Source: a virus (lineage: Duplodnaviria; Caudoviricetes). Taken from it: a stretch of 64,000 nt of DNA. A program made the translations under genes and the position numbers. Below are positions 1 to 64,000 of the stretch, piece after piece. The notes under the pieces were generated by a model that had not been told where the DNA came from, searched no databases, and saw only the letters and a list, made by a program, of their open reading frames with translations. The DNA lies in the IMG/VR virus record IMGVR_UViG_3300010275_000472, positions 6,276 to 70,275 of that record. One strand, 5' to 3'. The stretch's first letter is position 1. Every line of letters starts with the position of its first letter.

Positions 1-3000
1 CTGCAAAGTTCTGCATTTCCTTCACGTGTTCTTTTCCGGTCACGTTGGCAAACAGCTTTTCGCCTTCCACGGTGATCTTCGTCTGCCGGTATTGGCCGTC
101 GTTCAGCATGGTTGCCATCTTTTCCATCTGGCCGTTTTTCGCGTAGCCGCCCAGCATACGGAACACCCGCTCCGCGCCCAGCATATCCAGCTGATACTTT
201 GTCAGCAGATTGTGCATGCCGTCCAGCTTTCCGCCGGGGTGGTTGCCCTTGCTGGCATTCACCTCGCTGGCTGCGCCTTCTGCGATCGCGCTCACTTCCT
301 CAGCCTTTGCAAGGCTCACCGTCTTGTTTGCATTGCGGATCACATGCAGCGTCGAGCTGGTAATAGCCTTCAACATCCGCATCTGATCCACTGTCATGGG
401 CAGATAGGTGCGGTTCTCCGTCTCCCGGATGCGTTTGCGCAGCCGTTCCTGCAGCGCCCATGCTTTCTCGCTGTCCGGTAAAGCTTCTGCCTCAGCCAGC
501 TGTTCGTGCAGTTTGGTCAGCTTCGCGTCCTTTGTCGTCTGCAGGTCGTCCCGCAGCGTCTGGATCAGGGTATCCACGCCGGTCTGTTTCCATTCTTCGG
601 TCATGGCGTTGGGGCTGCTCTCACTGCCCGCGCTCTGCCGGATCCGGTCCTGCAGCCTCGTCAGCTGGTTCACGGCCCGTTCGTTCAGAATGGTCATGTC
701 CGCCAACTTTGCCACCTGTGCTGCCGCATCGATCAGCCCCGGCTGCACATACTTGTCCTTGCTGGGCCGCAGAAGCATCTGGTTCAGCTGCGCCGCGTTC
801 TGCCGGATGCTGCGTTTCAGCTCATCCATCTTCCGTGCATCCCGCGCCCGCTGCACTCGCTTTTCCGCCAGCATCTTCTGGTAAGTTGCAGCATCCAGCG
901 CAATTTCCTGTGCTTTGTCTGCATACGCGTTCCACTGTGCCTCGGCCTCTGCTTCCCGCCGAGCCTGCTTTTCTGCCCACTCAGCCCGCTTGCGCTCGTT
1001 TTCTGCGTCCCAGTCCTGAAGTTCCTGCTCCTGTATGAGCAGCGAGCGTTCTGCCCGGTCTGCGCGGTTCTGTTCTCCCTTCACCGCTTCGGCCAAGTAG
1101 GCGTTTTCTTCTCGCAACTCACCCATACGTTCGTTGTACCACAGATACGCCTCATCCAGCATCTCCTGCCGTTCAGCTTTCAGCCGCTTTGCCTGCTCCT
1201 TCAGCTGCCGTTCAAACCGTTCCCTCAACACAGTCAGAGACTCATTTACATCACCGGATGTCTTAAATCCTTCCTGCGCCAGTTCCGGGTTTCTCTCTGC
1301 CCAGCCTTTCTCCAGTGCTTCGCGTTGCATATCGTGGGTGTTTCGGCTCATTCTGCGGCCAAACTCCCGCTGCTGTGCTTTCTGTACACCGCGCAGTTTC
1401 CTTGTTACCTCTGCGGCACGTTCCTCGCTGCCTGCTGCGGCTCTTGCCACATCCATATTGTGCTGCTGGATACCCTCAAAGATAGCCTCGGCATCGGTCA
1501 TTTCCGGTGTCGCCATAATGTCACCGATGATCCGGCCCGCCAGTTCGATCTTTGCATCCTCATACTCTGCATCGTCTGCAAACCGGCTCATAGTCGCAGG
1601 CTTGATGGCATCGTGCAGGTTCATCAGCACATTCAACCATTCGGTGCTTTCCATGCTCATTGCACCGTCCACACCCGCCTGCTGCGCTGCCGCTTTCCAC
1701 AATGCCTTTGCACCGTCGCTGGTGCCGCCCATAGCGCGGTTGTCATTGATCACGCTTTCGTACTGCTGTGCCGGGTTGCCATCCCGCACGCCGTCGGCCT
1801 GCCGCAGGCTCACGCCGTGCTTCCGTGCCTCCGCCACCGCTGCGCTCCAGCTGCCGTAGGCTTTCACCAGCTCTTCCTTCGCGCTGCCGTTTTTGTTCAC
1901 GGCGTATTCCAACCTGTGCAGTTCCGGGTATTCGTCCCACAGCTCACTGTTGCGGTAAACTGCCCCGTCCAGAATTTCTCCCGCCAGCGTTTCGGCCAGC
2001 GCATTGGCTTTTTCCATGTCCGCGCCGTCGGCCTTCAGGTAGTCCACCAGCACCTCGGTTTCCCGCGCAAGCTTGGCCCGGTCCACCTTACTGCCGTTCG
2101 CCTTTGCCCAGCGGCTGGCCAGTCCTTCCATGGCCGTCCGGCTCACCTTCACACCCCGTGTCAACCCAAAGAACTGGCTCAGGGTGTCCAGTGCTGCAGC
2201 CTTGTCCGCAATGGTGCGGCTTGCCATCTGCTGGTCGTTCTTCTTCGCATCCCGGCTGGCCTGCTCTGCCAGCTGGAAACGCACGCCGGGCACGTTCTCG
2301 TTTTCTATCACGTCCACGCTCTTGACATTTCCTTCGTCATAGCGTAAACTTGCAATAGAACCATACTTGGATATGCGTAACGGCAATTGGAGCCTATTAA
2401 CAGCTAACCATGTATCGGTTCTTTTTTTATTCGGATCAATGTACAACAGTTGGTCACGGTTTAAAAGCCCCTGCACATTTCGCTTTCCGTAAGCACTGGT
2501 CACCATAATGTTGTCCAGTTCCAGCCCCTTGTTATTTGTGGGCAGCAGCTCCAGCGAGACATCCACCGGCTTTCCGGTTTTATCATACACTTCGCCAAAC
2601 ATATAAATGCGGCTTGCATAGTCCGCGTTTACGCCTGTGTCCGAGTGCAGCACGATCACCGGGTTTTCCAGCACCTGCGGCACCTGTTTGATGATGTCCT
2701 TCGTCATAATGGAATCATCCACACCCGCAGCAAAATTTTCGGCGCTGTGCTTTGTCAGGATTTTCCGAATTTTTCCGCTGTCCCAATAAATGTTCTGGTC
2801 CTTCACGCCAATGCTTTGCAGCACTTCAGAGGTAGAACCCACCCGGATTCGCTTCGACCACGTTGCCTTCAGGTCAATTTTGTCCACTTCATTCTCAAAG
2901 TGTTCGTCCAGCTGCAACCGGATATTTTTCTTTACAGGAACATCTGTTTTCTCCAGCTCGGCAAATTTCACACCCTCCAGCTTGACGTCTTGGTTGCCGT

Positions 3001-6000
3001 ATGTTATACTGCCTACAAGACCACTGGATTGTAGTTCGCTAGGCATTTGGAAGCCTAGTGTCCGGAACAATTCGGTGGTTTTTTCTTTGCTTTCAGAGAT
3101 ATATAACACATCACTCCTGCGTACAAAACCTGCCGGATCATTATCCTTTGTATAGGCACTGGTCACTTTCTGCATATCGTTCAAAACGATGTGGTCTTCA
3201 ACCGGTCGCAGGTCCAGCACACACAGCACCGGCCTGCCATCCTGTGCTTTCACACTGCCAAACATCACAAGGCGGGTGTTCTGGCGGCTGCGCCCCTTGT
3301 TCTGGCTGGTCAGCACCATCACCGGATCGTCCAGCACTTCCGGAATACGCTTGATTTCTTCCAGCGTCATTTCCGGGTGGTCGTGCAGAATGCGGTCGAT
3401 CTTGTCACTGTTCATGTAGATGTCATTTTCCCGTGCACCGAGCTGCTGCAGTGTGTCACCGGTTCTGCCCAGAATAAACACCTCGTCATCCGAGCGTCCT
3501 TCTCTGTCCCACTCGTCAATTTTCCCTGCATATTCCGGGTTGATTTCATACCTTGCACCTTCCGCCGCACCCTTGTTCTCAAGGGCTGCGGCGTTTTCTT
3601 TTGCGGCGCGCAGGCTGTCCATAGCCCTCTCCGCATGGGCAAAGTATTCGTCCTGCAGCACCCGCTTTTCTGCCGCCGCAAGGCGCTGTGCTTTCAGTGC
3701 AGCTTTGTTCTCCGGGTCTCTTGCCAGCACTTCCTTTGCGCGGCTCACGATGTCGCTCAAAAGCTCCTTCACCTTGGTCATCACCTTGTGGATGCCGCCT
3801 GCCTTGCCTGCGTTCTTTTCAGCCTGCCCGCGCTGGAACTCCACCCAGCGCTTAAAGCTTGCTTCATCGCTGAAGATGCCGCGCCATGCGTCCGCCACAA
3901 GTTCTTCTGCGGCTTCCTCGTAGCTCAGCCCCTGCTGTGCATAGTCGGAAAGCTTTCCCCGGATCATCTCGTCAATGCCTTCAAAGCCCTCGCTCTTTGC
4001 CAGAAATTCCAGTGCATGCTGCTGCAGTGCCTGCGCACCCTCTGTATCCAGTGAGTTGTACCAGTGGTAGTCCTCGTGCAGGATCGTGCCAAATACATCC
4101 TCTGCCCGGTCGCTGAAGAAAATGCGCGCCGTCTCGGTGTCCACATAAGCCCTCACCCGGTCGCTGCCCTGCAGCACCGTTTTCAGCACCGCATCCGTGT
4201 TCGTGGCCTTTGCATTCAGTTCGATCAGCTGCGTGCCCACCTCGTTTGCCGTGCGCATCGTTCCCTTATACAGCACCCGGCCGCTGCCGCTGGTGCTTTC
4301 TGCTGTCAGCCTTCCGCCAAGGCTTGCGCGCTGCATGTTTCCGGCTTCCAGTTCTCCGCGTCCCTGCAGCCATGCCAGCTGCAGCGCTGCCCGTCCGCCG
4401 TCCTGTGCCAGCACGTAATCGGTGTTCACAGCAAGGCCGCTCATGCCCTGCGCCAGCTCCATAGCCTTGTCAAAGGTGGGCACATCTTCCATCTGTCCCA
4501 GCCGGTACAGGCTGCTGGCCGCGGCCGCATACCGCCCGGCATCTCCAATTTCTGTCGGCATGTTCCTGCTGATGGTCGCACTTGCCCCATCCGATACCTG
4601 CCATCGGGTCAGCTCCTGCTGCACCTCCCGCTGCTTTGTGGTCAGGCTCTGCTGTTCAAGGCCGTAAGTTTCCCGCATCCCGCCAGACTGTTCCGCCGGG
4701 CTGCTTTCCACCCTTTCCCCGGTGTTCTCCACGGCAGCTCCGCGCCGGCCCAGCTCACTTTCCGTCTGTGCCTGCTGCGCAGATCTGTCAGCTTCCATTT
4801 TTTCTACAATTGCGGCCGTTTTTTGTGCTTCAACTGTCGCGTTTTCGGTAGCTGCGGCCGGAGCCTGTGCTGCCCGCTGCTGTGTTGTCATTTCCCGCAA
4901 TACCTGCCGGGTCTTTGCTGCCGTTTCCGGCAGCTCAATACCGTATTCTTCCGCAAAGGCAGCGCGGTTCGCTTCATTGGCCGCATTCGGTGTAAATAGG
5001 TTGATGGTCTTGCTCGTAAGCTGCCCATCCTGCACAGCCGGGTTTTCGCTCTGTACCATCGGCGCAGTATCCTGTATGGTCGCAAATCCGCTTGCCGCCC
5101 CCGTCACTTCCGGCTGCACCGTTTCCTGTGTAGCAGCCGCAGGTTGTCGGATGCCTGCCGCAGCTTCTTCCGGTGTCTGCTGCATCGCCGTTCCCGGCTC
5201 CTGTGCCCGCACTTCGTCCTGCAATGCCTGCCGTGCCTGTTCCACCTTTCCTTCGTAGTATGCCTGCTTCACATTACCCACAATGCTGGCATCGCCGCCG
5301 TTCATCTTTGCAAGCCCTGTGCCCACAGCACCGCCCAAGGCACCGGATGCACCGCCCGTCAGGCCGCTTTCCAGCGCCGTAAAAAAGGTGTCGCTTTTAA
5401 ACAGGTCTGCCGCCGCTTCGCTGTCGCCCAGCGCTGCATCAATGGCCTTGTCCGCGTAGGTCTCCACAAAGGCCTGCATGGCGTTGTCCACGCCGCCGGA
5501 AATGGCATTTGCCACCGCCGGGTACTGCTGCGCCAGCGTTCCGTCCGCCGCCACGCTGCGCACCATGTCCGCCAGTTTGCCCGCCAGTGTATCCTTTGCG
5601 TAGTCACTGCCCATGGTCTTTGCAAGGTCTGCTGCGCCCACACTGTTGATGGCCCAGCCCGCGCCAAACTTTGCAAGGCCCCCGGCCAGCGTCTTGCCTG
5701 CGCTCTCGCCTTTTTCAATGCTCTGGCCCATGGCTTCCGCACCGCCCTGCGCACTCAGCACCGGCAGCACCCATGCCGGGTCAATGGCCGCCACCGCAAG
5801 GTTCTCGCCCGCGCTGCTCACAATGCCCAGTGCCTGCTTTGCAATGGGGCTAAGGCCCGCCTGGGCAGCGGCGGTCAGATCCTGTCCGCGCTTGTACAGC
5901 TGATAGCCAAAGCTCTTCTCCGGGTCTACGCTGTCATGCACTTCCGTTCCGGCAATGCGCGCCCGCATGTTGTCGATCTCCTGCTGCGTGTAACCTTTTT

Positions 6001-7171
6001 CGATCAGCTCTGCATCCGTGTAGGCATCGCTCTGCGTTGTTTGTGCCGCCGGAGCACTGGCCATTGCACCGCTGCTCTGTGCCAGCTGCAGCGTGTTGTC
6101 CCGCGCTGCATACCGCGTCTTTCCGCCGGTCATCAGGCGCAGCAGCTCCTGCTGCCGGTCGTCGCTCTGTACATCCTGCTGCAGCTGCTTCCAGTTCCCG
6201 CTGGTCGCCGCTGCATTCTTTGCGCTCTGTACACCGGTCTCTCCTGCCAAAAATATGCTTGATGCCACCGTGTCCCCAATGCCGCCAATGGTATTGGCCG
6301 CACGCCGCGCTGCACGCTGTCCTGCAGGCAGCGCATCAAAGTCGGCAATGTACTGCCGCGCTTCGCTGATCTCCTTGCGGCTGTATCCCTTTGCCAGCAA
6401 TTCCGCGTCGGTGTAGTCCCGTCTGCCCGCACTCTTTTCCGGCACTGCTGCTCTGGCTGCAGCACCGCTCACGCTCTGGGGCTGCATGGCGTTGTTTCCC
6501 TCAGCATAGCTCTGTCCACCGGTGCCAATGCGCATCAGCGTCACAAGTTCTCGGTGCTTCGGGTCAGCGTCCATCCACTGGTTCAGCCGGTCAAAATCAC
6601 TGAAGTCGTCCGTCGCTTTCAGGTCTTCCGTGTACTGCTTCACCTTCTGCGCTGTCTGTGCGTACCAGCCTTCGTCTCCGCCGGCAATGCCTGCAATGCG
6701 CTGGCGCTCAGTGGGCTGCACCGTTCCCGTCACCTTTGCCGCTGGGGCTGCAGCGCTCTTCGCGTTCAGCCATTCCGGCTGCGCAGTGCTGCTGCGTGTA
6801 CCTGTACCGCTGTCGGTCACAATGCCGCTTTTGCCCGGATATGCCTGTGTGCTGCCTGCTTCCTGCGGCACTGTCAGCTGCAGCTTGTGGCTGCTGTCCG
6901 TGCCCGTCATCTGCGCCAGCACCCGTGCACCAAGACCTGTGCCTGTGTTCTGCCTTGCAGCCGCAGCCGGACTGGCAGCATTCTGTCCGCTGTTTTTCGC
7001 TTTCCAGCCCTCCCGCGCTTTTGCAATGCGTTCCGGTGTCCACTTGTCCGTAGTGTTTGCTGTTCCCGCAGCTGTATCGGCGCTCGCCGTCCGGTTTGTG
7101 GTGCGGCTGTTGTTTTTCGCTTCCCAACTTTCTCTGTCTTTTTTCAGTCTTTCCGGTGTCCATTCGCTCAT
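1..7171 (-). CDS. Giant polyvalent virion protein (>2390 aa, 3' end outside window): N-terminal repeats, zincin HExxH domain, two tandem MuF-C domains, helical C-terminus
   Basis: ATG at 7171 with GGAGA RBS. Hand translation shows LHEDYHW (4061-4081), EELVAD and two MuF-C-like domains in 2340-3550 with no stops. The ORF track lists no - strand ORF in this frame, implying no stop before the window edge. Confidence 0.88.
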   Translation of the reverse strand, partial: MSEWTPERLKKDRESWEAKNNSRTTNRTASADTAAGTANTTDKWTPERIAKAREGWKAKNSGQNAASPAAAARQNTGTGLGARVLAQMTGTDSSHKLQLTVPQEAGSTQAYPGKSGIVTDSGTGTRSSTAQPEWLNAKSAAAPAAKVTGTVQPTERQRIAGIAGGDEGWYAQTAQKVKQYTEDLKATDDFSDFDRLNQWMDADPKHRELVTLMRIGTGGQSYAEGNNAMQPQSVSGAAARAAVPEKSAGRRDYTDAELLAKGYSRKEISEARQYIADFDALPAGQRAARRAANTIGGIGDTVASSIFLAGETGVQSAKNAAATSGNWKQLQQDVQSDDRQQELLRLMTGGKTRYAARDNTLQLAQSSGAMASAPAAQTTQSDAYTDAELIEKGYTQQEIDNMRARIAGTEVHDSVDPEKSFGYQLYKRGQDLTAAAQAGLSPIAKQALGIVSSAGENLAVAAIDPAWVLPVLSAQGGAEAMGQSIEKGESAGKTLAGGLAKFGAGWAINSVGAADLAKTMGSDYAKDTLAGKLADMVRSVAADGTLAQQYPAVANAISGGVDNAMQAFVETYADKAIDAALGDSEAAADLFKSDTFFTALESGLTGGASGALGGAVGTGLAKMNGGDASIVGNVKQAYYEGKVEQARQALQDEVRAQEPGTAMQQTPEEAAAGIRQPAAATQETVQPEVTGAASGFATIQDTAPMVQSENPAVQDGQLTSKTINLFTPNAANEANRAAFAEEYGIELPETAAKTRQVLREMTTQQRAAQAPAAATENATVEAQKTAAIVEKMEADRSAQQAQTESELGRRGAAVENTGERVESSPAEQSGGMRETYGLEQQSLTTKQREVQQELTRWQVSDGASATISRNMPTEIGDAGRYAAAASSLYRLGQMEDVPTFDKAMELAQGMSGLAVNTDYVLAQDGGRAALQLAWLQGRGELEAGNMQRASLGGRLTAESTSGSGRVLYKGTMRTANEVGTQLIELNAKATNTDAVLKTVLQGSDRVRAYVDTETARIFFSDRAEDVFGTILHEDYHWYNSLDTEGAQALQQHALEFLAKSEGFEGIDEMIRGKLSDYAQQGLSYEEAAEELVADAWRGIFSDEASFKRWVEFQRGQAEKNAGKAGGIHKVMTKVKELLSDIVSRAKEVLARDPENKAALKAQRLAAAEKRVLQDEYFAHAERAMDSLRAAKENAAALENKGAAEGARYEINPEYAGKIDEWDREGRSDDEVFILGRTGDTLQQLGARENDIYMNSDKIDRILHDHPEMTLEEIKRIPEVLDDPVMVLTSQNKGRSRQNTRLVMFGSVKAQDGRPVLCVLDLRPVEDHIVLNDMQKVTSAYTKDNDPAGFVRRSDVLYISESKEKTTELFRTLGFQMPSELQSSGLVGSITYGNQDVKLEGVKFAELEKTDVPVKKNIRLQLDEHFENEVDKIDLKATWSKRIRVGSTSEVLQSIGVKDQNIYWDSGKIRKILTKHSAENFAAGVDDSIMTKDIIKQVPQVLENPVIVLHSDTGVNADYASRIYMFGEVYDKTGKPVDVSLELLPTNNKGLELDNIMVTSAYGKRNVQGLLNRDQLLYIDPNKKRTDTWLAVNRLQLPLRISKYGSIASLRYDEGNVKSVDVIENENVPGVRFQLAEQASRDAKKNDQQMASRTIADKAAALDTLSQFFGLTRGVKVSRTAMEGLASRWAKANGSKVDRAKLARETEVLVDYLKADGADMEKANALAETLAGEILDGAVYRNSELWDEYPELHRLEYAVNKNGSAKEELVKAYGSWSAAVAEARKHGVSLRQADGVRDGNPAQQYESVINDNRAMGGTSDGAKALWKAAAQQAGVDGAMSMESTEWLNVLMNLHDAIKPATMSRFADDAEYEDAKIELAGRIIGDIMATPEMTDAEAIFEGIQQHNMDVARAAAGSEERAAEVTRKLRGVQKAQQREFGRRMSRNTHDMQREALEKGWAERNPELAQEGFKTSGDVNESLTVLRERFERQLKEQAKRLKAERQEMLDEAYLWYNERMGELREENAYLAEAVKGEQNRADRAERSLLIQEQELQDWDAENERKRAEWAEKQARREAEAEAQWNAYADKAQEIALDAATYQKMLAEKRVQRARDARKMDELKRSIRQNAAQLNQMLLRPSKDKYVQPGLIDAAAQVAKLADMTILNERAVNQLTRLQDRIRQSAGSESSPNAMTEEWKQTGVDTLIQTLRDDLQTTKDAKLTKLHEQLAEAEALPDSEKAWALQERLRKRIRETENRTYLPMTVDQMRMLKAITSSTLHVIRNANKTVSLAKAEEVSAIAEGAASEVNASKGNHPGGKLDGMHNLLTKYQLDMLGAERVFRMLGGYAKNGQMEKMATMLNDGQYRQTKITVEGEKLFANVTGKEHVKEMQNFA

Positions 7172-7186
7172 AACTGCCGGTCTCCT

Positions 7187-8662
7187 TTATCGTTCCGCTT
7201 CCAGAATTTTCATAATGGACGACAGCGTGTTGTCCGTAATGCCGTCTGCAGAAAGCCTGCCCGCAATGTCGTCCAGACTGTAGCCGCTCGCCAGCATGCC
7301 GCGCGCCGTTGCAAGTCCGCTGCGCAGCGGACTGCTGCGGGCGTTTGCCCGCTCACTGGTGCCGCTGCTTCCCGCCGTGCTGTTTTTCAGCCACCCTGCG
7401 TCTGTCAGGGTCTTCTGGTAGAAGTCATACAGCGGGTCTGTCTCCTTCATCCCGGAGAATTTTGTTGCCATCGTCTGCAGCTGGCTGTTGGTAAAGCCGG
7501 TCGTTCCCGTCTTGCTGCTGCCAGAGCTTTTGTTTCCGCTCTTCGTGCTGCTCGTTCTGCTGCTCCCGCTGCCGGTCGTCTTGTAACGGTTATTCAGCGC
7601 CAGCTGGCCTGCTGCATAGCTCAGCTTGCTCTGGTTCTGCCGGTTTGCAATGGTTCCGTAATAATCAATGGCGTTTTCATCCAGTCCCGCCAGCTTCAGA
7701 ATCGTGTTCGCGCCAGTGTCGTTGCCGCTGCCTGCAGCACTCATCGCATTTAATGTCGCATCCAGCTGGTCTTTTTCGTAGTCCGTCATGCCTTGCCAGT
7801 TGTCCAGCAGTGTTTCATCAAGCCCGCTCAGCCGCAGCGTTTCTCTTGCCGCCTCTGGGCTTCCTGCTTTCAGTTGTCCGATCGCGGTCTGTATGCTGCT
7901 TGCTTTGTTCTGTCTCGTTGCATAAGATTCCGTCCATTTGTCCACCATGGAGCTGTCCAGACCGTATAGATCACAGATTTGTTTTGCCCTCTCCGGGTCT
8001 CCGGCATCAAAGCTTTCTGCCGCCATCTGGTATCCTGCTATCTGGTTTTCAAGCTTCTGCTGGCTGTATCCCTTATACGCATCGATTCCTTCCATCACCG
8101 TGCTGCCAATGCCCTTCACGCTGTTCCACACATTGTTCCAAAAGTCGCTGTTCTCCTGTCGTGCCTGCTGGGTGCGGTCATAAAGGTAATTGCGCCAGTT
8201 TGCTGCATTGCTCACGCTGCTGTCATACTCGCCGCGTTCCAGTGCGCGCTGTCCCAGCAGGGTGTCCAGCCGGTCGCCCGCACCGGCAAGCTCCTGCTGC
8301 CACTGGGCCAGCGCGTCCGCCCGGGCCGCAGCAAGGGTGCTGCCGGTGTTTGCCGTCTGCGCCGCTGCTGCCTGCTCTGCCGCGCTCTTCGCATAGTCCG
8401 CGCCATACCCGCCGGAAAGCGCATCTGCGGTCGCTGCTGCAGCGTCTGCACCGGCATTCGCATTGCCCACCATCCGTGTCAGTGCGTCCTTGTAGCCGCT
8501 GTCTGCCGTGGTAAAGTCAAAGCCCGCGCCGCTGGCCGTGCCCATCTTGTCCAGCGTGTCGGCAATGCCCTGCGCATACTGGTCATCGTAGGCCCCCGGC
8601 ATGGCGTTTTCCGCGTCCTGCAGGCGCTGCTGCGCGTCATTCAATCTCTTGATGGTCCCCAT
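7187..8662 (-). CDS. Putative ejection/internal virion protein (491 aa)
   Basis: A/Q/G/S-rich helical protein between tail and giant protein; N-terminus paralogous to 8678..9280. Confidence 0.75.
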   Translation of the reverse strand: MGTIKRLNDAQQRLQDAENAMPGAYDDQYAQGIADTLDKMGTASGAGFDFTTADSGYKDALTRMVGNANAGADAAAATADALSGGYGADYAKSAAEQAAAAQTANTGSTLAAARADALAQWQQELAGAGDRLDTLLGQRALERGEYDSSVSNAANWRNYLYDRTQQARQENSDFWNNVWNSVKGIGSTVMEGIDAYKGYSQQKLENQIAGYQMAAESFDAGDPERAKQICDLYGLDSSMVDKWTESYATRQNKASSIQTAIGQLKAGSPEAARETLRLSGLDETLLDNWQGMTDYEKDQLDATLNAMSAAGSGNDTGANTILKLAGLDENAIDYYGTIANRQNQSKLSYAAGQLALNNRYKTTGSGSSRTSSTKSGNKSSGSSKTGTTGFTNSQLQTMATKFSGMKETDPLYDFYQKTLTDAGWLKNSTAGSSGTSERANARSSPLRSGLATARGMLASGYSLDDIAGRLSADGITDNTLSSIMKILEAER

Positions 8663-8677
8663 CCTTTTCTCCTTTCC

Positions 8678-9280
8678 TCAAATAAAGAATAGCGGCAGGA
8701 TCTTCGCTGCAATGCTTGCCACCTGCAGCGCCCCGTTCATAAAATTCTGCCACCCGTTCTGCTTTTCGCTGTAAGCGTTGTCGTACTCGTTCTTTTTGTA
8801 CTGCAGGCCTTCGGTCCAGTTGGCAAGGTCGTTCTGATACTGGCTGTAGTCCTGCTTTTCCGCACTCTGCAGCCCGCTCAGCTGCTGCTGCAGGCCGCTC
8901 TTCTCCGTGTTGTACTGAGCCTTGCTCTGGCTGTAAAGGCTGTCCAGCACATTGTCCAAGCTGTTCATCGTTCTGGCATAGGCGTTCTGTCCCGCCTGCG
9001 TGCCGTAGCTGGAGCCGTAGCCGCCGGTCATGGCGGCGGCGTTCGCCTGCGCATTCTGGTTTGCCAGCTTTGCCTGCCGGGTGTACTGGTTCTTGTACTG
9101 CTGGTAGGCTGCATCTGCATCCGGGTCGTAATCAAAATCTCCCATGTTTTCCAGCTTGCCCATCACATCCTTGATCTGGCCCTGATACTTGCTCTGGTAG
9201 TCCGCAGGCTTCGTTTTCTCATACTGTTCCAGGTTGTACCGCGCCGTGTTCAGGCGGTCATTGTTTCCAAACAATCCCAT
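8678..9280 (-). CDS. Putative ejection/internal virion protein (200 aa)
   Basis: Q/N/Y-rich with GGYG motif and hydrophobic C-terminus; AGGAG-like RBS. Confidence 0.75.
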   Translation of the reverse strand: MGLFGNNDRLNTARYNLEQYEKTKPADYQSKYQGQIKDVMGKLENMGDFDYDPDADAAYQQYKNQYTRQAKLANQNAQANAAAMTGGYGSSYGTQAGQNAYARTMNSLDNVLDSLYSQSKAQYNTEKSGLQQQLSGLQSAEKQDYSQYQNDLANWTEGLQYKKNEYDNAYSEKQNGWQNFMNGALQVASIAAKILPLFFI

Positions 9281-9283
9281 CTT

Positions 9284-9475
9284 TTATACTCCTTCCCCGT
9301 TCATCCGTTCCAAAAATTCTTCCGAGCAGTTCTCCCGGTCAATGTTCGTCAGCACATAGCCCAGCTGTTCCGTCAGCTGATACAGGTAATTCCGCAGCAC
9401 ACGGGCATCTTCTGCCGGCATCTCACTGCTGAAGGAAGGCAGTGCAATGCCTTCCAGTCCCGCCAAACTTGCCAT
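9284..9475 (-). CDS. Small hypothetical virion-module protein (63 aa)
   Basis: Tightly packed in operon, AAAGGAG RBS. Confidence 0.7.
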   Translation of the reverse strand: MASLAGLEGIALPSFSSEMPAEDARVLRNYLYQLTEQLGYVLTNIDRENCSEEFLERMNGEGV

Positions 9476-9490
9476 TTCTATGCTCCTTTC

Positions 9491-11395
9491 CTATTTCCTC
9501 GGCTGTGCCGCGCTCACGCGTTCACCGGTCGCCGCCGCCAGCGTAAAAGCCACGCTGCGCAGCACCATCTGCCCTGTGCCGTAGATCCTCAGCTGCAGCG
9601 TATCTGCCCGCCGGGGCACAAAGGGCAGGTTGATGCGCTGGTGATCCTTCACTGCTGCGCAGGTGCCCAAAGTTTCAAAGACCCCGCCATCATAGCTTGC
9701 AGCCACCGTCACCACCGTGTGGGCCAGCGCATCCAGCCGCACCGTCACCCGGCTGATGTACTTGTCGTCCGGTACGCTCAGGCCAATGTCGCCGCTCACT
9801 ACTTCAAACTGCAGTGCTGTTTCCTGTCCGGCATTCTCTGTGCTGCTTTCCCGGTCAGGATCTGCGGCCCACAGCACGCTGCCGTCCCACAGGTACAGCT
9901 GCTGCCCAGTTGACACCATCTCGGTACCTGCAGCGCTTTCCTCGTGCCACAGGCCCTTTTCCGTGTCGTATACCAAAAGCCGCCCGGCCTGCGTTCTGCC
10001 TGCCTTCTGGTGCAGGTACAGGTAATACCGCATGTCCAGGCTTCCCGCCATGGCCCAGTCCACCGCAGTCAGCCCGCTGGTGTCCAGCGAGGAAGAGACC
10101 TTTGTCGGCAGGCTTCCATCCCATGCCATCACCCCATCTGGCGAAAGATAGTACAGCGTCTCTGCGATCACGCACAGGCTGTTCGCTGCGTTTGCCGCCA
10201 CGCCCCGGCAGCGCACGCTGCTCATCTGGTAGTCGCTGGGCTTTGTGCCGTACAGCTTGTGGATGCAGTTTTCCTTGAAGAACAGCAGGTATCCCAGACA
10301 GCTTGCTGCGCCGGTAAATGCGCCGTCGCTGCCCACGCTCACGGCATAGCTGTCCGCTGCAATGCCCTGATAGCTGTACCAGTTGGTCGGGTCGCCCAGA
10401 GCGCAGGCGTAAATGGTGTTTTCCCTTCTGCTGCATCCCCACACCCGGTTTCCCTGCTCTGTCACAAAGTCCAGTTCCGGCACCCGTCGCTCCACCTTCA
10501 CCGGTGCGGCCGCTGCATCGTTCTCGGTCACGGTGCCGTCAGCGCTCTTCCATGTCACACCGGTCTCCGTCACGGTCCAGCTGCCGTAATACCGGTCGCT
10601 GTCCTCGGCCCGTGTCAGCACTGCCACCATCTCATCGCCGTCCATGGTCTGGACCATCACCTCACCGTTCAGTCCTTTTGCCACTGCATTGCACACCGCA
10701 TCCGGCATCCCGCTTATGGTCACGGTGTCTCCCTCCCGGATCACCCCGCCGATCCCCGGGCACCGGATCTTCACCGCGCTCAGCAGCACTTCCACCCACT
10801 TTTTGTTCTTTGCACTGTAGCGCAGCAGCACTGCATTGCTGTCATAGGCTTCGTCGCTGTCACTTTTCAAAAACAGCTGTCCGTCCTCCGGCTCCTCCGG
10901 TTCGGTCTTACCTGCACCCGCCGGGGTGTATGTCCGCCCCTCGGCATCGCAGGGGGTCACGGTCACGCTTTTCCCGCCCATCTCCCACTGTGCGCCAAGG
11001 CTCGTCAGTTCGCCGGTGCCCGTGTCAAAAGCCACCTTGTCCGGCCAGATCAGCACCTTCGTGCCCATGCCCGCCATGGCCTTGCGGTCATCGGTCAGCA
11101 CGTTCTCCAGCACCACCGCACCGGTGCGCGCTTCTCCTTCGTCCGGTGTGTATTCCAGCGTCTTTCCACGGCAGATCAGCAGCCCGTTCAGGTGGTACAT
11201 GCCGTTCACACCCTGTACCGTCCGCACATTCCTGCGCATTTTCCGTGTCTGCAGTGCCGGGTATCCCCGGCTGGAAAAATTCATTTCCCTGCTGAACTCT
11301 GCCTCGCTGCAGCCGTATCCTTCGTTCAGTCCGCCAAAGGCCCGCAGCATCTGGCGGCTCGTCTGCAGCACGTTCAGGTTGGTTCCGTCCATCAT
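9491..11395 (-). CDS. Podovirus tail tubular/nozzle (stabilization-type) protein
   Basis: 634 aa, beta-propeller-like repeats, located after the adaptor; no tape measure or tail tube in this module. Confidence 0.7.
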   Translation of the reverse strand: MMDGTNLNVLQTSRQMLRAFGGLNEGYGCSEAEFSREMNFSSRGYPALQTRKMRRNVRTVQGVNGMYHLNGLLICRGKTLEYTPDEGEARTGAVVLENVLTDDRKAMAGMGTKVLIWPDKVAFDTGTGELTSLGAQWEMGGKSVTVTPCDAEGRTYTPAGAGKTEPEEPEDGQLFLKSDSDEAYDSNAVLLRYSAKNKKWVEVLLSAVKIRCPGIGGVIREGDTVTISGMPDAVCNAVAKGLNGEVMVQTMDGDEMVAVLTRAEDSDRYYGSWTVTETGVTWKSADGTVTENDAAAAPVKVERRVPELDFVTEQGNRVWGCSRRENTIYACALGDPTNWYSYQGIAADSYAVSVGSDGAFTGAASCLGYLLFFKENCIHKLYGTKPSDYQMSSVRCRGVAANAANSLCVIAETLYYLSPDGVMAWDGSLPTKVSSSLDTSGLTAVDWAMAGSLDMRYYLYLHQKAGRTQAGRLLVYDTEKGLWHEESAAGTEMVSTGQQLYLWDGSVLWAADPDRESSTENAGQETALQFEVVSGDIGLSVPDDKYISRVTVRLDALAHTVVTVAASYDGGVFETLGTCAAVKDHQRINLPFVPRRADTLQLRIYGTGQMVLRSVAFTLAAATGERVSAAQPRK

Positions 11396-11398
11396 CCC

Positions 11399-11782
11399 TT
11401 AGTACCTCCACTGCGCACCAGCGGCCGGTGCGTACCGCTGCCGCATCCATACGGCAAATTCCTGCAGGGAATCGCTGTACACCTGCAGCTCATTCATGGC
11501 CCGTGCTGTCTCGCCCAGCGCCAGATCCATCTGCGCACACAGCCAGTGCACATACAAAGGGCAAAAGGCTTCCGGTGCCAGCAGCACCGTTTCGTATTCC
11601 AGTCCTTCGTTCCAGTTCACGTCCGCACCCACAGCATCAAAGTCCGCCGTCTGGCTGCGCTGCACAATGCTCGTGCGCATCCGGGCATCACACTGGCGCA
11701 GCCAGCTCTGTTTCAGACTATCCGTAAACTGGTTGTTCGGCCGCAGTTCATCGGCCTGTTCTATCGCGTTACCTGCTGTCAT
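11399..11782 (-). CDS. Head-tail adaptor-like protein
   Basis: 127 aa helical protein downstream of capsid; AAAGGAG RBS. Confidence 0.6.
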   Translation of the reverse strand: MTAGNAIEQADELRPNNQFTDSLKQSWLRQCDARMRTSIVQRSQTADFDAVGADVNWNEGLEYETVLLAPEAFCPLYVHWLCAQMDLALGETARAMNELQVYSDSLQEFAVWMRQRYAPAAGAQWRY

Positions 11783-11875
11783 CTTATCACGGCTCCTTTC
11801 CCGTCAGCTCCTGTTGCACAGGTCACGGCTCCCAGCGTTCTTCCTGCCGTAGCCAGCAGTTTCCGCTGCTGCAAA

Positions 11876-11915
11876 AACACCCGGCACAGCCATGTGCCGC
11901 TGTACCGGGTGTCTG
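11876..11915 (-). terminator. Intrinsic terminator after capsid genes
   Basis: Hairpin GACACCCGGTACAGC...GCTGTGCCGGGTGTT followed by T-run on - strand. Confidence 0.7.
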
Positions 11916-11965
11916 TTTTCTTTTGCGAAATGCTCTTTTCTTCGCAAGAGCCGTGCCCTGCGTTC

Positions 11966-12241
11966 TTACACGCGCTGCGCCTGCTGCACAGCAGCGCTTT
12001 CCGCCGCCACGATCTTTGCCATTGCCTCGCCGTCCATCTCTTCGCTGTGGCGCAGCACCTCAGCAACCGCCTTCGGCACCTCCACGTCCACACCGCGCTG
12101 GATCAGGTAGGTCTCACCGTTCACGCCCACGAACACCGGCGTTTTGTAGCGCTGGTTGTCCTTGAACAGCCGGATCACCTCCGTGTCCTTTTCCGGTGCC
12201 GCCTGCACAGCGGCTTCGGTCTCCTGCTTCTTTACTGCCAT
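11966..12241 (-). CDS. Small capsid-associated hypothetical protein (91 aa)
   Basis: Directly after major capsid gene, GGAGG RBS. Confidence 0.75.
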   Translation of the reverse strand: MAVKKQETEAAVQAAPEKDTEVIRLFKDNQRYKTPVFVGVNGETYLIQRGVDVEVPKAVAEVLRHSEEMDGEAMAKIVAAESAAVQQAQRV

Positions 12242-12253
12242 GTTGATTCCTCC

Positions 12254-13276
12254 TTAGTTTGCCAGCGCCTTTGCGCTGTAGCGTGCCGAGCAGCTCTCAA
12301 TGCGCACCATGTACTGCTCACTCAGCCGTTCCGCCGTCTTGGTGGCCTTCCAGCCCACAGAAGCACGCTGGTTCAGCGGGTCATCGCCGTAGCCCAGCTG
12401 CTTCACAATGTGCTGCATGCCGCCGCCTTCCAGTTCGGTGGTCGCGTAGGCGTGGGCACCCAGCACCAGCGTGCTGTACACGGCCAGCCCCGACGGGCAG
12501 CCGGTACCCTTCCACACCTTTGCCTCGCTGGAAACCACGAACCGCACGTTGTTGATCTTGCCGATCTCGCCGTTGAAGATCTCCTCCGGTGCCGCATACT
12601 TGTGCGCCTCGATCCAGTTCGGGTCCTTGCGGATGTCGTAGCTGGTGTGCGGGTGCACAATGGCCACAAAGCTGTCTCCAATGGGGTCTGCGTTCTGGGT
12701 CTGCAGCAGCGCCACTGCCTGGTCGATCAGATCCACCGTTAACTGTGCAGTGGCATCCAGATCCGCACGGCTGGTCACGGCAGTCTCCGCGCCGCCCGTA
12801 CCGATCTTCGGTGCATAGATCACGTTGGTGCCGCCGTTCAGGATATCGCGCACAATGGTGTCCATGGTGCGGCCGCCCTGGCTTGCCAGCACATTGGTGG
12901 CCTGCACGATGTTGTTGTCAATGGCCGTCAGATCCAGCATGTCGGTCAGGGGCACCCAGCCGCCGTACTGGTGCACCTCAGCGGTCACGGTGGTCACGTT
13001 CAGTGCCTGGCCTGCCGGGGTCACGCCCTCGGTCAGCGGCGTGGTCGCCTTGGGCAGCGCGTCATACTTGCGGAACTCAATGGTCTTGCCGTTGTTCGCC
13101 GGGATCGGGTAGCTGTCGCCGAACTGGTCATGCACCAGTGCAGGCTCTGCCAGATCCAGCAGGGTCTTTTCGTAGTAGGTCTTCATCTCAGCCGTCATAT
13201 CGGCTGCGCCCGTGGTGTTCTGCAGCTGTGCGCTTGCGTCCGCAAACATCTGCAGATCCAGTCTCTTCTTGCTCAT
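12254..13276 (-). CDS. Major capsid protein, N4-gp56 family, with N-terminal Prp-type cleavage motif
   Basis: MSKKRLDLQMFAD start; GKTIEFRKY, LTEGVTP, HQYG motifs; GGAGG RBS before 13276. Confidence 0.88.
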   Translation of the reverse strand: MSKKRLDLQMFADASAQLQNTTGAADMTAEMKTYYEKTLLDLAEPALVHDQFGDSYPIPANNGKTIEFRKYDALPKATTPLTEGVTPAGQALNVTTVTAEVHQYGGWVPLTDMLDLTAIDNNIVQATNVLASQGGRTMDTIVRDILNGGTNVIYAPKIGTGGAETAVTSRADLDATAQLTVDLIDQAVALLQTQNADPIGDSFVAIVHPHTSYDIRKDPNWIEAHKYAAPEEIFNGEIGKINNVRFVVSSEAKVWKGTGCPSGLAVYSTLVLGAHAYATTELEGGGMQHIVKQLGYGDDPLNQRASVGWKATKTAERLSEQYMVRIESCSARYSAKALAN

Positions 13277-13334
13277 TTGTTTGTCCTCCTTCAAAAGGTT
13301 TTATCTTTCTCGCATTCTTCGCGCGGGAAATCTC

Positions 13335-14699
13335 TCACAGCACAATGCGTTCTCCGCGCTGTGCCCTGCGTGCCAGTTCTTTCCGCTGCTGCCGCGTCAT
13401 GTGGGCCACATCCACCTTCATCTCGGCCGCGCCGCCGGGGTGTGTCCCGTTCTCAGCCGGGCGTTGGCTGCGCTGCTGGATGCGTGTTGCCACGCCCTGC
13501 TCCACCTGTTTTGCTGTGCGGGCCGTCTGGTTTTCCATCAGGCGGTCAAAGTAGGCTGCACGGTACGCCGCTTCCAGCCCCACGCCGCGCCGGATCATAT
13601 CCGCCACAGCAGGGTTGTTCAGCACTTCGCCCAGTTCAAAGTCCGGGTAGCTGTTTTTCAGCTTTGCCGCTTCCGCTTCCCACCGGGCACGCACTGCCGC
13701 TGCACGCTGCTGGTGCTCTGCGGCCAGCCGCAGCTGTTCAGCCTGCTGCTTTTCAGTGTTGGCGCGCTGCAGCTGGCTTTCCATGCGGTCCATCTCCCGC
13801 GCAGTTTTCACGCTGATGCCCCGCTGCGCCGCCAGCGTTTCATAATATTCATCGTTCTTCACCCGGCCGTTTTTCACGGCATCGATCAGCCCGTCCATGT
13901 CGCTCATGTCAATGCCGTAGGCCTCGGCCAGCACCTTGCCCAGCTCGTTCAGCTGCGGGTTCTCCCGGATGCTCTGCACCGCCATCCGCGCAGCATGCTG
14001 CATGGCCTCTTCAAACTCTTCCGGGTACTGCTGCATCGCCTTTGCAAAGGCATTCCGGCGCTGTTCCGGTGTCAGCTGCACTTTTTCTTCGGTTTCGCCG
14101 CCCTGCTCCTGCTCGTTGCCCTTGTCCGGTTCAGCTTCCTCCTGCGCCAGCCGTTCGGCATCGGCTTTCTCTCCCTCATTGAGGGAGCTGCCGCCCGCAG
14201 ACGGCTGAAGGCGTTTTTCTGTTGCCGCTTTTGCTGCTTTGCCCGGCCTGCTGCGCTTCGCAAGCCGCTCCTGTGCGGGCCGCAGGGCAGGCGGTACCGC
14301 CGGGCTGCTTTCGCCCTCTGCAGCTGCCGCACCCTCTCCGGCCCCGTCACCGGCACCGCCGTCCGCAAACAGCTGCAGGTCCATGTTGTCCGCATCGTTT
14401 GAGTGCAGGTTCACAAACCGCACATTCGCCGGATACTGCTGCGCCAGCAGCATCAGTCCGTCTGTCACCAGCTCAAACTTTGCCAGAGTGTCAAAGCTCT
14501 GGCTCGCCTGTACACGCAGGATGTTGTCCCCGCCCGGGTCGCAGGTCGCAGTGCCGCTGTCCACGCTGTAAGCCAGGCTCTGCATCAGTGTACTTACCGC
14601 CGCGCATACAATGTCCTGTCCTTTCGGCGCATAGCCCGCGTGTCCCGATGCCTGCAGGCTCATGTCCTTTCCTTTTTTGTCGTAAACAATGGTGATCAT
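13335..14699 (-). CDS. Prp-family cysteine protease fused to capsid scaffolding protein
   Basis: aa1-97 carry GHAGY and DIVCAAVS (His20/Cys32), then MDLQLFAD, then a coiled-coil scaffold, all in one reading frame. Confidence 0.85.
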   Translation of the reverse strand: MITIVYDKKGKDMSLQASGHAGYAPKGQDIVCAAVSTLMQSLAYSVDSGTATCDPGGDNILRVQASQSFDTLAKFELVTDGLMLLAQQYPANVRFVNLHSNDADNMDLQLFADGGAGDGAGEGAAAAEGESSPAVPPALRPAQERLAKRSRPGKAAKAATEKRLQPSAGGSSLNEGEKADAERLAQEEAEPDKGNEQEQGGETEEKVQLTPEQRRNAFAKAMQQYPEEFEEAMQHAARMAVQSIRENPQLNELGKVLAEAYGIDMSDMDGLIDAVKNGRVKNDEYYETLAAQRGISVKTAREMDRMESQLQRANTEKQQAEQLRLAAEHQQRAAAVRARWEAEAAKLKNSYPDFELGEVLNNPAVADMIRRGVGLEAAYRAAYFDRLMENQTARTAKQVEQGVATRIQQRSQRPAENGTHPGGAAEMKVDVAHMTRQQRKELARRAQRGERIVL

Positions 14700-14712
14700 T
14701 CTGTTTTTCTCC

Positions 14713-16665
14713 TTACTCCTTGTTCGGGTTGTTCACGTCCATGGCCCGCTTTGCGGCCTTGGTCGCCATGCTGTTGCTCCCGCTTTCGCCCACCACATCT
14801 CCCAGACTGTTGGTGGTGCTCTTCGCGTCCGCGGTCCCGCCGCCCCCTGTTCCGGCAGCACCGGCAGCCTGTCCGGCCGCGCTGGCTGCTGCGCTCACGT
14901 TGGTGCCGTTCTGCTGGTCAATGATGGCGGCCATCTTCTGCATCTGCTGTGCCATCTGCTGCAGCTGCTGGTACAGCGTGCCGTTCTGGCTCACCCTCTC
15001 CCGCACCTTCTCAATGCCTTCAAAGTCCATCATGTCCAATGCAGCAATGGCAGCATCGGCGTTGGCCGGTGCAAAAAATCCCAGCTGGTAGCACTCCTTT
15101 GCCGTCTCGTTCTGGGAAAGGCGGCTGAAGGTGCTTTTCTTTGCCGCGCTTACCGTAATGTCGAACACCGGCTCGTGGTCGCCCAGCTGCACGCCGCCCA
15201 CATTGCCGCCGGGCACGGCCTGCAGCATCGCATTGCTGAACGGCACATACTCCACGCCGCCGCTCTCGCCGGTAATGCGGTATACCCGCTCTTCGTCGTA
15301 GAACTGCCGCATCAGCTCGATCACAAGGTAGCATTCCTTTGCAAACGCCCGGTACGCGCTTTTCAGCATATCGCGGCTAAGCTTGCTGCCCGCCTCCTGC
15401 AAAGCCGCAATGGCGCTGGCCGCTGTCAGGCCGCTGGTGGTGCCGCCCTGGCTCACATCCCGGTTGCCGCTGATCTCCTTCAGCTCGCTCACCCGTGCAT
15501 CCCGGTAGCTGATGCAGTTGCCGCTCAGCACGTTGGTCTGCAAAGGCCGGAAGCTGTCGTCCGTCAGCCTGCCCACCACGTGCACGATGTCCTTGCCAAA
15601 GTCGGCCAGCTCTTCTTCGTTCACACCCGCTGTGTCGCTCAGTACATAACGGGCCTTTGCTGCCATCTTCACGTTTTCGTCCATGGCGTGGTTCATCTCG
15701 TCAATGGCGGTCTGGGTGTCCTTCATCACATCAATGTATCCAAAGCCCGCCGGGCTGTCCTCTTCCCGGAACAGTGGGTCAAACACAAAGGGATATTTTC
15801 CGTGGTCGTAAAAGCCCCGCTGGGCATACTGCGGGTCGTTCTCGCTGGCATACAGCACCACGCCGTTGCAGTATTTGCAGTAGTGCAGCACCGTCTGCCC
15901 GCCCTCAAGGGCCTTTTTGTAATACCAGTCCACCACCACGCTTTTGTCGCTGGTGTCAATGCTGTCGTCGTGGATGTACTTCGCCGTGTCCAGGCTGCTG
16001 CCTGTGTGTCCCGCCATCTGGGGGTAGATGCTTTCCAGCCGGTCGTTGTTCTCAAGACTCAGACTGAACAGGTTCGGCGAGTCCTGCACGTCCTCCACGC
16101 CCGGCTCCCAGTACAGCATCAGCAGGTTCATGCTTTTGATGCTGATGTCGCCGAGACCTCCCCGCAGCGCCGGATCCCAGAACACGCCCTTCACGCCGGT
16201 TCCGGTCTTGAGCTTGCGCCACCATGTGTCGCTGTATACCGTCTCGTAATCGCACTGCTCCAGCACTGTGGGCAGGATCTTTGAGAGCGCCCGTGCGGTC
16301 TCTTCGTCGTCCTGTGCCCGCGGCAGCACGTTGGGCTCCGGGTAGTTGTCCATGGCATCCGCGTGCTTGTTGGCAATGCTGTTGAACAGCCATCCGCTGG
16401 AAGGCTTGGGCTTGCCCTGCATCATCTTGTTTTCGTAGTTCTTCCAGTGCCCCATCCGGAACCACAGCTCGTTATCCACGATCCGTTTGTCAAGCTGCGC
16501 TTTGCCGGCCTTGTATTTCTGCAAAATGTCGTTTGCCTTGCGGATGTCCTCTTCCCCGATCACCTGCTGTGCGGGCAGTTCCGGCTCTGTCGTCAAGCCG
16601 TTTTCCCCCACCAATGGTGCTTCATCGAAGTGCTTGATAAACTGTTCAAATTTTCCTCCGTCCAC
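14713..16665 (-). CDS. Portal protein (P22-like size)
   Basis: 650 aa between terminase and scaffold; Q-rich coiled C-terminal barrel. Confidence 0.85.
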   Translation of the reverse strand: MDGGKFEQFIKHFDEAPLVGENGLTTEPELPAQQVIGEEDIRKANDILQKYKAGKAQLDKRIVDNELWFRMGHWKNYENKMMQGKPKPSSGWLFNSIANKHADAMDNYPEPNVLPRAQDDEETARALSKILPTVLEQCDYETVYSDTWWRKLKTGTGVKGVFWDPALRGGLGDISIKSMNLLMLYWEPGVEDVQDSPNLFSLSLENNDRLESIYPQMAGHTGSSLDTAKYIHDDSIDTSDKSVVVDWYYKKALEGGQTVLHYCKYCNGVVLYASENDPQYAQRGFYDHGKYPFVFDPLFREEDSPAGFGYIDVMKDTQTAIDEMNHAMDENVKMAAKARYVLSDTAGVNEEELADFGKDIVHVVGRLTDDSFRPLQTNVLSGNCISYRDARVSELKEISGNRDVSQGGTTSGLTAASAIAALQEAGSKLSRDMLKSAYRAFAKECYLVIELMRQFYDEERVYRITGESGGVEYVPFSNAMLQAVPGGNVGGVQLGDHEPVFDITVSAAKKSTFSRLSQNETAKECYQLGFFAPANADAAIAALDMMDFEGIEKVRERVSQNGTLYQQLQQMAQQMQKMAAIIDQQNGTNVSAAASAAGQAAGAAGTGGGGTADAKSTTNSLGDVVGESGSNSMATKAAKRAMDVNNPNKE

Positions 16666-16819
16666 GCTCCCGCTCCTTTTTCCTGATACCGTTTATCGCT
16701 AGTGTCTCTTCTCGTGAAAATGCATTCGGAGCGGCCCGCAGGCCGCGACAAATGCGAAAAATAAAAATCAAATTCCGTTGCATATGCCCAGAGCGCACGC
16801 GGTGGGCATTCAAATCGTT

Positions 16820-18280
16820 TCACACCCTCATCACCCGCGTCCGGCTCTTGCGTCTGTCCATGTCCAGCGGGTCATCTTTCATCGGCTGCACCGGTTCGGT
16901 CTTTCTGGGGCTGATGGGGTTTTCCATCAGCACATACCGGCACTCGTCGTAAATGTGGTCTTCCTGCGTGGTGTCAATGTCCTCCACCCGGCTCTCGTCG
17001 TACACAAGGTTCGGAATGGTACGGATAAAATGCCTGCAGGTGTCAAACACCTGCAGCATCGGTCTGCCCTCGCCGTCAAATGCCAGCCGGTAGTGCAGCT
17101 GCATCTTGCCTGCAAGGCGTGTGTGGTCTCCCGGTGTCCAGAAGATGTAGTTCGGGTGCTTTTCCTGCATGGTCGCAATGCTCTCGCCCTGACTCTCGTT
17201 GAAGATAGCCGGGTCTGCCACGCCGGTAATGTGCCGCCCGCGCAGCATCGGGTCGTTTTCCTCCGCTTCCTTGATGCGCCGCGCCTGCTCTACCGGGTCT
17301 ATCTTCAAGCCTTCGTTGGGCACGCCGGTGCAGCCGTACAGCTCCTTGATGCGGTAAAGCCGTCCTTCCTCGTCCGCTGCATACCACCCCACCGAGAAGG
17401 GCCTCGCATAGCCAAAATCGTACCCGCGCCAGATGCGCCAGTGTGCCGGAATGCGGAACGGCTTGATCACGTGCGTCCACCGCTGATCCTCGTAGTGGGC
17501 CGGGTCGTTGCGCCATTCGGTAAATACCTGTCCGTTAAAGCTGTCCCAGTCGCCGTAGAGCAGTGCCTGCTTTTCCGCTTCCGGTAAGCTTGCCAGCGTG
17601 CCCAGATACCCCGGGTCGTTTTCCAGCAGCTTTTTGTTGTCAAACACCGTAGACGGGATAAACACCCTTGTTCGCCGCAGCTTTTCCACACTGCCGTCCG
17701 GTTTTTTCACATCCACCAGCTGCACCATCCTCGTGCCCGGTGGTGCCGGTGTAATGAACCTTGCCTTCACCCATCCGTGGCCAATGCCGCCGGGGTTTGC
17801 CGTGGCCCGCATGTACACTGCCGTGCCCGGCCCGGTGGGGCGGTTGCGGCTCATCAGGTAGCTGTATTCCTCCCAGGTAAAGTGGGTCAGCTCGTCCACG
17901 CCGATAAAATCAAAGGCTTTGCCCTGGTAGTTGTATTTGTCCTGCGTGCGGAACATGCTGCCAAAGTAGATCTTCGCACCGCTTGGAAAGGTCCATACGT
18001 GGCTGGAAGCGTTGTACCGCGCTTTCGGGAATACCGGCTTGTAGTACTGCATCGTCTTGTCGATCAGCTCCGAAAGCTGCGGGTAGGTTTTCCGCACGAT
18101 CAGCCCGCGGTAGTGCGGAATATCCACCTGCCGCAGCGCTTCGATCACCAGTGCATCGCTCTTTCCTCCGCCTGCTGCCCCGCCGTACAGCGCTTCGTCC
18201 TCGTTGCGGCGCATAAAGGCCGCCTGCTTGGGCTGCGGCCGCCAGATAACAGGCCGGTTTTTATACAGTTCCACTGCCAT
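16820..18280 (-). CDS. terL: Terminase large subunit
   Basis: Walker A YGGAAGGGKS, Walker B IGVDELT, ANPGG motif, C-terminal nuclease (GYDFG...EDHIYDECRY). Confidence 0.95.
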   Translation of the reverse strand: MAVELYKNRPVIWRPQPKQAAFMRRNEDEALYGGAAGGGKSDALVIEALRQVDIPHYRGLIVRKTYPQLSELIDKTMQYYKPVFPKARYNASSHVWTFPSGAKIYFGSMFRTQDKYNYQGKAFDFIGVDELTHFTWEEYSYLMSRNRPTGPGTAVYMRATANPGGIGHGWVKARFITPAPPGTRMVQLVDVKKPDGSVEKLRRTRVFIPSTVFDNKKLLENDPGYLGTLASLPEAEKQALLYGDWDSFNGQVFTEWRNDPAHYEDQRWTHVIKPFRIPAHWRIWRGYDFGYARPFSVGWYAADEEGRLYRIKELYGCTGVPNEGLKIDPVEQARRIKEAEENDPMLRGRHITGVADPAIFNESQGESIATMQEKHPNYIFWTPGDHTRLAGKMQLHYRLAFDGEGRPMLQVFDTCRHFIRTIPNLVYDESRVEDIDTTQEDHIYDECRYVLMENPISPRKTEPVQPMKDDPLDMDRRKSRTRVMRV

Positions 18281-18971
18281 CCAGCACCACCTCCTGCTGC
18301 CCACCCTCGTCCTGCCGCTCCATCAGCACCGCCGGGGCCGCGCTCTGGCTGCTGCCTTCGTCCTTCGGCACCAGTGCCGCAGCCTTTTCTGCTGCTGTCA
18401 GCAGCACCGCTGTCACATTGGCCGCGTCTTTGTCGCTCATGGCAAGGCTCTCGTATCGTTCCAGCTGCTTTTCCAGCTCGGTGCGTTCTTCGTCCGTCAA
18501 CTGCCGGTCGTAGGTCCCCGGTGCGCTGCGTATCACAAGGCCTGTCTCGGCAGCGTCCTGCAGGTTCTCTTCCTCGCTCTTCAGCAGCACGCCCAGCTCA
18601 TAGTTTCTGGCCCGTACATCCTCATCCAGACGCTGCTGCAGTTTTGTCCGTATCTCGGCGGCGCGCTGGTTTTCTGCTGCGCGCTGCTGCAGGTAGCTCA
18701 CCTGTGCCTTTGCGCCCAGCGCCGCTCTGGCTGCGATCTCCCGCGCCGCTTCGGCCCGCGCTTTTGCAAATTCTCCGTCCGGCTTCTTTGCTTCCTCTGC
18801 CACCCAGCTGCGGATGGTGCTCTCCGGCACGCCGTATTTTCTCGCCACCGCACAGATGGAGTTTGTGCCGATCATGGCCATCACCACCTCGGCCCGCACC
18901 TTTGCCGGGTACTTTTTGCCCCGGCCCTGCCTGCCCGTCACGGTGTTTTTGCAGTATCTGCGCTCAGCCAT
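18261..18971 (-). CDS. terS: Terminase small subunit (N-terminal HTH)
   Basis: HTH (VARKYGVPESTIRSW), overlaps terL start. Confidence 0.8.
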   Translation of the reverse strand: MAERRYCKNTVTGRQGRGKKYPAKVRAEVVMAMIGTNSICAVARKYGVPESTIRSWVAEEAKKPDGEFAKARAEAAREIAARAALGAKAQVSYLQQRAAENQRAAEIRTKLQQRLDEDVRARNYELGVLLKSEEENLQDAAETGLVIRSAPGTYDRQLTDEERTELEKQLERYESLAMSDKDAANVTAVLLTAAEKAAALVPKDEGSSQSAAPAVLMERQDEGGQQEVVLDGSGTV

Positions 18972-19097
18972 GCCCGGCCCTCCTTCCTGTGCTGTTGCTT
19001 TCAGCCTACCACCAAACAGCCTGCAAAAACACTGCGGACATTTTGCGGTCGTCGTTGTTGCATCACAAAACCACCGGATGCATCCGCACCCAGTGTT

Positions 19098-19409
19098 TCA
19101 GATCAGCCCTGCTTTTGCAGCAAACACCGCTGCCGTGCTCAGCGTTTCCAGCTCCTTGTGGTAGTAGGTCGTCCGCCCAATGTGCAGCTTTTCGATCGTT
19201 TCTGCCTCTGGCCGCTCTTCCAGATACCGCAGCCTGAGCAGATCCGCACAGGTCCCGTCCACCTCGGCATAGTAGTCCAGCACCTGCCGGATCACCCGTC
19301 CCCATGGATCCGGCGCTGCGGCCGCACAGCCTGCCGCGTCCGCTGCTTTCTGCTTGCGCCCGTACTGCCGCAGCGCCTTTCTCACAGCCTTCTTCTGCTG
19401 TCTGGTCAC
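19098..19409 (-). CDS. Late transcriptional regulator (RinA/ArpU-like)
   Basis: C-terminal sigma-region-4-like HTH (LRYLEERPEAETIEKLHIGRTTYY), directly upstream of terS. Confidence 0.7.
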   Translation of the reverse strand: MTRQQKKAVRKALRQYGRKQKAADAAGCAAAAPDPWGRVIRQVLDYYAEVDGTCADLLRLRYLEERPEAETIEKLHIGRTTYYHKELETLSTAAVFAAKAGLI

Positions 19410-19568
19410 TCGTCCACCGCCTTTCACGGCTTTATCTGCTTTCCAGAAATTTCCTTCATTCGCAGTTTCGTCCCGTTTCCGTCACTGTCCGCGCATTTTT
19501 ACGCTGATTTTGCGTATTTTTCCGCGTTTCGCGCAATGATTACGCGCAAAATAAAATAATTTTATCTG

Positions 19569-27609: not shown

Positions 27610-27728
27610 CAAACGCAAAGAACCCCTCAGCTGTTTCCAGCCAAGGGGTTCTCTGCTCTGCTGTCTGTCCAAAAGAAAAGCAGGAGGTTCTATCATGGAA
27701 TGCCTTGCCAATCCCGTCGCGTCTCCGC
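27610..27728 (-). ncRNA. Candidate antisense RNA over the integrase leader
   Basis: TTGCAG-17-TACAAT on - strand (27735-27763); terminal hairpin 27619-27652 pairs fully (G-U) only on - strand. Confidence 0.55.
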
Positions 27729-27805
27729 TTTTCTATTGTAAATCCAATATGATCCTTCTGCAACCCAGAATTTTTTCAGAGGAGGTGTGTACTCATGGCA
27801 AATAA
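27695..27805 (+). CDS. Candidate 36-aa leader ORF overlapping integrase start
   Basis: AGGAGG RBS at 27682-27687; MECLANPVASPLFYCKSNMILLQPRIFSEEVCTHGK; stop lies 11 nt into int. Confidence 0.45.
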   Translation: MECLANPVASPLFYCKSNMILLQPRIFSEEVCTHGK

Positions 27806-28928
27806 AAAAGGTTCCGATGGCCGTTACCGCTACCGTGTCTGCATCGGCAAAGATGAAACCGGTAAGCCCAAATACAAAAGCTTTTACGGCACCACCGCAA
27901 GAGCAGCGCGTGCTGCTGCCGAAGCTTACCGCGCAGCACTGGGCAAAGGAATGGATCCCGCCCAATCCGAAGCCACCCTTGCCACTCTATACGATAACCT
28001 GATCGCTGCCAAAACAGCCAAAGGCATCGGGCAAAAGAGTCTCGACCGCTATGAAGACAATAAAAACCATTGGGGTCCGCTTCTGGATCAGCCTGCAGCA
28101 GACCTTCGCACTGCCGACTTCCAGCGGATCCTTAACTCTCTGGCCCAGTGGCACAATGGCAAACCACCGCTGTCCCACTTCACGCTGTCCAATCTGCGCA
28201 GCAGCGCCAAGGCTGCCTATGAACTCGCTATCCCAGAAGTGGTACAATACAATCCCATTGTTAAAACCACCTGCCCTGCCGGTGCTGATCCTGAGCACCG
28301 TGAGCCTATCACAGAGGAACAGCAGCAGTGGATCCGCGAAACGCCTCACCGCGCCCAGCGTGCTGCCATGCTGCTGCTTTACTCAGGCCTCCGCCGCGGC
28401 GAAGCTACCGCCCTCACCTGGGCCGATGTCGATTTGAAAGAAGCCACGATCACCGTTCACAGCGGTTATAATTTCAAGGATAAAAAAATCAAGGATCCCA
28501 AAACAGAAGCCGGTGTTCGGGTCGTTAATATTCCAAAGATCCTTGTGGACTATCTCAAAACTCAGCAGGACGATTGCTTGTACGTGCTGCACACTGTAAA
28601 GGGCCACCGCATGACAGAGCAGGCATGGAAAACTCTGTGGAGCAGCTACATGGCCGATCTGAATGCAAAGTACGGCTATCACGGCGAAGAAAGCAAAAAG
28701 CGCCCAGGCGGCCTGCCCATGCGCATTGAACCCTTTACACCTCACCAGCTGCGGCACACCTTTTGTACCCTGATGTACTTTGCCGGGGTCGATGTTCTCA
28801 CCGCCCGCGATCAGATGGGCCATAAGGATATCAGCGTCACCCTCGGCATCTACACTTCTCTTGACAAAAAATTCAAGAAAAAGAAGATCAATCGTCTGGA
28901 CTCCTATCTCAAAAAACAGACCGGCTAA
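27795..28928 (+). CDS. int: Tyrosine integrase of prophage 1
   Basis: GLRRGE (R), HQLRH, MGH, catalytic Y in LGIYTSL; N-terminal arm-binding domain. Confidence 0.95.
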   Translation: MANKKGSDGRYRYRVCIGKDETGKPKYKSFYGTTARAARAAAEAYRAALGKGMDPAQSEATLATLYDNLIAAKTAKGIGQKSLDRYEDNKNHWGPLLDQPAADLRTADFQRILNSLAQWHNGKPPLSHFTLSNLRSSAKAAYELAIPEVVQYNPIVKTTCPAGADPEHREPITEEQQQWIRETPHRAQRAAMLLLYSGLRRGEATALTWADVDLKEATITVHSGYNFKDKKIKDPKTEAGVRVVNIPKILVDYLKTQQDDCLYVLHTVKGHRMTEQAWKTLWSSYMADLNAKYGYHGEESKKRPGGLPMRIEPFTPHQLRHTFCTLMYFAGVDVLTARDQMGHKDISVTLGIYTSLDKKFKKKKINRLDSYLKKQTG

Positions 28929-28933
28929 TTTGC

Positions 28934-28953
28934 AGTGGCGCAAAAGTGGCGCA
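28934..28953. repeat. Tandem arm-type integrase sites
   Basis: AGTGGCGCA at 28934 and 28945. Confidence 0.6.
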
Positions 28954-29006
28954 CATCGTTTGTATTTTTATCGTATTCATGTGTTTTAATCTCAATTCCT
29001 CGCCCG

Positions 29007-29051
29007 CTCGTAATGAGCAGGTCGCCTGTTCGAATCAGGTCAGTAGCTCCA
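29007..29051 (+). tRNA. 3' half of tRNA-Thr(CGT) = att core of prophage 1
   Basis: CT-CGT-AA loop, TGAGC, AGGTC, T-arm GCCTG-TTCGAAT-CAGGT, CAGTAGC-T-CCA; 5' half absent. Confidence 0.88.
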
Positions 29052-29100
29052 AAAATCCTACGGATTTGCGTTGAAATTCGCAATGTCCGTAGGATTTTTT
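29051..29100 (+). terminator. tRNA-Thr terminator
   Basis: AAAAATCCTACGGA / TCCGTAGGATTTTT inverted repeat. Confidence 0.85.
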
Positions 29101-29170
29101 GTTTATATTTTGGTGTTTTCAAAAAAAAAATACAGCGCAAAACCCAACGCTGCCTGCAAAATGGTGCAAA

Positions 29171-29211
29171 GAAAAAGCACGCCGGTTCTGAACGAACCAA
29201 CGTGCTTTTTC
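29171..29211 (-). terminator. Terminator of the convergent tRNA
   Basis: GAAAAAGCACG / CGTGCTTTTTC inverted repeat. Confidence 0.8.
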
Positions 29212-29216
29212 TCTTA

Positions 29217-29237
29217 TGCGGGTAGTGGGGGTCGAAC
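29217..29237 (-). tRNA. 3' end of a tRNA (probably Leu) = att core of prophage 2
   Basis: - strand GTTCGACCCCCACTACCCGCA = T-loop, T-stem, acceptor strand TACCCGC and discriminator A. Confidence 0.75.
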
Positions 29238-29351
29238 AATTAAATTTGATATTTCCACATCAAAAACGCATCATAAACTCACAAAAGAACAAAGATATGA
29301 TGCGGCGGCGTTGGTTTGCATCCAATTCACTTTTTGCCATTTAGAAAAAAG

Positions 29352-29372
29352 AGTGTTACCAAAAGTGTTACC
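29352..29372. repeat. Tandem arm-type integrase sites
   Basis: AGTGTTACC at 29352 and 29364. Confidence 0.6.
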
Positions 29373-29377
29373 GTGAA

Positions 29378-30511
29378 TCACCCTTGAGCCTTCCTGAATG
29401 CAGCGGTGGTCGCAGCCGCCAAATCTTCACGCTGGCCGTCCAGCTCGTGGCGGTATACACCGGATGTGTCCATGTTCTTGCTGTGGCCTACAAGCATCTT
29501 CAGCTGGCTGTCGGTCAGCACGCCGGATTCGACGCTGACGAACGTGTGCCGCATCTCATACAGCGTAACCTGTGGCTCAATCCCGTTATCCTTCTGGTAC
29601 TTCTTCCAGCGCTTGAATAAAGCCCTCTGGTTCGGGATCTGGAACAAAGGGGTGGTATAGTTCAGCGGGATACCGGAAGCCTTCAATAAGGCCGTCTGCG
29701 CTTCGTATGCCTCACGGGCTTCCTTTCCCATGTCGAACGAACGAATAGCGTTTTCATTCTTTCCGGTGGTTTCTTCATCCATCCGGTTGATGCTGCGGCG
29801 CAGATTGACGGTGTTACCCTTAACGTCACCACACAGCACCCCTACCAGCTCTCCCGGACGCACACCTGTAGCCACCGCAAAACGATAGGCATAAATATAT
29901 TCGTCAAAGACTCGCTTTCCATAGTAAAGGCGGCTATCCACGTCATACAGGATCTTCAATGCCGATGGCTGTAAAATATTCTTCTTTCCCATCCGGGCAT
30001 TCTTCGGGATCGACAGCTCAGGAAACAGGGCGCTGTACTTGTTCCGGCGGCACCATTTCACAAAGCTGATCTCTGTTGAGCGGATCGTTATAAGGGTTTT
30101 GCGGCTCAGAGGTTTGTCACTCGTGCGCTTTCCTCCCTTTTTGAGGCAGCGCTTTTTGAAAGACATGTCAATTGCCTTTTGCAGATCGCCCTCGGTCAGC
30201 TCGTCAATGCGGATGTTCCCGCACACCGGGAGAATGTAGTATTCGCCGTATTTGCTGCACTGGATCACATAGGATGTCCCGCAGGTCAGCTTCAGCTCTT
30301 CCACCCACTCGGCATAGAGGGCGGCTACCTTCTTCCTGCCGTCCCGGATGCTGTCATCAAGCCATGCATCCGCTTTTGCGTTTGCTTCCCGCTGACCGGT
30401 GCGGCCCGGCGTGCTGCTGTAAAAGCGCTTGCGAGTTCCGTTCTTTTGCACCGCGATGCACCAGCGCTTTTCCTTCTCTACCCAAAATGCCGTGTTGACC
30501 CGTTTTTTCAT
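29378..30511 (-). CDS. int: Tyrosine integrase of prophage 2
   Basis: GVRPGEL, YEMRH, VGHS, GVYRH; GGAGGT RBS before MKKRVN at 30511. Confidence 0.93.
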   Translation of the reverse strand: MKKRVNTAFWVEKEKRWCIAVQKNGTRKRFYSSTPGRTGQREANAKADAWLDDSIRDGRKKVAALYAEWVEELKLTCGTSYVIQCSKYGEYYILPVCGNIRIDELTEGDLQKAIDMSFKKRCLKKGGKRTSDKPLSRKTLITIRSTEISFVKWCRRNKYSALFPELSIPKNARMGKKNILQPSALKILYDVDSRLYYGKRVFDEYIYAYRFAVATGVRPGELVGVLCGDVKGNTVNLRRSINRMDEETTGKNENAIRSFDMGKEAREAYEAQTALLKASGIPLNYTTPLFQIPNQRALFKRWKKYQKDNGIEPQVTLYEMRHTFVSVESGVLTDSQLKMLVGHSKNMDTSGVYRHELDGQREDLAAATTAAFRKAQG

Positions 30512-30582
30512 AAAATCCACCTCCATACACAAGGGTACACTTTGACAAGCCTGCCCGGAGGTGGTACAATACAAGTGTTCAT
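30508..30582 (-). CDS. Candidate 24-aa leader ORF, ATGA-coupled to integrase
   Basis: MNTCIVPPPGRLVKVYPCVWRWIL, stop overlaps int ATG; GAGGG 11 nt upstream. Confidence 0.35.
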   Translation of the reverse strand: MNTCIVPPPGRLVKVYPCVWRWIL

Positions 30583-30655
30583 GTTGGATTGTACCCTCTG
30601 GGGCAAGCCACTCTGCAAACGCTCTCGGTGTTCCAGCACCGGGGGCGTTTTTGTT
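30577..30655 (+). ncRNA. Candidate antisense RNA over the integrase leader
   Basis: Near-consensus TTGACA-17-TACAAT with TG extension (30542-30570); 14-bp hairpin 30617-30650 with G-U pairs only on + strand, plus U-tail. Confidence 0.65.
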
Positions 30656-30717
30656 TTTATTGAGCTGTTGCAGATTTTGCAACGGCTGGAAGCAATGTGC
30701 AAAATTTGCACATTGCT

Positions 30718-31722
30718 TTACTCCTTCAGATCCTTCACTGCCCTATCAAAGTCCGACACGATCTTCTGCGTAGGATTGAACAGGTCATACTCAGCTTCTG
30801 CCTTTTCTCTGGCCTGCCGGGCAGATATCTTGCCCTTGTCTGGCAGGATGTCATACCGCCGGAAGGACAGAAACTCGTTGATACTGGCGGCAAACTGTTC
30901 CATGGTGAAGGTATTTTCCCGCTCGATCAGGTCCTCGATATAGTCAAAGTAGCCCGACACGGTACGCTCCAGCTGGCGGATCTGTTTCTCGGACAGGTAG
31001 TTCTTTGCCACCGACACATCCGACTTGAGTACACGGCCTTCGGGGGCATTCTTCCATGTGGTCAGTCCCATGTGATCCTTGGTGTGGTCAGCCTTGTTAT
31101 ACACGATCTCTGCCGCCGTCTGGCCGGTGATGGCGTAATGGAACTTGTTCTGCACCATGGCATAGAAGTCCTTGGTCACCGGTGAATTGCGGTCATAGTC
31201 AATACTGCACTCGGCAAAGATATCCGTCACCTGCTGCCAGATGCGGCGCTCGCTGGCACGGATGGAGCGGACGCGCTCAAGCAGCTCGCGGAAATAATCC
31301 TTGCCAAAGGCATCCTTGCCTTGCTTTAAGCGTTCATCATCCAGCACAAAGCCTTTGGTCATATACTCTTTGAGAATGCCGGTCGCCCAGATACGGAAGT
31401 GTGTGGCCCGGCGGGAGTTGACACGGTAGCCCACGGAGATGATGGCATCGAGATTATAGAAGTTGGTTTCCTGTGTTTGCGTTTTGTCTTCAAGCGCACC
31501 GTGGTGAGTGGTTGTTTCCATTTTGGAAACAACCACTTTTTCGTCAAGCTCACCTTCTTCAAAAATCTTCTTCAGATGTTTGCTGATTGCAGGCTTTTGT
31601 ACACCAAACAGTTCTGCCATACCCTGCTGGGACAGCCAGATGCTCTCATCCTTCACAATTGCATCAACGGAAACATCCTCTTCCGCTGAGCGGTATATCA
31701 AAAACTGAAAGTTGTTTTCCAT
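30718..31722 (-). CDS. rhuM: RhuM-family DNA-binding protein
   Basis: IWLSQQGMAELF, YNLDAIISVGYRVNSRRATHFRIWAT, KGFVLDDERLK, RVRSIRASE. Confidence 0.9.
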   Translation of the reverse strand: MENNFQFLIYRSAEEDVSVDAIVKDESIWLSQQGMAELFGVQKPAISKHLKKIFEEGELDEKVVVSKMETTTHHGALEDKTQTQETNFYNLDAIISVGYRVNSRRATHFRIWATGILKEYMTKGFVLDDERLKQGKDAFGKDYFRELLERVRSIRASERRIWQQVTDIFAECSIDYDRNSPVTKDFYAMVQNKFHYAITGQTAAEIVYNKADHTKDHMGLTTWKNAPEGRVLKSDVSVAKNYLSEKQIRQLERTVSGYFDYIEDLIERENTFTMEQFAASINEFLSFRRYDILPDKGKISARQAREKAEAEYDLFNPTQKIVSDFDRAVKDLKE

Positions 31723-31769
31723 CTCTTCTCCTTCCCTGCCCGTCCATGTTCCAGCATGGGCGGGATTTT

Positions 31770-32603
31770 TTATTTTTGAGCCAGATCAAACAGATATGCG
31801 CTTGCTTCACCAAGCTCTGACTTCTGGCCGTCTGTCATGTAAGGCAAATACGGTTCAAATGCCTGATGATATTTTTCGGCCCAGTTCTGTTTTGCTTTTG
31901 CTGTTTTCAGGCCCTCGATTTTTGCCTGATACTTTTCTTCCGTTCGATGAATGATTTCCTTTACAGCATCATCCCGGAAGCTAAGGCTGCGATACTTCTT
32001 CAAATCAGCTGTGGCGCTTACCGGTGCACCGTACTTTTTACACTTTTCGAGTTCCATCAAGCGTCCAACGCAAAAATCATATCTTGTAAAAAAAGTGGCA
32101 GGTTCCGTGGTCGTCTGAAGGATTTTTGCGCTTTCCTGAGCCTGTTTCAGAAATTGTGGAGCCAAAACCTTTGCATTCGAGCGAGAATCAACAAGGCCAG
32201 TCTGCCCCATCCATTCGGGATTTGGAATATAAAACTGTTCCTCCCCGTCAAGCTCGTCTTCCTGTTCAATCCCTGCTAACCCATCCTTTATGCCTTTGAC
32301 TGTTCCATACATAATACTGAATACAGCCAGCGCGGCCCAAAAACCTACAATGCCGCAAAAGAACGACACTCCAATGCCACAGCTCGCGGAAGCAATAAAA
32401 AAGGCCAGCAAGCCAACTGCAAGGCTTATAAATACATATTTTGCGGGAAATTTGATTTTTGCAGGCTGGTTCCGGATACTTCCTGCAGCCTTCCCGACAG
32501 CTCCAGCTCCACGAAAAGCGGCATCAATGCCTTTATTCAGGCTCTTGTTGCCTGAACGCTTTCTATGCCACTCTTTACGGCCATAAGGTGACGATCTCCC
32601 CAT
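31770..32603 (-). CDS. AT-rich membrane-anchored hypothetical protein
   Basis: Two TM segments then a soluble helical domain; GGAGG RBS before MGRSS. Confidence 0.75.
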   Translation of the reverse strand: MGRSSPYGRKEWHRKRSGNKSLNKGIDAAFRGAGAVGKAAGSIRNQPAKIKFPAKYVFISLAVGLLAFFIASASCGIGVSFFCGIVGFWAALAVFSIMYGTVKGIKDGLAGIEQEDELDGEEQFYIPNPEWMGQTGLVDSRSNAKVLAPQFLKQAQESAKILQTTTEPATFFTRYDFCVGRLMELEKCKKYGAPVSATADLKKYRSLSFRDDAVKEIIHRTEEKYQAKIEGLKTAKAKQNWAEKYHQAFEPYLPYMTDGQKSELGEASAYLFDLAQK

Positions 32604-32619
32604 GATATTTCCTCCTGCT

Positions 32620-33249
32620 TCAGATATCCCGGCAGAGCCCCACGGCCTTGCCTTCAATGACAACGGTGTTCATTTCCTCTTTGGTGAGGATGATGCTCTC
32701 AAACGCCGGGTTTTCCGGGCGGAGCTCTATAAAGTTTTCGTGGAGATACACATGCTTCAGGGTAGCTTCCTCGCCGATGCGCACCGCTGCGATTTCTCCC
32801 TGCTCCACCTCCGGTTGGCTGCGAATCGCCACCAGATCACCGTCGTGGATGCGGGGCTCCATGCTGTCGCCCTTGCAGGTCAGCGTAAAGGTGGAGTGCC
32901 AGCGGGAAGGCACACAAACCATTTGCTCTACATTCTCTTCCGCCGTGATGGGCGTCCCGCAGGCGATCCGGCCTACCAGCGGCACCCAATCCATCTCCGG
33001 CATAGGCTGGAAGCCCGGCGGGATGGTGGGCTTCTTGGGCTCCGGCTGTTCTTCCCAGCCCATCAGGTAGGCGGGGGTGGTCTGCAATATCTTTGCAAGT
33101 TCCGCAAAGATATCCACAGGGACTTTTTCAATATCGCCCTTTTCATATCTATAGATCGTAGCCGGAGAAACGCCAAGACGCTCAGCAACCTTTTCTGCCG
33201 ACAATCCAATCTCTTTTCTGCGTTGCTTCATTCTTTCACCGGTGGTCAT
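32620..33249 (-). CDS. CI/LexA-type repressor with S24 peptidase
   Basis: HTH; cleavage site IACG; catalytic GDSM and TLK motifs. Confidence 0.92.
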   Translation of the reverse strand: MTTGERMKQRRKEIGLSAEKVAERLGVSPATIYRYEKGDIEKVPVDIFAELAKILQTTPAYLMGWEEQPEPKKPTIPPGFQPMPEMDWVPLVGRIACGTPITAEENVEQMVCVPSRWHSTFTLTCKGDSMEPRIHDGDLVAIRSQPEVEQGEIAAVRIGEEATLKHVYLHENFIELRPENPAFESIILTKEEMNTVVIEGKAVGLCRDI

Positions 33250-33284
33250 TTTTATCACCTCTTGATATGAGAATACACGAAAAG

Positions 33285-33403
33285 TCGCAAAATTGCAATA
33301 GTTAAATGCAATTTCAAGAAATTATTTTGCAAAAATGCGAGCATTCTATTGACTTTCATTTCTGCGAGTGCTATCCTATGTGCAGAAGCTCGCATAATTG
33401 CGA
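33285..33403. promoter_or_regulatory. Prophage 2 switch: operators T(C/T)GCA-N4-TGC(G/A)A and cro promoter
   Basis: Copies at 33285, 33327, 33390, plus one after cro at 33641; TTGACT-17-TATCCT (33349-33377). Confidence 0.8.
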
Positions 33404-33427
33404 GAATGTAAAGGAGGTGAAGAAGCA

Positions 33428-33637
33428 ATGTCTACCAACATGAATCTGCTGCGTGGAAAGCTTAAAGAGCGCAGCATGACCCAGCAGGAACTTGCGCATA
33501 AAATCGGCATGGATTCTAGTACTTTATCGCGAAAACTTGCATCGGACGGACTGAAATTCACGGTCGGTGAGATGCACGATATCGCGGCAACATTGAATCT
33601 GACCGCTAACGAGTGCAAATCTATTTTTTTGCTGTGA
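33428..33637 (+). CDS. Cro-like HTH protein
   Basis: LRGKLKERSMTQQELAHKIGMDSSTLSRKL; AAGGAGGTG RBS. Confidence 0.85.
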   Translation: MSTNMNLLRGKLKERSMTQQELAHKIGMDSSTLSRKLASDGLKFTVGEMHDIAATLNLTANECKSIFLL

Positions 33638-33678
33638 AACTCGCATTTTTGCAAGTTTGTCCAAAGGAGGTGAAGAAG

Positions 33679-33771
33679 ATGACGCAAAACGAACTCACTC
33701 AAGTGCTTCTGTGTGCGAGTCTGGTTCTCGGCATTGTGACAGCATTCCAGCGTTGGAAAAATCACTGGTAA
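33679..33771 (+). CDS. 30-aa hydrophobic peptide (not in ORF track)
   Basis: AAAGGAGGTG RBS; MTQNELTQVLLCASLVLGIVTAFQRWKNHW. Confidence 0.65.
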   Translation: MTQNELTQVLLCASLVLGIVTAFQRWKNHW

Positions 33772-34273
33772 AAGTTTTTGTGATGATTCCTTTATTGCTG
33801 AAAACTTTCAGCTTATAGGGCGCATTCTCTGCAATGTGTTTTGTGCTCCCAGTTGAAGATAAGACCATGTGCTCATATCCGAGGCCTTCAACTTTAATCG
33901 GGAAAATATCGGAATACCACTCTGACCGACTTACTTCTTTGTTCCCGTGCTTCCGGCTGTTTGTCAGAAGCTTCAGACGATACTCGCCGAATACGCACTC
34001 ACCCAGTTCAGAAGAAAGTTCGAGTCGGCTCAAGGTAATTGCTTCTCTGGACTTATTGATAAAGCAGATATTGAGGACCTCTGTGTATTCCTTTTCAGGA
34101 CTGGGCCCCAAACAGAAAACGTTCTGAACTTCGACGATGAGATTTTTTCGATTTTTGATCTTATCCGATGCAAAGTTCCAGATCGACAAAGCAAAACTGG
34201 CTACTGCGATTAAGAACGTCACATTATCCCGCACATTCAGCCACTCAACTATTTTGTTCCACATATCATGCAC
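33695..34273 (-). CDS. Reverse-oriented moron, N-terminal TM plus beta-rich domain
   Basis: AT-rich; promoter TTGTGC-17-TAAAAT just upstream. Confidence 0.8.
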   Translation of the reverse strand: MHDMWNKIVEWLNVRDNVTFLIAVASFALSIWNFASDKIKNRKNLIVEVQNVFCLGPSPEKEYTEVLNICFINKSREAITLSRLELSSELGECVFGEYRLKLLTNSRKHGNKEVSRSEWYSDIFPIKVEGLGYEHMVLSSTGSTKHIAENAPYKLKVFSNKGIITKTFTSDFSNAGMLSQCREPDSHTEALE

Positions 34274-34345
34274 ATCCTTCCTGTTTTCTCCATTTTACCG
34301 CAGGAGCGAGGTGCGCACAAGAAGGTGAACCACATGGACAACAAC

Positions 34346-34383
34346 AAAAAGCCCAGCGAACCTGCGGAAGAGGAACGCTGGGC
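34346..34383 (-). terminator. Terminator of second moron transcript
   Basis: GCCCAGCG / CGCTGGGC followed by T5 on - strand. Confidence 0.7.
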
Positions 34384-34402
34384 GCTGAAGGAGGTGAACA
34401 CG

Positions 34403-34483
34403 ATGAAGAATCCGTTAGCTGTTCAGATTCTGGCTCTGAGCATCCAGATCCTTGCACTGGTTGTCATTTTATTAAAGAAATAA
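34403..34483 (+). CDS. 26-aa hydrophobic peptide with KK tail
   Basis: AAGGAGGTG RBS; MKNPLAVQILALSIQILALVVILLKK. Confidence 0.65.
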   Translation: MKNPLAVQILALSIQILALVVILLKK

Positions 34484-34754
34484 ACATGGATGCAGCAGCA
34501 ATTAAAATCGCAATCAAATTGTAAAGCCGGTTGATTCGATCTTCTTTTGCCTGCTCACGGTCTTTTTCCTCCTGTTTTCGCTGACTCTCTTCAAACTGCT
34601 GTTGCAGCTTTTTCAGATTTTCAGCGGTACTCAGTTGAGCCGACAACTGCATCGCATGTTCTTGCGCCGCAGCGCGTGCAACTGTAGCCATCGCTTCATG
34701 GTCTCGCGCAACTGCATTAGCTGAGCATTTAACCACATCATTCAGTTCAGACAT
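34464..34754 (-). CDS. Reverse-oriented moron, coiled coil with C-terminal TM anchor
   Basis: GGGAGGTG RBS; promoter TTGTGG-17-TAGAAT upstream. Confidence 0.75.
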   Translation of the reverse strand: MSELNDVVKCSANAVARDHEAMATVARAAAQEHAMQLSAQLSTAENLKKLQQQFEESQRKQEEKDREQAKEDRINRLYNLIAILIAAASMFISLIK

Positions 34755-34826
34755 TATTTTCACCTCCCTTCTGTCTCTCTATTCTATCGCAGAAGGGAGC
34801 CACCCACAAGGAGGTACATCTTCACC

Positions 34827-35495
34827 ATGAACGACATTATCTTATCCACCCAGAACGGCGAACCGGTGGCATCCAGCCGGGACGTTGCCAAGCGCTTTGG
34901 CAAGGAGCACAAAGACGTGCTCCGCGCCATCAAGAGTATCACAGCGCAAAATTGCGCTGTGACCCAGATGTTCTACCAGAGCGAGTACACCGCAGGCACT
35001 GGCAAGAAGTACCCCATGTACCTGATGAACCGTGACGGCTTTTCCCTGCTGGCCATGGGCTTTACCGGCAAGGAAGCCGTGCAGTGGAAGCTCAAGTACA
35101 TCGAAGCCTTCAACCAGATGGAAAAGCAGCTGGCCGCGCAGCACAAAGAGCAGCAGGCCGTGCAGGATGCCAACATCCAGAACGCCATCGACCGGGTGAT
35201 CGAAGCCCGGAAGAAGCTGGACGAGAACACCGCTTTTCTGGACGAGCGCCGCAAGAACCGCGAGGACAGCAAGGCCAAGTATATGCAGGTCAAGGCCCTG
35301 TGCGGCGAGTTCAAGGCCATTTACGGCCAGCATTGCGACACGGTGCGCACCATGGAGAACGTGGTGCGCGGCTCCCAGAGCTTCCTTACCAACGCCATTG
35401 ACAGCCTGACCATCGTTGCCAAAGGCTACCCGTTCTACGCCGCCCTGATGGACAGCCTGCTGGATGGGCTGCCCGCCGAAAAGAAGGAGGAATAA
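34827..35495 (+). CDS. rha: Rha-family phage regulatory protein
   Basis: ASSRDVAKRFGKEHKDVLRAI, YLMNRDGFSLLAMGFTGKEAVQWKLKYIEAFNQME. Confidence 0.92.
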   Translation: MNDIILSTQNGEPVASSRDVAKRFGKEHKDVLRAIKSITAQNCAVTQMFYQSEYTAGTGKKYPMYLMNRDGFSLLAMGFTGKEAVQWKLKYIEAFNQMEKQLAAQHKEQQAVQDANIQNAIDRVIEARKKLDENTAFLDERRKNREDSKAKYMQVKALCGEFKAIYGQHCDTVRTMENVVRGSQSFLTNAIDSLTIVAKGYPFYAALMDSLLDGLPAEKKEE

Positions 35496-35496
35496 A

Positions 35497-35760
35497 ATGT
35501 TGAACCCATCAACCATTCGCGGCACTTTCAAGCAGATCCCATACTGGAAGCTGCGGGGACGGTTCCACAGCTGCGGCTACCGCGATCAGGAAGTGGCTGA
35601 GTACATCGGCATTGGCCGGGACACCATGAGCGGCAGGATGCAGGGGCACAACCCGTGGACAAGCACGGAGATCACTGCAATGTGTGAGCTGCTGGGTATC
35701 CGGCAGAATGAAATCGGGGAGTATTTCTTCCCGCGTGTCGAGGAAGGAGAATCCGCATGA
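35497..35760 (+). CDS. HTH protein
   Basis: DQEVAEYIGIGRDTMSGRM. Confidence 0.75.
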   Translation: MLNPSTIRGTFKQIPYWKLRGRFHSCGYRDQEVAEYIGIGRDTMSGRMQGHNPWTSTEITAMCELLGIRQNEIGEYFFPRVEEGESA

Positions 35761-35996
35761 AGATCAAATCCGGCGTATGGTACTGGCTGGCCGTGGCCAG
35801 CGGGGCCGTGGGCCTGCTGTACGGCATGGGGCTGGAGGGCAGTTTCCAGACCGGCGGCACCGTCTCGGACGGCGCGTTCATCACGGCTATGGTGCTGATC
35901 CTGCTGGCGGTGTTCTTTGCCCGGCTGGGCTTTGCCTCCCATGATCGGGAGCAGCAGGAGCGCCGCAAGGTGCACCAGCAGCCCGCAACACCGTAA
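35757..35996 (+). CDS. Small two-TM membrane protein
   Basis: Two hydrophobic helices; ATGA-coupled. Confidence 0.75.
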   Translation: MKIKSGVWYWLAVASGAVGLLYGMGLEGSFQTGGTVSDGAFITAMVLILLAVFFARLGFASHDREQQERRKVHQQPATP

Positions 35997-36021
35997 AGAG
36001 CGGCAGGAAGGCAGGCTGAGC

Positions 36022-36351
36022 ATGAGCGACTTCAAGACCTACACCCGTATCTGCGTGGACTGCGGCAAGGTGCTCTGCAATGTCGGACGCTCTGCCCAGC
36101 GCTGCCCCGAATGCGGCAAAAAGCACGCCAACGCCCTGAGCCTTGAATGGGATCGCCGGCGCAATGAAGAACTGCAGGCCCAGCGTCAGGGCCTTGCCGC
36201 TGAGCGCAGCAGCCTTGCCCTTCACGCCGAGGTCCGCGCTGCAGAAAAAGCCGGCCTGAGCTACGGCAAATACATGCTGCAGAAAATGCAGGCAAACAAA
36301 AAGCCCGCCGGTGCGCCAACACCGACGAGCCCAAAGGGTGATGGAATTTGA
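36022..36351 (+). CDS. Zn-finger hypothetical protein
   Basis: CVDCG...CPECG. Confidence 0.7.
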   Translation: MSDFKTYTRICVDCGKVLCNVGRSAQRCPECGKKHANALSLEWDRRRNEELQAQRQGLAAERSSLALHAEVRAAEKAGLSYGKYMLQKMQANKKPAGAPTPTSPKGDGI

Positions 36352-36361
36352 AAGCCCCATC
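36295..36361 (-). ncRNA. Candidate antisense sRNA (homologous to 23341-23405)
   Basis: TTGTAA-18-TATGAT with TG extension (36368-36397); two hairpins; U-tail. Confidence 0.65.
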
Positions 36362-36401
36362 ACCCCGATCATACCATAAAATCGGAGGTTTTTACAAGAA
36401 A

Positions 36402-36803
36402 ATGAATGCAAAAAATAAAAACGCACTGCTGGAGCACATCAAAAACGCGCCCGAATGGCAGTCCGCGCTGATCTACGAGCAGCTTGCTGCCCTGAACAAA
36501 GCAGCAGCCGACATCTCCACCGGTACTTCCACACTGGAGCAGGGCTTTGCCGACGGCAAGCTCCGGCCCGACCGCTATTACTGTTCCGACAGGGTCTTCC
36601 GCCGGGACTGCAACACCGGCGTTCTGGACAGCATCGCGTCCGCCCTTGGCAGGGCTTTGGCGGCGCTGGAAGTTTTTTCCGCCCTGTCCGATGCATTCCA
36701 GCGGGAGTACCTCTCCAGCGTCGAAATCTCGCAGGGCATCTACTACAACGAGCTGGAAAAGCTCTGCCTCAGGCATGGGTACACGAAGGAGGACAACGCA
36801 TGA
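36402..36803 (+). CDS. Hypothetical protein (133 aa)
   Basis: GGAGG upstream of MNAKNK. Confidence 0.7.
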   Translation: MNAKNKNALLEHIKNAPEWQSALIYEQLAALNKAAADISTGTSTLEQGFADGKLRPDRYYCSDRVFRRDCNTGVLDSIASALGRALAALEVFSALSDAFQREYLSSVEISQGIYYNELEKLCLRHGYTKEDNA

Positions 36804-37096
36804 AAGGCATTCTGATCGAACCGGACAAGGGGCCCGTGGTCACCACCCTGCCGGATACGCTGCAGGGCATTGAAGCATGGTTGGGCGGGCACGCTGACCA
36901 GAAATATTTCTCCCGCACACCTGCCATCCTGATGCACAGTGCCGCAGGCCGGGAGCCGAACCGCATCTGGCGCGGCGAGGTTCTTTGCGGCACTCTTCTG
37001 TGCTACGGCTGGCGCGGCGGCCGCCTGCAGCCCCTGAACAAGGCCCTGCAGGCTGAGCTGCTGGACAGGCTCAAGGACACGGAGGTGCGGGTATGA
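36800..37096 (+). CDS. DUF3846-like protein
   Basis: GILIEP...TLQGIEAWLGG...NR...CGTLL; AAGGAGG RBS. Confidence 0.6.
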   Translation: MKGILIEPDKGPVVTTLPDTLQGIEAWLGGHADQKYFSRTPAILMHSAAGREPNRIWRGEVLCGTLLCYGWRGGRLQPLNKALQAELLDRLKDTEVRV

Positions 37097-38622
37097 TCAT
37101 CAGCCAGAACAGCAACGATGTTTACTACGCCTATACCCGTGGGCGCTTCTGGCGCTGGGACGGATCCGCACGGGTCTGGAAGGAAAGCCATCTGCTGGCG
37201 CAGAAATTCGGCAAGGCCAAGGCAGCTGAAAAGCGGCTGACCCCGGAAGCGTTTCTGACCGGCGATGAGTTCATCCCCATGGATGACTACGAGCTTCCGC
37301 AGTCGATGCTGACGGCCCTCATGGAGGCCAAGCCCTGCAAGAACGCGCCCATTGAACCGGCGGAAGAACACCCTACCCCATCCGCGCAGTATTCGGATGC
37401 TGCCACTGCTGCGGAAAGCCAAACTGCGGCATCCCCGGCAGCGCCGGAGGGGTCAAGCCCTACGACGGAGAAGGCAGATGCTGTCAGCGGCTCCGATGCT
37501 CCGGGCAATGCAACCGGAAAGAACGCTGCACCATCCGCTGGCTCCGGCAGCTCTTTGAGTAATCCCGCCGCGCCTACCTTTGACTTTTCCGCTCTGGGCG
37601 AGCTGTCCGAACAGGCCGTGGAGACCGACCAGCAGTTCGACCTGCATTACGGTGTTTCAAAGGATGAATATCTCATTTCCTGCATCTATGTTGCCAAGAT
37701 GCACGCCCTGACGGCCAAGGCTGGCCGCTATGGCGGCGGTACATGGACAAAGTGGTATGAGAGTAAAGGTTTAAGCCATGGCAGCGCCACAAAAATGGTA
37801 CAGAATGGCGATGCTTTTAAATCGTCAACTGTTGACGATTTAAAATGCCTGTCAGAACTGACCCGCAAGGACCTGAACCTGATCGCCCGCTCCGGCTGTG
37901 CGGAACAGCTCACCGCAGCTGCCGGAGACAGCCAGCGGGTGCAGGAGCTTTTAGCCCAGCTCAAGGCCAAAGAGTACAAACTGAACGAAACGCAGGCCAG
38001 ATTGAAGAGCGCCTGCATTCAGGAGCAGGAGTCGCGGGACGCAATGAATACCGCCAATGCTCAGCTGGAAGCCGCAAATGCCGACATTAAAGGTCTGACA
38101 GAGCAGAACGCCCAGCTGAAAGAGCGCGCCGACTCTGCCGAAGCCCGGGAAGAGGAAGCATGGAAGATGCAGAGCAAGGCCGAAGCCCGGGCCAAGAACG
38201 CCGAGGATGCCCTCAAAAAGCAGCCCATCGTGGGCGTGACTGACCCGGAAGAAGTCCGGCGGCAGGCGGATGCCCTTGCCGCCGAAGCAAAGGCGCAGGC
38301 CCGCAGACAGATCGAGGACGCTCAGCGCCGGGCTCGTGAAGCCGAAGCCAGATACCAGAAGCTGCAGCAGGATGCAGACGGTTTCCTTGCGCCGGAGCAG
38401 TCCTGTGCCCAGCAGGCAAAGATCATCGCTGATTCCATGCGCAGCATGTATCTGGGCTGGTTCGGCCTTGCCAGCACCACCGGCACCCCGCTGGCCCGCA
38501 TGGCCGCGCCGATCTATCAGGTGTGCGATGAAATTCGTGAATCACTGGAAGAAGATACCACCATCAACCCTACTGCGGAGGGCAGTGTGGAGGACGCAGA
38601 ACGGGAGGCGTTGTTTGAATGA
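37093..38622 (+). CDS. Hypothetical protein with central HTH-like (DUF3102-like) segment and long coiled coil
   Basis: 509 aa; GTWTKWYESKGLSHGSATKMVQ; heptad-rich C-terminal half. Confidence 0.7.
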   Translation: MIISQNSNDVYYAYTRGRFWRWDGSARVWKESHLLAQKFGKAKAAEKRLTPEAFLTGDEFIPMDDYELPQSMLTALMEAKPCKNAPIEPAEEHPTPSAQYSDAATAAESQTAASPAAPEGSSPTTEKADAVSGSDAPGNATGKNAAPSAGSGSSLSNPAAPTFDFSALGELSEQAVETDQQFDLHYGVSKDEYLISCIYVAKMHALTAKAGRYGGGTWTKWYESKGLSHGSATKMVQNGDAFKSSTVDDLKCLSELTRKDLNLIARSGCAEQLTAAAGDSQRVQELLAQLKAKEYKLNETQARLKSACIQEQESRDAMNTANAQLEAANADIKGLTEQNAQLKERADSAEAREEEAWKMQSKAEARAKNAEDALKKQPIVGVTDPEEVRRQADALAAEAKAQARRQIEDAQRRAREAEARYQKLQQDADGFLAPEQSCAQQAKIIADSMRSMYLGWFGLASTTGTPLARMAAPIYQVCDEIRESLEEDTTINPTAEGSVEDAEREALFE

Positions 38623-39209
38623 GATTTGACACAAAAGCATTGTTCAAACTGATGAAGCAGAGCTGGCGGGGCGGCGGCGTGAAGATCCAGCGCACCGAGT
38701 ACCGCGGGCTGTGGGATTCCTTTTTCATCACCGGCGCGGGCTGGGCGCTGCTGATGCCGAAGGAGCACTGCCCCGGCGAGATCGCGGGCCAGATCGTCAC
38801 ATGGCTGGCGGACATGCCCAAGATCGGCGAATCCAAGTGGGTGGTCAAGGGCTGCGACCCGCAGGACATCCCGGAAAGCGACCGCACCATCGACCTCAGC
38901 CGCTATACGGCCGGCACGTATGAGACCGGCATCGCCTGCCTGCCGCTGTACACTGCCACAGATGCCCTGATCCAGTACGGCGACAGCAATCAGGTGGCGG
39001 CGTTTCCGCTGGACGCCTTTGCCGTGGTGCAGACCGGTGCGAACCTTGGTTTTCTGGATACGGAGACCGGCATCGCCCGCTGGAAGGATGAGGACACGAA
39101 GGGCCTGTTCTGGCTCTGTGACAACGCGGGGCAATGTCCCGCAGGATGTGCGGGACGCCGCAGCGCGGTTCACCCCGCAGAAACATTGAGGAGGTATTTT
39201 TATGGTTGA
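38619..39209 (+). CDS. Hypothetical protein (196 aa)
   Basis: ATGA-coupled. Confidence 0.7.
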   Translation: MRFDTKALFKLMKQSWRGGGVKIQRTEYRGLWDSFFITGAGWALLMPKEHCPGEIAGQIVTWLADMPKIGESKWVVKGCDPQDIPESDRTIDLSRYTAGTYETGIACLPLYTATDALIQYGDSNQVAAFPLDAFAVVQTGANLGFLDTETGIARWKDEDTKGLFWLCDNAGQCPAGCAGRRSAVHPAETLRRYFYG

Positions 39210-40101
39210 GATCACCCGCGCCACCCGCGAAAAATCCAAGCTGCGTATTGCGCTGGCCGGTGTTTCCGGCGGCGGCAAGACCCTTGGCGCGCTGCTGCTG
39301 GCTTCCGGCCTGACCGGCGGCGACTTTTCCAAAATCTGTCTCATCGACACCGAGCACCGGCGCGGCGAGCTGTACGCCAACCGCAGCGACCTTGGCATCG
39401 GTGAGTTCTGGCACATCGAACTCAAGGCCCCCTATTCCCCCGATCATTACAAAGAATGTGTGGATGCCGCCGTGCAGAAGGTGGGGCCGGACGGCGTTGT
39501 GATCGTGGACAGCCTGTCCCATGCATGGAACAGCTCCGGCGGCGTGCTGGAAATCAAGGCCGGCATTGCCGCCCAGCCCAACAAAAACAGTTACACCGCA
39601 TGGGACGAGGCCGGACGCATCCAGAACAACTTTATCAACTACCTGCTGTCGGTCAACTGCCACACCATCTGCACCCTGCGGGTCAAGCAGGACTATGTGC
39701 TCACCGAGAACGACCGCGGCAGGCAGGTACCGGTAAAAGTGGGCCTTGCGCCGGTGCAGCGGGATGATGTGGAATATGAATTTGACATCATGTTCACCAT
39801 CGGGCGTGACCACATTGCCACCACCAGCAAGGACGTCACCTTTCTGGACGGCTTCGGCGCGGTCATTACATCGGAACTGGGCAGGCAGCTGGCCGAGTGG
39901 GCCAACGACGGCAAGGAGCCCATCCGCTGCGAGGAATGCGGGCGGCTGGTATCGGCCACCAGCAAAATGACCATCGACCAGCTGGCCGGTTACACCCGCC
40001 AGACTTACGGCAAATGCCTGTGCGCCGCCTGCGCCCTGAAAGCCGAGAAGGCCCGCCGCGCCGCCGAGAAGGAAAAGGAGGCTGCCCATGCGCCCCAGTG
40101 A
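39202..40101 (+). CDS. AAA ATPase, Sak4-like recombination protein
   Basis: GVSGGGKT, IDTE, VIVDSLSHAW; C-terminal Zn ribbon. Confidence 0.85.
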   Translation: MVEITRATREKSKLRIALAGVSGGGKTLGALLLASGLTGGDFSKICLIDTEHRRGELYANRSDLGIGEFWHIELKAPYSPDHYKECVDAAVQKVGPDGVVIVDSLSHAWNSSGGVLEIKAGIAAQPNKNSYTAWDEAGRIQNNFINYLLSVNCHTICTLRVKQDYVLTENDRGRQVPVKVGLAPVQRDDVEYEFDIMFTIGRDHIATTSKDVTFLDGFGAVITSELGRQLAEWANDGKEPIRCEECGRLVSATSKMTIDQLAGYTRQTYGKCLCAACALKAEKARRAAEKEKEAAHAPQ

Positions 40102-40540
40102 TACCCGCACCCGGCAGAAAAAGGACCGGTTGCAGCAGGCTCGCAATGCCCGCGGCAAGGTCTGGCAGAACGACCTGCTGGATATCCTCTGCGGCATCCC
40201 CAAGGTCTGGTGCCGCGGCTGGCCCGCCGACTATGCCGGCCAGCCCTACGACATCGAGGCCACCATCGACGGCCGCAGCTGGGGCATCGAGTGCAAGCAC
40301 ATCGCCAAAGGCAACCTGCCCTTCTCGGCCTTCCGTCCCAACGAGGTGGAGAACCTTTCCCGCAAAGAGGATGCCGGCGGCATTGCGGTGGTGGCCGTGC
40401 GCCGGGACGCGCCTGCCGCAGACGTTTACTTTCCGTGGTACTACATCCGCGACCGCGTCGAGAGCGGCGAGCGCGGCAGCGTGAAGCTGGAAGGCCTGCC
40501 CACCGACATTCTGAACGTGCTGGAGGTGGTGCACCCGTGA
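40088..40540 (+). CDS. PD-(D/E)xK nuclease, RecU-like Holliday junction resolvase
   Basis: PYD...IECK...NE motif. Confidence 0.7.
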   Translation: MRPSDTRTRQKKDRLQQARNARGKVWQNDLLDILCGIPKVWCRGWPADYAGQPYDIEATIDGRSWGIECKHIAKGNLPFSAFRPNEVENLSRKEDAGGIAVVAVRRDAPAADVYFPWYYIRDRVESGERGSVKLEGLPTDILNVLEVVHP

Positions 40541-41946
40541 TCTACACGCTGGATGGAGAGCTGCATCTACAGGATGTGCCGACGCCGCTGCTGCACCAGC
40601 TCATCCGGGAGCTGACCGTGCCGAACCCCAAGTACCAGAATGCCCTGCGGATGGGCAGGCCCACCTACAACATCCCGGAAACGGTGATGCTATACGAGAT
40701 CAAGGGCAACGCCCTCACCCTGCCGCGCGGCATGGCAGAAGAGGTCTGGCGGCAGCGGCCTGCCGGCACCACCGCGCAGGTCCGCACCCTCAAGGGTGAG
40801 CTGGTCGCTTTTGACGCCTCCCGCTTTTCCCTGCGGGGCTACCAGCAGCAGGCCGTAGATGCTGCGCTGGCCTGCCGGTGGTGTCAGGGCGTACTGATCG
40901 CGCCCTGCGGTGCCGGAAAGACCGAGATCGGCATGGCGGTCATTGCCCGTCTGGGCCGGCCCGCGCTCTGGATCACCCACACGCTGGACCTTGCCCAGCA
41001 GGCCAAGGAGCGCGCACAGCTGCGTCTGGGGCTGGACGAACGGGAGGTTGCCATCGTGTCCGGCCGCCGCAAGCGCTGCGGCACCAAACTGACCATCGCC
41101 ACCGTGCAAAGCCTGTACCGCATGGAGCTGGACGCGCTTGCCCGCACCGTGGGTGTGGTGATCGTGGACGAGTGCCACCATGTCGTCAATAACCCGGAGC
41201 AGGCCAGCATGTTTGCGGCGGTGCTCAAATGCCTGCCTGCCCGCTGGCGCTTTGGCTTGACCGCCAGCGACACCCGCAGCGACGGCCTGAGCGAGACCAT
41301 TTTTCAGGTGCTTGGCCCCCGCGTGGCGGTGATCGCGCCGGAACAGCTGGAGCAGATCACCATCACGCCGCAGGTCGAAACGGTGCCCACCGCCTTTGTG
41401 TATACGCCCCGTGCCAACGAAAGCCCCATCGACTATGTGCGCCTGATGCGCTGCATGGCCGATGATGCAGGCCGGATGCAGACGGTGGAAGGCATCCTTG
41501 ACCGGGCCGTGACCGAGGGCCGCAGCTGGCTGGTGCTGGCGGCGTCCCTCGCCATTCTGGAACGGCTGCACGAATACGCCCTCAGCCTTGGCCTTGCCGC
41601 CGAGTTTGTCTGCGGCGCCACCAAAAAATCCGAGCGCACCGCCGCGCTGGCCCGCATGAAGACCGGGCAGGCCCGCATCCTGTTTGCCACCTACCAGCTG
41701 GCAAAGGAAGGGCTGGACATCCCGTGTCTGGACCGCCTTGTGCTGGCAACACCCACCCGCAACAAAGTGATCGTACAGCAGAGCATCGGCCGCATCCAGC
41801 GCCCTGCCCCCGGCAAAACCGACGCCCTTGTGATCGACCTTGTGGACGAAAAGACCCCGCAGCTGATGGTGCAGTACAAACAGCGCCGGACGCTTTACAA
41901 AAAAATGAACATCACAGAAAAGGAGTACTTACCATGTCTGAACTGA
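40537..41946 (+). CDS. Superfamily II DEAD/H helicase
   Basis: APCGAGKT, DECHH, LTAS, EGLDIP, QSIGRIQR; GTG start. Confidence 0.92.
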   Translation: MIYTLDGELHLQDVPTPLLHQLIRELTVPNPKYQNALRMGRPTYNIPETVMLYEIKGNALTLPRGMAEEVWRQRPAGTTAQVRTLKGELVAFDASRFSLRGYQQQAVDAALACRWCQGVLIAPCGAGKTEIGMAVIARLGRPALWITHTLDLAQQAKERAQLRLGLDEREVAIVSGRRKRCGTKLTIATVQSLYRMELDALARTVGVVIVDECHHVVNNPEQASMFAAVLKCLPARWRFGLTASDTRSDGLSETIFQVLGPRVAVIAPEQLEQITITPQVETVPTAFVYTPRANESPIDYVRLMRCMADDAGRMQTVEGILDRAVTEGRSWLVLAASLAILERLHEYALSLGLAAEFVCGATKKSERTAALARMKTGQARILFATYQLAKEGLDIPCLDRLVLATPTRNKVIVQQSIGRIQRPAPGKTDALVIDLVDEKTPQLMVQYKQRRTLYKKMNITEKEYLPCLN

Positions 41947-42431
41947 ACTATGCATCCGCCCTCGCCGCCCTTGATGATGATTTTGCTTCGGCCAGCGCCC
42001 AGACCGGCGGCGGAGAGCTGCCGGTGGGCCGCTACAACGCCATCCTGAAGGAAGCCCGGATCGTGCCCCGCAATAACGGCATTGCCCTGAGCGTGTCCTT
42101 CATTGTGACCGAAGGACCGTACAAGGGCCGCTATGCCTTTACCAGCTACGGCCTGCACAAGAACGGCCTGCCCTTCTTCAAGGGCTTTTTGCAGATGATC
42201 CAGCTGCCGCTGGCCCGCCTGAGCGAGCTGGAAAAATCGCTGCCGCAGTTCCCCGGCCACCTGTGCGTGATCAACGTGCAGCAGGACAAGCAAAAGCCCC
42301 AGTACACCCGCACCTACGTGGACCGCTATCTGGGCATGGGCAAGGTGGAGGACTACCTCAGCCCGCAGGCCCAGCCGGATGCGCAGGACGACTACAGCGA
42401 CATCGACGACACGGATGATGTTCCCTTTTAA
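41934..42431 (+). CDS. ssDNA-binding protein (DUF669-like)
   Basis: LPVGRY, EGPYKGR, acidic tail ending DDVPF. Confidence 0.8.
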   Translation: MSELNYASALAALDDDFASASAQTGGGELPVGRYNAILKEARIVPRNNGIALSVSFIVTEGPYKGRYAFTSYGLHKNGLPFFKGFLQMIQLPLARLSELEKSLPQFPGHLCVINVQQDKQKPQYTRTYVDRYLGMGKVEDYLSPQAQPDAQDDYSDIDDTDDVPF

Positions 42432-42445
42432 CTGAGGAGGTGCAC

Positions 42446-44845
42446 ATGCTCGAACAGTTCCCGCAGGCTCTGAAAGAGAGCCGCCGCTGGGTCTGCTTCG
42501 ATGCCGCCAAAACGCCCATCAACCCCGCCACCGGAAAGAAAGCAATGTCGAACGAGCCTGCCACATGGGGCACGCTGGCGGCGGCACAGGCTGCCGTCTC
42601 CCGTTTTGGCCTGCGCGGTGTCGGGGTGCTTTTGGGCGATGGGCTGTGCGGCATCGACATTGACCATTGCCGGGACCCGGACACCGGCACACTCTCGGAC
42701 ATGGCCCGGGAGATCATCGACCAGATGCAGACCTACACCGAAGAAAGCCCCAGCGGCACCGGCGTGCATCTGCTGTTCACCGGCCAAAAGCCGGCCGGGC
42801 CCTGCCGCAAAAGCAGCATCGGGCTGGAAATGTACGACGGCGGGCGGTATTTCACTGTCACCGGCAAGGCCCTGAACCGCTGCCCCATTGAGGAGCGCAC
42901 CGCCGAATGTGCTGCCGTGCACGCAAAGTATCTGGCAAAGTCGGAAACGGCCCCGCTGCCTGCGCCCGCCGCTGTGTGGCAGAAGGTGGACCGCTCCGAC
43001 GAAGAGCTGCTGCGCACCGCCTGCGCCGCCCGCGATGGTGAGCGGTTTGCCGCCCTGTATGCCGGCAGCTGGCAGGCCTACTACAACAGCCACAGCGAAG
43101 CAGACCTCAGCTTTTGCAATCTGCTGGCCTTCTGGTTTGGTGCCGATGTGGAGCGCATGGACCGCATTTTCCGTTCTTCCGGCCTGATGCGCCCCAAATG
43201 GGACGAGCGGCGCGGCACCAAGACCTACGGCCGCTGGACGCTGGAGCGCGCCGTCAGCGACTGTCAGGAGGTGTACTCGCCCACATCCGCACAGGACGCC
43301 GTACCCTTTGCGGATCAGGACGAAGCTCTCCGCGCACTGAACGCCAAGTACGGTGCGCAGGCGCCTGCCGCCGCGCCGGCCCCCGGCGTCAAGACCTACT
43401 CCATGGACGACACCGGCAACGCCCGGCGCTTCCGCGACCGCTACGCCGACCGGGTGCGCTACAACCCCACAGACAAATGCTGGATGGTGTGGGACGGCAC
43501 CCGCTGGAAGCGGGACGACCTTGCCACGGTCAAGGGCCTTGCAGATGAGATGCTGGACCAGATGGACAAGGCCTGTTTCGGCATCCGGGATATCAATTCT
43601 GCCGGTGCCATGCGCCGCCATGTGCAGAAAAGCCGTTCCAGCCGCAGCAAGGAAGCTTTCCTCAAGGAAGCCCAGCACCTGCCCGGCATCCCCATGCTGC
43701 CGGAGCAGTTCGACAAAAACAAGGGCCTGCTGAACGTGCGCAACGGCATCCTGAACCTTGCCCGCCGGGAGCTTGTGCCCCATGACCGGGAGCGCTACAT
43801 CACCCGCATGGCGCAGGTGGATTACGACCCGGCCGCAAAAGCCCCCGTGTGGGAAGCGTTCATCCAGTCCGTCACCGGCGGGGACGCCCGGCTGGCCGAA
43901 TATCTGCAAGTGATGGTAGGCTACTGCCTGTGCGGTTCCACACGGGAGCAGTGCATGTTCTTTTTGTACGGCGACGGTGCCAACGGCAAAAGCACCTTTC
44001 TGGAAACGCTGGCCAAAATGCTGGGCGACTACTGCATGAACGCGCAGGCCGATACCATCGCCAGCACCCGCAGCCGCTCCTCCGGCGCGGCCCGCAGCGA
44101 CGTGGCCCGCCTGAAAGGTGCCCGCTTCGTCACACTGGAAGAGGGCGATCAGGGCGCAACGCTGGACGAAGGCCTTGTAAAGCAGATGACCGGCGGCAAC
44201 ACCATCACCGCCCGCTTCCAGTACGGCAAGGAGTTCGAGTTCCGGCCGGAGTTCAAGCTGGTGGAAGCCACCAACCACCTGCCCAAGATCCACGGCACCG
44301 ACGTGGGCATCTGGCGGCGCATCCGGCTGGTGCCCTTTACCCAGAGCATCCCGGAAGAAAAACAGGACATCCTGCTGCCCCAGAAGCTGGAGGGCGAGCT
44401 GTCCGGCATCCTCAACTGGGCGCTGGACGGTTTGCAGAAATGGCTGGCCAACAGTCAGGGCGGCAGGCGGCACGGCCTGCCCGCCTGCGCCGCTGTGGAC
44501 AGCGCCGTGAGCGCCTACAAGCAGGATCAGGACCGCATCGTGGCCTTTCTGGCCGACTGCACCGAACCTGCCGAGGGCAGCACCGTGCAGGCCAGCGTGC
44601 TGTTCCGCACCTACCTGAACTGGTGCAGCGAGAACAACGAAAAATGGCGCATGGCCAATAAGCAGTTCGGCATGGAAGTAAAAAAGCACTACGAGATCCG
44701 CAAGGGCCGGTATTACAACGAGTTCGTCGGCCTGTGCCTTTCCGACGAAGGGCTGCGCTGCATCGCGCTGAACCGCGGCAGCGAACCTTCTGCCATGCCT
44801 TCCCGGCCTGCCCCTCTGTACGAACAAACCAGCCTGAAAAGCTGA
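42446..44845 (+). CDS. Primase-polymerase / D5-P4-type SF3 helicase
   Basis: CGIDIDHC, ESPSGTGVH, EMYDGGRYFTVTG; GDGANGKST Walker A. Confidence 0.92.
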   Translation: MLEQFPQALKESRRWVCFDAAKTPINPATGKKAMSNEPATWGTLAAAQAAVSRFGLRGVGVLLGDGLCGIDIDHCRDPDTGTLSDMAREIIDQMQTYTEESPSGTGVHLLFTGQKPAGPCRKSSIGLEMYDGGRYFTVTGKALNRCPIEERTAECAAVHAKYLAKSETAPLPAPAAVWQKVDRSDEELLRTACAARDGERFAALYAGSWQAYYNSHSEADLSFCNLLAFWFGADVERMDRIFRSSGLMRPKWDERRGTKTYGRWTLERAVSDCQEVYSPTSAQDAVPFADQDEALRALNAKYGAQAPAAAPAPGVKTYSMDDTGNARRFRDRYADRVRYNPTDKCWMVWDGTRWKRDDLATVKGLADEMLDQMDKACFGIRDINSAGAMRRHVQKSRSSRSKEAFLKEAQHLPGIPMLPEQFDKNKGLLNVRNGILNLARRELVPHDRERYITRMAQVDYDPAAKAPVWEAFIQSVTGGDARLAEYLQVMVGYCLCGSTREQCMFFLYGDGANGKSTFLETLAKMLGDYCMNAQADTIASTRSRSSGAARSDVARLKGARFVTLEEGDQGATLDEGLVKQMTGGNTITARFQYGKEFEFRPEFKLVEATNHLPKIHGTDVGIWRRIRLVPFTQSIPEEKQDILLPQKLEGELSGILNWALDGLQKWLANSQGGRRHGLPACAAVDSAVSAYKQDQDRIVAFLADCTEPAEGSTVQASVLFRTYLNWCSENNEKWRMANKQFGMEVKKHYEIRKGRYYNEFVGLCLSDEGLRCIALNRGSEPSAMPSRPAPLYEQTSLKS

Positions 44846-44848
44846 CCG

Positions 44849-44960
44849 TGTGGAGGGTGTGGAAGGAAAAGGGGCTGTTCCCAGACTTTTTACTATATTA
44901 TTTTTTTCGTCCCCCTAGGGAGTTTTCAGAAATAGCCTCCTACCCTCCACACCCTCCACA
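44849..44960. repeat. 15-bp inverted repeat around an AT-rich core, candidate origin
   Basis: TGTGGAGGGTGTGGA (44849) / TCCACACCCTCCACA (44946), directly after the primase gene. Confidence 0.6.
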
Positions 44961-44976
44961 GAAAGGAGTAACCAAT

Positions 44977-45396
44977 TTGACCTACGAAGAGAAAAAGGCA
45001 TGGCTCTGGCGGTATCGGACGGCCAAGCGGTTTGAGCTGCTCAAGCTGGACGAGCTGGCCACATTGCAGACCGACGCTACCCACACCACCCAGCGCTTTT
45101 CCCCTGTGCCGGGCGGCAGCGGCGACGGACAGGCCCTGCCCCGCAGTGTGGAGCGCATCGACGAAGTCCGCCGGGCCGCCGAGGCGCAGTCTGCCGTGTG
45201 CGACACCATCCGCGCCGAGATCATGGACGTGTTCAGCCAGCTGGACAATGAGGTGGATTTCATGATCCTGTTCCGGCGATATATCCTGCTGGAGGACTGG
45301 CCGGACATCTCGGAGCATGTCCGGATCTCCCGCAGCCAGACATTCCTGCACCACAGCACAGCCATAAAAAGACTGGATATCAAAAGTCCGGACTGA
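44977..45396 (+). CDS. Late transcription regulator (ArpU/RinA-like)
   Basis: TTG start with AAAGGAG; C-terminal HTH RRYILLEDWPDISEHVRISRSQTFLHH. Confidence 0.75.
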   Translation: MTYEEKKAWLWRYRTAKRFELLKLDELATLQTDATHTTQRFSPVPGGSGDGQALPRSVERIDEVRRAAEAQSAVCDTIRAEIMDVFSQLDNEVDFMILFRRYILLEDWPDISEHVRISRSQTFLHHSTAIKRLDIKSPD

Positions 45397-45442
45397 ACCG
45401 GAGCGAACCGGACTTGATAATACTGTCAACCCCTGCTAAAAT
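45386..45442 (+). promoter_or_regulatory. Late promoter with three CCGGA repeats at 10-bp spacing
   Basis: TTGATA-17-TAAAAT with TG extension (45414-45442). Confidence 0.7.
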
Positions 45443-45448
45443 TTAAAA

Positions 45449-45599
45449 TGCCGAAGCCCGCAGGAAAGGTTTACTCCCTTCATCCCTGCGGGCTTTGTGC
45501 TGCCCGGCTGACACAGAGGATCACCATTCCCAACCAACAGCCTGAATGTACCAGCCGGGTCTCTTTGCTATTTTCTGCCGTCCATCCGGGCGGCTTTTT
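45449..45599 (+). ncRNA. Structured late leader or sRNA ending in a terminator-like hairpin
   Basis: Stems 45454/45495, 45503/45559, 45577/45594 followed by T5. Confidence 0.5.
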
Positions 45600-45625
45600 G
45601 ATTTTACGGCAAGAGAGGTGGTGAC

Positions 45626-46033
45626 GTGGCCAACGAAGAAAATCTCATCCCGTTCAGCGAACGAAGCGAGAGCGAAGCAAGAGAAAACGGCAGAAAAGGC
45701 GGCATTGCATCCGGCGTGGCCCGCCGCCGCAAGCGCTCCATGAAGGAAGCCGCAGACTACTACCTCAGCCTGCCGGAGACCGACCGCCGCCGGGTGAACG
45801 CCTTGCTGCGGGATGCGGTGGACGCCAAGGACATCGACAATCAGATGTCTGTGGTCATGGGCATCACCGAAGCCGCCAAGCGCGGCGATGCCCGGGCCGC
45901 AGGCGTGCTGCTCAAGATGCTGGGCGAGGACAGCCCCAAGACCGATACCGCCGCTCTGGATGAAGAAGCTCCCGTGGACGATCTGAGCAAGGCGCTGTTT
46001 GAATTGAGCGAGGGCAAGCATGGCGATGGGTGA
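45626..46033 (+). CDS. terS: Terminase small subunit
   Basis: ENLIPFSERSESEARENGRKGGIASG motif. Confidence 0.85.
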   Translation: MANEENLIPFSERSESEARENGRKGGIASGVARRRKRSMKEAADYYLSLPETDRRRVNALLRDAVDAKDIDNQMSVVMGITEAAKRGDARAAGVLLKMLGEDSPKTDTAALDEEAPVDDLSKALFELSEGKHGDG

Positions 46034-47258
46034 AAAGCAGCTGCAAATTTTGCAGTTCCGATTTTCGGATTACAGCTACCTGATCTGCGACGGTGCCGTG
46101 CGCTCCGGCAAAACTTCCCTGATGATGGTGGGCTTTGTGGATGATGCAATGACCCGCTTCAATGGCAGGCGCTTCGGCATCTGCGGCAAGACTGTGGACA
46201 GCGCCACAAAGAACATCGTGCAGCCTTACATGGCCATGCAGTACGCCCAGCGCAGCTACCGCATCAAGTGGAGCCGCACCGACAAGACAATGACGGTCTC
46301 CAAGGGCGGCGTCACCAATGTGTTTGAGGTATTCGGCGGCAAGGATGAAAGCAGCTACGCGCTGATTCAGGGCCGCACGCTGGCAGGCTGTCTCATTGAT
46401 GAGGTGGTGCTTCAGCCCCGCTCGTTTGTGGATCAGGCCATGATCCGCTGCTCCGTCACAGGCTCAAAGGTCTGGTTTTCCTGCAACCCGGCAGCACCTT
46501 CCCACTGGTTCTACACGGACTGGATCAAAAAGGCAGATGCCGGTGAGATCAATGCCCAGCACATCCATTTTGTGCTGCGGGACAATCCCGGCCTGTCGGA
46601 AGAGACCATCCAGCGCTATGAGCAGTCCTTTACCGGTGTGTTTTATCAGCGTTACGTGCTGGGAGAATGGGTCGCTGCCGAGGGCCTTGTATACCCCTTC
46701 TTCTCCGCCGGGCAGGACGCCTACCTCTTCCACGGCGATGCTTCCCACATCGACGGGCAGTTCTATGTGTCCATCGACTACGGCACGCACAACCCGTGCA
46801 GCATGGGCCTGTGGGTCATTCATGACGGAAAGGCCCTGCGCATCAGGGAGAGCTATTTCGACAGCCGCGCCGAGCGTGTGCAGCGCACCGATGAAGAGCA
46901 CTACGCTGCGCTGGAACGCCTGACCAAGGGCTATTACATTCAGGCCGTGGTGGTGGACCCGTCCGCCGCTTCCTTCATCGAGACCATCCGGCGGCACGGC
47001 AAGTACATGGTCATTCCGGCCAACAACGACGTGCTGAACGGCATCCGGTGTGTGGCGTCCCTGATGCAGGCCGGGCTTGTGATCATACACGAAAGCTGCG
47101 CGGCATCCCGCCGGGAGTTCGGCCTATATTCGTGGGACGACAAGGCCAAAGAGGACCGCGTCGTAAAGGAGAACGACCACGCCATGGACGACATCCGCTA
47201 TTTCTGCTATACGATACTGGCCCCGCTGATCCGCTGGGCAGACTGGAGACGAAAATAA
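46020..47258 (+). CDS. terL: Terminase large subunit, PBSX family
   Basis: DGAVRSGKT, IDEV, SCNP, IDYGTHN, NDHAMDDIRY. Confidence 0.95.
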   Translation: MAMGEKQLQILQFRFSDYSYLICDGAVRSGKTSLMMVGFVDDAMTRFNGRRFGICGKTVDSATKNIVQPYMAMQYAQRSYRIKWSRTDKTMTVSKGGVTNVFEVFGGKDESSYALIQGRTLAGCLIDEVVLQPRSFVDQAMIRCSVTGSKVWFSCNPAAPSHWFYTDWIKKADAGEINAQHIHFVLRDNPGLSEETIQRYEQSFTGVFYQRYVLGEWVAAEGLVYPFFSAGQDAYLFHGDASHIDGQFYVSIDYGTHNPCSMGLWVIHDGKALRIRESYFDSRAERVQRTDEEHYAALERLTKGYYIQAVVVDPSAASFIETIRRHGKYMVIPANNDVLNGIRCVASLMQAGLVIIHESCAASRREFGLYSWDDKAKEDRVVKENDHAMDDIRYFCYTILAPLIRWADWRRK

Positions 47259-48688
47259 TGTTCGACAAACTGCTTTTCTGGCTGCGGGAGAAAGCGCGGC
47301 TGCTGTTTGGTGAAAACACCGCCGTCAGCGCAAGTGTATCCTACAGCATGGAAAACGCGATCATCCTGTGGGCGCAGATGTACGACACCGGCGGGCCGTG
47401 GTGCCACGGCGGGAAGAACCCGCTGCACAGCCTGAAACTGGCCCAGAGCGTTGCATCGGAACTGGCCCGGCTGACCACGCTGGAAATGGAATGCCTTGTT
47501 TCCGGCAGTGCCCGTGCCGACAGCATCAACGCCATGCTGCAACCCTTCATTGCGGACCTGCGCACGCCGGTGGAATATGGCTGTGCACTGGGCGACATCC
47601 TGTTCCGGCCCTTCCTCGATGCAGAGGGCCGCGTGCAGATCGACGCCGTACAGGGTGACTGCTTCTGCCCCACCCACTTTGATAGCTCTGGCCGCATGAC
47701 CGGGGCTATTTTTTACGATCATCTGGTGCGCGGCAACCGCATTTACACCCGTCTGGAAGATCACGAGTTTTCCGGCGGCACGCACAGCATCACGGTCAAG
47801 GCATTCCGTTCCATGACCAGCGCAGACCTTGGCATCGAGGTGCCGCTGACCGATGTGCCGGAGTGGGCCGCGATTTCCCCGCACACCGAGTTCTCCGGCG
47901 TAGACCGCCCGCTCTGGGGCTTTTTCCGGGCGGCCAGCGGCAACGCCACCGACCGGCATTCCCCGCTGGGCGTGAGCGTGTATGCCGCTGCGGTCGATAC
48001 CATCCATGATGCAGATGAACAGTACGGTCGGCTGCTGTGGGAGTACGACGGCGGGCAGCTGGCCATCGACGCAGATGCCAATTCCATTCGCACGAACCCG
48101 GACGGCACCAGCACACTGCCTGAGCGCATGGAGCGGCTGTACCGGCATTGGGTGTCCGGCGGGCAGTACGGCTCCGGCAGGAACCTGTTTGAGGTGTTTG
48201 CTCCTGCCCTGCGCGATGAAAGCTACCGCCGTGGTTTGGACGCCATGCTCAAGCGGGTGGAGTTCCAGTGCGGCCTTGCCTACGGCACCCTGTCCGACCC
48301 TCAGAACGTGGACAAGACCGCCGAAGAGATCCGCAGCAGCAAACAGCGCAGCTACACCACCGTCAAGGACTTGCAGCGGGCGCTGGGCACGGCGCTGTCC
48401 GATCTGGTGTACGCCATCAACAAGCTGCTGGATGCCCAGTGGAACAGCGGCGCAGCCATTTCCCCGCCGGGTGACTGCAACGTCACCTTTGATTTTGACG
48501 ACAGCATCATCTCCGACCCCAAGGAGCGCAAGCAGATGTACTGGGGCTACGTTACCGCAGGCAAGTTCCCATTCTGGCGGTATCTGGTGGAGTTTGAGGG
48601 CTACAGCGAGGACGACGCCAAGGCCATTGCAGCCGAAGCCAAAGCGGACAACCACACCGAAGAGCAGCTCACCTTCGGGGGTGCCTGA
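47258..48688 (+). CDS. Portal protein, A118/SPP1-like
   Basis: 476 aa; SPLGVSVY, KTAEEI motifs. Confidence 0.88.
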   Translation: MFDKLLFWLREKARLLFGENTAVSASVSYSMENAIILWAQMYDTGGPWCHGGKNPLHSLKLAQSVASELARLTTLEMECLVSGSARADSINAMLQPFIADLRTPVEYGCALGDILFRPFLDAEGRVQIDAVQGDCFCPTHFDSSGRMTGAIFYDHLVRGNRIYTRLEDHEFSGGTHSITVKAFRSMTSADLGIEVPLTDVPEWAAISPHTEFSGVDRPLWGFFRAASGNATDRHSPLGVSVYAAAVDTIHDADEQYGRLLWEYDGGQLAIDADANSIRTNPDGTSTLPERMERLYRHWVSGGQYGSGRNLFEVFAPALRDESYRRGLDAMLKRVEFQCGLAYGTLSDPQNVDKTAEEIRSSKQRSYTTVKDLQRALGTALSDLVYAINKLLDAQWNSGAAISPPGDCNVTFDFDDSIISDPKERKQMYWGYVTAGKFPFWRYLVEFEGYSEDDAKAIAAEAKADNHTEEQLTFGGA

Positions 48689-50445
48689 TGCTGCCGCCGA
48701 GTTACCTCGACCAAATGCCGGACGCCTTTGTGGCCCTCTGGCGGCAAGTCGAGGACGAGATTCTTAGGGACGTGGCCCGGCGCATCGGCAAGATGGACGC
48801 GGTAACGCCCACCGCCAACTGGCAGTTATGGCGCTACCAGCAGACCGAGGCCCTGCGCAACGACGTGGTAAAGCTGCTGGCCAAGTACACCGGCAAGAGC
48901 GAAAGCGCCATCCGCAGGCTGCTTTTGCAGGCCGCCACCGAAGCCATGGCGCGCGAAGATGCGATCTATTATCACTACAACATGGAGCCGACGCCCTTTG
49001 AAGAGAGCGCCGCGCTCAACAATCTGCTGGACGCCGGTGCCAGGCAGACCTGCGGCACATGGCAGAACCTGACCGCCACCACGGCAAACACCGTCACAGG
49101 GGCCTTTGAGCGCACGCTGGACGCCGCATGGCTCAAGGTGAGCACCGGTGCCTTTGACTACAAAACCGCTGTCAAACAGGCCGTAGACAGCCTTGCAGAC
49201 GACATGCCCATGGTGACATATCCCAGCGGGCACACCGACAGCATCGAGGTGGCCGCGCGGCGCGCCGTGCTGACCGGTGTGAACCAAACCGCAGGCAAGC
49301 TGCAAGTGGCCCGGGCCGACGAGATTGGTGTGGAGTTTTTCGAGACGGCGGCCCATGGCGGTGCCCGTCCTTCCCATGCCGCATGGCAGGGCAGGCGCTT
49401 CCATCGCGGCGGTGCGGTGGATTACAAGGGCAGGCACTACCCGGATTTTGAAACCGCCACCGGCTACGGCACCGGCGCAGGTCTGTGCGGCTGGAACTGC
49501 CGCCACACCTTTTTCGCGGTGTTCCCCGAACTGGGCGACCCACCCCAATGGACGCGGGAAGAACTGGAAGCCCTCAACGCCCGGAACATCGAATACAACG
49601 GCAAAAAGTACACCGCCTATGAAATCAGCCAGATGCAGCGTGCCAGAGAGCGGAACGTCCGCCGCTGGAAAAAGCGGTATCTGGCCGAAGATGCTGCCGG
49701 GCTGGACACCACCGACGCCGCGGTACGCCTGAAAGCGGCCCGCCAGAGCCTTGCAGAGTTTGCACAGGCCACCGGCGGCAGAGTGGACAGCGCCCGCACC
49801 AGCGTGCCGAAGTTTGGCAGGAGCGAAGCGAGCAGGGCAAGTGCACAGGCGCGAAAGGTAGCGCAGCCGAAGGTTCAAAGTACACGAGGAAGCGGCGGCG
49901 CATCTGGACAGAATGGAAAAACCGTGCGTAAAGTTTTGGGAAAGGTCGATACGACCAACACGAAACAGGTTGACGCGCTTAAAAATTCGTTCTGTTCTGG
50001 CTATGCAAAATCTGACGTTGAGCATATGATGGTCATTACAAAAGATGGCGAAGTCCATTATATGACCGACAACAATCCCAGAGGGGTTGACTGTTCGTAT
50101 CTGGGTGGTAAACTGAAAGGCAGTTACAACATTCACACGCACCCACCCAAAACAACGCAATATTCTTTTAGCACAGACGCAGATATCCCCGGCGCATTCG
50201 CTGACGGTACTGCTGTCATGGAAGCGGTTGACTACAAATACCGCTATCGTTTTGTTGTACCTGAAAATATCACGTTTGAGCAGTGGGAAGCCGTGTGTGA
50301 GGAAGTTCGCGAGGAGCGAAATGCCGTAATGGAAAGCAGAGGGTATGGCTTCGATGATTATGAAGAAAATATCCAGCATGTCATTATTGACGAAACATGC
50401 CGCAGACTTGGCTTGAAGTGTTATCACAGGGAGAAGCGAACATGA
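48688..50445 (+). CDS. Minor capsid protein (MuF3/min_cap2-type) with C-terminal JAB/MPN-like domain
   Basis: AHGGARPSH, WQGR, GLCGWNCRH; AT-richer extension with VEH...HTHP...SFSTDAD. Confidence 0.85.
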   Translation: MLPPSYLDQMPDAFVALWRQVEDEILRDVARRIGKMDAVTPTANWQLWRYQQTEALRNDVVKLLAKYTGKSESAIRRLLLQAATEAMAREDAIYYHYNMEPTPFEESAALNNLLDAGARQTCGTWQNLTATTANTVTGAFERTLDAAWLKVSTGAFDYKTAVKQAVDSLADDMPMVTYPSGHTDSIEVAARRAVLTGVNQTAGKLQVARADEIGVEFFETAAHGGARPSHAAWQGRRFHRGGAVDYKGRHYPDFETATGYGTGAGLCGWNCRHTFFAVFPELGDPPQWTREELEALNARNIEYNGKKYTAYEISQMQRARERNVRRWKKRYLAEDAAGLDTTDAAVRLKAARQSLAEFAQATGGRVDSARTSVPKFGRSEASRASAQARKVAQPKVQSTRGSGGASGQNGKTVRKVLGKVDTTNTKQVDALKNSFCSGYAKSDVEHMMVITKDGEVHYMTDNNPRGVDCSYLGGKLKGSYNIHTHPPKTTQYSFSTDADIPGAFADGTAVMEAVDYKYRYRFVVPENITFEQWEAVCEEVREERNAVMESRGYGFDDYEENIQHVIIDETCRRLGLKCYHREKRT

Positions 50446-50639
50446 TTTATACTCTGGAACAGATTGACCAGCTCACAAAGGAAAGCGTCCGGCGTGAAAA
50501 TGCGCTCATTGCTGAATATCGGCGTACACATACAGTCCCCGGCAGAGGGGTTATTTCTACTCCCGAAATTGATGCCGAGCGTGCAGAGCAAAAGCGTCTG
50601 TATGGGGAATACCTCAAAGCTCTTGCCAATAAGGATTAA
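50442..50639 (+). CDS. Small protein, candidate immunity partner
   Basis: 65 aa, ATGA-coupled, same AT-rich patch. Confidence 0.65.
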   Translation: MIYTLEQIDQLTKESVRRENALIAEYRRTHTVPGRGVISTPEIDAERAEQKRLYGEYLKALANKD

Positions 50640-50694
50640 CCACCATCCCATCCGGACGGTGGTTTTCTTTTGCCCATTTTTCAGGAGGCACACT

Positions 50695-50844
50695 ATGGTT
50701 ACTACGGTTCTTATTGTTCTGATGATCCTTGCCCTGCTTGAGATCGTTCTTCTGAACGGTGCCCGGCTGTTCTTCATGATCGTATCTGCCATTCAGACCG
50801 CGCAGGACGACAAATACACGCCGCACCCGCACCCCAAAAAGTAA
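50695..50844 (+). CDS. 49-aa single-TM peptide
   Basis: CAGGAGG RBS; MVTTVLIVLMILALLEIVLL. Confidence 0.55.
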   Translation: MVTTVLIVLMILALLEIVLLNGARLFFMIVSAIQTAQDDKYTPHPHPKK

Positions 50845-50916
50845 GCTTTCATTCACGGAAATCCCCCATTTTAACCACTGTATGCCCCTCAAAAGGCACA
50901 ACAGTGGTTTTTTTAT

Positions 50917-50993
50917 GCCGTTTTAGCTCATGTTGGCAGAGCACCGGACTTTTAATCCGGGGGCGGCGGGTTCAACTCCCGCAAGCGGCACCA
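50917..50993 (+). tRNA. tRNA-Lys(UUU), phage-encoded
   Basis: Full cloverleaf: acceptor GCCGTTT/AAGCGGC, D GCTC/GAGC, anticodon stem CCGGA/TCCGG with CT-TTT-AA, T arm GCGGG-TTCAACT-CCCGC, encoded CCA. Confidence 0.9.
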
Positions 50994-51102
50994 CAGCGGA
51001 AGGCGGCGCGTACCCCGTCTTGTCCCGTGCGGAATGAGAACCGCGATACAAAACAGCAGGGACTTATCCACCCAACAGACAAAAGAAAGGAGCACATCGC
51101 AA

Positions 51103-51642
51103 GTGAAACGCGAAGATGTGAGCAAGATCATTCCGGGTATCACTCAGGACCAGCTGGACAGCATCATGAACCTGCACGGCGCGGATATCACGGCCAAGGT
51201 GAACGAGATCACCACCCTCAAGGCCGAGAAAACCACCCTGACCGAGCAGCTGAACACTGCAAACGGCAAGCTGGAAGGCTACGATCCTGAGTGGAAGGCC
51301 AAGGCCGAACAGGCAAAGACCGATGCTGCCGCGCAGGTGGCTGCCCTTGAGAAGGGCTATGCGCTGGAACGCAAGGCTTCCGGGCTGAAATTTTCCAGCG
51401 AGAGCGCCCGCAAGGCGTTCCTTGCCGAGGCAAAGGCCCAGAATTTTGCTATGAAGGACGGCGAGATTCTGGGCTTTGATGACTATGTCAAGACCTTCAA
51501 ATCCGCAGACCCCAGCGCCATTCTGCCGGACGGCGGCATGGTACAGTTTTCCACATCCGCACCGGGCGGCAACCGCCAGCCCGCAAACGAACATGAGGCC
51601 GCAAATGCTGCATTCCGTGCAGCGTTCGGCCAGAAAGGTTGA
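51103..51642 (+). CDS. Scaffolding protein (GP20-like)
   Basis: GTG start, coiled coil, directly before capsid. Confidence 0.85.
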   Translation: MKREDVSKIIPGITQDQLDSIMNLHGADITAKVNEITTLKAEKTTLTEQLNTANGKLEGYDPEWKAKAEQAKTDAAAQVAALEKGYALERKASGLKFSSESARKAFLAEAKAQNFAMKDGEILGFDDYVKTFKSADPSAILPDGGMVQFSTSAPGGNRQPANEHEAANAAFRAAFGQKG

Positions 51643-51647
51643 TTCTT

Positions 51648-52580
51648 ATGGCTATTGATGCAATCGCCCGCAATAAGGCTGAGGCCCTGATCCGGGAGCA
51701 GCTTGTGAACACCATCCAGCAGGACGTGCCCAAAAGCTCCATCGTGATGCAGCTTGGCACCCGCCTTGCAAACATGACCTCTAACCAGACCAAGATCCCC
51801 GTGCTGTCCATGCTGCCGCTGGCTTACTGGGTCAACGGTGACACCGGCATGAAAAAGACCAGCAAGCAGGAATGGGACAATGTGTACATGACCGCTGCAG
51901 AGCTGGCTGTCATCGTGCCCGTGCCCGAAGCTGTGCTGGCAGACTCCAGCTTTGACATCATGGGCGAGGTACAGCCCCGCGTCCGTGAAGCCATGGGCGC
52001 AAAGATCGACAACGCCATCCTGTTCGGCGGCGAGCGCCCCACCGAGTGGACGACCGATGTTCTGACCCTTGCGGCAAAGAACAAAGTCACCGGCCCCATC
52101 GACTACGCAAAGCTGCTGGGCAAGGACGGTCTGTTCTCCAAGGTGGAGGCTGGCGGCTTCGGCGTGGACGCCGTGGTGGGCGACCTGACCGCCAAGGCAG
52201 AGCTTCGCGGCCTTGTGGATACCACGGGCCGTCCCCTGTTCCGCTCCGATATGCAGGGTGCCACCACCTACGCGCTGGACGGCGCACCGATGTACTTCCC
52301 GGAGAATGGCGGCTTTGATGCTTCCAAGGCACAGCTGATCGCAGGCAACTTCAAGAAGCTGGTGTACTCCATCCGTCAGGACGTCACCGTGAAGCTGCTG
52401 GATCAGGGCGTTATTCAGGATCCTTCCACCAAGGAGATCGTTTACAACCTCGCCCAGCAGGATATGGTGGCCCTGCGTGTGGTCATGCGCATGGGCTGGG
52501 CTCTGCCGAACCCCGCCACCCGCCTGAACACCGACCGCTCCAAGGTGCCGTTCGCATTCCTGACCGCCGCTGCCGCGTAA
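51648..52580 (+). CDS. Major capsid protein (HK97 fold)
   Basis: About 310 aa; NLAQQDMVALRVVMRMGW. Confidence 0.9.
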   Translation: MAIDAIARNKAEALIREQLVNTIQQDVPKSSIVMQLGTRLANMTSNQTKIPVLSMLPLAYWVNGDTGMKKTSKQEWDNVYMTAAELAVIVPVPEAVLADSSFDIMGEVQPRVREAMGAKIDNAILFGGERPTEWTTDVLTLAAKNKVTGPIDYAKLLGKDGLFSKVEAGGFGVDAVVGDLTAKAELRGLVDTTGRPLFRSDMQGATTYALDGAPMYFPENGGFDASKAQLIAGNFKKLVYSIRQDVTVKLLDQGVIQDPSTKEIVYNLAQQDMVALRVVMRMGWALPNPATRLNTDRSKVPFAFLTAAAA

Positions 52581-52593
52581 GGAGGACTGACCC

Positions 52594-52965
52594 ATGCTCT
52601 ACTGCACCTATGACCAGTACGCGGCGGCGGGCGGAACGGTGCCGGAAACGGCCTTCGGTGTGCTGTGCAGCCGGGCTTCCCGCATGATCGATGCCGCCAC
52701 CTTTGGCCGGGCCGAGAGCCACGCCGCCGGGTGTGAGCGCTGCCGGGATGCCCTCGCCGATGCCTGTACGCAGATCATCGGACTGTTGGCCGCTGCATCT
52801 GCTGTTGGCGCTGTGCCGGGCGCATCCAGCACCAGCAACGACGGGTGGAGCGTCACCTTTGGCACCGGCAGTGTGAGCGCCGCCACCCGGCAGGAAGCGG
52901 CTGAGATCATCCGCACCGCGCTGGGCGCTGACCCACACGATCTGCTGTACAGGGGGATCTTGTGA
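52594..52965 (+). CDS. Head-tail connector
   Basis: YCTYDQY...ASRMIDAATFGR. Confidence 0.75.
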   Translation: MLYCTYDQYAAAGGTVPETAFGVLCSRASRMIDAATFGRAESHAAGCERCRDALADACTQIIGLLAAASAVGAVPGASSTSNDGWSVTFGTGSVSAATRQEAAEIIRTALGADPHDLLYRGIL

Positions 52966-53384
52966 TGCAGACAGCCGTTACTGTGGTGAACCTCATCCAT
53001 GACACCGCCACCGAAGCGGACACCCCGGTGTGCTGGGTGTTCCCGGGTTGCAGCTGGCGGGAAGTGCGCAGGACCTCTGACAACCGCTCCATCTCCGGCT
53101 CCGGCACCGCCAAGGACCCGGAGCGCACCACCCACATCCGCATCCCGGCCGGCATATGCACGGCAGGCTATCTGCCCTATGCCCAGTGGGCGGCGCTGTC
53201 TGCGGCGGAAAAGGCCAAGCACTGGACGCTGAAACGCGGCTGGAAGCTGGTGCAGGGTGCGGTGCAGAGCCTGACCGAAGCCGAGTATGCCAAACTCGAA
53301 AAAACGCACCTGTGCTGCACGGCGGCGGCTGTCTCGGATAACCGGGAACCGCTGCTGCCCCACTGGCATGTGGAAGGGAGCTGA
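52962..53384 (+). CDS. Head closure / minor capsid protein
   Basis: Neck position; C-terminal PHWHVEG. Confidence 0.7.
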   Translation: MMQTAVTVVNLIHDTATEADTPVCWVFPGCSWREVRRTSDNRSISGSGTAKDPERTTHIRIPAGICTAGYLPYAQWAALSAAEKAKHWTLKRGWKLVQGAVQSLTEAEYAKLEKTHLCCTAAAVSDNREPLLPHWHVEGS

Positions 53385-53388
53385 TCGC

Positions 53389-53763
53389 ATGAGCGCACCT
53401 GTTTTTGATTTTAAGATCACCTTCCGGCCCGGCTTTCAGGCCGACATGGACGCGCGGTTTGCAAGATTGCAGTTTGCTTTCTCACAGAAAGTGGCGGCAA
53501 CGGTAGACCCCTATGTGCCCTTTGACACCGGCACGCTGAAAAACAGCGTGAATCAGGCATCCGACTTCAAGGAAGGCCTGCTGGTGTACAATACGCCCTA
53601 CGCCCGCAGGCAGTATTACCTGCATGAACAGGGCAAGGGCCTGCATGGTAAGAACGGCCTGCGCGGCTCCTATTGGGGCCAGCGTGCCATTGCCGACCAC
53701 AAGGACGAACTGGAAAAGTTCGCCCACGATGCCGCAAAGCAGTTTCTGGGAGGTAACAAATGA
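53389..53763 (+). CDS. Minor capsid 2 / neck protein
   Basis: PYVPFDTGTL, YNTPYARRQYY. Confidence 0.8.
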   Translation: MSAPVFDFKITFRPGFQADMDARFARLQFAFSQKVAATVDPYVPFDTGTLKNSVNQASDFKEGLLVYNTPYARRQYYLHEQGKGLHGKNGLRGSYWGQRAIADHKDELEKFAHDAAKQFLGGNK

Positions 53764-54218
53764 GCGAGACCGTCAAGCCCACCATTGCCGCCCTGCGGGC
53801 ATGGCTGAAAACCTGCCCGCTGATCGCCGACGAGCAGGAAGCCACCGGAGCCGCCTTCCGCATTGCCGGGCTGGAAGAAGAATCCACCGCCTTTTCCATC
53901 GAGGACAGCCCCGGTGACCCCATCGTTACCGAGTACATCTCTGGCTGGGAAATGGCAAAGAATTACCTCTTCCTCAGCCGCAGTGACTACGGCGAGACTG
54001 ACGTGCTGGCCGTACAGAACAGCGGCTTCTATGAGCAGCTCACCGAGTGGGTCATGCAGCAGGATGCCCGCCATAACCTGCCCGACCTCTCGGCCTGCGG
54101 CGGGGGCAAGACCCCCACCGGCATTGCCGTGACGAACAGCGGCTACATCGTCACAAACAGCGCGGGCAGCTGTAAGATGCAGCTGCAGATGCGCCTGACC
54201 TACTACATGCCCAAATGA
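53760..54218 (+). CDS. Tail terminator-like protein
   Basis: Position before tail tube; QLQMRLTY terminus. Confidence 0.7.
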   Translation: MSETVKPTIAALRAWLKTCPLIADEQEATGAAFRIAGLEEESTAFSIEDSPGDPIVTEYISGWEMAKNYLFLSRSDYGETDVLAVQNSGFYEQLTEWVMQQDARHNLPDLSACGGGKTPTGIAVTNSGYIVTNSAGSCKMQLQMRLTYYMPK

Positions 54219-54231
54219 AAGGAGTTTTGAT

Positions 54232-54738
54232 ATGACCGTAGCGGAAGCTATTACCAAGTCCGGCATCACGCCCAGCGCGTCCTACACCGGCATTGAGACG
54301 GCGAACGATTTTGTGCTGGCGTTCCAGACCGACAAATCCAAGCAGAGCAAAGAAGCGGACTGGATCGTCTGCGCCGACCACGTGAAGGAGCACTCCGGCT
54401 CCCTGAACGCCACCACCGAGGATTCCCAGTACATCCGCACCGGCAACGTCACCGATAAGACCGGCACCCAGCGCACCCTTGCCGTCAACGGCGACCGCTG
54501 CGTGGGCGACGCATTTCAGGATTTTGTGCTGAGCCACAAGATCGTGTACGGCACCGGCAGTGATGTCATCGTGCCCTACATCTATTTCAGCCTGCGCACC
54601 GGCAAGGGCGAGAAAGGCAGCGCTGCGCTCATCGTCACCAGCGACGTGGGCGGTGCAGCCGGTTCCAAGGCCACCTTTGCCTGCGACGTGAAGGCCATCG
54701 GCACGCCGGAGGAATTCGATTACAACACTGCAACCTAG
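54232..54738 (+). CDS. Major tail (tube) protein
   Basis: 168 aa beta-rich; position in module. Confidence 0.8.
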   Translation: MTVAEAITKSGITPSASYTGIETANDFVLAFQTDKSKQSKEADWIVCADHVKEHSGSLNATTEDSQYIRTGNVTDKTGTQRTLAVNGDRCVGDAFQDFVLSHKIVYGTGSDVIVPYIYFSLRTGKGEKGSAALIVTSDVGGAAGSKATFACDVKAIGTPEEFDYNTAT

Positions 54739-54890
54739 TCCGCTGAGACTGCCAAGGCCGTCAAGGCCGTCAAGGGCTGATTTTTTCCCAACATGTCCCC
54801 GCTCCACACCGGAACGGGGATCTTTTATGCCGTGATTGACTCGATGCCGGTTTGAGTCCGGCACACGGCCCAACTGAAAGGAGCCAGAAC

Positions 54891-55490
54891 ATGGTTATTT
54901 GTGGACAGGAATTTGAGTTTTCCGCGCTGAATGCCAACGATGTGGAGCGTGTGGAGACGGCGCAGCGGCACATGGAAGCGGCATCCGACCGCGAGAAACA
55001 GCGCCAGCATACCGGCATGGCCGACATTCTGCGCGGCCAGTGCCGCCTTGTGATGCACTATCTGGATGAGGTGCTGGGCGAAGGCGCAGCGGAGCGTCTG
55101 GGGCTGGACAGCAACGATTTCGGAGCCTGCACCCGCGTGATGAAGGCATTCAAGGATGCCTGCACCGCAGAACAGGAGACCGTAAAACAGGCGGCTGCGG
55201 TGCCCATGAACCGGGAGCAGCGCCGGGCAGCAGCAAAGCAGAAAAAGGCCGTCCCCTACAAGGTCATTTCTACGCCCAAGACTACGACTGAGGACGCCTT
55301 CATCCGTGGCCAGACTGAGATCTCCTACGGCGGCGAGCCCGACGTGGCGGTTCCCGATCTGACCGACGAGCAGAAAACCGAGCAGCTGATCGATGCCCGG
55401 CAGGCTGTGAATGCCCTGCGGGACGACCCCGACGCCATGCAGCAGCTGGCAGAGTACGCTCTGCAGCTGGCATCCGAGCGCCATGTCTGA
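54891..55490 (+). CDS. Tail assembly chaperone
   Basis: Between tube and gp15-like gene; AAAGGAG RBS. Confidence 0.7.
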   Translation: MVICGQEFEFSALNANDVERVETAQRHMEAASDREKQRQHTGMADILRGQCRLVMHYLDEVLGEGAAERLGLDSNDFGACTRVMKAFKDACTAEQETVKQAAAVPMNREQRRAAAKQKKAVPYKVISTPKTTTEDAFIRGQTEISYGGEPDVAVPDLTDEQKTEQLIDARQAVNALRDDPDAMQQLAEYALQLASERHV

Positions 55491-56094
55491 CCTGCTGCTG
55501 GACGAGTTGCCCACCCGGTGGCACGGACACGAAATTATCCCGGATTTCCGGCCCATGGTCTGGCTGGTCAACACCTACGTGCGCGGCCAGACAGGAGATG
55601 ACCCCATCGGTTTTGCGGTCAGCGCCCTCTGGCGTTTTTACAAAGACCCACACTGTTTTCTGAACGACCCTCAGAAGATCATCGATGCCTACGGGCACAT
55701 GATTGAGTTTTACAAGGCAGGCGAGAAAAAGGCTGAATGTGCTGAATCTGAGAGCGGCAGCGCTGCTTTCTCCGGCCTTGCCTTCGATTACCAGTGTGAT
55801 GCGGGGTACATCGTGGCGGCGTTCCAGCAGGCCTACGGCATCGACCTGACCCGGGAGCGGGTGCACTGGTTCCGGTTCCGGGCGCTCTTCGCGGCCCTGC
55901 CGGAGGAGACCCTCATGGCCAAAATCATGAGCTGGCGCACCATGGATCTTTCCGAGTACGAGGGCAGTATGCGTGCCCACTACGCCGAGCTGCAGGAGCG
56001 CTTTGCCCTGCCGCCGGAGCTGAGAGGGGGTGCCGCCCGTGTCGTGTCGGTCGAAGAGCACGATGCCGCGTTCCTTGCGCGGTTCCGGCACTAG
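55483..56094 (+). CDS. Gp15-family tail protein
   Basis: DFR, FDYQCDAGYIVAAFQQAYGIDL, HWFRFRALF. Confidence 0.85.
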   Translation: MSDLLLDELPTRWHGHEIIPDFRPMVWLVNTYVRGQTGDDPIGFAVSALWRFYKDPHCFLNDPQKIIDAYGHMIEFYKAGEKKAECAESESGSAAFSGLAFDYQCDAGYIVAAFQQAYGIDLTRERVHWFRFRALFAALPEETLMAKIMSWRTMDLSEYEGSMRAHYAELQERFALPPELRGGAARVVSVEEHDAAFLARFRH

Positions 56095-56227
56095 CCGTGC
56101 CCCGGTGCCCTGCCCCTACTGTGGGCGAGCCCTGCCGGTGTGGGCAGAAACTGCCGCATCTGCCCACGGCCTGTGGGTCAAATGCAAAAATCCCGCCTGT
56201 AAGCGGGAAATAGAGATCAAGTTATAA
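56063..56227 (+). CDS. Small Zn-ribbon (Com-like) protein, start uncertain
   Basis: CPYCG...VKCKNPACK; overlaps gp15 end; no clear RBS. Confidence 0.5.
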   Translation: MPRSLRGSGTSRAPVPCPYCGRALPVWAETAASAHGLWVKCKNPACKREIEIKL

Positions 56228-56265
56228 CAGCCTGTGCCCTGTGCCCGCGCTCTTTGGAATGAGAG

Positions 56266-59200
56266 GTGGACACAGTGGCATTCGATTTTGACATTACCGG
56301 CAACACCAAACTGGACACCAACGGCTTTACCAATGGCATTTCCAGCATGACGGTGGCTGCCGGTACGCTGATTGCCGACTTTGTAAAATCGGCCACCAGC
56401 AAAATGGCCGAGCTGGTGACATCCTCAGTGGATATCGGCGCGTCCTTTGAGACAGCCCTTGCCAAGGTCAGCACTATTGCCGACACGGGCAAGGTCTCGG
56501 TGGGCGAGCTGAGCAAGCAAATTCTCGACACCTCCGACAGCATGGGCGTTGCCGCTGCAGACATTGCCGAAGCGGCCTATCAGGCCATCAGCGCAGGACA
56601 GGACACCGCAAATGCCGTGGCCTTTGCCGGACAGGCTTCCAAGCTGGCCGCTGCGGGCTTCACGTCCAGCAGTGCGGCGGTTGACATCCTGACCACCGCC
56701 CTGAATGCCTACGGCATGAGCGCAGAGCAGACCACCCACGTTTCGGATGTATTGCTGACCACCCAGAATCTAGGCAAGACCAGCGTAAACGAATTGGCGT
56801 CCAGCATGGGCAGGGTCATCCCGCTGGCTGCGGCATACGGCGTCACCGTCGAAAACCTGTCCAGCGGTCTGGCTGTTCTGACCGCCAACGGCATTGCTAC
56901 GGCAGAAGCTACCACCTACACCAAGTCCATGCTCAACGAGCTGGGCGACGCCGGTTCTACTGTCGGTAAGATTCTGCAGCAGCAAACCGGCAAGGGCTTT
57001 GCCCAGCTAAACGCCGAGGGCAAGAGCCTTGGCGACGTGCTGCAGATCCTCTACGACAGCGTGGACGGCGACAGCACTGCCTTTGCGGGTCTATGGTCGA
57101 GCGTGGAAGCAGGTACCGGTGCACTGTCGCTGGCGTCCGGCGGTGCAGAGCACTTTAACGATGTTCTCAGCCAGATGCAGAACAGCGCTGGCGCTACCGA
57201 GACCGCCTACGAGACCATGACCGACACCTTCCAGCACAAGGTGGACACCCTGCAGACGGCGGCGCAGAACCTCGGCATCACCCTGTTTGACTCGCTGGAA
57301 CCGGCGCTGTCGGATGCCGCCCAGTGGGGCACCGACTGCATCACCAAGCTGACCACCGCCCTGTCCGAGGACGGGCCGGAAGCTATGCTGGCCGCTGCCG
57401 GAGAGATCATCTCTGATCTGGCGGGCAGCATTGTCCAGCAGCTGCCCAGCCTGATGCAGTCCGGTGTGGAGATCATCGATCAGCTGGCGACTGGCATTGT
57501 GGAAGCTACACCACAGGTGTTGAGCGTGGCGGCTTCTGTGCTGGGCGCACTGGTGCAGGGCTTGAGCGAAGTGCTGCCCCAGCTGGTGGATACCGGCATT
57601 CAGATGATCTCTCAACTGGGTGAGGGGCTGAAATCCGGCCTGCCTGATCTGATGGCGCAGGCAATGCCCGTTGTTGCAGACTTTGCCAGCGGCCTGCGTG
57701 AGAATGTCGGCCAGATCGTAGACGCCGGTATCGAGCTTATCCTGAATCTGGCGCAGGGCATCGCGGATGGCCTGCCTACGCTGATCGAGTACCTGCCCGG
57801 CATCGTCTCCGATATCGCGGGCATTATCAACGACAACGCCCCCAAGCTCCTGATGGCAGGCGTGCAGCTGATCGTCACTCTGGGCAAGGGCCTGCTTCAG
57901 GCGGTTCCTACCCTCGTTGCCAACATTCCGCAGATCATTCAGGCAATCGTCGATGTGTGGAGTGCCTTCAACTGGCTCGACCTCGGCGCAAAGGCAATCA
58001 AGCTTCTCAGCAACGGTATCACTGGAATGGTTGGAGCTGTCAGCAATGCTGGCAAAAGCATTGCTGACAGCATCGTGAACGCCATCAAGAACCTTCCTGA
58101 CACGCTGGCAAACCTTGGCAAGGTCGCCATGTACGACCTGCAGGGGGCTATCACGGGCGCGATTGGTGCGTCCAAAGTGGCAGCTCTCAAAATCGTATCC
58201 GGCATCGAGACCTCGTTCAACACGCTCCCTGCCCACCTTCTCAGTATCGGCAAAAACGCGATTCAGGGTCTCATCAACGGCATCGCCGAGATGGCGGGCG
58301 CCGTTGTAAAATCCATCACCGGTGTGGTCAGCGGCACCGTCAACACCGCTAAGGGCATTCTCGGCATCCACTCCCCGTCCAAAGTCTTTGACGAGATCGG
58401 CTTGAACATCTGCAGGGGTCTTGCTGAAGGTCTGACCATCAACGCACCCCTCGCCGAAGACGCTGCAAAACAGGTCGTCGCTTCTGTCACCAGCACGACC
58501 GAAGCTCTGACCGGCTCGATGCAGACCGTGACAGAGACGGTCACGGAAATCCTCAAGGACGGCACCACCCAACAGAAGCAGGTCATCACCGAGGTCTACG
58601 ACGACGTGGTGGACGGTGCCCTTGTGACCATCGAGCGGGTCAAGACCATCGCCGCCGACGGCACTGTACAGGTGGCTGAGCAGGTCAAAAAATCCAGCGC
58701 GGACACCTTCGACGGCCTGTGGAAGGAGCTGCAGACCGAAGCGGACGCCGGCGTGCTGGGCACCTTCGATGATCTGTACACCGCCGTCAAAAATCAGGAC
58801 TGGCTCTCCGTCGGCAAGTGGGTCGCAAACACCATCTACAGCGGCCTGACCGCCGACCAGAAGCAGCAGGTGCAGTCCTTCGCCCTCGGCATCGTGGACA
58901 AACTCAACGCGGCGCTGGGCGGTGCCCGGGACAAGCTGGTGCAGGGCGCCATCGACCTCGGCACCCAGATCTGCAGCGGCCTGACCGGCGGCTTCTCTGA
59001 GGTCTGGCAGCAGGCGCAGGGCCTCGGCTCCACCCTCGTCTCGGTCTTTCAGGGCCTGCAGGGGCCGCTGAGCACGGCGGCTCTCGCCATCAGTCAGGGC
59101 CTGAGCGGCGGTCTGCTGTCCAGCTTCCCCGCCATTTTTGCGGGCGTGGCTTCCCTCGTCGGCACCATCGGTGCGGCCTTTGAGGGCCTGTTGGCCGCCA

Positions 59201-59697
59201 TCTCCGCCGCCCTGAGTGCGACCATCTTTGGCATCCCGATGGGCCTTGTGGTGGCCGCAGCCGCCGTTGCGCTGGGCATTGCCATTGCGGCCATCTGCTC
59301 CCGTCTGGGCGGCAGTAAAAAGAGCAGCGGCGTGTCCGGCGGCGGCTCTTCGGGCGGTGGCGGCGGCTCCGGCAGCATGGGCAGCGTGGACATCACCACC
59401 GGCACCGGCAGCCTTGAGGACGCCATCAACGCCAACACCAAGGCGCTGGAAAAGACGAACTCCGCCCTTGCCGACATGATCCGGCAGGCGGGGGCTCTGG
59501 TGCTGTCTGACAACATGCGCCTCGGCTCCACCGTGGCCGCTTCCGGTACCGCGCAGGTGGTGTCCGCTGCAAACAGCTACCGCCGGGAGGGCGACACCAA
59601 CATCATCCAGAACTTCTACAACGGCCACGATACCGCCGCCGCACAGCAGCGGGAAGCCCGCTGGGAGGCCGACATGGCCCGCCGTCAGCGCCGATGA
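56266..59697 (+). CDS. Tape measure protein
   Basis: 1143 aa Ala/Gly-rich, TP901-type core, amphipathic repeats. Confidence 0.93.
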   Translation: MDTVAFDFDITGNTKLDTNGFTNGISSMTVAAGTLIADFVKSATSKMAELVTSSVDIGASFETALAKVSTIADTGKVSVGELSKQILDTSDSMGVAAADIAEAAYQAISAGQDTANAVAFAGQASKLAAAGFTSSSAAVDILTTALNAYGMSAEQTTHVSDVLLTTQNLGKTSVNELASSMGRVIPLAAAYGVTVENLSSGLAVLTANGIATAEATTYTKSMLNELGDAGSTVGKILQQQTGKGFAQLNAEGKSLGDVLQILYDSVDGDSTAFAGLWSSVEAGTGALSLASGGAEHFNDVLSQMQNSAGATETAYETMTDTFQHKVDTLQTAAQNLGITLFDSLEPALSDAAQWGTDCITKLTTALSEDGPEAMLAAAGEIISDLAGSIVQQLPSLMQSGVEIIDQLATGIVEATPQVLSVAASVLGALVQGLSEVLPQLVDTGIQMISQLGEGLKSGLPDLMAQAMPVVADFASGLRENVGQIVDAGIELILNLAQGIADGLPTLIEYLPGIVSDIAGIINDNAPKLLMAGVQLIVTLGKGLLQAVPTLVANIPQIIQAIVDVWSAFNWLDLGAKAIKLLSNGITGMVGAVSNAGKSIADSIVNAIKNLPDTLANLGKVAMYDLQGAITGAIGASKVAALKIVSGIETSFNTLPAHLLSIGKNAIQGLINGIAEMAGAVVKSITGVVSGTVNTAKGILGIHSPSKVFDEIGLNICRGLAEGLTINAPLAEDAAKQVVASVTSTTEALTGSMQTVTETVTEILKDGTTQQKQVITEVYDDVVDGALVTIERVKTIAADGTVQVAEQVKKSSADTFDGLWKELQTEADAGVLGTFDDLYTAVKNQDWLSVGKWVANTIYSGLTADQKQQVQSFALGIVDKLNAALGGARDKLVQGAIDLGTQICSGLTGGFSEVWQQAQGLGSTLVSVFQGLQGPLSTAALAISQGLSGGLLSSFPAIFAGVASLVGTIGAAFEGLLAAISAALSATIFGIPMGLVVAAAAVALGIAIAAICSRLGGSKKSSGVSGGGSSGGGGGSGSMGSVDITTGTGSLEDAINANTKALEKTNSALADMIRQAGALVLSDNMRLGSTVAASGTAQVVSAANSYRREGDTNIIQNFYNGHDTAAAQQREARWEADMARRQRR

Positions 59698-59709
59698 AAG
59701 GAGGACGCC

Positions 59710-60573
59710 GTGCTTTTTAAGGATCATCTCAAGATCGTCACAGACGCCGGTGCCGTCCTGCATCTGGGCTGGGACTACGATGCCCCCTACTTTCTCGACC
59801 CGCTGAACGGCGTGGATGTGGACCTGCAGACCGCGCAGGGCATCCATCAGGTCGGTGCCACCGTGGAGGGACAGAGCGTCTCCGGCGTGTCCCGCACCCT
59901 CGATGTGGTGTTCTGGGGCGCATACGCGCTGGACAATGCCCGGGCGTTCAGCAAAAAACTGCCCTACTTCACCAAGGGCACCCTGTACTTCGGCGACCAT
60001 TATTTCACCCGCTTTGTGCTGCAGAAAACGCCCTACTTTTCCAGCTACACGCCGCAGCCGCGCTGTTCGCTCATGCTCTACAGCGAAAAGCCCTTCTGGT
60101 ACGACCTCAACGCCGTCAGCAGCGTGCTGGGCGGGTACGAGAAAGCGTTCTGCTTCCCCGTCTGCTACGACAGCCACATCTACGGCATCAAGCGGGACGG
60201 CACGGCGGCGGTGCTGCGCAACGAGGGCAGCCTGCCGGTACCCTTCACGGCCACCCTGCGGTGCGACATGCCGGTGACCCACCCCAAGGTGGTGGACCTG
60301 CAGACCGGGGCCTTCATCGGCTTCGACCTGACCTTGCAGCCGGACGAAACGCTGGAAATTTACCGCTCCACCTCCGACCGGCTGGCCTGCACCCTGACCC
60401 GGGCAGGCGTGACCGAGAACATCTTTGCAAAGCTGGACGAGGACAGCACCCTCACCGAGCTGCAGCCCGGCGATAACGTGCTGAGTATGCAGGCGGAGAA
60501 CGGCTCCGGCTACCTGCAGGCATCCGTCAGCTTTTACCCGATGGAGGCGGGCATCCTGCCCGAACCGCTATGA
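59710..60573 (+). CDS. Distal tail protein (Dit)
   Basis: After TMP; EKPFWY, LQPGDN motifs. Confidence 0.8.
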   Translation: MLFKDHLKIVTDAGAVLHLGWDYDAPYFLDPLNGVDVDLQTAQGIHQVGATVEGQSVSGVSRTLDVVFWGAYALDNARAFSKKLPYFTKGTLYFGDHYFTRFVLQKTPYFSSYTPQPRCSLMLYSEKPFWYDLNAVSSVLGGYEKAFCFPVCYDSHIYGIKRDGTAAVLRNEGSLPVPFTATLRCDMPVTHPKVVDLQTGAFIGFDLTLQPDETLEIYRSTSDRLACTLTRAGVTENIFAKLDEDSTLTELQPGDNVLSMQAENGSGYLQASVSFYPMEAGILPEPL

Positions 60574-61577
60574 GACTGGACGTTTTAGAAGCAGAGACCC
60601 TTGCCCGCGTGGGCTGGGTGGACGTGTGGGTGTCCCTCTACTGGGACAGCCCCTATTACTCCGAGGGCAGTTTTACCCTTGAGGTACGGCCCACCACCGA
60701 GAATCTGCAGCTTTTGCAGGAGGGCCGCTGGCTGGTGCGCAGCGACGAGAACCCCCGCATCCCCATGCGCATCTGCTCCCGCGCCAACCAGAACGAGGAC
60801 GCAAACCTTGTGGTGTCCGGCTACCCGGCAACGTGGCTGCTGACCAAGCGGGTGTCTGCGGTGAGCATCAAGAACCAGAACGCCGAAGCCGCCATGCGGG
60901 CGCTGGTGTCAGCGGCAAAGCCGTGGCCCCGGCTTGAGCTGGGCACCGCGTACGGCTTTGACACCACCTTTGAAAAGCAGACCTCCGGCGGCACGGTGTT
61001 CGACTACTGCCAGACCATCGGGCAGGCCTGTGATCTGGGGTTCCGGGTCATTCTGGACGGCACCGGCAGCAGCAAAAAACTGCTGTTCGAATGCTTCCGG
61101 CCCACCTTCGACCCGAACCGCCGCTACAGCCCCCAGTGGGGCAACCTGCGCAACGCCGGGTGGAGCTTTGCCGACACCAACTACGCCAACGTGGCCCTTG
61201 TGCAGGGCGCTGGCGAGGGCGACGAGCGGGCTACCGTCTGGGTGGGCGACGTGGACGCCACCGGCTCCGACCGGCGGGAAATGTACATCGACGCCCGGGA
61301 CGTGCAGCCGGAGGACGGCGAGACCAGCACCAGCCGGAGCTATCTGGAAAAGCTGGCCGACCGGGGCGGCGAAAAGCTGCTGAGCCAGCTGCGCACCGGA
61401 AGCATTGAGTTTGACGTGGACGATGACACCCTGCAGGTGGGCGACGTGCTGAGCGCAAGCCTGCCCCAGCTGGGCTACACCGCCATGGTGCGGGTGGCCG
61501 ACATCATCACCCAGAGCGAGGACAGCGGCACCACCCGCACCATCCGGCTGGGCACGCCCACATGGCACAAGACCTGA
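60570..61577 (+). CDS. Baseplate hub (ReqiPepy6 Gp37-like)
   Basis: YANVALVQGAGEG, RREMYIDARD. Confidence 0.8.
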   Translation: MRLDVLEAETLARVGWVDVWVSLYWDSPYYSEGSFTLEVRPTTENLQLLQEGRWLVRSDENPRIPMRICSRANQNEDANLVVSGYPATWLLTKRVSAVSIKNQNAEAAMRALVSAAKPWPRLELGTAYGFDTTFEKQTSGGTVFDYCQTIGQACDLGFRVILDGTGSSKKLLFECFRPTFDPNRRYSPQWGNLRNAGWSFADTNYANVALVQGAGEGDERATVWVGDVDATGSDRREMYIDARDVQPEDGETSTSRSYLEKLADRGGEKLLSQLRTGSIEFDVDDDTLQVGDVLSASLPQLGYTAMVRVADIITQSEDSGTTRTIRLGTPTWHKT

Positions 61578-61588
61578 AGGAGGACTTT

Positions 61589-62872
61589 ATGGCCGATATC
61601 ATTACTTACCCCGAAAATGGCATCACCTACGATGCCGACGACGCTTCCGGCTACCTTGCCACCCGCCTGAGCGGCGTGTACAGCGCCGAGGAGGATTTCT
61701 CCGTCACGGCACAGGGCGGCCTGAGCGTACAGGTGAGTGCCGGTCAGGCATGGGTGCGCCCGGCGCGGTTCAAGGGCCGCAGCATCATCATGGCGCAGCC
61801 CGAGACCTTGGTCCTGACCGCAGCCGACGCCGTGCGCAGCCGCATTGACCGGGTGGTGCTGCGCTACGACGCCGCCGCCAAAAAGACCCGCCTTGTGGTG
61901 CTGGACGGTACCCCGGACTCCGCTGCCCCTGCGGCCCCGGACATCTCCCGTACCGAGCTGGCCTACGACCTCTGCCTTGCCGAGATCAGACGCCCCGCAG
62001 GCAGCACCGCCGTCACCGCCGCCGACATCACCGACACCCGCGCGGATGAAACCGTCTGCGGCGTCATGCGGGACGGCGTGACGGGGATCCCGGCCGCAAC
62101 GCTGATCCAGCGCCTGCGGGCCGAGATCGACAAGCTGGACAAGGGCAGCTTCTACGATAAGACCGAGGTGGACACACTGCTGAATTCATTGCAGGAGCAG
62201 ATGTCAAAGATGGGGGCAAGCGGGCAGCCCGTGGTGGTGTGGAGCTTCGGCGCTAAGGTTGACAGAGGTGCAACTAAAACCACCACCGTCGCTGATAATG
62301 TTGATTATCTGATTTTTAGTACGACTTATGCTGGCAGCAGTAGTCTGGTCGTCCTGCGCGGCAAAAGCGTCACTTGGGGCTCGATGAAAGTCACGTTTGC
62401 TCAAAACGGTACACTGACCATACGCAACAGCAGTGACGGCGGTTACGGCGATCCAATCTATTTTACCGGCTACCACTACCTTACCCCCAGCGACGGCGCG
62501 AAATCGCCGTACATCGTGGACGTACTGCAGAATAGTTCCAGCAACAAAACTCTTACAGTGGACAGCTCTGTAGATTATATTGAGGCAGACGGGCAGTATA
62601 TCGCACGAGGAACGCCGACCGGCAGCGATCCGAGCTTCTCAAGCGAAGGAGCGATCACGCTCCACTATACATCTGCTAACTCAAACGGCTACAAATATTA
62701 CCCTACGACAATCATCCTTTATCACCTGATTACCCCCGAAGAGCTGAACAACAAAAACGTCGCTGCACAGGCCGCACAGGCCGACGCGGACGCGCTGAAC
62801 CTTGACCAGGACTACCGCCTGACTCTTCTGGAGCTGGGCGTGACCGATGATGAAACAACTGAAACCGCATGA
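61589..62872 (+). CDS. Upper baseplate / receptor-binding protein
   Basis: Conserved N-terminus (RIDRVVLR, RADETVCG) and an AT-richer variable C-terminal half. Confidence 0.75.
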   Translation: MADIITYPENGITYDADDASGYLATRLSGVYSAEEDFSVTAQGGLSVQVSAGQAWVRPARFKGRSIIMAQPETLVLTAADAVRSRIDRVVLRYDAAAKKTRLVVLDGTPDSAAPAAPDISRTELAYDLCLAEIRRPAGSTAVTAADITDTRADETVCGVMRDGVTGIPAATLIQRLRAEIDKLDKGSFYDKTEVDTLLNSLQEQMSKMGASGQPVVVWSFGAKVDRGATKTTTVADNVDYLIFSTTYAGSSSLVVLRGKSVTWGSMKVTFAQNGTLTIRNSSDGGYGDPIYFTGYHYLTPSDGAKSPYIVDVLQNSSSNKTLTVDSSVDYIEADGQYIARGTPTGSDPSFSSEGAITLHYTSANSNGYKYYPTTIILYHLITPEELNNKNVAAQAAQADADALNLDQDYRLTLLELGVTDDETTETA

Positions 62873-62891
62873 ACAGAAAGGAAGGACTCCT

Positions 62892-63044
62892 ATGGCACTT
62901 TATAACACCTGCAAACGCATGATCGAGCGCGGCCTGACCTCCGGCCTGGCAAAGAAACTGGATATCTTCTACGCCGCCGCCAAGCTGACCGATGAGCAGT
63001 ATGCCGAGCTGACCGAGATGCTGACCGAAAAGACCAGCGCCTGA
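62892..63044 (+). CDS. XkdX-like small protein
   Basis: KLDIFYAAAKLTDEQYAEL. Confidence 0.75.
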   Translation: MALYNTCKRMIERGLTSGLAKKLDIFYAAAKLTDEQYAELTEMLTEKTSA

Positions 63045-63070
63045 TCGGGCCGAAAAAGGACGTGATACAT

Positions 63071-63484
63071 ATGGCGATCAAACAGTACAGCCTGAAGAGG
63101 GACGGCGCAAAGCAGCTCTCTCCCGCATTCCGCGTGCGGGAGTTCCGTTGCCGCGACGGCACCGACACCATCCTCATTGACGAGGGCCTTGTGGTGCTGC
63201 TGCAGTGCATCCGGGAGCACTTCGGCAAGCCGGTGACCATCACCAGCGGCTACCGCACCGCCAGCCACAACACGAGGGTGGGCGGCTCTAAATCCAGCCA
63301 GCACCTGCTGGGCCGTGCCGCGGACATTCAGGTGCAGGACACCGACCCGCTGGCCGTGACCGCCTACGCCGAAAGCCTGATGCCGGACTGGGGCGGCGTT
63401 GGCCGCTATCCCGTCAAGGCAGGCCGGGCCAAGGGCTGGGTGCACGTGGACACCCGCCCGAACAAGAGCCGGTGGACGCTGTGA
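63071..63484 (+). CDS. Endolysin, peptidase M15 family
   Basis: ITSGYR, SQHLLGRAADI, WVHVDTR; no cell-wall-binding domain. Confidence 0.88.
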   Translation: MAIKQYSLKRDGAKQLSPAFRVREFRCRDGTDTILIDEGLVVLLQCIREHFGKPVTITSGYRTASHNTRVGGSKSSQHLLGRAADIQVQDTDPLAVTAYAESLMPDWGGVGRYPVKAGRAKGWVHVDTRPNKSRWTL

Positions 63485-63497
63485 GGGGGTGAGACCA

Positions 63498-63737
63498 GTG
63501 GAAAGCATCATCTCAGCCATCCTTGCCGGTGCGGTGACCCTGATCGGCGTGCTGATCGCCAACAGCCGCAGTCAGGCCGTGACCGACACCAAGCTGGAAG
63601 AGCTGACCCGCGAGGTGCGGGAGCACAACAATTTTGCCCGCCGCGTCCCCATTTTGGAAGAGCAGATGAAGGTGGCCAACCACCGCATCGCTGATTTAGA
63701 AGCAGACGAACACGAAAGAGAAAGGACCCAACTATGA
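63498..63737 (+). CDS. Small membrane protein of the lysis module
   Basis: GTG start; N-terminal TM plus coiled coil. Confidence 0.7.
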   Translation: MESIISAILAGAVTLIGVLIANSRSQAVTDTKLEELTREVREHNNFARRVPILEEQMKVANHRIADLEADEHERERTQL

Positions 63738-64000
63738 ACGCACACACCTACAACGCACCCACTATCTCCGCAGGCACCATTGCCCGCACCGCCTGCCTGC
63801 TGCTGGCCCTGACCAATCAGGTGCTCAGCGCCTGCGGCAAGCCCGTGCTGCCCATCGAGAGCCAGACCGTGGAGCAGCTGGTCACCGCCGGCATCACCAC
63901 CGTTGCCGCGCTGGTCGCGTGGTGGAAGAACAACAGCTTCACTACCGCAGCCCTTCAGGCAGACCAGACCTACGACAAGCTGAAGGCACAGGGAAAGTAA
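63734..64000 (+). CDS. Holin, SPP1 family
   Basis: GTIARTACLLLALTNQVL, WWKNNSFT. Confidence 0.88.
   Translation: MNAHTYNAPTISAGTIARTACLLLALTNQVLSACGKPVLPIESQTVEQLVTAGITTVAALVAWWKNNSFTTAALQADQTYDKLKAQGK

Follow-up and report, generated by a model that had tools for sequence, protein, structure and literature searches.

A Prp-family cysteine protease in one chain with a putative head scaffolding protein in a Faecalibacterium prophage

The fusion gene and its neighbours

In the window (the whole 64,000-nucleotide stretch of viral DNA that was analysed), genes for a large terminase, a P22-like portal, a Prp-scaffold fusion and an N4-gp56-family major capsid protein follow one another in this order, and the fusion gene is part of a prophage (the record, G000, is a provirus). 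The fusion gene is a single open frame of 454 aa without an internal stop, in which two family matches stand side by side (Table 1). Residues 1-93 match the Pfam family PF04327 (Peptidase_Prp; E 7.7e-15, 55.3 bits against a cut-off of 27 bits), residues 1-96 match phrog_4478 of the PHROGs collection, which is annotated as 'peptidase', and residues 106-453 match phrog_13908, a PHROGs profile of 294 positions with no assigned function. The preliminary description of this DNA had placed a protease with intact His and Cys in frame with a scaffold, linked to it through DLQLF/AD (here and below, the stroke marks the cut, known or predicted), and had noticed DLQMF/AD in the capsid protein. These observations stand: the frame is continuous, it encodes both His20 and Cys32, residues 107-111 read DLQLF with AD directly after them, and the capsid protein carries its own copy of the motif.

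Table 1. Features of the fusion gene and the adjoining genes; positions are counted from the first nucleotide of the window
Feature	Position	Strand	Basis or remark
Whole Prp-scaffold fusion gene	13335..14699	-	454 codons + stop; two family matches side by side
Shine-Dalgarno AAGGAG	14709..14714	-	9 nt 5' of the fusion-gene ATG; overlaps the portal stop codon; read from sequence
Prp cysteine protease domain, residues 1-100	14400..14699	-	PF04327; AF2; Foldseek
Codon of predicted catalytic His20	14640..14642	-	Invariant in 39 diverse fused sequences
Codon of predicted catalytic Cys32	14604..14606	-	Invariant in 39 diverse fused sequences
Junction motif D107-L-Q-L-F111/A112-D113	14361..14381	-	Predicted scissile bond between nt 14367 and 14366
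Disordered Ala/Gly/Glu-rich linker, residues 112-205	14085..14366	-	AF2 pLDDT <50 over most of the linker
Short conserved helix PALRPAQERLAKRS, residues 137-150	14250..14291	-	Inside the disordered linker
Putative helical scaffold domain, residues 206-454, conserved C-terminal helix	13338..14084	-	phrog_13908; AF2; gene between portal and capsid
Major capsid protein, N4-gp56 family	12254..13276	-	TIGR04387 324 bits; phrog_1357 major head protein; start revised to ATG 13276
Capsid leader motif D-L-Q-M-F/A-D	13238..13258	-	Full 11-residue leader MSKKRLDLQMF at 13244-13276
Portal protein, P22-like	14713..16665	-	PF16510 E 2e-30, phrog_156; directly upstream of the fusion gene

The N-terminal domain is a member of the Prp family (PF04327, MEROPS C108, clan CR), and every family feature that was looked for was found in it. 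The AF2 model of the domain (pLDDT about 90-96) has a beta-beta-alpha-beta-beta-alpha-beta fold, and Foldseek aligns it with the solved Prp structures 2g0j, 7jvs, 7kld, 2idl and 1s12, with E values of 4e-6 to 2e-4 and target TM scores of 0.68-0.84 for 2g0j, 7jvs, 7kld and 1s12. In BFVD, the model matches viral proteins annotated as 'YsxB-like' and 'cysteine protease', and a sequence search of the PDB with the fusion returned S. mutans Prp as the sole match. In the alignment with S. mutans Prp (2g0i), the region around His20 falls on the GHAG motif of that enzyme. Cys32 lies 12 residues past His20, as is the case for His22 and Cys34 of S. aureus Prp (PMC9405229), and the glycines that flank the loop are also kept, i.e., G19-H20...G27...C32 here vs. 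G21-H22...G29...C34 in the S. aureus enzyme (PMC9405229). Apart from the catalytic pair, the residues G19, A21, D29, V31, A33 and S36 are invariant among the 39 diverse fused sequences that were compared.

Within this family, the domain belongs to a phage subfamily and is not an orthologue of ribosomal Prp. This follows from the score against the best NCBIfam ribosomal Prp equivalog (PRK14553), which at 40 bits lies far below the cut-off of 136 bits, from the position of the gene between portal and capsid genes, and from the L27 of the host, which has no leader (see below).

The C-terminal domain is taken to be a scaffold, an assignment based on the position of the gene, the type of fold and weak structural matches. 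In the AF2 model, residues 206-454 are all helices with pLDDT >90, and a single helix spans residues 297-350. Foldseek matches in BFVD to annotated scaffolding proteins are weak (E 8e-4 to 8e-3). The features of phage scaffolding proteins that were looked for, namely the position between portal and capsid, a helical and elongated form and a conserved C-terminal end, were all observed.

The start of the capsid gene is most likely ATG 13276, which has GGAGG 8 nt upstream, and not the mechanically assigned TTG 13294, which overlaps its own Shine-Dalgarno sequence. Read from ATG 13276, the capsid protein begins with MSKKRLDLQMF/ADAS, and this leader is kept in the capsid proteins of relatives as K(K/R)L[DN]LQMF/AD.

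The joint motif and its predicted processing

The joint between the two domains is marked by a motif that is far better conserved than its surroundings. The pattern [DN]-L-Q-x-F/[AG] is found at the joint in 140 of 143 fused sequences; among these 140, the P4 Leu and the P3 Gln never vary, and the P1 Phe is present in 138. One apparent exception, P0076, reads DMQLF/AD. In the 39 diverse fused sequences, L108, Q109 and F111 are each kept in at least 90%, whereas the flanking linker varies. A six-frame translation of the 64-kb window contains [DN]LQxF[AGS] at two places only, the fusion joint and the capsid leader. Prp is known to cut between the F and the A of such a motif in ribosomal protein L27 and in both the capsid and the scaffold protein of phage 80alpha (PMC5744158).

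Given these data, the gene probably encodes a head-maturation polyprotein, in which a Prp-family cysteine protease (residues 1-100) resides in one chain with an internal scaffolding protein. The protease would cut the chain past Phe111, at the DLQLF/AD joint site, and thus release a Prp of 111 residues and a scaffold of 343 residues; the target could be the chain that carries the protease or an adjacent one, within a dimer or the procapsid. The same fused protease would remove the 11-residue leader from the N4-type capsid protein. The fusion would thereby bring one protease per scaffold molecule to the assembling procapsid, as in P2 gpO and the herpesvirus precursor. Self-cleavage at the joint is what we infer from the motif itself and from its pattern of occurrence in relatives.

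The linker supplies one further argument for cutting. In the AF2 models, the disordered stretch extends over residues 101-205 and holds one short conserved helix, and among relatives the linker is variable in both sequence and length. The longer linkers of relatives contain inserted modules of 29 and 48 aa, located between Prp and scaffold, and each module ends in a Prp site of its own. The 29-aa module has the consensus AKxELLQPPAGGxSLMEGAGGE..LDLQxF and the 48-aa module the consensus AATATTAACGGNREELLGPRPAGCKAR..NPxGxLDLQxF (module-bearing relatives: L003, L005, L007 at 6313-6600, L008, P0025, P0077, P0080, P0082 and P0110; columns 113-207 of alignment A1). The number of motifs rises with linker length, from one in linkers of 34-44 aa (96 sequences) to two in linkers of 72-120 aa (18 sequences) and three in a linker of 117 aa (a single sequence), and none of these counted relatives has a long linker with a single motif. 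An additional motif with each inserted module is hard to explain without cutting.

It is also conceivable, albeit quite improbable, that the joint stays uncut. The motif would then be a relic leader or a bound pseudo-substrate that quiets the protease, and Prp would remain attached to the scaffold and either trim the capsid protein alone or act as a chaperone. Strong purifying selection on the motif inside an otherwise variable and disordered linker, and the arrival of each module with an extra motif, are difficult to reconcile with such a relic. In its favour, the AF2 models of the full-length protein and of residues 1-130 show no docked conformation of the joint motif, which is disordered (pLDDT <55) and lies outside the active site. 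However, this docking run is uninformative: the models were of single chains only, whereas Prp works as a dimer. [quoted passage not shown] Thus, even where the polyprotein is cut, as we consider probable, cutting need not be essential here.

The start of translation offers a different way to obtain a free scaffold. If the genes were nested, most of the scaffold would be produced from an internal start at Met106 (MDLQLF/ADGG...), and the full-length protein would be a minor product that supplies a few protease copies, comparable to lambda C/Nu3 and UL26/UL26.5. In 15 of 16 distinct loci, the codon just 5' of [DN]LQ is indeed ATG or GTG, and in the sixteenth it is an ATC directly preceded by ATG; moreover, in stand-alone scaffolds of the family the same motif lies a few residues from the start. 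Some relatives also have Shine-Dalgarno-like words at suitable places (GGAGG 5 nt 5' of GTG in L004-L006, AAGGAG 6 nt 5' of ATG in L013), so that some members of the family may initiate their scaffold internally. For the gene in the window, this arrangement is nonetheless unlikely. Neither the window nor its closest relatives have a Shine-Dalgarno-like word before Met106 (the 24 nt in the window are ctgcactcaaacgatgcggacaac), which agrees with the earlier remark that the internal Met lacks a good ribosome-binding site. In diverse fused representatives, the Met106 position can also be L, I, Q or T, and substrate preference would equally call for a hydrophobic residue at this point, six positions ahead of the cut: the capsid leader, L27 and the second-site motifs all have Leu there.

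Two further elements of the linker should be mentioned. The short helix PALRPAQERLAKRS is predicted by AF2 at residues 141-149 (block pLDDT 77), and P137, L139, R140, P141 and A142 are invariant among close relatives (alignment A1); it could be a docking site for the portal, the capsid protein or Prp. At the DNA level, the linker modules fold into strong hairpins (-42 and -68 kcal/mol) and have the appearance of structured DNA that was inserted in frame, with cleavage sites at its boundaries. The linker in the window holds a two-hairpin word, CTGCGGGCGGCAGCTCCCTCAATGAGGGAG (14171-14205, minus strand), which encodes ..PSAGGSSLNEGE.. within the disordered region, and the homologous gene of L007 holds the same word twice. 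A genome-wide REP element was considered for this hairpin DNA and ruled out, because 0-4 copies of the word per Faecalibacterium genome do not amount to a high-copy REP.

Distribution, origin and host

The fusion is very common. At least 5820 significant homologues are of similar length, compared with 281 matches to shorter proteins. Among the 120 matches listed, almost all carry PF04327 and 117 carry the catalytic motif GH...D.VC, the remaining three being without the N-terminal part. The fusion is present in Faecalibacterium genomes, among them that of the cultured F. langellae CNCM I-4541. A Prp match was found in 74 of 81 Faecalibacterium species genomes, with 89 matches in all; the open frame is 306-581 aa long for 80 of them and 125-187 aa for the other 9. 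The closest copy of the fusion in the window (95% identity) is found in a Faecalibacterium genome (G068). At the 50% identity level, about 28 fused clusters can be distinguished. The preliminary description had proposed to check whether the fusion is conserved in relatives, and it is: the catalytic dyad and the joint cleavage motif are kept, and a stop between the domains is not the norm.

These counts bear on the question of whether a lost stop or an assembly error simply joined two genes. Stand-alone Prp genes and stand-alone scaffold genes do exist in other phages, and frameshifts divide the gene in a few close relatives (P0167, P0181, P0236 and L026). Nevertheless, several sources have yielded thousands of independent assemblies in which the frame is open, with identities as low as about 35%, and an artefact or pseudogene is extremely improbable; the homologue counts, the survey of Faecalibacterium genomes and the 50% clusters exclude it. 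The idea that split forms are the ancestral norm among close relatives was likewise rejected, because the three short Prp-bearing matches that were read (P0167, P0181 and P0236) are frameshifted copies of the fused gene. A split version is seen at L026 (G019:C31), where a scaffold ORF in a different frame overlaps the 3' end of a Prp frame of 138 aa by about 68 nt; the scaffold ORF carries the motif as ..CDICDLQLF/GEGG, and the arrangement may represent a genuine two-gene form, a pseudogene or a frameshift error.

A shorter Prp-scaffold fusion of 310-325 aa is present in most of the 81 Faecalibacterium genomes (exactly 310 aa in at least 15), for example at L012 (G001:C11:38584-41853), at L025 and at about 60 further places, and the portal adjoining it is 71% identical to the portal in the window. 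In operon I of the Faecalibacterium gene transfer agent (FpGTA; PMC12946183), a gene is listed as 'head scaffolding', and the 310-325-aa class probably corresponds to it. The FpGTA operon I belongs to the same host genus and contains a podovirus-like head module (PMC12946183), whereas the gene in the window is part of a prophage and is about 130 residues longer than the 310-325-aa class. The FpGTA paper lists the 'head scaffolding' gene and mentions neither a protease nor Prp in connection with it (PMC12946183). Full-text literature searches returned no description of a Prp-scaffold fusion.

The origin of the joint can be read from scaffolds that have no protease attached. About ninety 50%-cluster representatives of the scaffold family stand alone, at about 280-360 aa, and at least 33 stand-alone scaffolds have a leader that ends in [LIF]-[ND]-L-Q-L-F/A-[ED]-G-G, at a median of 12 residues from the N-terminus. 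Since stand-alone scaffolds of the same family begin with the joint motif, the joint, as judged by sequence comparison, is the old scaffold leader, whose first few residues the Prp domain appears to have replaced. In a tree of the scaffold domain, fused forms cluster (8 state changes vs. 26 with shuffled labels), and a well-supported clade of 82 members consists almost entirely of stand-alone forms. Among the fused genes, the tree also places a few true stand-alone ones, which indicates that fusion and fission have occurred more than once.

A variant leader, L-x-L-[RTS]-L-F/D-G, is present in at least 26 stand-alone scaffolds (e.g., P0276, P0289, P0303, P0312 and P0329). It has no Gln three residues ahead of the cut and has Asp past the cut, which suggests that the processing protease comes in a second specificity class.

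The host itself sheds light on the role of the fusion. Host facts were taken from the genomes of relatives, as the record of the window is a 70-kb provirus without host ribosomal genes. In Faecalibacterium, rpmA directly follows rplU, with no prp between them (ribosomal loci L014, L015, L027 and L030-L035), and in all nine loci that were read L27 starts as MAHKKGVGSTKNGRDS (MAHKKG), 7-9 nt past a strong ribosome-binding site, and has neither a leader nor an LQxF motif. Other genera of the same family have a Prp of 105-146 aa that scores 60-91 bits, and the two other-genus loci that were read (L036 and L037) show the order rplU-prp-rpmA together with a leader-bearing L27, MLKLSIQFF/AHKKG and MLRLNMQFF/AHKKG. 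Judged by its ribosomal loci, Faecalibacterium has lost both prp and the N-terminal leader of L27; this joint loss was not found stated in the Prp review (PMC9405229). In Faecalibacterium, nearly all Prp matches belong to fused genes; among the short-frame matches, the one that was read (L026) is a split phage copy. Because the genus has no prp, no Prp-family protease other than the phage enzyme was found in the host genomes that were searched.

These results affect two proposals of the preliminary description in opposite ways. The first, that the fusion makes assembly independent of host Prp, is well supported, since in a host genus without its own prp the phage cannot borrow the host enzyme. 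The second, that the protease might also act on host L27, fails for Faecalibacterium. As L27 is the cellular substrate of Prp (PMC5744158, PMC9405229), a phage Prp could in principle have taken over the processing of L27 as a host function. However, without a leader on L27, there is nothing in this host for the phage Prp to cut; the equivalog score of 40 against 136 bits also speaks against such a role, which is scarcely credible in general and is refuted for the host genus by the leaderless L27 and the lack of prp at the locus.

It is tempting to connect the loss in the host with the gain in the phage. Phages that depended on host Prp to mature their heads may have put Faecalibacterium under pressure to shed prp and the L27 leader; the Prp-scaffold polyprotein would then be a counter-move of the phages, later inherited by the GTA, and mobile elements would now be the only home of Prp in this genus. 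We regard this scenario as rather unlikely. A genome of another genus (G164) has its own Prp together with a fused prophage copy (..ALLQLF/SNKG) and a capsid that begins with MIIFDLQMF/AD, which indicates that the fusion is not simply a response to a Prp-less host.

Implications and counterparts among known systems

The fusion is real and very common, and the way in which it combines two known designs is undescribed. If the proposed processing is correct, Prp, a ribosomal-protein protease borrowed by one staphylococcal phage, would here have become a true phage prohead protease that is built into the scaffold, and the protease-in-scaffold design, so far known for unrelated serine proteases, would extend to a cysteine protease. 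The Prp-scaffold family is very common in human gut metagenomes, and because it probably includes the FpGTA head module, the maturation step may bear on gene transfer in a key commensal. The protein also offers a clean test system, as the 454-aa chain should process itself at its six-residue tag when made in Prp-less E. coli. Furthermore, Faecalibacterium, having no prp and no L27 leader, would escape drugs directed against Prp, whereas its phages and GTA might not.

The closest counterpart in terms of cleavage chemistry is Staphylococcus phage 80alpha, whose scaffold (gp46) and capsid protein (gp47), like the proteins described here, involve the Prp family and carry F/A motifs at their N-termini, KFNLQFF/AD and LNLQHF/AS (PMC5744158). 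The alignment of family profiles with hhalign places the 80alpha motif on the fusion joint; for both 80alpha gp46 and gp47 of the Enterococcus phage phiFL3A, the motif was aligned and the scaffold bodies showed no detectable homology to the family profile. The protease that serves 80alpha is the ribosomal Prp of the host, the phage having none, whereas here the enzyme is phage-encoded and fused to the scaffold, and the host is without Prp. In terms of gene order, phiFL3A is the nearer system: its gp45 encodes a Prp ('peptidase', DUF464, PHROG 4478) directly past the portal, as here, and its scaffold gp47 and capsid gp48 have leaders of the type described above, MEQKKLLLLNLQFF/AE and ..MNLQIF/AA, respectively. 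However, Prp is a separate 104-aa gene in phiFL3A, and the host of that phage has its own Prp, whereas protease and scaffold form one polypeptide in the phage studied here.

The joining of a protease to a scaffold is in itself an established design. The herpesvirus UL26 protease-scaffold precursor and lambda C/Nu3 are protease-scaffold fusions of this kind. As in the gene described here, the chains of P2 gpO, UL26 and lambda C each start with a protease and end with a scaffold, and in those systems the enzyme cuts both itself and the capsid protein. P2 gpO, for example, consists of an N-terminal protease and a C-terminal scaffold and cleaves itself as well as the capsid protein (PMC7552001). 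The enzymes of these three systems are serine proteases of unrelated folds, whereas the protease in the Prp-scaffold fusion is a clan CR cysteine protease with a short joint site of the L27 type.

Follow-up and report, generated by a model that had tools for sequence, protein, structure and literature searches.

We found that three genes in a 64-kb viral window each contain a perfect inverted repeat within their coding sequence, and that homologues of all three genes keep the repeat at the same codons. The window is the whole stretch of 64,000 nucleotides that was analysed, and the genes are rhuM, rha, and a 509-aa open reading frame, here called ORF509 (Table 1). In each case the palindrome lies shortly after a helix-turn-helix (HTH), as the first-pass annotation of this DNA had noted: predicted helices precede the palindrome codons in RhuM and ORF509, and the Rha palindrome follows a variable helix. 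We suggest that each palindrome is probably a functional DNA site, and perhaps the target of the protein that the gene encodes.

Table 1. Features of the window discussed in the text, in order along the DNA within each gene.
Feature	Position	Strand	Description
rhuM, 334 aa	30718-31722	-	winged-helix-like N-domain and RhuM domain; Pfam PF13310, E 7e-106
Perfect inverted repeat in rhuM	31507-31537	.	14-bp arms, 3-nt A-tract spacer, codons 62-72
Predicted recognition helix, rhuM codons 43-55	31558-31596	-	helix type goes with palindrome inner-arm type
rha, 222 aa	34827-35495	+	Phage_pRha domain at residues 16-100; PF09669, E 3e-30
rha hypervariable cassette, codons 29-64	34911-35018	+	helix 3, palindrome, wing
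Perfect inverted repeat in rha	34939-34962	.	11-bp arms, 2-nt centre, codons 38-46
ORF509	37093-38622	+	variable N-terminus, XRE-like helix-turn-helix core (~residues 188-282), long coiled coil
Predicted recognition helix, ORF509 codons 229-242	37777-37818	+	helix type one-to-one with palindrome class
Perfect inverted repeat in ORF509	37815-37845	.	15-bp arms, 1-nt centre, codons 241-251
Perfect palindrome in 1143-aa tape-measure-like ORF	58036-58071		15-bp arms, 6-nt spacer

The three perfect repeats that had been claimed are all present in the sequence. The arm length given earlier for ORF509 was correct, and those given for rhuM and rha (13 and 10 bp) were each one base pair too short. The annotation had also seen nothing comparable in structural genes. 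However, the tape-measure-like ORF has a palindrome with arms as long as those in ORF509. The whole window contains four perfect repeats with arms of at least 14 bp (spacers up to 12 nt). In contrast, 60 block-wise dinucleotide shuffles gave in total just one 14-bp and one 12-bp repeat, that is, ~0.02 repeats with arms of at least 14 bp per shuffle. Chance is therefore no explanation for the palindromes. Their single-stranded DNA folding z-scores were -4.8, -4.9, and -7.0, and all three are in the register that places third codon positions opposite each other, the cheapest register for coding. The palindromes in the cI and tape-measure genes of the window (arms of 10-15 bp), which served as controls, are lone and are not conserved in homologues.

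Two of the proteins belong to recognized families. The Virulence_RhuM match in RhuM (residues 64-319) scored 353.6 bits, where the gathering cut-off is 33.7. In the AF2 model of RhuM (pLDDT 61-87 in the N-domain), helices at residues 32-39 and 43-55 are ahead of the palindrome codons. The modelled N-domain resembles winged-helix DNA binders; its fold matches were the DdrC N-domain, Dachshund, and the pSK1 Par DNA-binding domain, with middling Z scores of 5.6-7.5. Rha matched Phage_pRha with 105.1 bits (cut-off 29.9) and PHROG 518, a Rha-like regulator (E 6e-38). Its palindrome follows the variable helix (~residues 28-37) and is within the Pfam domain.

ORF509 is the first gene of a replication-type module, with an AAA_24 gene downstream. 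It matched PHROG 1733, of unknown function (E 5e-6). The whole protein had no Pfam family at E ≤ 0.01, and its core (residues 160-306) had no Pfam match at E ≤ 10 except a chance SAM_1 hit; the earlier label "DUF3102-like" found no support, since no DUF3102 match appeared even at E ≤ 10. The AF2 model of the core (pLDDT ~62) has helices at 218-224 and 229-242, ahead of the palindrome codons. An XRE-type HTH was found in ~40 of the 50 top solved chains in the structural comparison, with Z of only 4.4-6.4 for a model of pLDDT 62. The core thus appears to resemble dimeric XRE-type HTH domains that bind palindromic operators. The ORF509 palindrome is AT-rich within a GC-rich gene.

Judged from alignments, homologues keep the palindromes through paired arm changes that alter the protein. 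We found the rhuM palindrome at the same codon position in 44 distinct viral-contig sequences and 80 genome loci (counts of homologues are per sequence, not per independent event), from Firmicutes, Bacteroidota, Proteobacteria, Spirochaetes, Verrucomicrobia, and Saccharibacteria; 60 of the 80 genome loci had at least 10 matched bp with no more than one mismatch. In the RhuM alignment 87% of cells were paired (25-44% in slid controls), and both-sided changes were present in 13 of 14 palindrome pairs. ORF509 homologues from ~80 viral contigs have the palindrome at the same codons, and perfect 15-bp arms, in five classes, were kept in 18 of 37 distinct segments. Here 95.6% of cells were paired (28-56% in controls), with both-sided changes in 6 of 15 pairs. 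The Rha palindrome, likewise at the same codons in ~80 viral contigs, occurs as six arm types at one position, each with inner arms perfect over at least 6-7 bp. Variation in Rha is limited to helix 3, the palindrome, and the wing: among 65 distinct sequences, entropy in this cassette is 1-2.7 bits, compared with ~0 in the invariant flanks (residues 4-28 and 65-104). The palindrome is not general to all Rha genes; distant ones from cultured phages had a significant palindrome at this place in just 2 of 10 cases.

The conserved symmetry is not a by-product of the peptides. In the homologues of all three families the segment was hypervariable yet palindromic above shuffled-codon expectation. Mean perfect arms, observed and after synonymous resampling of the same peptides, were 8.4 and 4.2 for RhuM, 7.1 and 4.3 for Rha, and 11.6 and 4.8 for ORF509. 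The arms are longer than resampling gives, and the peptide therefore does not account for the palindromes. Synonymous sites within the rhuM palindrome are nearly frozen. Four-fold third positions in 128 distinct RhuM genes averaged 1.84 bits (minimum 1.52), compared with 0.00-0.28 bits at V63, V65, S66, K67, E69, and T70 within the palindrome; V64, T71, and T72 reached up to 0.87 bits, and G75 was back at 1.8 bits. In the ORF509 and Rha palindromes, rare A/T-ending codons are fixed, contrary to the local C/G-ending usage. Sense G.T and A.C mismatches numbered 31 and 36 in RhuM, 8 and 11 in Rha, and 0 and 0 in ORF509, a weak test to which few positions contribute. Complementarity is kept even in the innermost pairs beside the 1-2-nt centres of ORF509 and rha, which are too short for a hairpin loop. 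Because synonymous sites are frozen, rare codons are fixed, wobble mismatches have no strand bias, and symmetry runs through the centres, the pattern points to selection on the DNA itself rather than on protein or mRNA.

The pattern of change among homologues indicates template switching between the arms, which would rewrite both arms and flip the spacer. Changes in the two arms are concerted, compensatory, and involve several nucleotides. Spacers are nearly always one sequence or its reverse complement: the RhuM spacer is AAA (n=66), TTT (n=6), or other (n=1), and the centres in four of the five ORF509 arm classes are T/A, T/A, C/G, and A/T, with no other variant. On either RhuM tree, at least 6 changes of spacer are needed for 8 TTT tips. 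Concerted arm changes and reverse-complement spacers are marks of template switching and are the grounds on which we propose it.

We found that the type of palindrome follows the type of recognition helix. The correspondence is one-to-one for Rha (6 types), for ORF509, and for the inner arm in RhuM. On the tree of the RhuM HTH domain, inner-arm type required 26 changes, compared with a mean of 49 and a minimum of 44 for shuffled types. On the C-domain tree it required 44, just under the lowest shuffle (minimum 45, mean 49). Some Rha genes have three tandem palindromes, one of them of a type that is elsewhere paired with a different helix 3. The first-pass annotation had proposed that each gene encodes its own operator, and a link between helix and palindrome is what that idea predicts; however, the two are only 30-100 nt apart, and the link may be mere adjacency. 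A second site was not found either. There was no second half-site or core copy in the window, none with up to 3 mismatches in the 64 kb, and the flanks of RhuM and Rha loci had no further sites above cross-type controls. The palindrome, if an operator, is therefore a lone one. The window genes have one site each, without an iteron array of the replication-origin type. Further points count against the own-site reading: the perfect symmetry spans 24-31 bp, centre included, which is longer than in usual HTH operators; about half of RhuM genes have a stable mid-arm mismatch; and hsdS, which is not an HTH gene, also has a conserved coding palindrome.

Our results might also indicate that only the structure of the palindrome matters, with a hairpin or cruciform being extruded irrespective of the sequence. 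The palindrome might then signal replication or priming, be a hot spot for recombination or repair, or raise mutation locally and so diversify the DNA-contact surface nearby. We consider this unlikely. It would fit with the retention of palindromy while sequence differs among types, with AT-rich centres that favour extrusion, and with the strong predicted single-strand folding. In Rha and ORF509 the palindrome is surrounded by a variable protein segment, ORF509 heads its replication-type module, a similar element occurs in the non-HTH gene hsdS, and non-B DNA is known to cause error-prone synthesis, at least in the eukaryotic work described in PMC3874155. However, extrusion leaves several features unaccounted for. 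The pairs beside 1-2-nt centres, unable to pair in a hairpin, stay complementary; third-position pairs that could co-vary without harm to the protein or the stem stay fixed, with T-A pairs never turning G-C; and the unpaired spacer is invariant save for its reverse complement. These fixed pairs and the invariant spacer therefore look like sequence reading, not pairing alone. The mid-stem mismatch tolerated by half of RhuM genes is also not expected of a pure stem. An mRNA hairpin, serving as a ribosome pause once the HTH domain has emerged, as an RNase III target, or as a stabiliser, is very unlikely. Very stable stems are expected in the transcript (from DNA parameters), each of the three palindromes falls at a domain boundary, and rare-codon clusters coincide with the palindromes. 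Against this stand the lack of preference for G.U-compatible sense mismatches, the symmetry through the short centres, and spacer variants that are reverse complements, which are equivalent in duplex DNA and not in RNA. A search of Rfam gave no family at any of the three palindromes. None was among the terminator-like hits, and no T run follows them, as it would in an intrinsic terminator.

It is also conceivable, though improbable, that the palindromes have no function and are by-products of template switching where the protein tolerates many sequences, such as a post-HTH linker. Both marks of template switching are there, variation within otherwise conserved domains is greatest in the palindrome segments, and the window has its lone, unconserved palindromes in the tape-measure gene and cI. 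Perfect inverted repeats have been reported to be in excess and conserved in bacterial genomes, which was ascribed to template-switch correction (PMC5941160), and template switching is reported to produce multi-residue changes in coding DNA (PMC8604942). However, neutral arm-to-arm correction would let the RhuM third-position pairs drift jointly, unlike the frozen sites seen: unbiased correction leaves the neutral rate unslowed, yet these sites are at 0-0.3 bits where saturation is 1.84. Nor would it fix rare codons in the Rha and ORF509 families, hold one codon position across phyla (RhuM), or place the palindrome after the recognition helix in each of three families, and the palindromes of the control genes are not kept. 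The disfavoured reading for rha, and the least probable of all, is that its palindrome serves the prophage's own CI/Cro switch as a remote operator within the first large early gene, like the distant third operators of some phages. Four 14-bp operator-like palindromes are present in the cI-cro region (33285, 33327, 33390, and 33641), and the core of the rha palindrome matches two of the four cores with one mismatch in 12. However, across loci rha palindrome type is not tied to upstream operator type. Such upstream sites are absent from 27 of 29 loci of this rha type, being present only in the window and one other locus (L145), and they occur at loci where rha is of another type. The window as a whole has fewer matches than expected by chance, and the differing palindromes of rhuM and ORF509 would be unexplained.

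The reading that we prefer, tentatively and at somewhat less than even confidence, is that the palindrome is a cis-acting site, probably the one that the encoded protein recognizes as a dimer (its cognate site), and that it is inherited together with its reading head. The analogy is with the lambda O protein and its origin. In lambdoid phages ori-lambda is inside gene O, the replication initiator gene; O's binding sites follow the part that encodes the N-terminal winged-helix domain, and the type of ori site co-varies with the type of DNA-binding domain. Lambda ori has four 19-bp iterons and an AT-rich stretch. The palindromes are similarly within a regulator's own gene, after the DNA-binding domain, and co-vary in type with it. 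In contrast to lambda, there is a single site here, or three in the case of some Rha genes; only one of the three proteins may be a replication protein, and binding by the gene's own protein is putative.

Other known systems share some of these features. parS is a perfect ~16-bp palindrome inside spo0J/parB, the gene of the HTH protein that binds it, and is conserved as DNA across phyla. Our palindromes are alike in being perfect, in an HTH-protein gene, and held at the DNA level. However, parS hardly varies in sequence and is present several times per chromosome, and the palindromes described here are type-specific, unique in the genome, and directly after the recognition helix. Rickettsia palindromic elements are in-frame, translated palindromic DNA, as mobile repeats of 100-150 bp in many copies per genome. 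They share with our palindromes a translated position in a segment that the protein tolerates; ours are short, single, family-specific, and fixed in position. Crossover sites of Hin/Gin-type DNA invertases are palindromic, ~26 bp long with a 2-bp centre, and located in an ORF at the junction of protein parts, a geometry like that of the rha palindrome. For inversion, a second copy in the opposite orientation and an invertase gene are required. We rejected a crossover site for rha, as the 64 kb contain no second inverted copy with up to 3 mismatches. Published template-switched inverted repeats (PMC5941160; PMC8604942) are alike in their perfect arms, concerted rewriting, spacer inversion, and several neighbouring amino-acid changes per step. 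Unlike them, the palindromes here have 11-15-bp arms at one codon position in whole families and across phyla, their type follows the recognition helix, and their synonymous sites are constrained in a way that neutral correction does not predict.

The first-pass annotation had offered the own operator and a template-switch hotspot as alternatives, and both are supported, each describing one aspect of what is seen. The hotspot is supported by the concerted arm changes and by spacer inversion; synonymous constraint is the part that it does not predict. The claim of an undescribed mechanism did not hold, because neither idea is new in kind: gene-internal sites for a gene's own product are textbook knowledge, and template-switch evolution of coding inverted repeats has been published (PMC5941160, PMC8604942).

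Each gene has a DNA element of twofold symmetry where it encodes a variable linker right after the HTH recognition helix; if this palindrome is the cognate site, a dimer of the gene's own protein would read it. A stretch of ~100 bp would then contain both the putative site and the reading head, made up of recognition helix and wing, and the two would be inherited and diversify as one specificity cassette, like ori and the O protein among lambdoid phages. By binding inside their genes, RhuM and Rha could regulate themselves. In the case of the coiled-coil HTH protein that heads the replication module, binding could provide a fixed anchoring or origin-like site. A stronger version, which we regard as rather unlikely, is self-referential: the linker-coding DNA would be the site that the dimer reads, and template switching would rewrite half-sites and adjoining residues in one step, with the spacer flipping at no cost to the site. 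Because site and adjoining residues would be rewritten at once, site and reader would diversify together, inseparable by recombination. If true, this would be a cheap, general route to new, mutually insulated specificities for regulators of mobile elements, including RhuM, Rha, XRE-like coiled-coil proteins, and perhaps others.

The earlier view that DNA-binding (HTH) genes are the setting for such palindromes was too narrow. The hsdS genes that adjoin rhuM have a conserved coding palindrome of their own, though hsdS is not an HTH gene.

We found a selected, twofold-symmetric DNA element in three families of DNA-binding genes, RhuM, Rha and a 509-aa ORF (ORF509), where it occupies the variable linker past the recognition helix. 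At least for RhuM, this element is conserved in place across phyla. The perfect inverted repeats that a first-pass annotation had noticed in the three genes are all present, and two of the three are 1 bp longer per arm than was claimed. Allowing spacers of at most 12 nt, a scan for perfect repeats across the whole window gave eight with arms of at least 10 bp, and four of these had 14-15-bp arms. Block-wise dinucleotide shuffling, done 60 times, mostly gave a longest arm of 9-11 bp, and only one 12-bp and one 14-bp repeat came from all shuffles together. Five of the eight repeats fall at 30.6-37.9 kb, where a Faecalibacterium-type prophage has its lysogeny and early region.

Genes, coding palindromes and operator-like sites in the window
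Feature	Coordinates	Strand	Details
RhuM-family protein, ORF	30718-31722	minus	Pfam E 7e-106
rhuM perfect inverted repeat	31507-31537		14-bp arms, 3-nt spacer
Rha-family protein, ORF	34827-35495		Pfam E 3e-30
rha perfect inverted repeat	34939-34962		11-bp arms, 2-nt centre
509-aa ORF (ORF509)	37093-38622		weak match to PHROG 1733 (function unknown in PHROG)
ORF509 perfect inverted repeat	37815-37845		15-bp arms, 1-nt centre
cI-like XRE repressor gene	32620-33258	minus
cI palindrome	33087-33113		10-bp arms
Operator-like palindromes (four)	33285-33298, 33327-33340, 33390-33403, 33641-33654		14 bp; 5-bp arms, 4-nt A/T centre
Palindrome between rhuM stop and integrase start	30690-30718		14-bp arms, 1-nt centre
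Tape-measure-like ORF	56266-59697		1143 aa
Tape-measure palindrome	58036-58071		15-bp arms, 6-nt spacer

We found that the same codons are palindromic in homologues of all three families, with both DNA and peptide differing between relatives. The site is variable yet palindromic, as the proposed check had asked. Homologue DNA was read at the aligned codons in viral-contig relatives covering the site (66, 99 and 83 loci, one figure per family) and, for RhuM, in 80 further loci from genomes of many phyla; all counts refer to sequences rather than to independent events. At least 10 matched pairs with at most one mismatch were found in 60 of the 80 RhuM genome loci, which come from Firmicutes, Bacteroidota, Proteobacteria, Spirochaetes, Verrucomicrobia and Saccharibacteria. 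More than 10 RhuM arm types occur at the site. In ungapped alignments, 87% of RhuM cells were paired, versus 25-44% with slid partners, and 13 of 14 pairs had two-sided changes. The corresponding figures for ORF509 were 95.6%, versus 28-56%, with two-sided changes at 6 of 15 pairs. ORF509 had perfect 15-bp arms in 18 of 37 distinct segments, in five arm classes with differing peptides. In cultured phages, a significant palindrome at this place was present in only two of ten distant Rha genes (a Stx2a phage, 11/12 pairs, and SPbeta yoqD, 10/11 pairs). The rhuM of the window had no DNA match among E. coli genomes.

Some Rha genes (loci L089, L090 and L101, at ~2100-2219) contain three tandem palindromes, by way of an in-frame insertion of ~24 codons. 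Two of the three have the core of the window's rha palindrome, and one has a core that is elsewhere paired to another helix-3 type.

Two other coding palindromes of the window behaved differently when the same procedure was applied as a control. The first-pass annotation was mistaken in holding that structural genes had nothing comparable: the tape-measure-like ORF houses a perfect palindrome with long arms. Homologues at up to 54% identity lack it and have arms of only 3-7 bp, and a recent template switch in a coding stretch of low complexity may have produced it. Its codons are in antisense register (codon pairs A/S, V/D and N/I). The cI palindrome is not family-wide; it is kept in only one close relative (locus L347), and homologue arms are 3-7 bp. 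It likewise lies past the HTH of its gene, with the third codon positions of its two arms facing each other.

Palindromy is above the shuffled-codon expectation. Synonymous redraw of each homologue's own peptide halves the palindrome: the mean perfect arm was 8.4 bp observed and 4.2 bp redrawn for RhuM, 7.1 and 4.3 for Rha, and 11.6 and 4.8 for ORF509. When 128 distinct RhuM genes were aligned by codon, four-fold third positions had a mean of 1.84 bits (minimum 1.52), which is saturation. Within the palindrome, the values were 0.00 at V63, 0.22 at V65, 0.10 at S66, 0.00 at K67, 0.00 at E69 and 0.28 at T70; V64, T71 and T72 had 0.64-0.87 bits, and recovery to 1.8 was reached at G75. In ORF509 and Rha the synonymous background is less saturated than in RhuM; even so, the palindrome has fixed codons ending in A/T, a rare choice in these GC-rich phages, and the same amino acids nearby take C/G-ending codons. 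All three genes have third codon positions facing each other, so pairs could co-vary at no protein cost, yet they do not. The element is under purifying selection, apparently on its sequence and not on pairing alone. This is a clean natural case of DNA-level selection overriding protein sequence. Codon-based models, and analyses of "hypervariable" or "positively selected" segments, should allow for such selection.

The palindrome had been placed just after the HTH, and this is true of all three proteins, by structural models for RhuM and ORF509 and by a variable helix (residues 28-37) for Rha, in which palindrome codons 38-46 follow that helix. The AF2 model of RhuM (N-domain pLDDT 61-87) has three strands, helices 32-39 and 43-55, and then strands 65-73 and 81-89. 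Its closest structural matches are winged-helix DNA binders, with middling Z scores of 5.6-7.5. From this order, palindrome codons 62-72 encode the linker and first wing strand, directly past the recognition helix. We dropped the idea that a DNA hairpin encodes a protein hairpin; the model has codons 65-73 in a single wing strand, not in both. No sequence relatives of RhuM or Rha were found among solved structures. The model of the ORF509 core (pLDDT 62) has helices 218-224 and 229-242, and XRE-type HTH domains make up ~40 of its top 50 structural matches (Z 4.4-6.4). In the model, palindrome codons 241-251 finish helix 3 and continue through a loop into a short helix. The label "DUF3102-like" given to this ORF was unsupported, with no Pfam family matching even at E<=10. 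ORF509 is a mosaic: in many relatives (L001-L079) only residues ~145-392 are shared, covering the HTH core and the initial portion of a coiled coil, and the N- and C-terminal parts are unrelated.

We found that palindrome type follows the recognition helix. Among 65 distinct Rha sequences, residues 4-28 and 65-104 are invariant, and residues 29-64 (helix 3, palindrome and wing) have 1-2.7 bits; six palindrome types match six helix-3 types one-to-one. The relation is likewise one-to-one in ORF509, and in RhuM the inner-arm type tracks residues at the start of helix 3. On FastTree trees from short alignments, RhuM inner-arm type required 26 changes on the HTH-domain tree (shuffled mean 49, minimum 44) and 44 on the C-terminal-domain tree, slightly under the lowest shuffle (minimum 45, mean 49). 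Pairwise distances in the palindrome segment correlated with those of the N-domain (0.53) and not with those of the C-domain (0.09). The discordance between N-terminal HTH and C-domain signals suggests frequent reassortment of the halves. A maximum chi-square scan for a recombination breakpoint at the palindrome gave a pile-up at codon 88, which is confounded by the rate difference between domains. The RhuM C-terminal domain (L160-L307) keeps 70-80% protein identity across very distant phyla, with synonymous sites saturated.

The palindromes appear from their sequence patterns to evolve by template switching. The published signature of this process in inverted repeats, also in coding DNA, is spacer inversion with concerted arm changes (PMC8604942, PMC5941160). 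Within an arm class, the spacer is one sequence or its reverse complement, almost without exception. Four of the five ORF509 classes have centres T/A, T/A, C/G and A/T and no further variants; of the RhuM spacers, 66 are AAA, 6 are TTT and 1 is neither. On RhuM trees built without the palindrome columns (FastTree on short alignments), eight TTT tips require at least six changes. A RhuM spacer flip alters two residues and leaves the duplex DNA site unchanged, read from the opposite side. Template switching here yields several coupled amino-acid changes at once.

Template switching might by itself generate such palindromes without any function, and the spacer inversions fit this. We consider it improbable, since unbiased arm-to-arm correction would let the arms drift jointly at the neutral rate and the pairs are fixed, which places the element under purifying selection. 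An mRNA hairpin is more improbable still. An A.C mismatch on the sense strand is G.U only on the opposite strand, and mismatches that would be G.U in mRNA were no commoner than A.C (31 versus 36 in RhuM, 8 versus 11 in Rha, 0 versus 0 in ORF509), although this test is weak, with few positions contributing. More telling than these counts, the innermost pair of ORF509 is kept though unable to form: with a 1-nt centre (as with the 2-nt centre of rha) that pair is unformed in a folded strand, and in ORF509 it is complementary in 23 of 27 sequences, with two-sided change in five. No terminator-like sites or Rfam families coincide with the three palindromes. One weak promoter-like match overlaps the rhuM site; we dropped it, as its first hexamer is not conserved among homologues.

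Of the operator-like palindromes, three are intergenic between cI and cro, and one is past the cro-like gene, directly preceding a repeated 16-nt ribosome-binding stretch; the four are probably immunity operators. The rha palindrome has a core similar to theirs, as a distal CI/Cro operator might. We rejected this as a general reading and regard it as very improbable; across loci, rha type does not track upstream operator type. Searches of the window and of sequence flanking RhuM and Rha loci gave no further half-site or core copies (for RhuM, none above cross-type controls), which excludes an inversion switch. A DNA element kept for its structure only, to which the conserved pairing would be common and the apparent selection for sequence would not, is unlikely, if less so than these others. 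Our leading reading, put forward tentatively, is that the element would serve as the cognate site for a dimer of the encoded protein and stay in cis, forming a single cassette with its reader. The helix-palindrome link would be expected of a cognate site inherited with its reader; plain adjacency would give the same pattern. This reading follows the principle known from lambda O (ori) and spo0J (parS).

We found no description of these RhuM, Rha or ORF509 elements in the searchable literature, and they are a new variant on known things rather than a new category. In prophages, defence islands and type I restriction loci, few genes that are still poorly understood are as common as RhuM and Rha, and a DNA element fixed at one codon position across phyla, at the protein's expense, is a handle on their recognition. 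If the putative self-site reading is true, the lambda O/ori principle would reach from replication initiators to regulators, and would explain how regulator specificities stay matched despite rampant domain shuffling.

Conserved palindromes also occur beside rhuM. In seven genomes (L205, L237, L238, L240, L241, L245 and L303), the type I restriction gene hsdS, ~0.5-1.3 kb downstream of rhuM, harbours a separate conserved coding palindrome within its central conserved region (12-13-bp arms, 7-nt spacer), so the phenomenon is not confined to HTH genes. Its arms are in antisense-codon register, with one two-sided change, in L241. The perfect palindrome that sits exactly between the rhuM stop and the integrase start in the window has no T run and is kept in related contigs (L160, L171 and others); its inner arms are similar to the palindrome found inside the gene in another RhuM type. 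In other genomes, several RhuM genes have a perfect palindrome of different sequence ~20-110 nt downstream, mostly with a 1-nt centre (L260, L265, L191) and in L261 with a 3-nt spacer.

Follow-up and report, generated by a model that had tools for sequence, protein, structure and literature searches.

Prophage defence genes that are paired with a small cognate inhibitor in a noncontiguous operon have been described for Tha/Ith of S. aureus phage 80alpha (PMC11087260) and Tai/Ati of phi80 (PMC11364771); in both, the two genes are on opposite strands and their expression is mutually exclusive between lysogeny and lysis. Noncontiguous operons, or excludons, consist of opposite-strand neighbours whose overlapping transcripts repress each other reciprocally (PMC7154746, PMC12288877). 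Type I toxin-antitoxin (TA) loci are a further system for comparison; hydrophobic peptides with charged tails are a hallmark of type I toxins (PMC7699646, PMC8309996), the characterised type I toxins of prophages have their own promoters (PMC7699646), and SR7 is an antisense RNA with a second function as the message for a protein (PMC7834092).

The locus described here lies in a 64,000-nt stretch of phage DNA, which was analysed as a whole and is referred to as the window. On its lytic strand, pep1 (33679-33771, plus strand), encoding a 30-aa peptide with a single TM helix, converges on the reverse gene rev1 (33695-34264, minus strand), encoding a 189-aa protein, and the two genes share a dual-coding overlap of 77 nt (33695-33771, both strands). 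As in Tha/Ith, a prophage gene that would be expressed in the lysogen has a small and putatively cognate partner on the opposite strand, antisense transcription would make lysogeny and lysis exclusive, and the host belongs to the Bacillota (PMC11087260). Tha, however, is a soluble HEPN RNase encoded in the cI operon and the nested antisense gene is the small ith with its own promoter, whereas here the large gene is nested and both products are membrane proteins with no sequence or fold relation to Tha and Ith. The likeness to Tai/Ati is that of a candidate defence gene placed backwards in a lytic operon, next to a very small putative counter-defence gene of that operon (PMC11364771), with a partner in only some members of the family. 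By comparison, tai is located in the late (Q-controlled) operon, Tai blocks tail assembly and both Tai and Ati are soluble, whereas the pair described here is located in the early operon right after cro, overlaps at the 3' ends and shows no homology to Tai/Ati.

Type I TA loci such as those of C. difficile phiCD630 (PMC7699646) share with this locus the short hydrophobic peptide with a charged tail, a convergent antisense transcript over the 3' end of the peptide gene, and the prophage location. Their antitoxins, however, are short non-coding RNAs and their toxins have promoters of their own, whereas here the antisense RNA is a message that encodes the 189-aa Rev1, and pep1 belongs to the PR operon. 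The excludon, in turn, is a general regulatory layout, which is packaged here as a shufflable cassette with a promoter/SD junction element. While a noncontiguous-operon or type I TA-like layout is therefore known, the membrane micropeptides, the mobility of the cassette and its recurrence are notable in this locus. Our preferred reading, to which we give a probability of about 40%, is that cassette 1 is a noncontiguous-operon cognate pair, in which the peptide is the lytic-cycle partner of Rev1.

Immunity region and recurrence of the convergent layout

The genes of this region, namely a repressor gene, cro, two reverse genes and rha, form the immunity switch of a temperate phage. The cI-like repressor gene (S24/HTH; 32620-33258, minus strand) is divergent from a cro-like HTH gene (33428-33637, plus strand; Pfam HTH_26/HTH_3, phrog_4583), which is the first gene of the rightward, lytic operon; the next gene of this operon after the two cassettes encodes a Rha-family regulator (34827-35495, plus strand; Pfam Phage_pRha, E=3e-30). 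The minus-strand genes rev1 and rev2 are nested between the plus-strand genes cro and rha, which is the arrangement of a noncontiguous operon. No plus-strand terminator-like site was found from cro to rha, and the PR transcript should therefore cross both reverse genes in antisense. Elsewhere in the lysogeny module, a RhuM-family gene (30718-31722, minus strand) matches the PADLOC candidate defence family PDC-S05 (E=1.7e-160), and a 297-aa ORF with internal TM segments (31770-32663, minus strand), located between the repressor gene and rhuM, showed only a weak match to phrog_7974.

The start of pep1 is located 41 nt past the cro stop and follows a full SD (33664-33673) by 7-8 nt; a consensus scan found no promoter-like site between cro and pep1. 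These coordinates agree with an earlier note on this DNA, which had described a 30-aa peptide with a perfect RBS after cro, overlapped over 77 bp by a reverse gene. A 19-nt SD-start word was found in four copies, at 33411 (cro), 33664 (pep1), 34319 and 34388. For rev1, the ATG at 34264 was taken as the start codon and the GTG at 34273 was discounted, since all close homologues are uniformly 189 aa long. The reverse gene is AT-rich, as had been reported, with a GC content of 0.42-0.46 across rev1 versus 0.56-0.63 in the flanks.

Between cro and cassette 1, an operator-like 15-mer (33640-33654) was identified that has a perfect inverted copy in the cI/cro intergenic region (33327-33341); the number of matches observed with these two exact copies was reached in 0 of 100 shuffles. 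Half-sites related to this word are found at 33389-33404. The copy after cro could represent a remote looping operator, or it could block transcription of rev1, for which no terminator was found. A hairpin at the same position (33640-33654) was considered as a terminator and rejected, as it is only weakly folded and represents the operator-like palindrome.

The window was scanned for SD-bearing, TM-containing ORFs of 20-75 aa that converge on the 3' end of a larger ORF. Such a partner was found at 3 of the 69 ORFs of at least 80 aa, namely at rev1, at rev2 and at a gene of prophage 1; apart from rev1, these are exactly the places (34346-34820 and 24347-25105) where the layout had been said to recur, and this recurrence exceeds chance. 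In the second cassette, pep2 (34403-34483, plus strand; strong SD at 34388) encodes a 26-aa single-TM peptide, or one of 49 aa when a start at the junction ATG (34334) is assumed, and overlaps rev2 (34464-34754, minus strand) by 20 nt. Rev2, like its homologues, is 96 aa long; it is tail-anchored through a C-terminal TM helix, and its N-terminal part is helical. In prophage 1, the reverse gene (24486-24926, plus strand), encoding a protein of ~143-146 aa with an N-terminal TM helix, overlaps by 47 nt its peptide counterpart, a 58-aa ORF with two TM segments that directly follows the cro gene of that phage (24880-25056, minus strand).

Small hydrophobic ORFs could arise as by-products, if an SD-ATG left behind by recombination gives access to a T-rich frame on the antisense strand, which then reads as hydrophobic by chance. 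The left edge of the cassette is indeed an SD word common to neighbouring genes, and a frame antisense to a hydrophilic tail will be hydrophobic in any case; such an ORF was, however, found at none of the 66 other genes in the window.

Selection on pep1 and its association with reverse proteins

For comparison, 60 related loci were retrieved. The ORF, its SD and a near-identical peptide are retained in all 36 loci (36/36) whose reverse gene is at least 68% identical to rev1. DNA identity in the overlap is 86-94%, versus 66-72% in the rev1 body, with reverse proteins that are 68-76% identical. Read in the pep1 frame, the overlap shows a pS of 0.22-0.36 and a pN of 0.02-0.06, whereas in the rev1 frame pS is 0.03-0.05 and pN is 0.08-0.16, all four ranges being based on small counts of 5-10 substitutions per comparison; in the rev1 body, pS is 0.74-0.80 and pN is 0.14-0.24. 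The third codon position of one frame faces the second position of the other and, because the codon positions are opposed in this way, pep1 and rev1 compete for the same sites, with the peptide frame winning. The pattern of substitutions thus indicates that pep1 is a genuine coding gene under purifying selection, at the expense of rev1. Conservation of the C-terminal tail of Rev1 for a function of Rev1 itself was also considered, and was rejected since the substitutions reveal constraint on the peptide frame.

The Pep1 peptide has a polar N-terminus, one TM helix and a basic/aromatic C-terminus. Relatives of rev1 at 28-50% identity, which were found in Gemmiger formicilis, a Dorea-like genome, several IMG/VR lineages and the cultured Faecalibacterium phage Aster, are accompanied by SD-bearing single-TM peptides of 25-30 aa that likewise have a polar N-terminus and a basic C-terminus and are visibly related to pep1. 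Over these relatives and the window, the overlap between peptide and reverse gene measures -1, 4, 14, 20, 23, 51, 57 or 77 nt, and a mere by-product of the rev1 tail would not have been kept through these changes of register. With motif and length conserved through deep lineages and differing registers, and with the peptide frame selected at the cost of rev1, an origin of pep1 as a chance by-product is hardly credible. A survey of post-cro regions in related loci, which had been proposed earlier, showed that peptide/reverse-gene pairs do co-occur, though not universally. In Aster (PP479941, locus L061), two SD-bearing TM-peptide ORFs that are unannotated in GenBank (3993-4070 and 3259-3417, both on the minus strand) were found; the first overlaps the rev1 relative orf33 by 51 nt, and the second overlaps the rev2-like orf34 by 32 nt. 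Aster, which is induced at 40 C from Faecalibacterium sp. HTF-238 (PMC11792537), thus has both cassettes of the window.

The properties of the peptide bear on the type I TA-like system that the earlier note had inferred. Under this hypothesis, the peptide would be a membrane-damaging toxin, and the 3' part of the rev1 mRNA would pair with its message, block the SD and trigger decay, silencing leaky transcription from PR in the lysogen. A length of 26-30 aa, one TM helix and a basic/aromatic C-terminus fit the profile of a toxin. Convergent, 3'-overlapping genes also resemble the type I TA loci bsrG/SR4 and txpA/RatA of Bacillota prophages. On the other hand, neither peptide matched a family in Pfam, toxin families included, or in PHROG or PADLOC, Rfam yielded only chance-level matches and no antitoxin RNA, and no significant folded structure was found in the pep1 mRNA or in the region past the rev1 stop. 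No separate small-RNA promoter/terminator unit antisense to pep1 was found either, the sole antisense unit being the rev1 gene. [quoted passage not shown] The antisense overlap described in the earlier note and the toxin-like profile of the peptide stand, whereas the missing peptide promoter and the missing toxin- or antitoxin-family match speak against a type I TA-like system.

Rev1 itself matches phrog_17486, an unnamed family, over residues 18-172 (E=4.7e-11), as does its relative in the Dorea-like genome (E=2.7e-11), and the rev1 family comprises 260 clusters at 50% identity (E<=0.001). No match to Rev1 was found in Pfam or PADLOC, and hence no homology to known defence proteins by those searches; ten other reverse proteins matched nothing in Pfam, PHROG or PADLOC. 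In the AlphaFold model of Rev1 (pLDDT 76), an N-terminal TM helix is followed by a beta-sandwich, which is in line with the earlier proposal that the reverse gene encodes a membrane protein. In a Foldseek search, this model matched, besides uncharacterised phage proteins, only folds of a generic kind (beta-sandwich, pilin-like, LEA_2-like). The positive-inside rule would place the sandwich domain in the cytoplasm.

In a wider sample of viral contigs, a detectable TM peptide was absent in 25 of 41 distinct rev1-family proteins; distant loci of this family were scanned in four sub-alignments, as an alignment of 50 distant members was too diverse. In groups at 46-51% identity, a soluble ORF of 46 or 67 aa was found in place of the TM peptide, and a crude and noisy survey of neighbour orientation showed that several of the peptide-less members face cro directly. 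The partner is thus dispensable, many members of the rev1 family being found without it. A conserved soluble ORF of 44-46 aa, without a family match and preceded by the same SD word as pep1, is located between cro and the rev1 relative in Aster (L061, 4085-4219, minus strand) as well as in L045-L052 and L010; it lies beside the TM peptide in Aster, replaces the peptide in the 50%-identity group and is truncated in L049. In L081, the peptide ORF is seemingly disrupted, and the 182-aa rev1-family protein is near-identical to that of L076-L078; this locus is possibly a natural case of partner loss with an intact reverse gene.

The absence of the peptide beside many rev1-family genes, and the different soluble ORF (44-46 aa) found at the same place in some relatives, would be expected if the two genes were independent, with the peptide as an ordinary small membrane protein of early lytic growth and rev1 as an unrelated lysogenic-conversion gene. 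Their overlap and adjacency would suffice for co-inheritance. However, the pairing persists where the overlap is only -1 to 14 nt, and also between reverse proteins of 28-37% identity, and the small-partner layout is found with at least 8 unrelated reverse families, with the type of the partner matching that of the reverse protein. Independence of the two genes is therefore considered quite unlikely.

This match in type was seen in 24 of 25 distinct junction-driven membrane reverse proteins, which have a TM small partner; the count applies a hydropathy score of ~1.9 or more and omits a 273-aa membrane protein, whose 90-aa TM partner is above the size limit of the scan. The three soluble reverse families are represented by a 205-aa protein with no partner, a 197-aa protein with a 79-aa soluble partner and a 64-aa protein with a 66-aa soluble partner. 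When counted by family, with non-junction families included, a TM partner is found in 8/8 membrane and 0/3 soluble families (Fisher ~0.006, hand-calculated); the membrane families that are each paired with a TM small partner number at least 8 and are unrelated to one another. The rev2-like family is mosaic, in that the N-terminal domain is exchanged between members and the C-terminal TM segment is passed on together with the peptide as a unit; between L034 and L035, identity is 86-100% and then falls to 43-60%, and between L034 and L003 it is 36-63% and then climbs to 80-93%.

The match in partner type and the inheritance as a module point to a relationship at the protein level between the small gene and its reverse partner; for the latter, physical linkage of the peptide to the neighbouring part of the reverse gene could be sufficient. 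A generic RNA-silenced toxin leaves unexplained why soluble reverse genes have soluble partners or none. The pairing of TM with TM and of soluble with soluble or no partner therefore favours a cognate protein pair over such a toxin.

Cassette mobility, junction elements and predicted reverse transcripts

A comparison of the window with the 60 related loci by blastn delimited cassette 1 as a mobile block of ~720 bp (33664-34384), which keeps an identity of 96-99% even between loci with flanks that are only 65-80% identical or not related at all. The left edge (33644-33664) is at the pep1 SD (33664) in most loci and 4-20 nt upstream of it in some, and the right edge is found between 34326 and 34395 across loci. 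These alignments indicate that pep1, rev1 and the promoter element transfer together as one block.

The right part of the cassette is formed by a junction element of 60-75 nt. Its first copy, B1 (34279-34344, minus strand), comprises the predicted rev1 promoter and the rev1 SD and, on the plus strand, the SD and the ATG (34334) of the next forward ORF; the second copy, B2 (34761-34836, minus strand), comprises the predicted rev2 promoter and, on the plus strand, the SD and the ATG of rha. An nhmmer search found 1-5 junction copies per related locus, including two in phage Aster, all in one orientation and each immediately upstream of a reverse gene. In 38 distinct copies, the minus strand shows conservation of TTGTGn, a 17-nt spacer, TAnAAT and the SD of the reverse gene, and the parts conserved on the plus strand are GGAGGT and the start codon (ATG) of the forward gene that follows. 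Other loci have the cassette immediately behind seven initial codons of a Rha/antirepressor gene, whose start is regenerated by the junction copy at the right end of the cassette; this suggests that cassettes are gained and lost through recombination between junction copies.

Four to five junction elements are found within 3.5-4.5 kb in the IMG/VR contigs L066 and L067, indicating arrays of several consecutive reverse cassettes. Each junction of the window also contains a 10-nt inverted repeat (34761-34800 and 34270-34309) that brackets the predicted -10, with one arm complementary to the SD of the reverse gene and the other located within the promoter spacer. If a reverse transcript enters the element from upstream, these arms could pair and hide the SD, which would leave only transcripts from the own promoter to be translated; the forward PR transcript would contain the same hairpin.

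The predicted rev1 promoter, TTGTGC-17-TAAAAT on the minus strand, has its -35 at 34320-34315 and its -10 at 34297-34292; that of rev2 has its -35 at 34809-34804 and its -10 at 34786-34781. The rev1 promoter matches the consensus at 8 of 12 positions, which is under the threshold of the scan, and the scan hence did not list it. An own promoter for the reverse gene had been claimed earlier; this claim gains from the conservation of the hexamers and their spacing in the 38 junction copies, but the match to the consensus is only 8/12.

For rev2, an intrinsic terminator was predicted at 34338-34383 (minus strand; arms 34351-34363 and 34371-34383, followed by a U-run), with a dG of -20 kcal/mol and a z of -4.0 versus shuffles. 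It is located inside the 5' leader of the forward ORF starting at 34334 and ~50 nt past the pep2 start codon, so that the predicted rev2 transcript contains the entire pep2 ORF together with its SD. At the equivalent site of other cassettes, the hairpin stems differ and the U-run is identical. Conservation of the forward leader from 34334 as protein was considered and rejected; the leader represents the reverse-strand terminator, and the retention of a U-run and of a stem, albeit of differing sequence, explains its apparent conservation. The terminator of the prophage 1 reverse gene (25069-25090, plus strand) consists of a G+C stem of 5 bp and a T7 run. It is located past the stop codon of cro and before the SD of the peptide, and the reverse transcript would therefore span the entire peptide ORF and its SD there as well. 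No terminator was found for rev1 within 330 nt in any context, and transcription of rev1 in the window would reach the palindrome at 33640-33654 and continue in antisense into cro. With regard to the features of a moron, rev1 shows low GC and a promoter-like element, and the rev2 and prophage 1 units have a terminator, which was not found for rev1. The predicted promoter element of the reverse units, the terminators of rev2 and prophage 1 and the lack of a plus-strand terminator together support a noncontiguous operon.

These predicted transcripts also bear on silencing by antisense RNA. The reverse transcripts of cassette 2 and prophage 1 are predicted to end beyond the SD of the peptide, as a type I TA-like system would require, and an antisense RNA that is also coding has a precedent in SR7 (PMC7834092). 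In some cassettes, however, the terminator U-run overlaps codons 2-6 of the forward ORF, which leaves the SD uncovered. Taken together with the properties of the peptide and of its partners, this makes a type I TA-like function rather unlikely. Even so, it is structurally unavoidable under every reading that the rev1 mRNA is antisense to the peptide ORF, and the main agent may be either the RNA pairing or the peptide itself.

Proposed function of cassette 1 and its implications for gut phages

If cassette 1 is a cognate pair, it would represent a mobile moron placed backwards in the early lytic operon. In the lysogen, PR would be repressed and the promoter in the junction element would drive expression of rev1. 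Rev1 would then act as a membrane-anchored protein with a role in host conversion, presumably exclusion or abortive defence. Upon induction or infection, the PR transcript would pass cro into the cassette, where the 30-aa membrane peptide would be translated, and would then run antisense over the whole of rev1 before reaching rha. Convergence and overlap could lead to polymerase collision and to formation of an RNA duplex, and thereby to mutually exclusive expression of the two genes. We infer that the peptide interacts with Rev1 and is most likely an inhibitor that acts in the membrane and switches Rev1 off in lytic growth, similar to Ith or Ati. A pure exclusion protein that blocks injection would have no need for a self-inhibitor, and such a function of Rev1 would count against the cognate-inhibitor reading.

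A broader and more tentative proposal, which we consider possible though doubtful, is that the post-cro arrays of temperate phages of gut Clostridia combine a shufflable lysogeny effector, often a membrane protein, with a cognate micropeptide that neutralises it in the membrane, wired through antisense and joined by a conserved bidirectional junction element.

The prophages of abundant gut commensals, including Faecalibacterium, Gemmiger, Dorea and relatives, are rich in unannotated genes. The comparisons presented here point to a class of genes of 25-60 residues that is real, selected and systematically paired with backward accessory genes. Gene callers overlook such small genes, even in the cultured phage Aster. 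In addition, the junction elements suggest a route by which cassettes may be exchanged between phages. If these pairs have a role in defence and self-immunity, the noncontiguous-operon logic known from Tha/Ith and Tai/Ati would also apply to effectors in the membrane and to inhibitors of micropeptide size, the layout would provide a simple genomic signature for finding systems of phage-phage conflict, and Aster, which is cultured and inducible, would represent a tractable test case. Should the proposal on cassette arrays also be true, the phages of these commensals would hold a large unannotated reservoir of membrane defence/self-immunity or toxin/immunity pairs.
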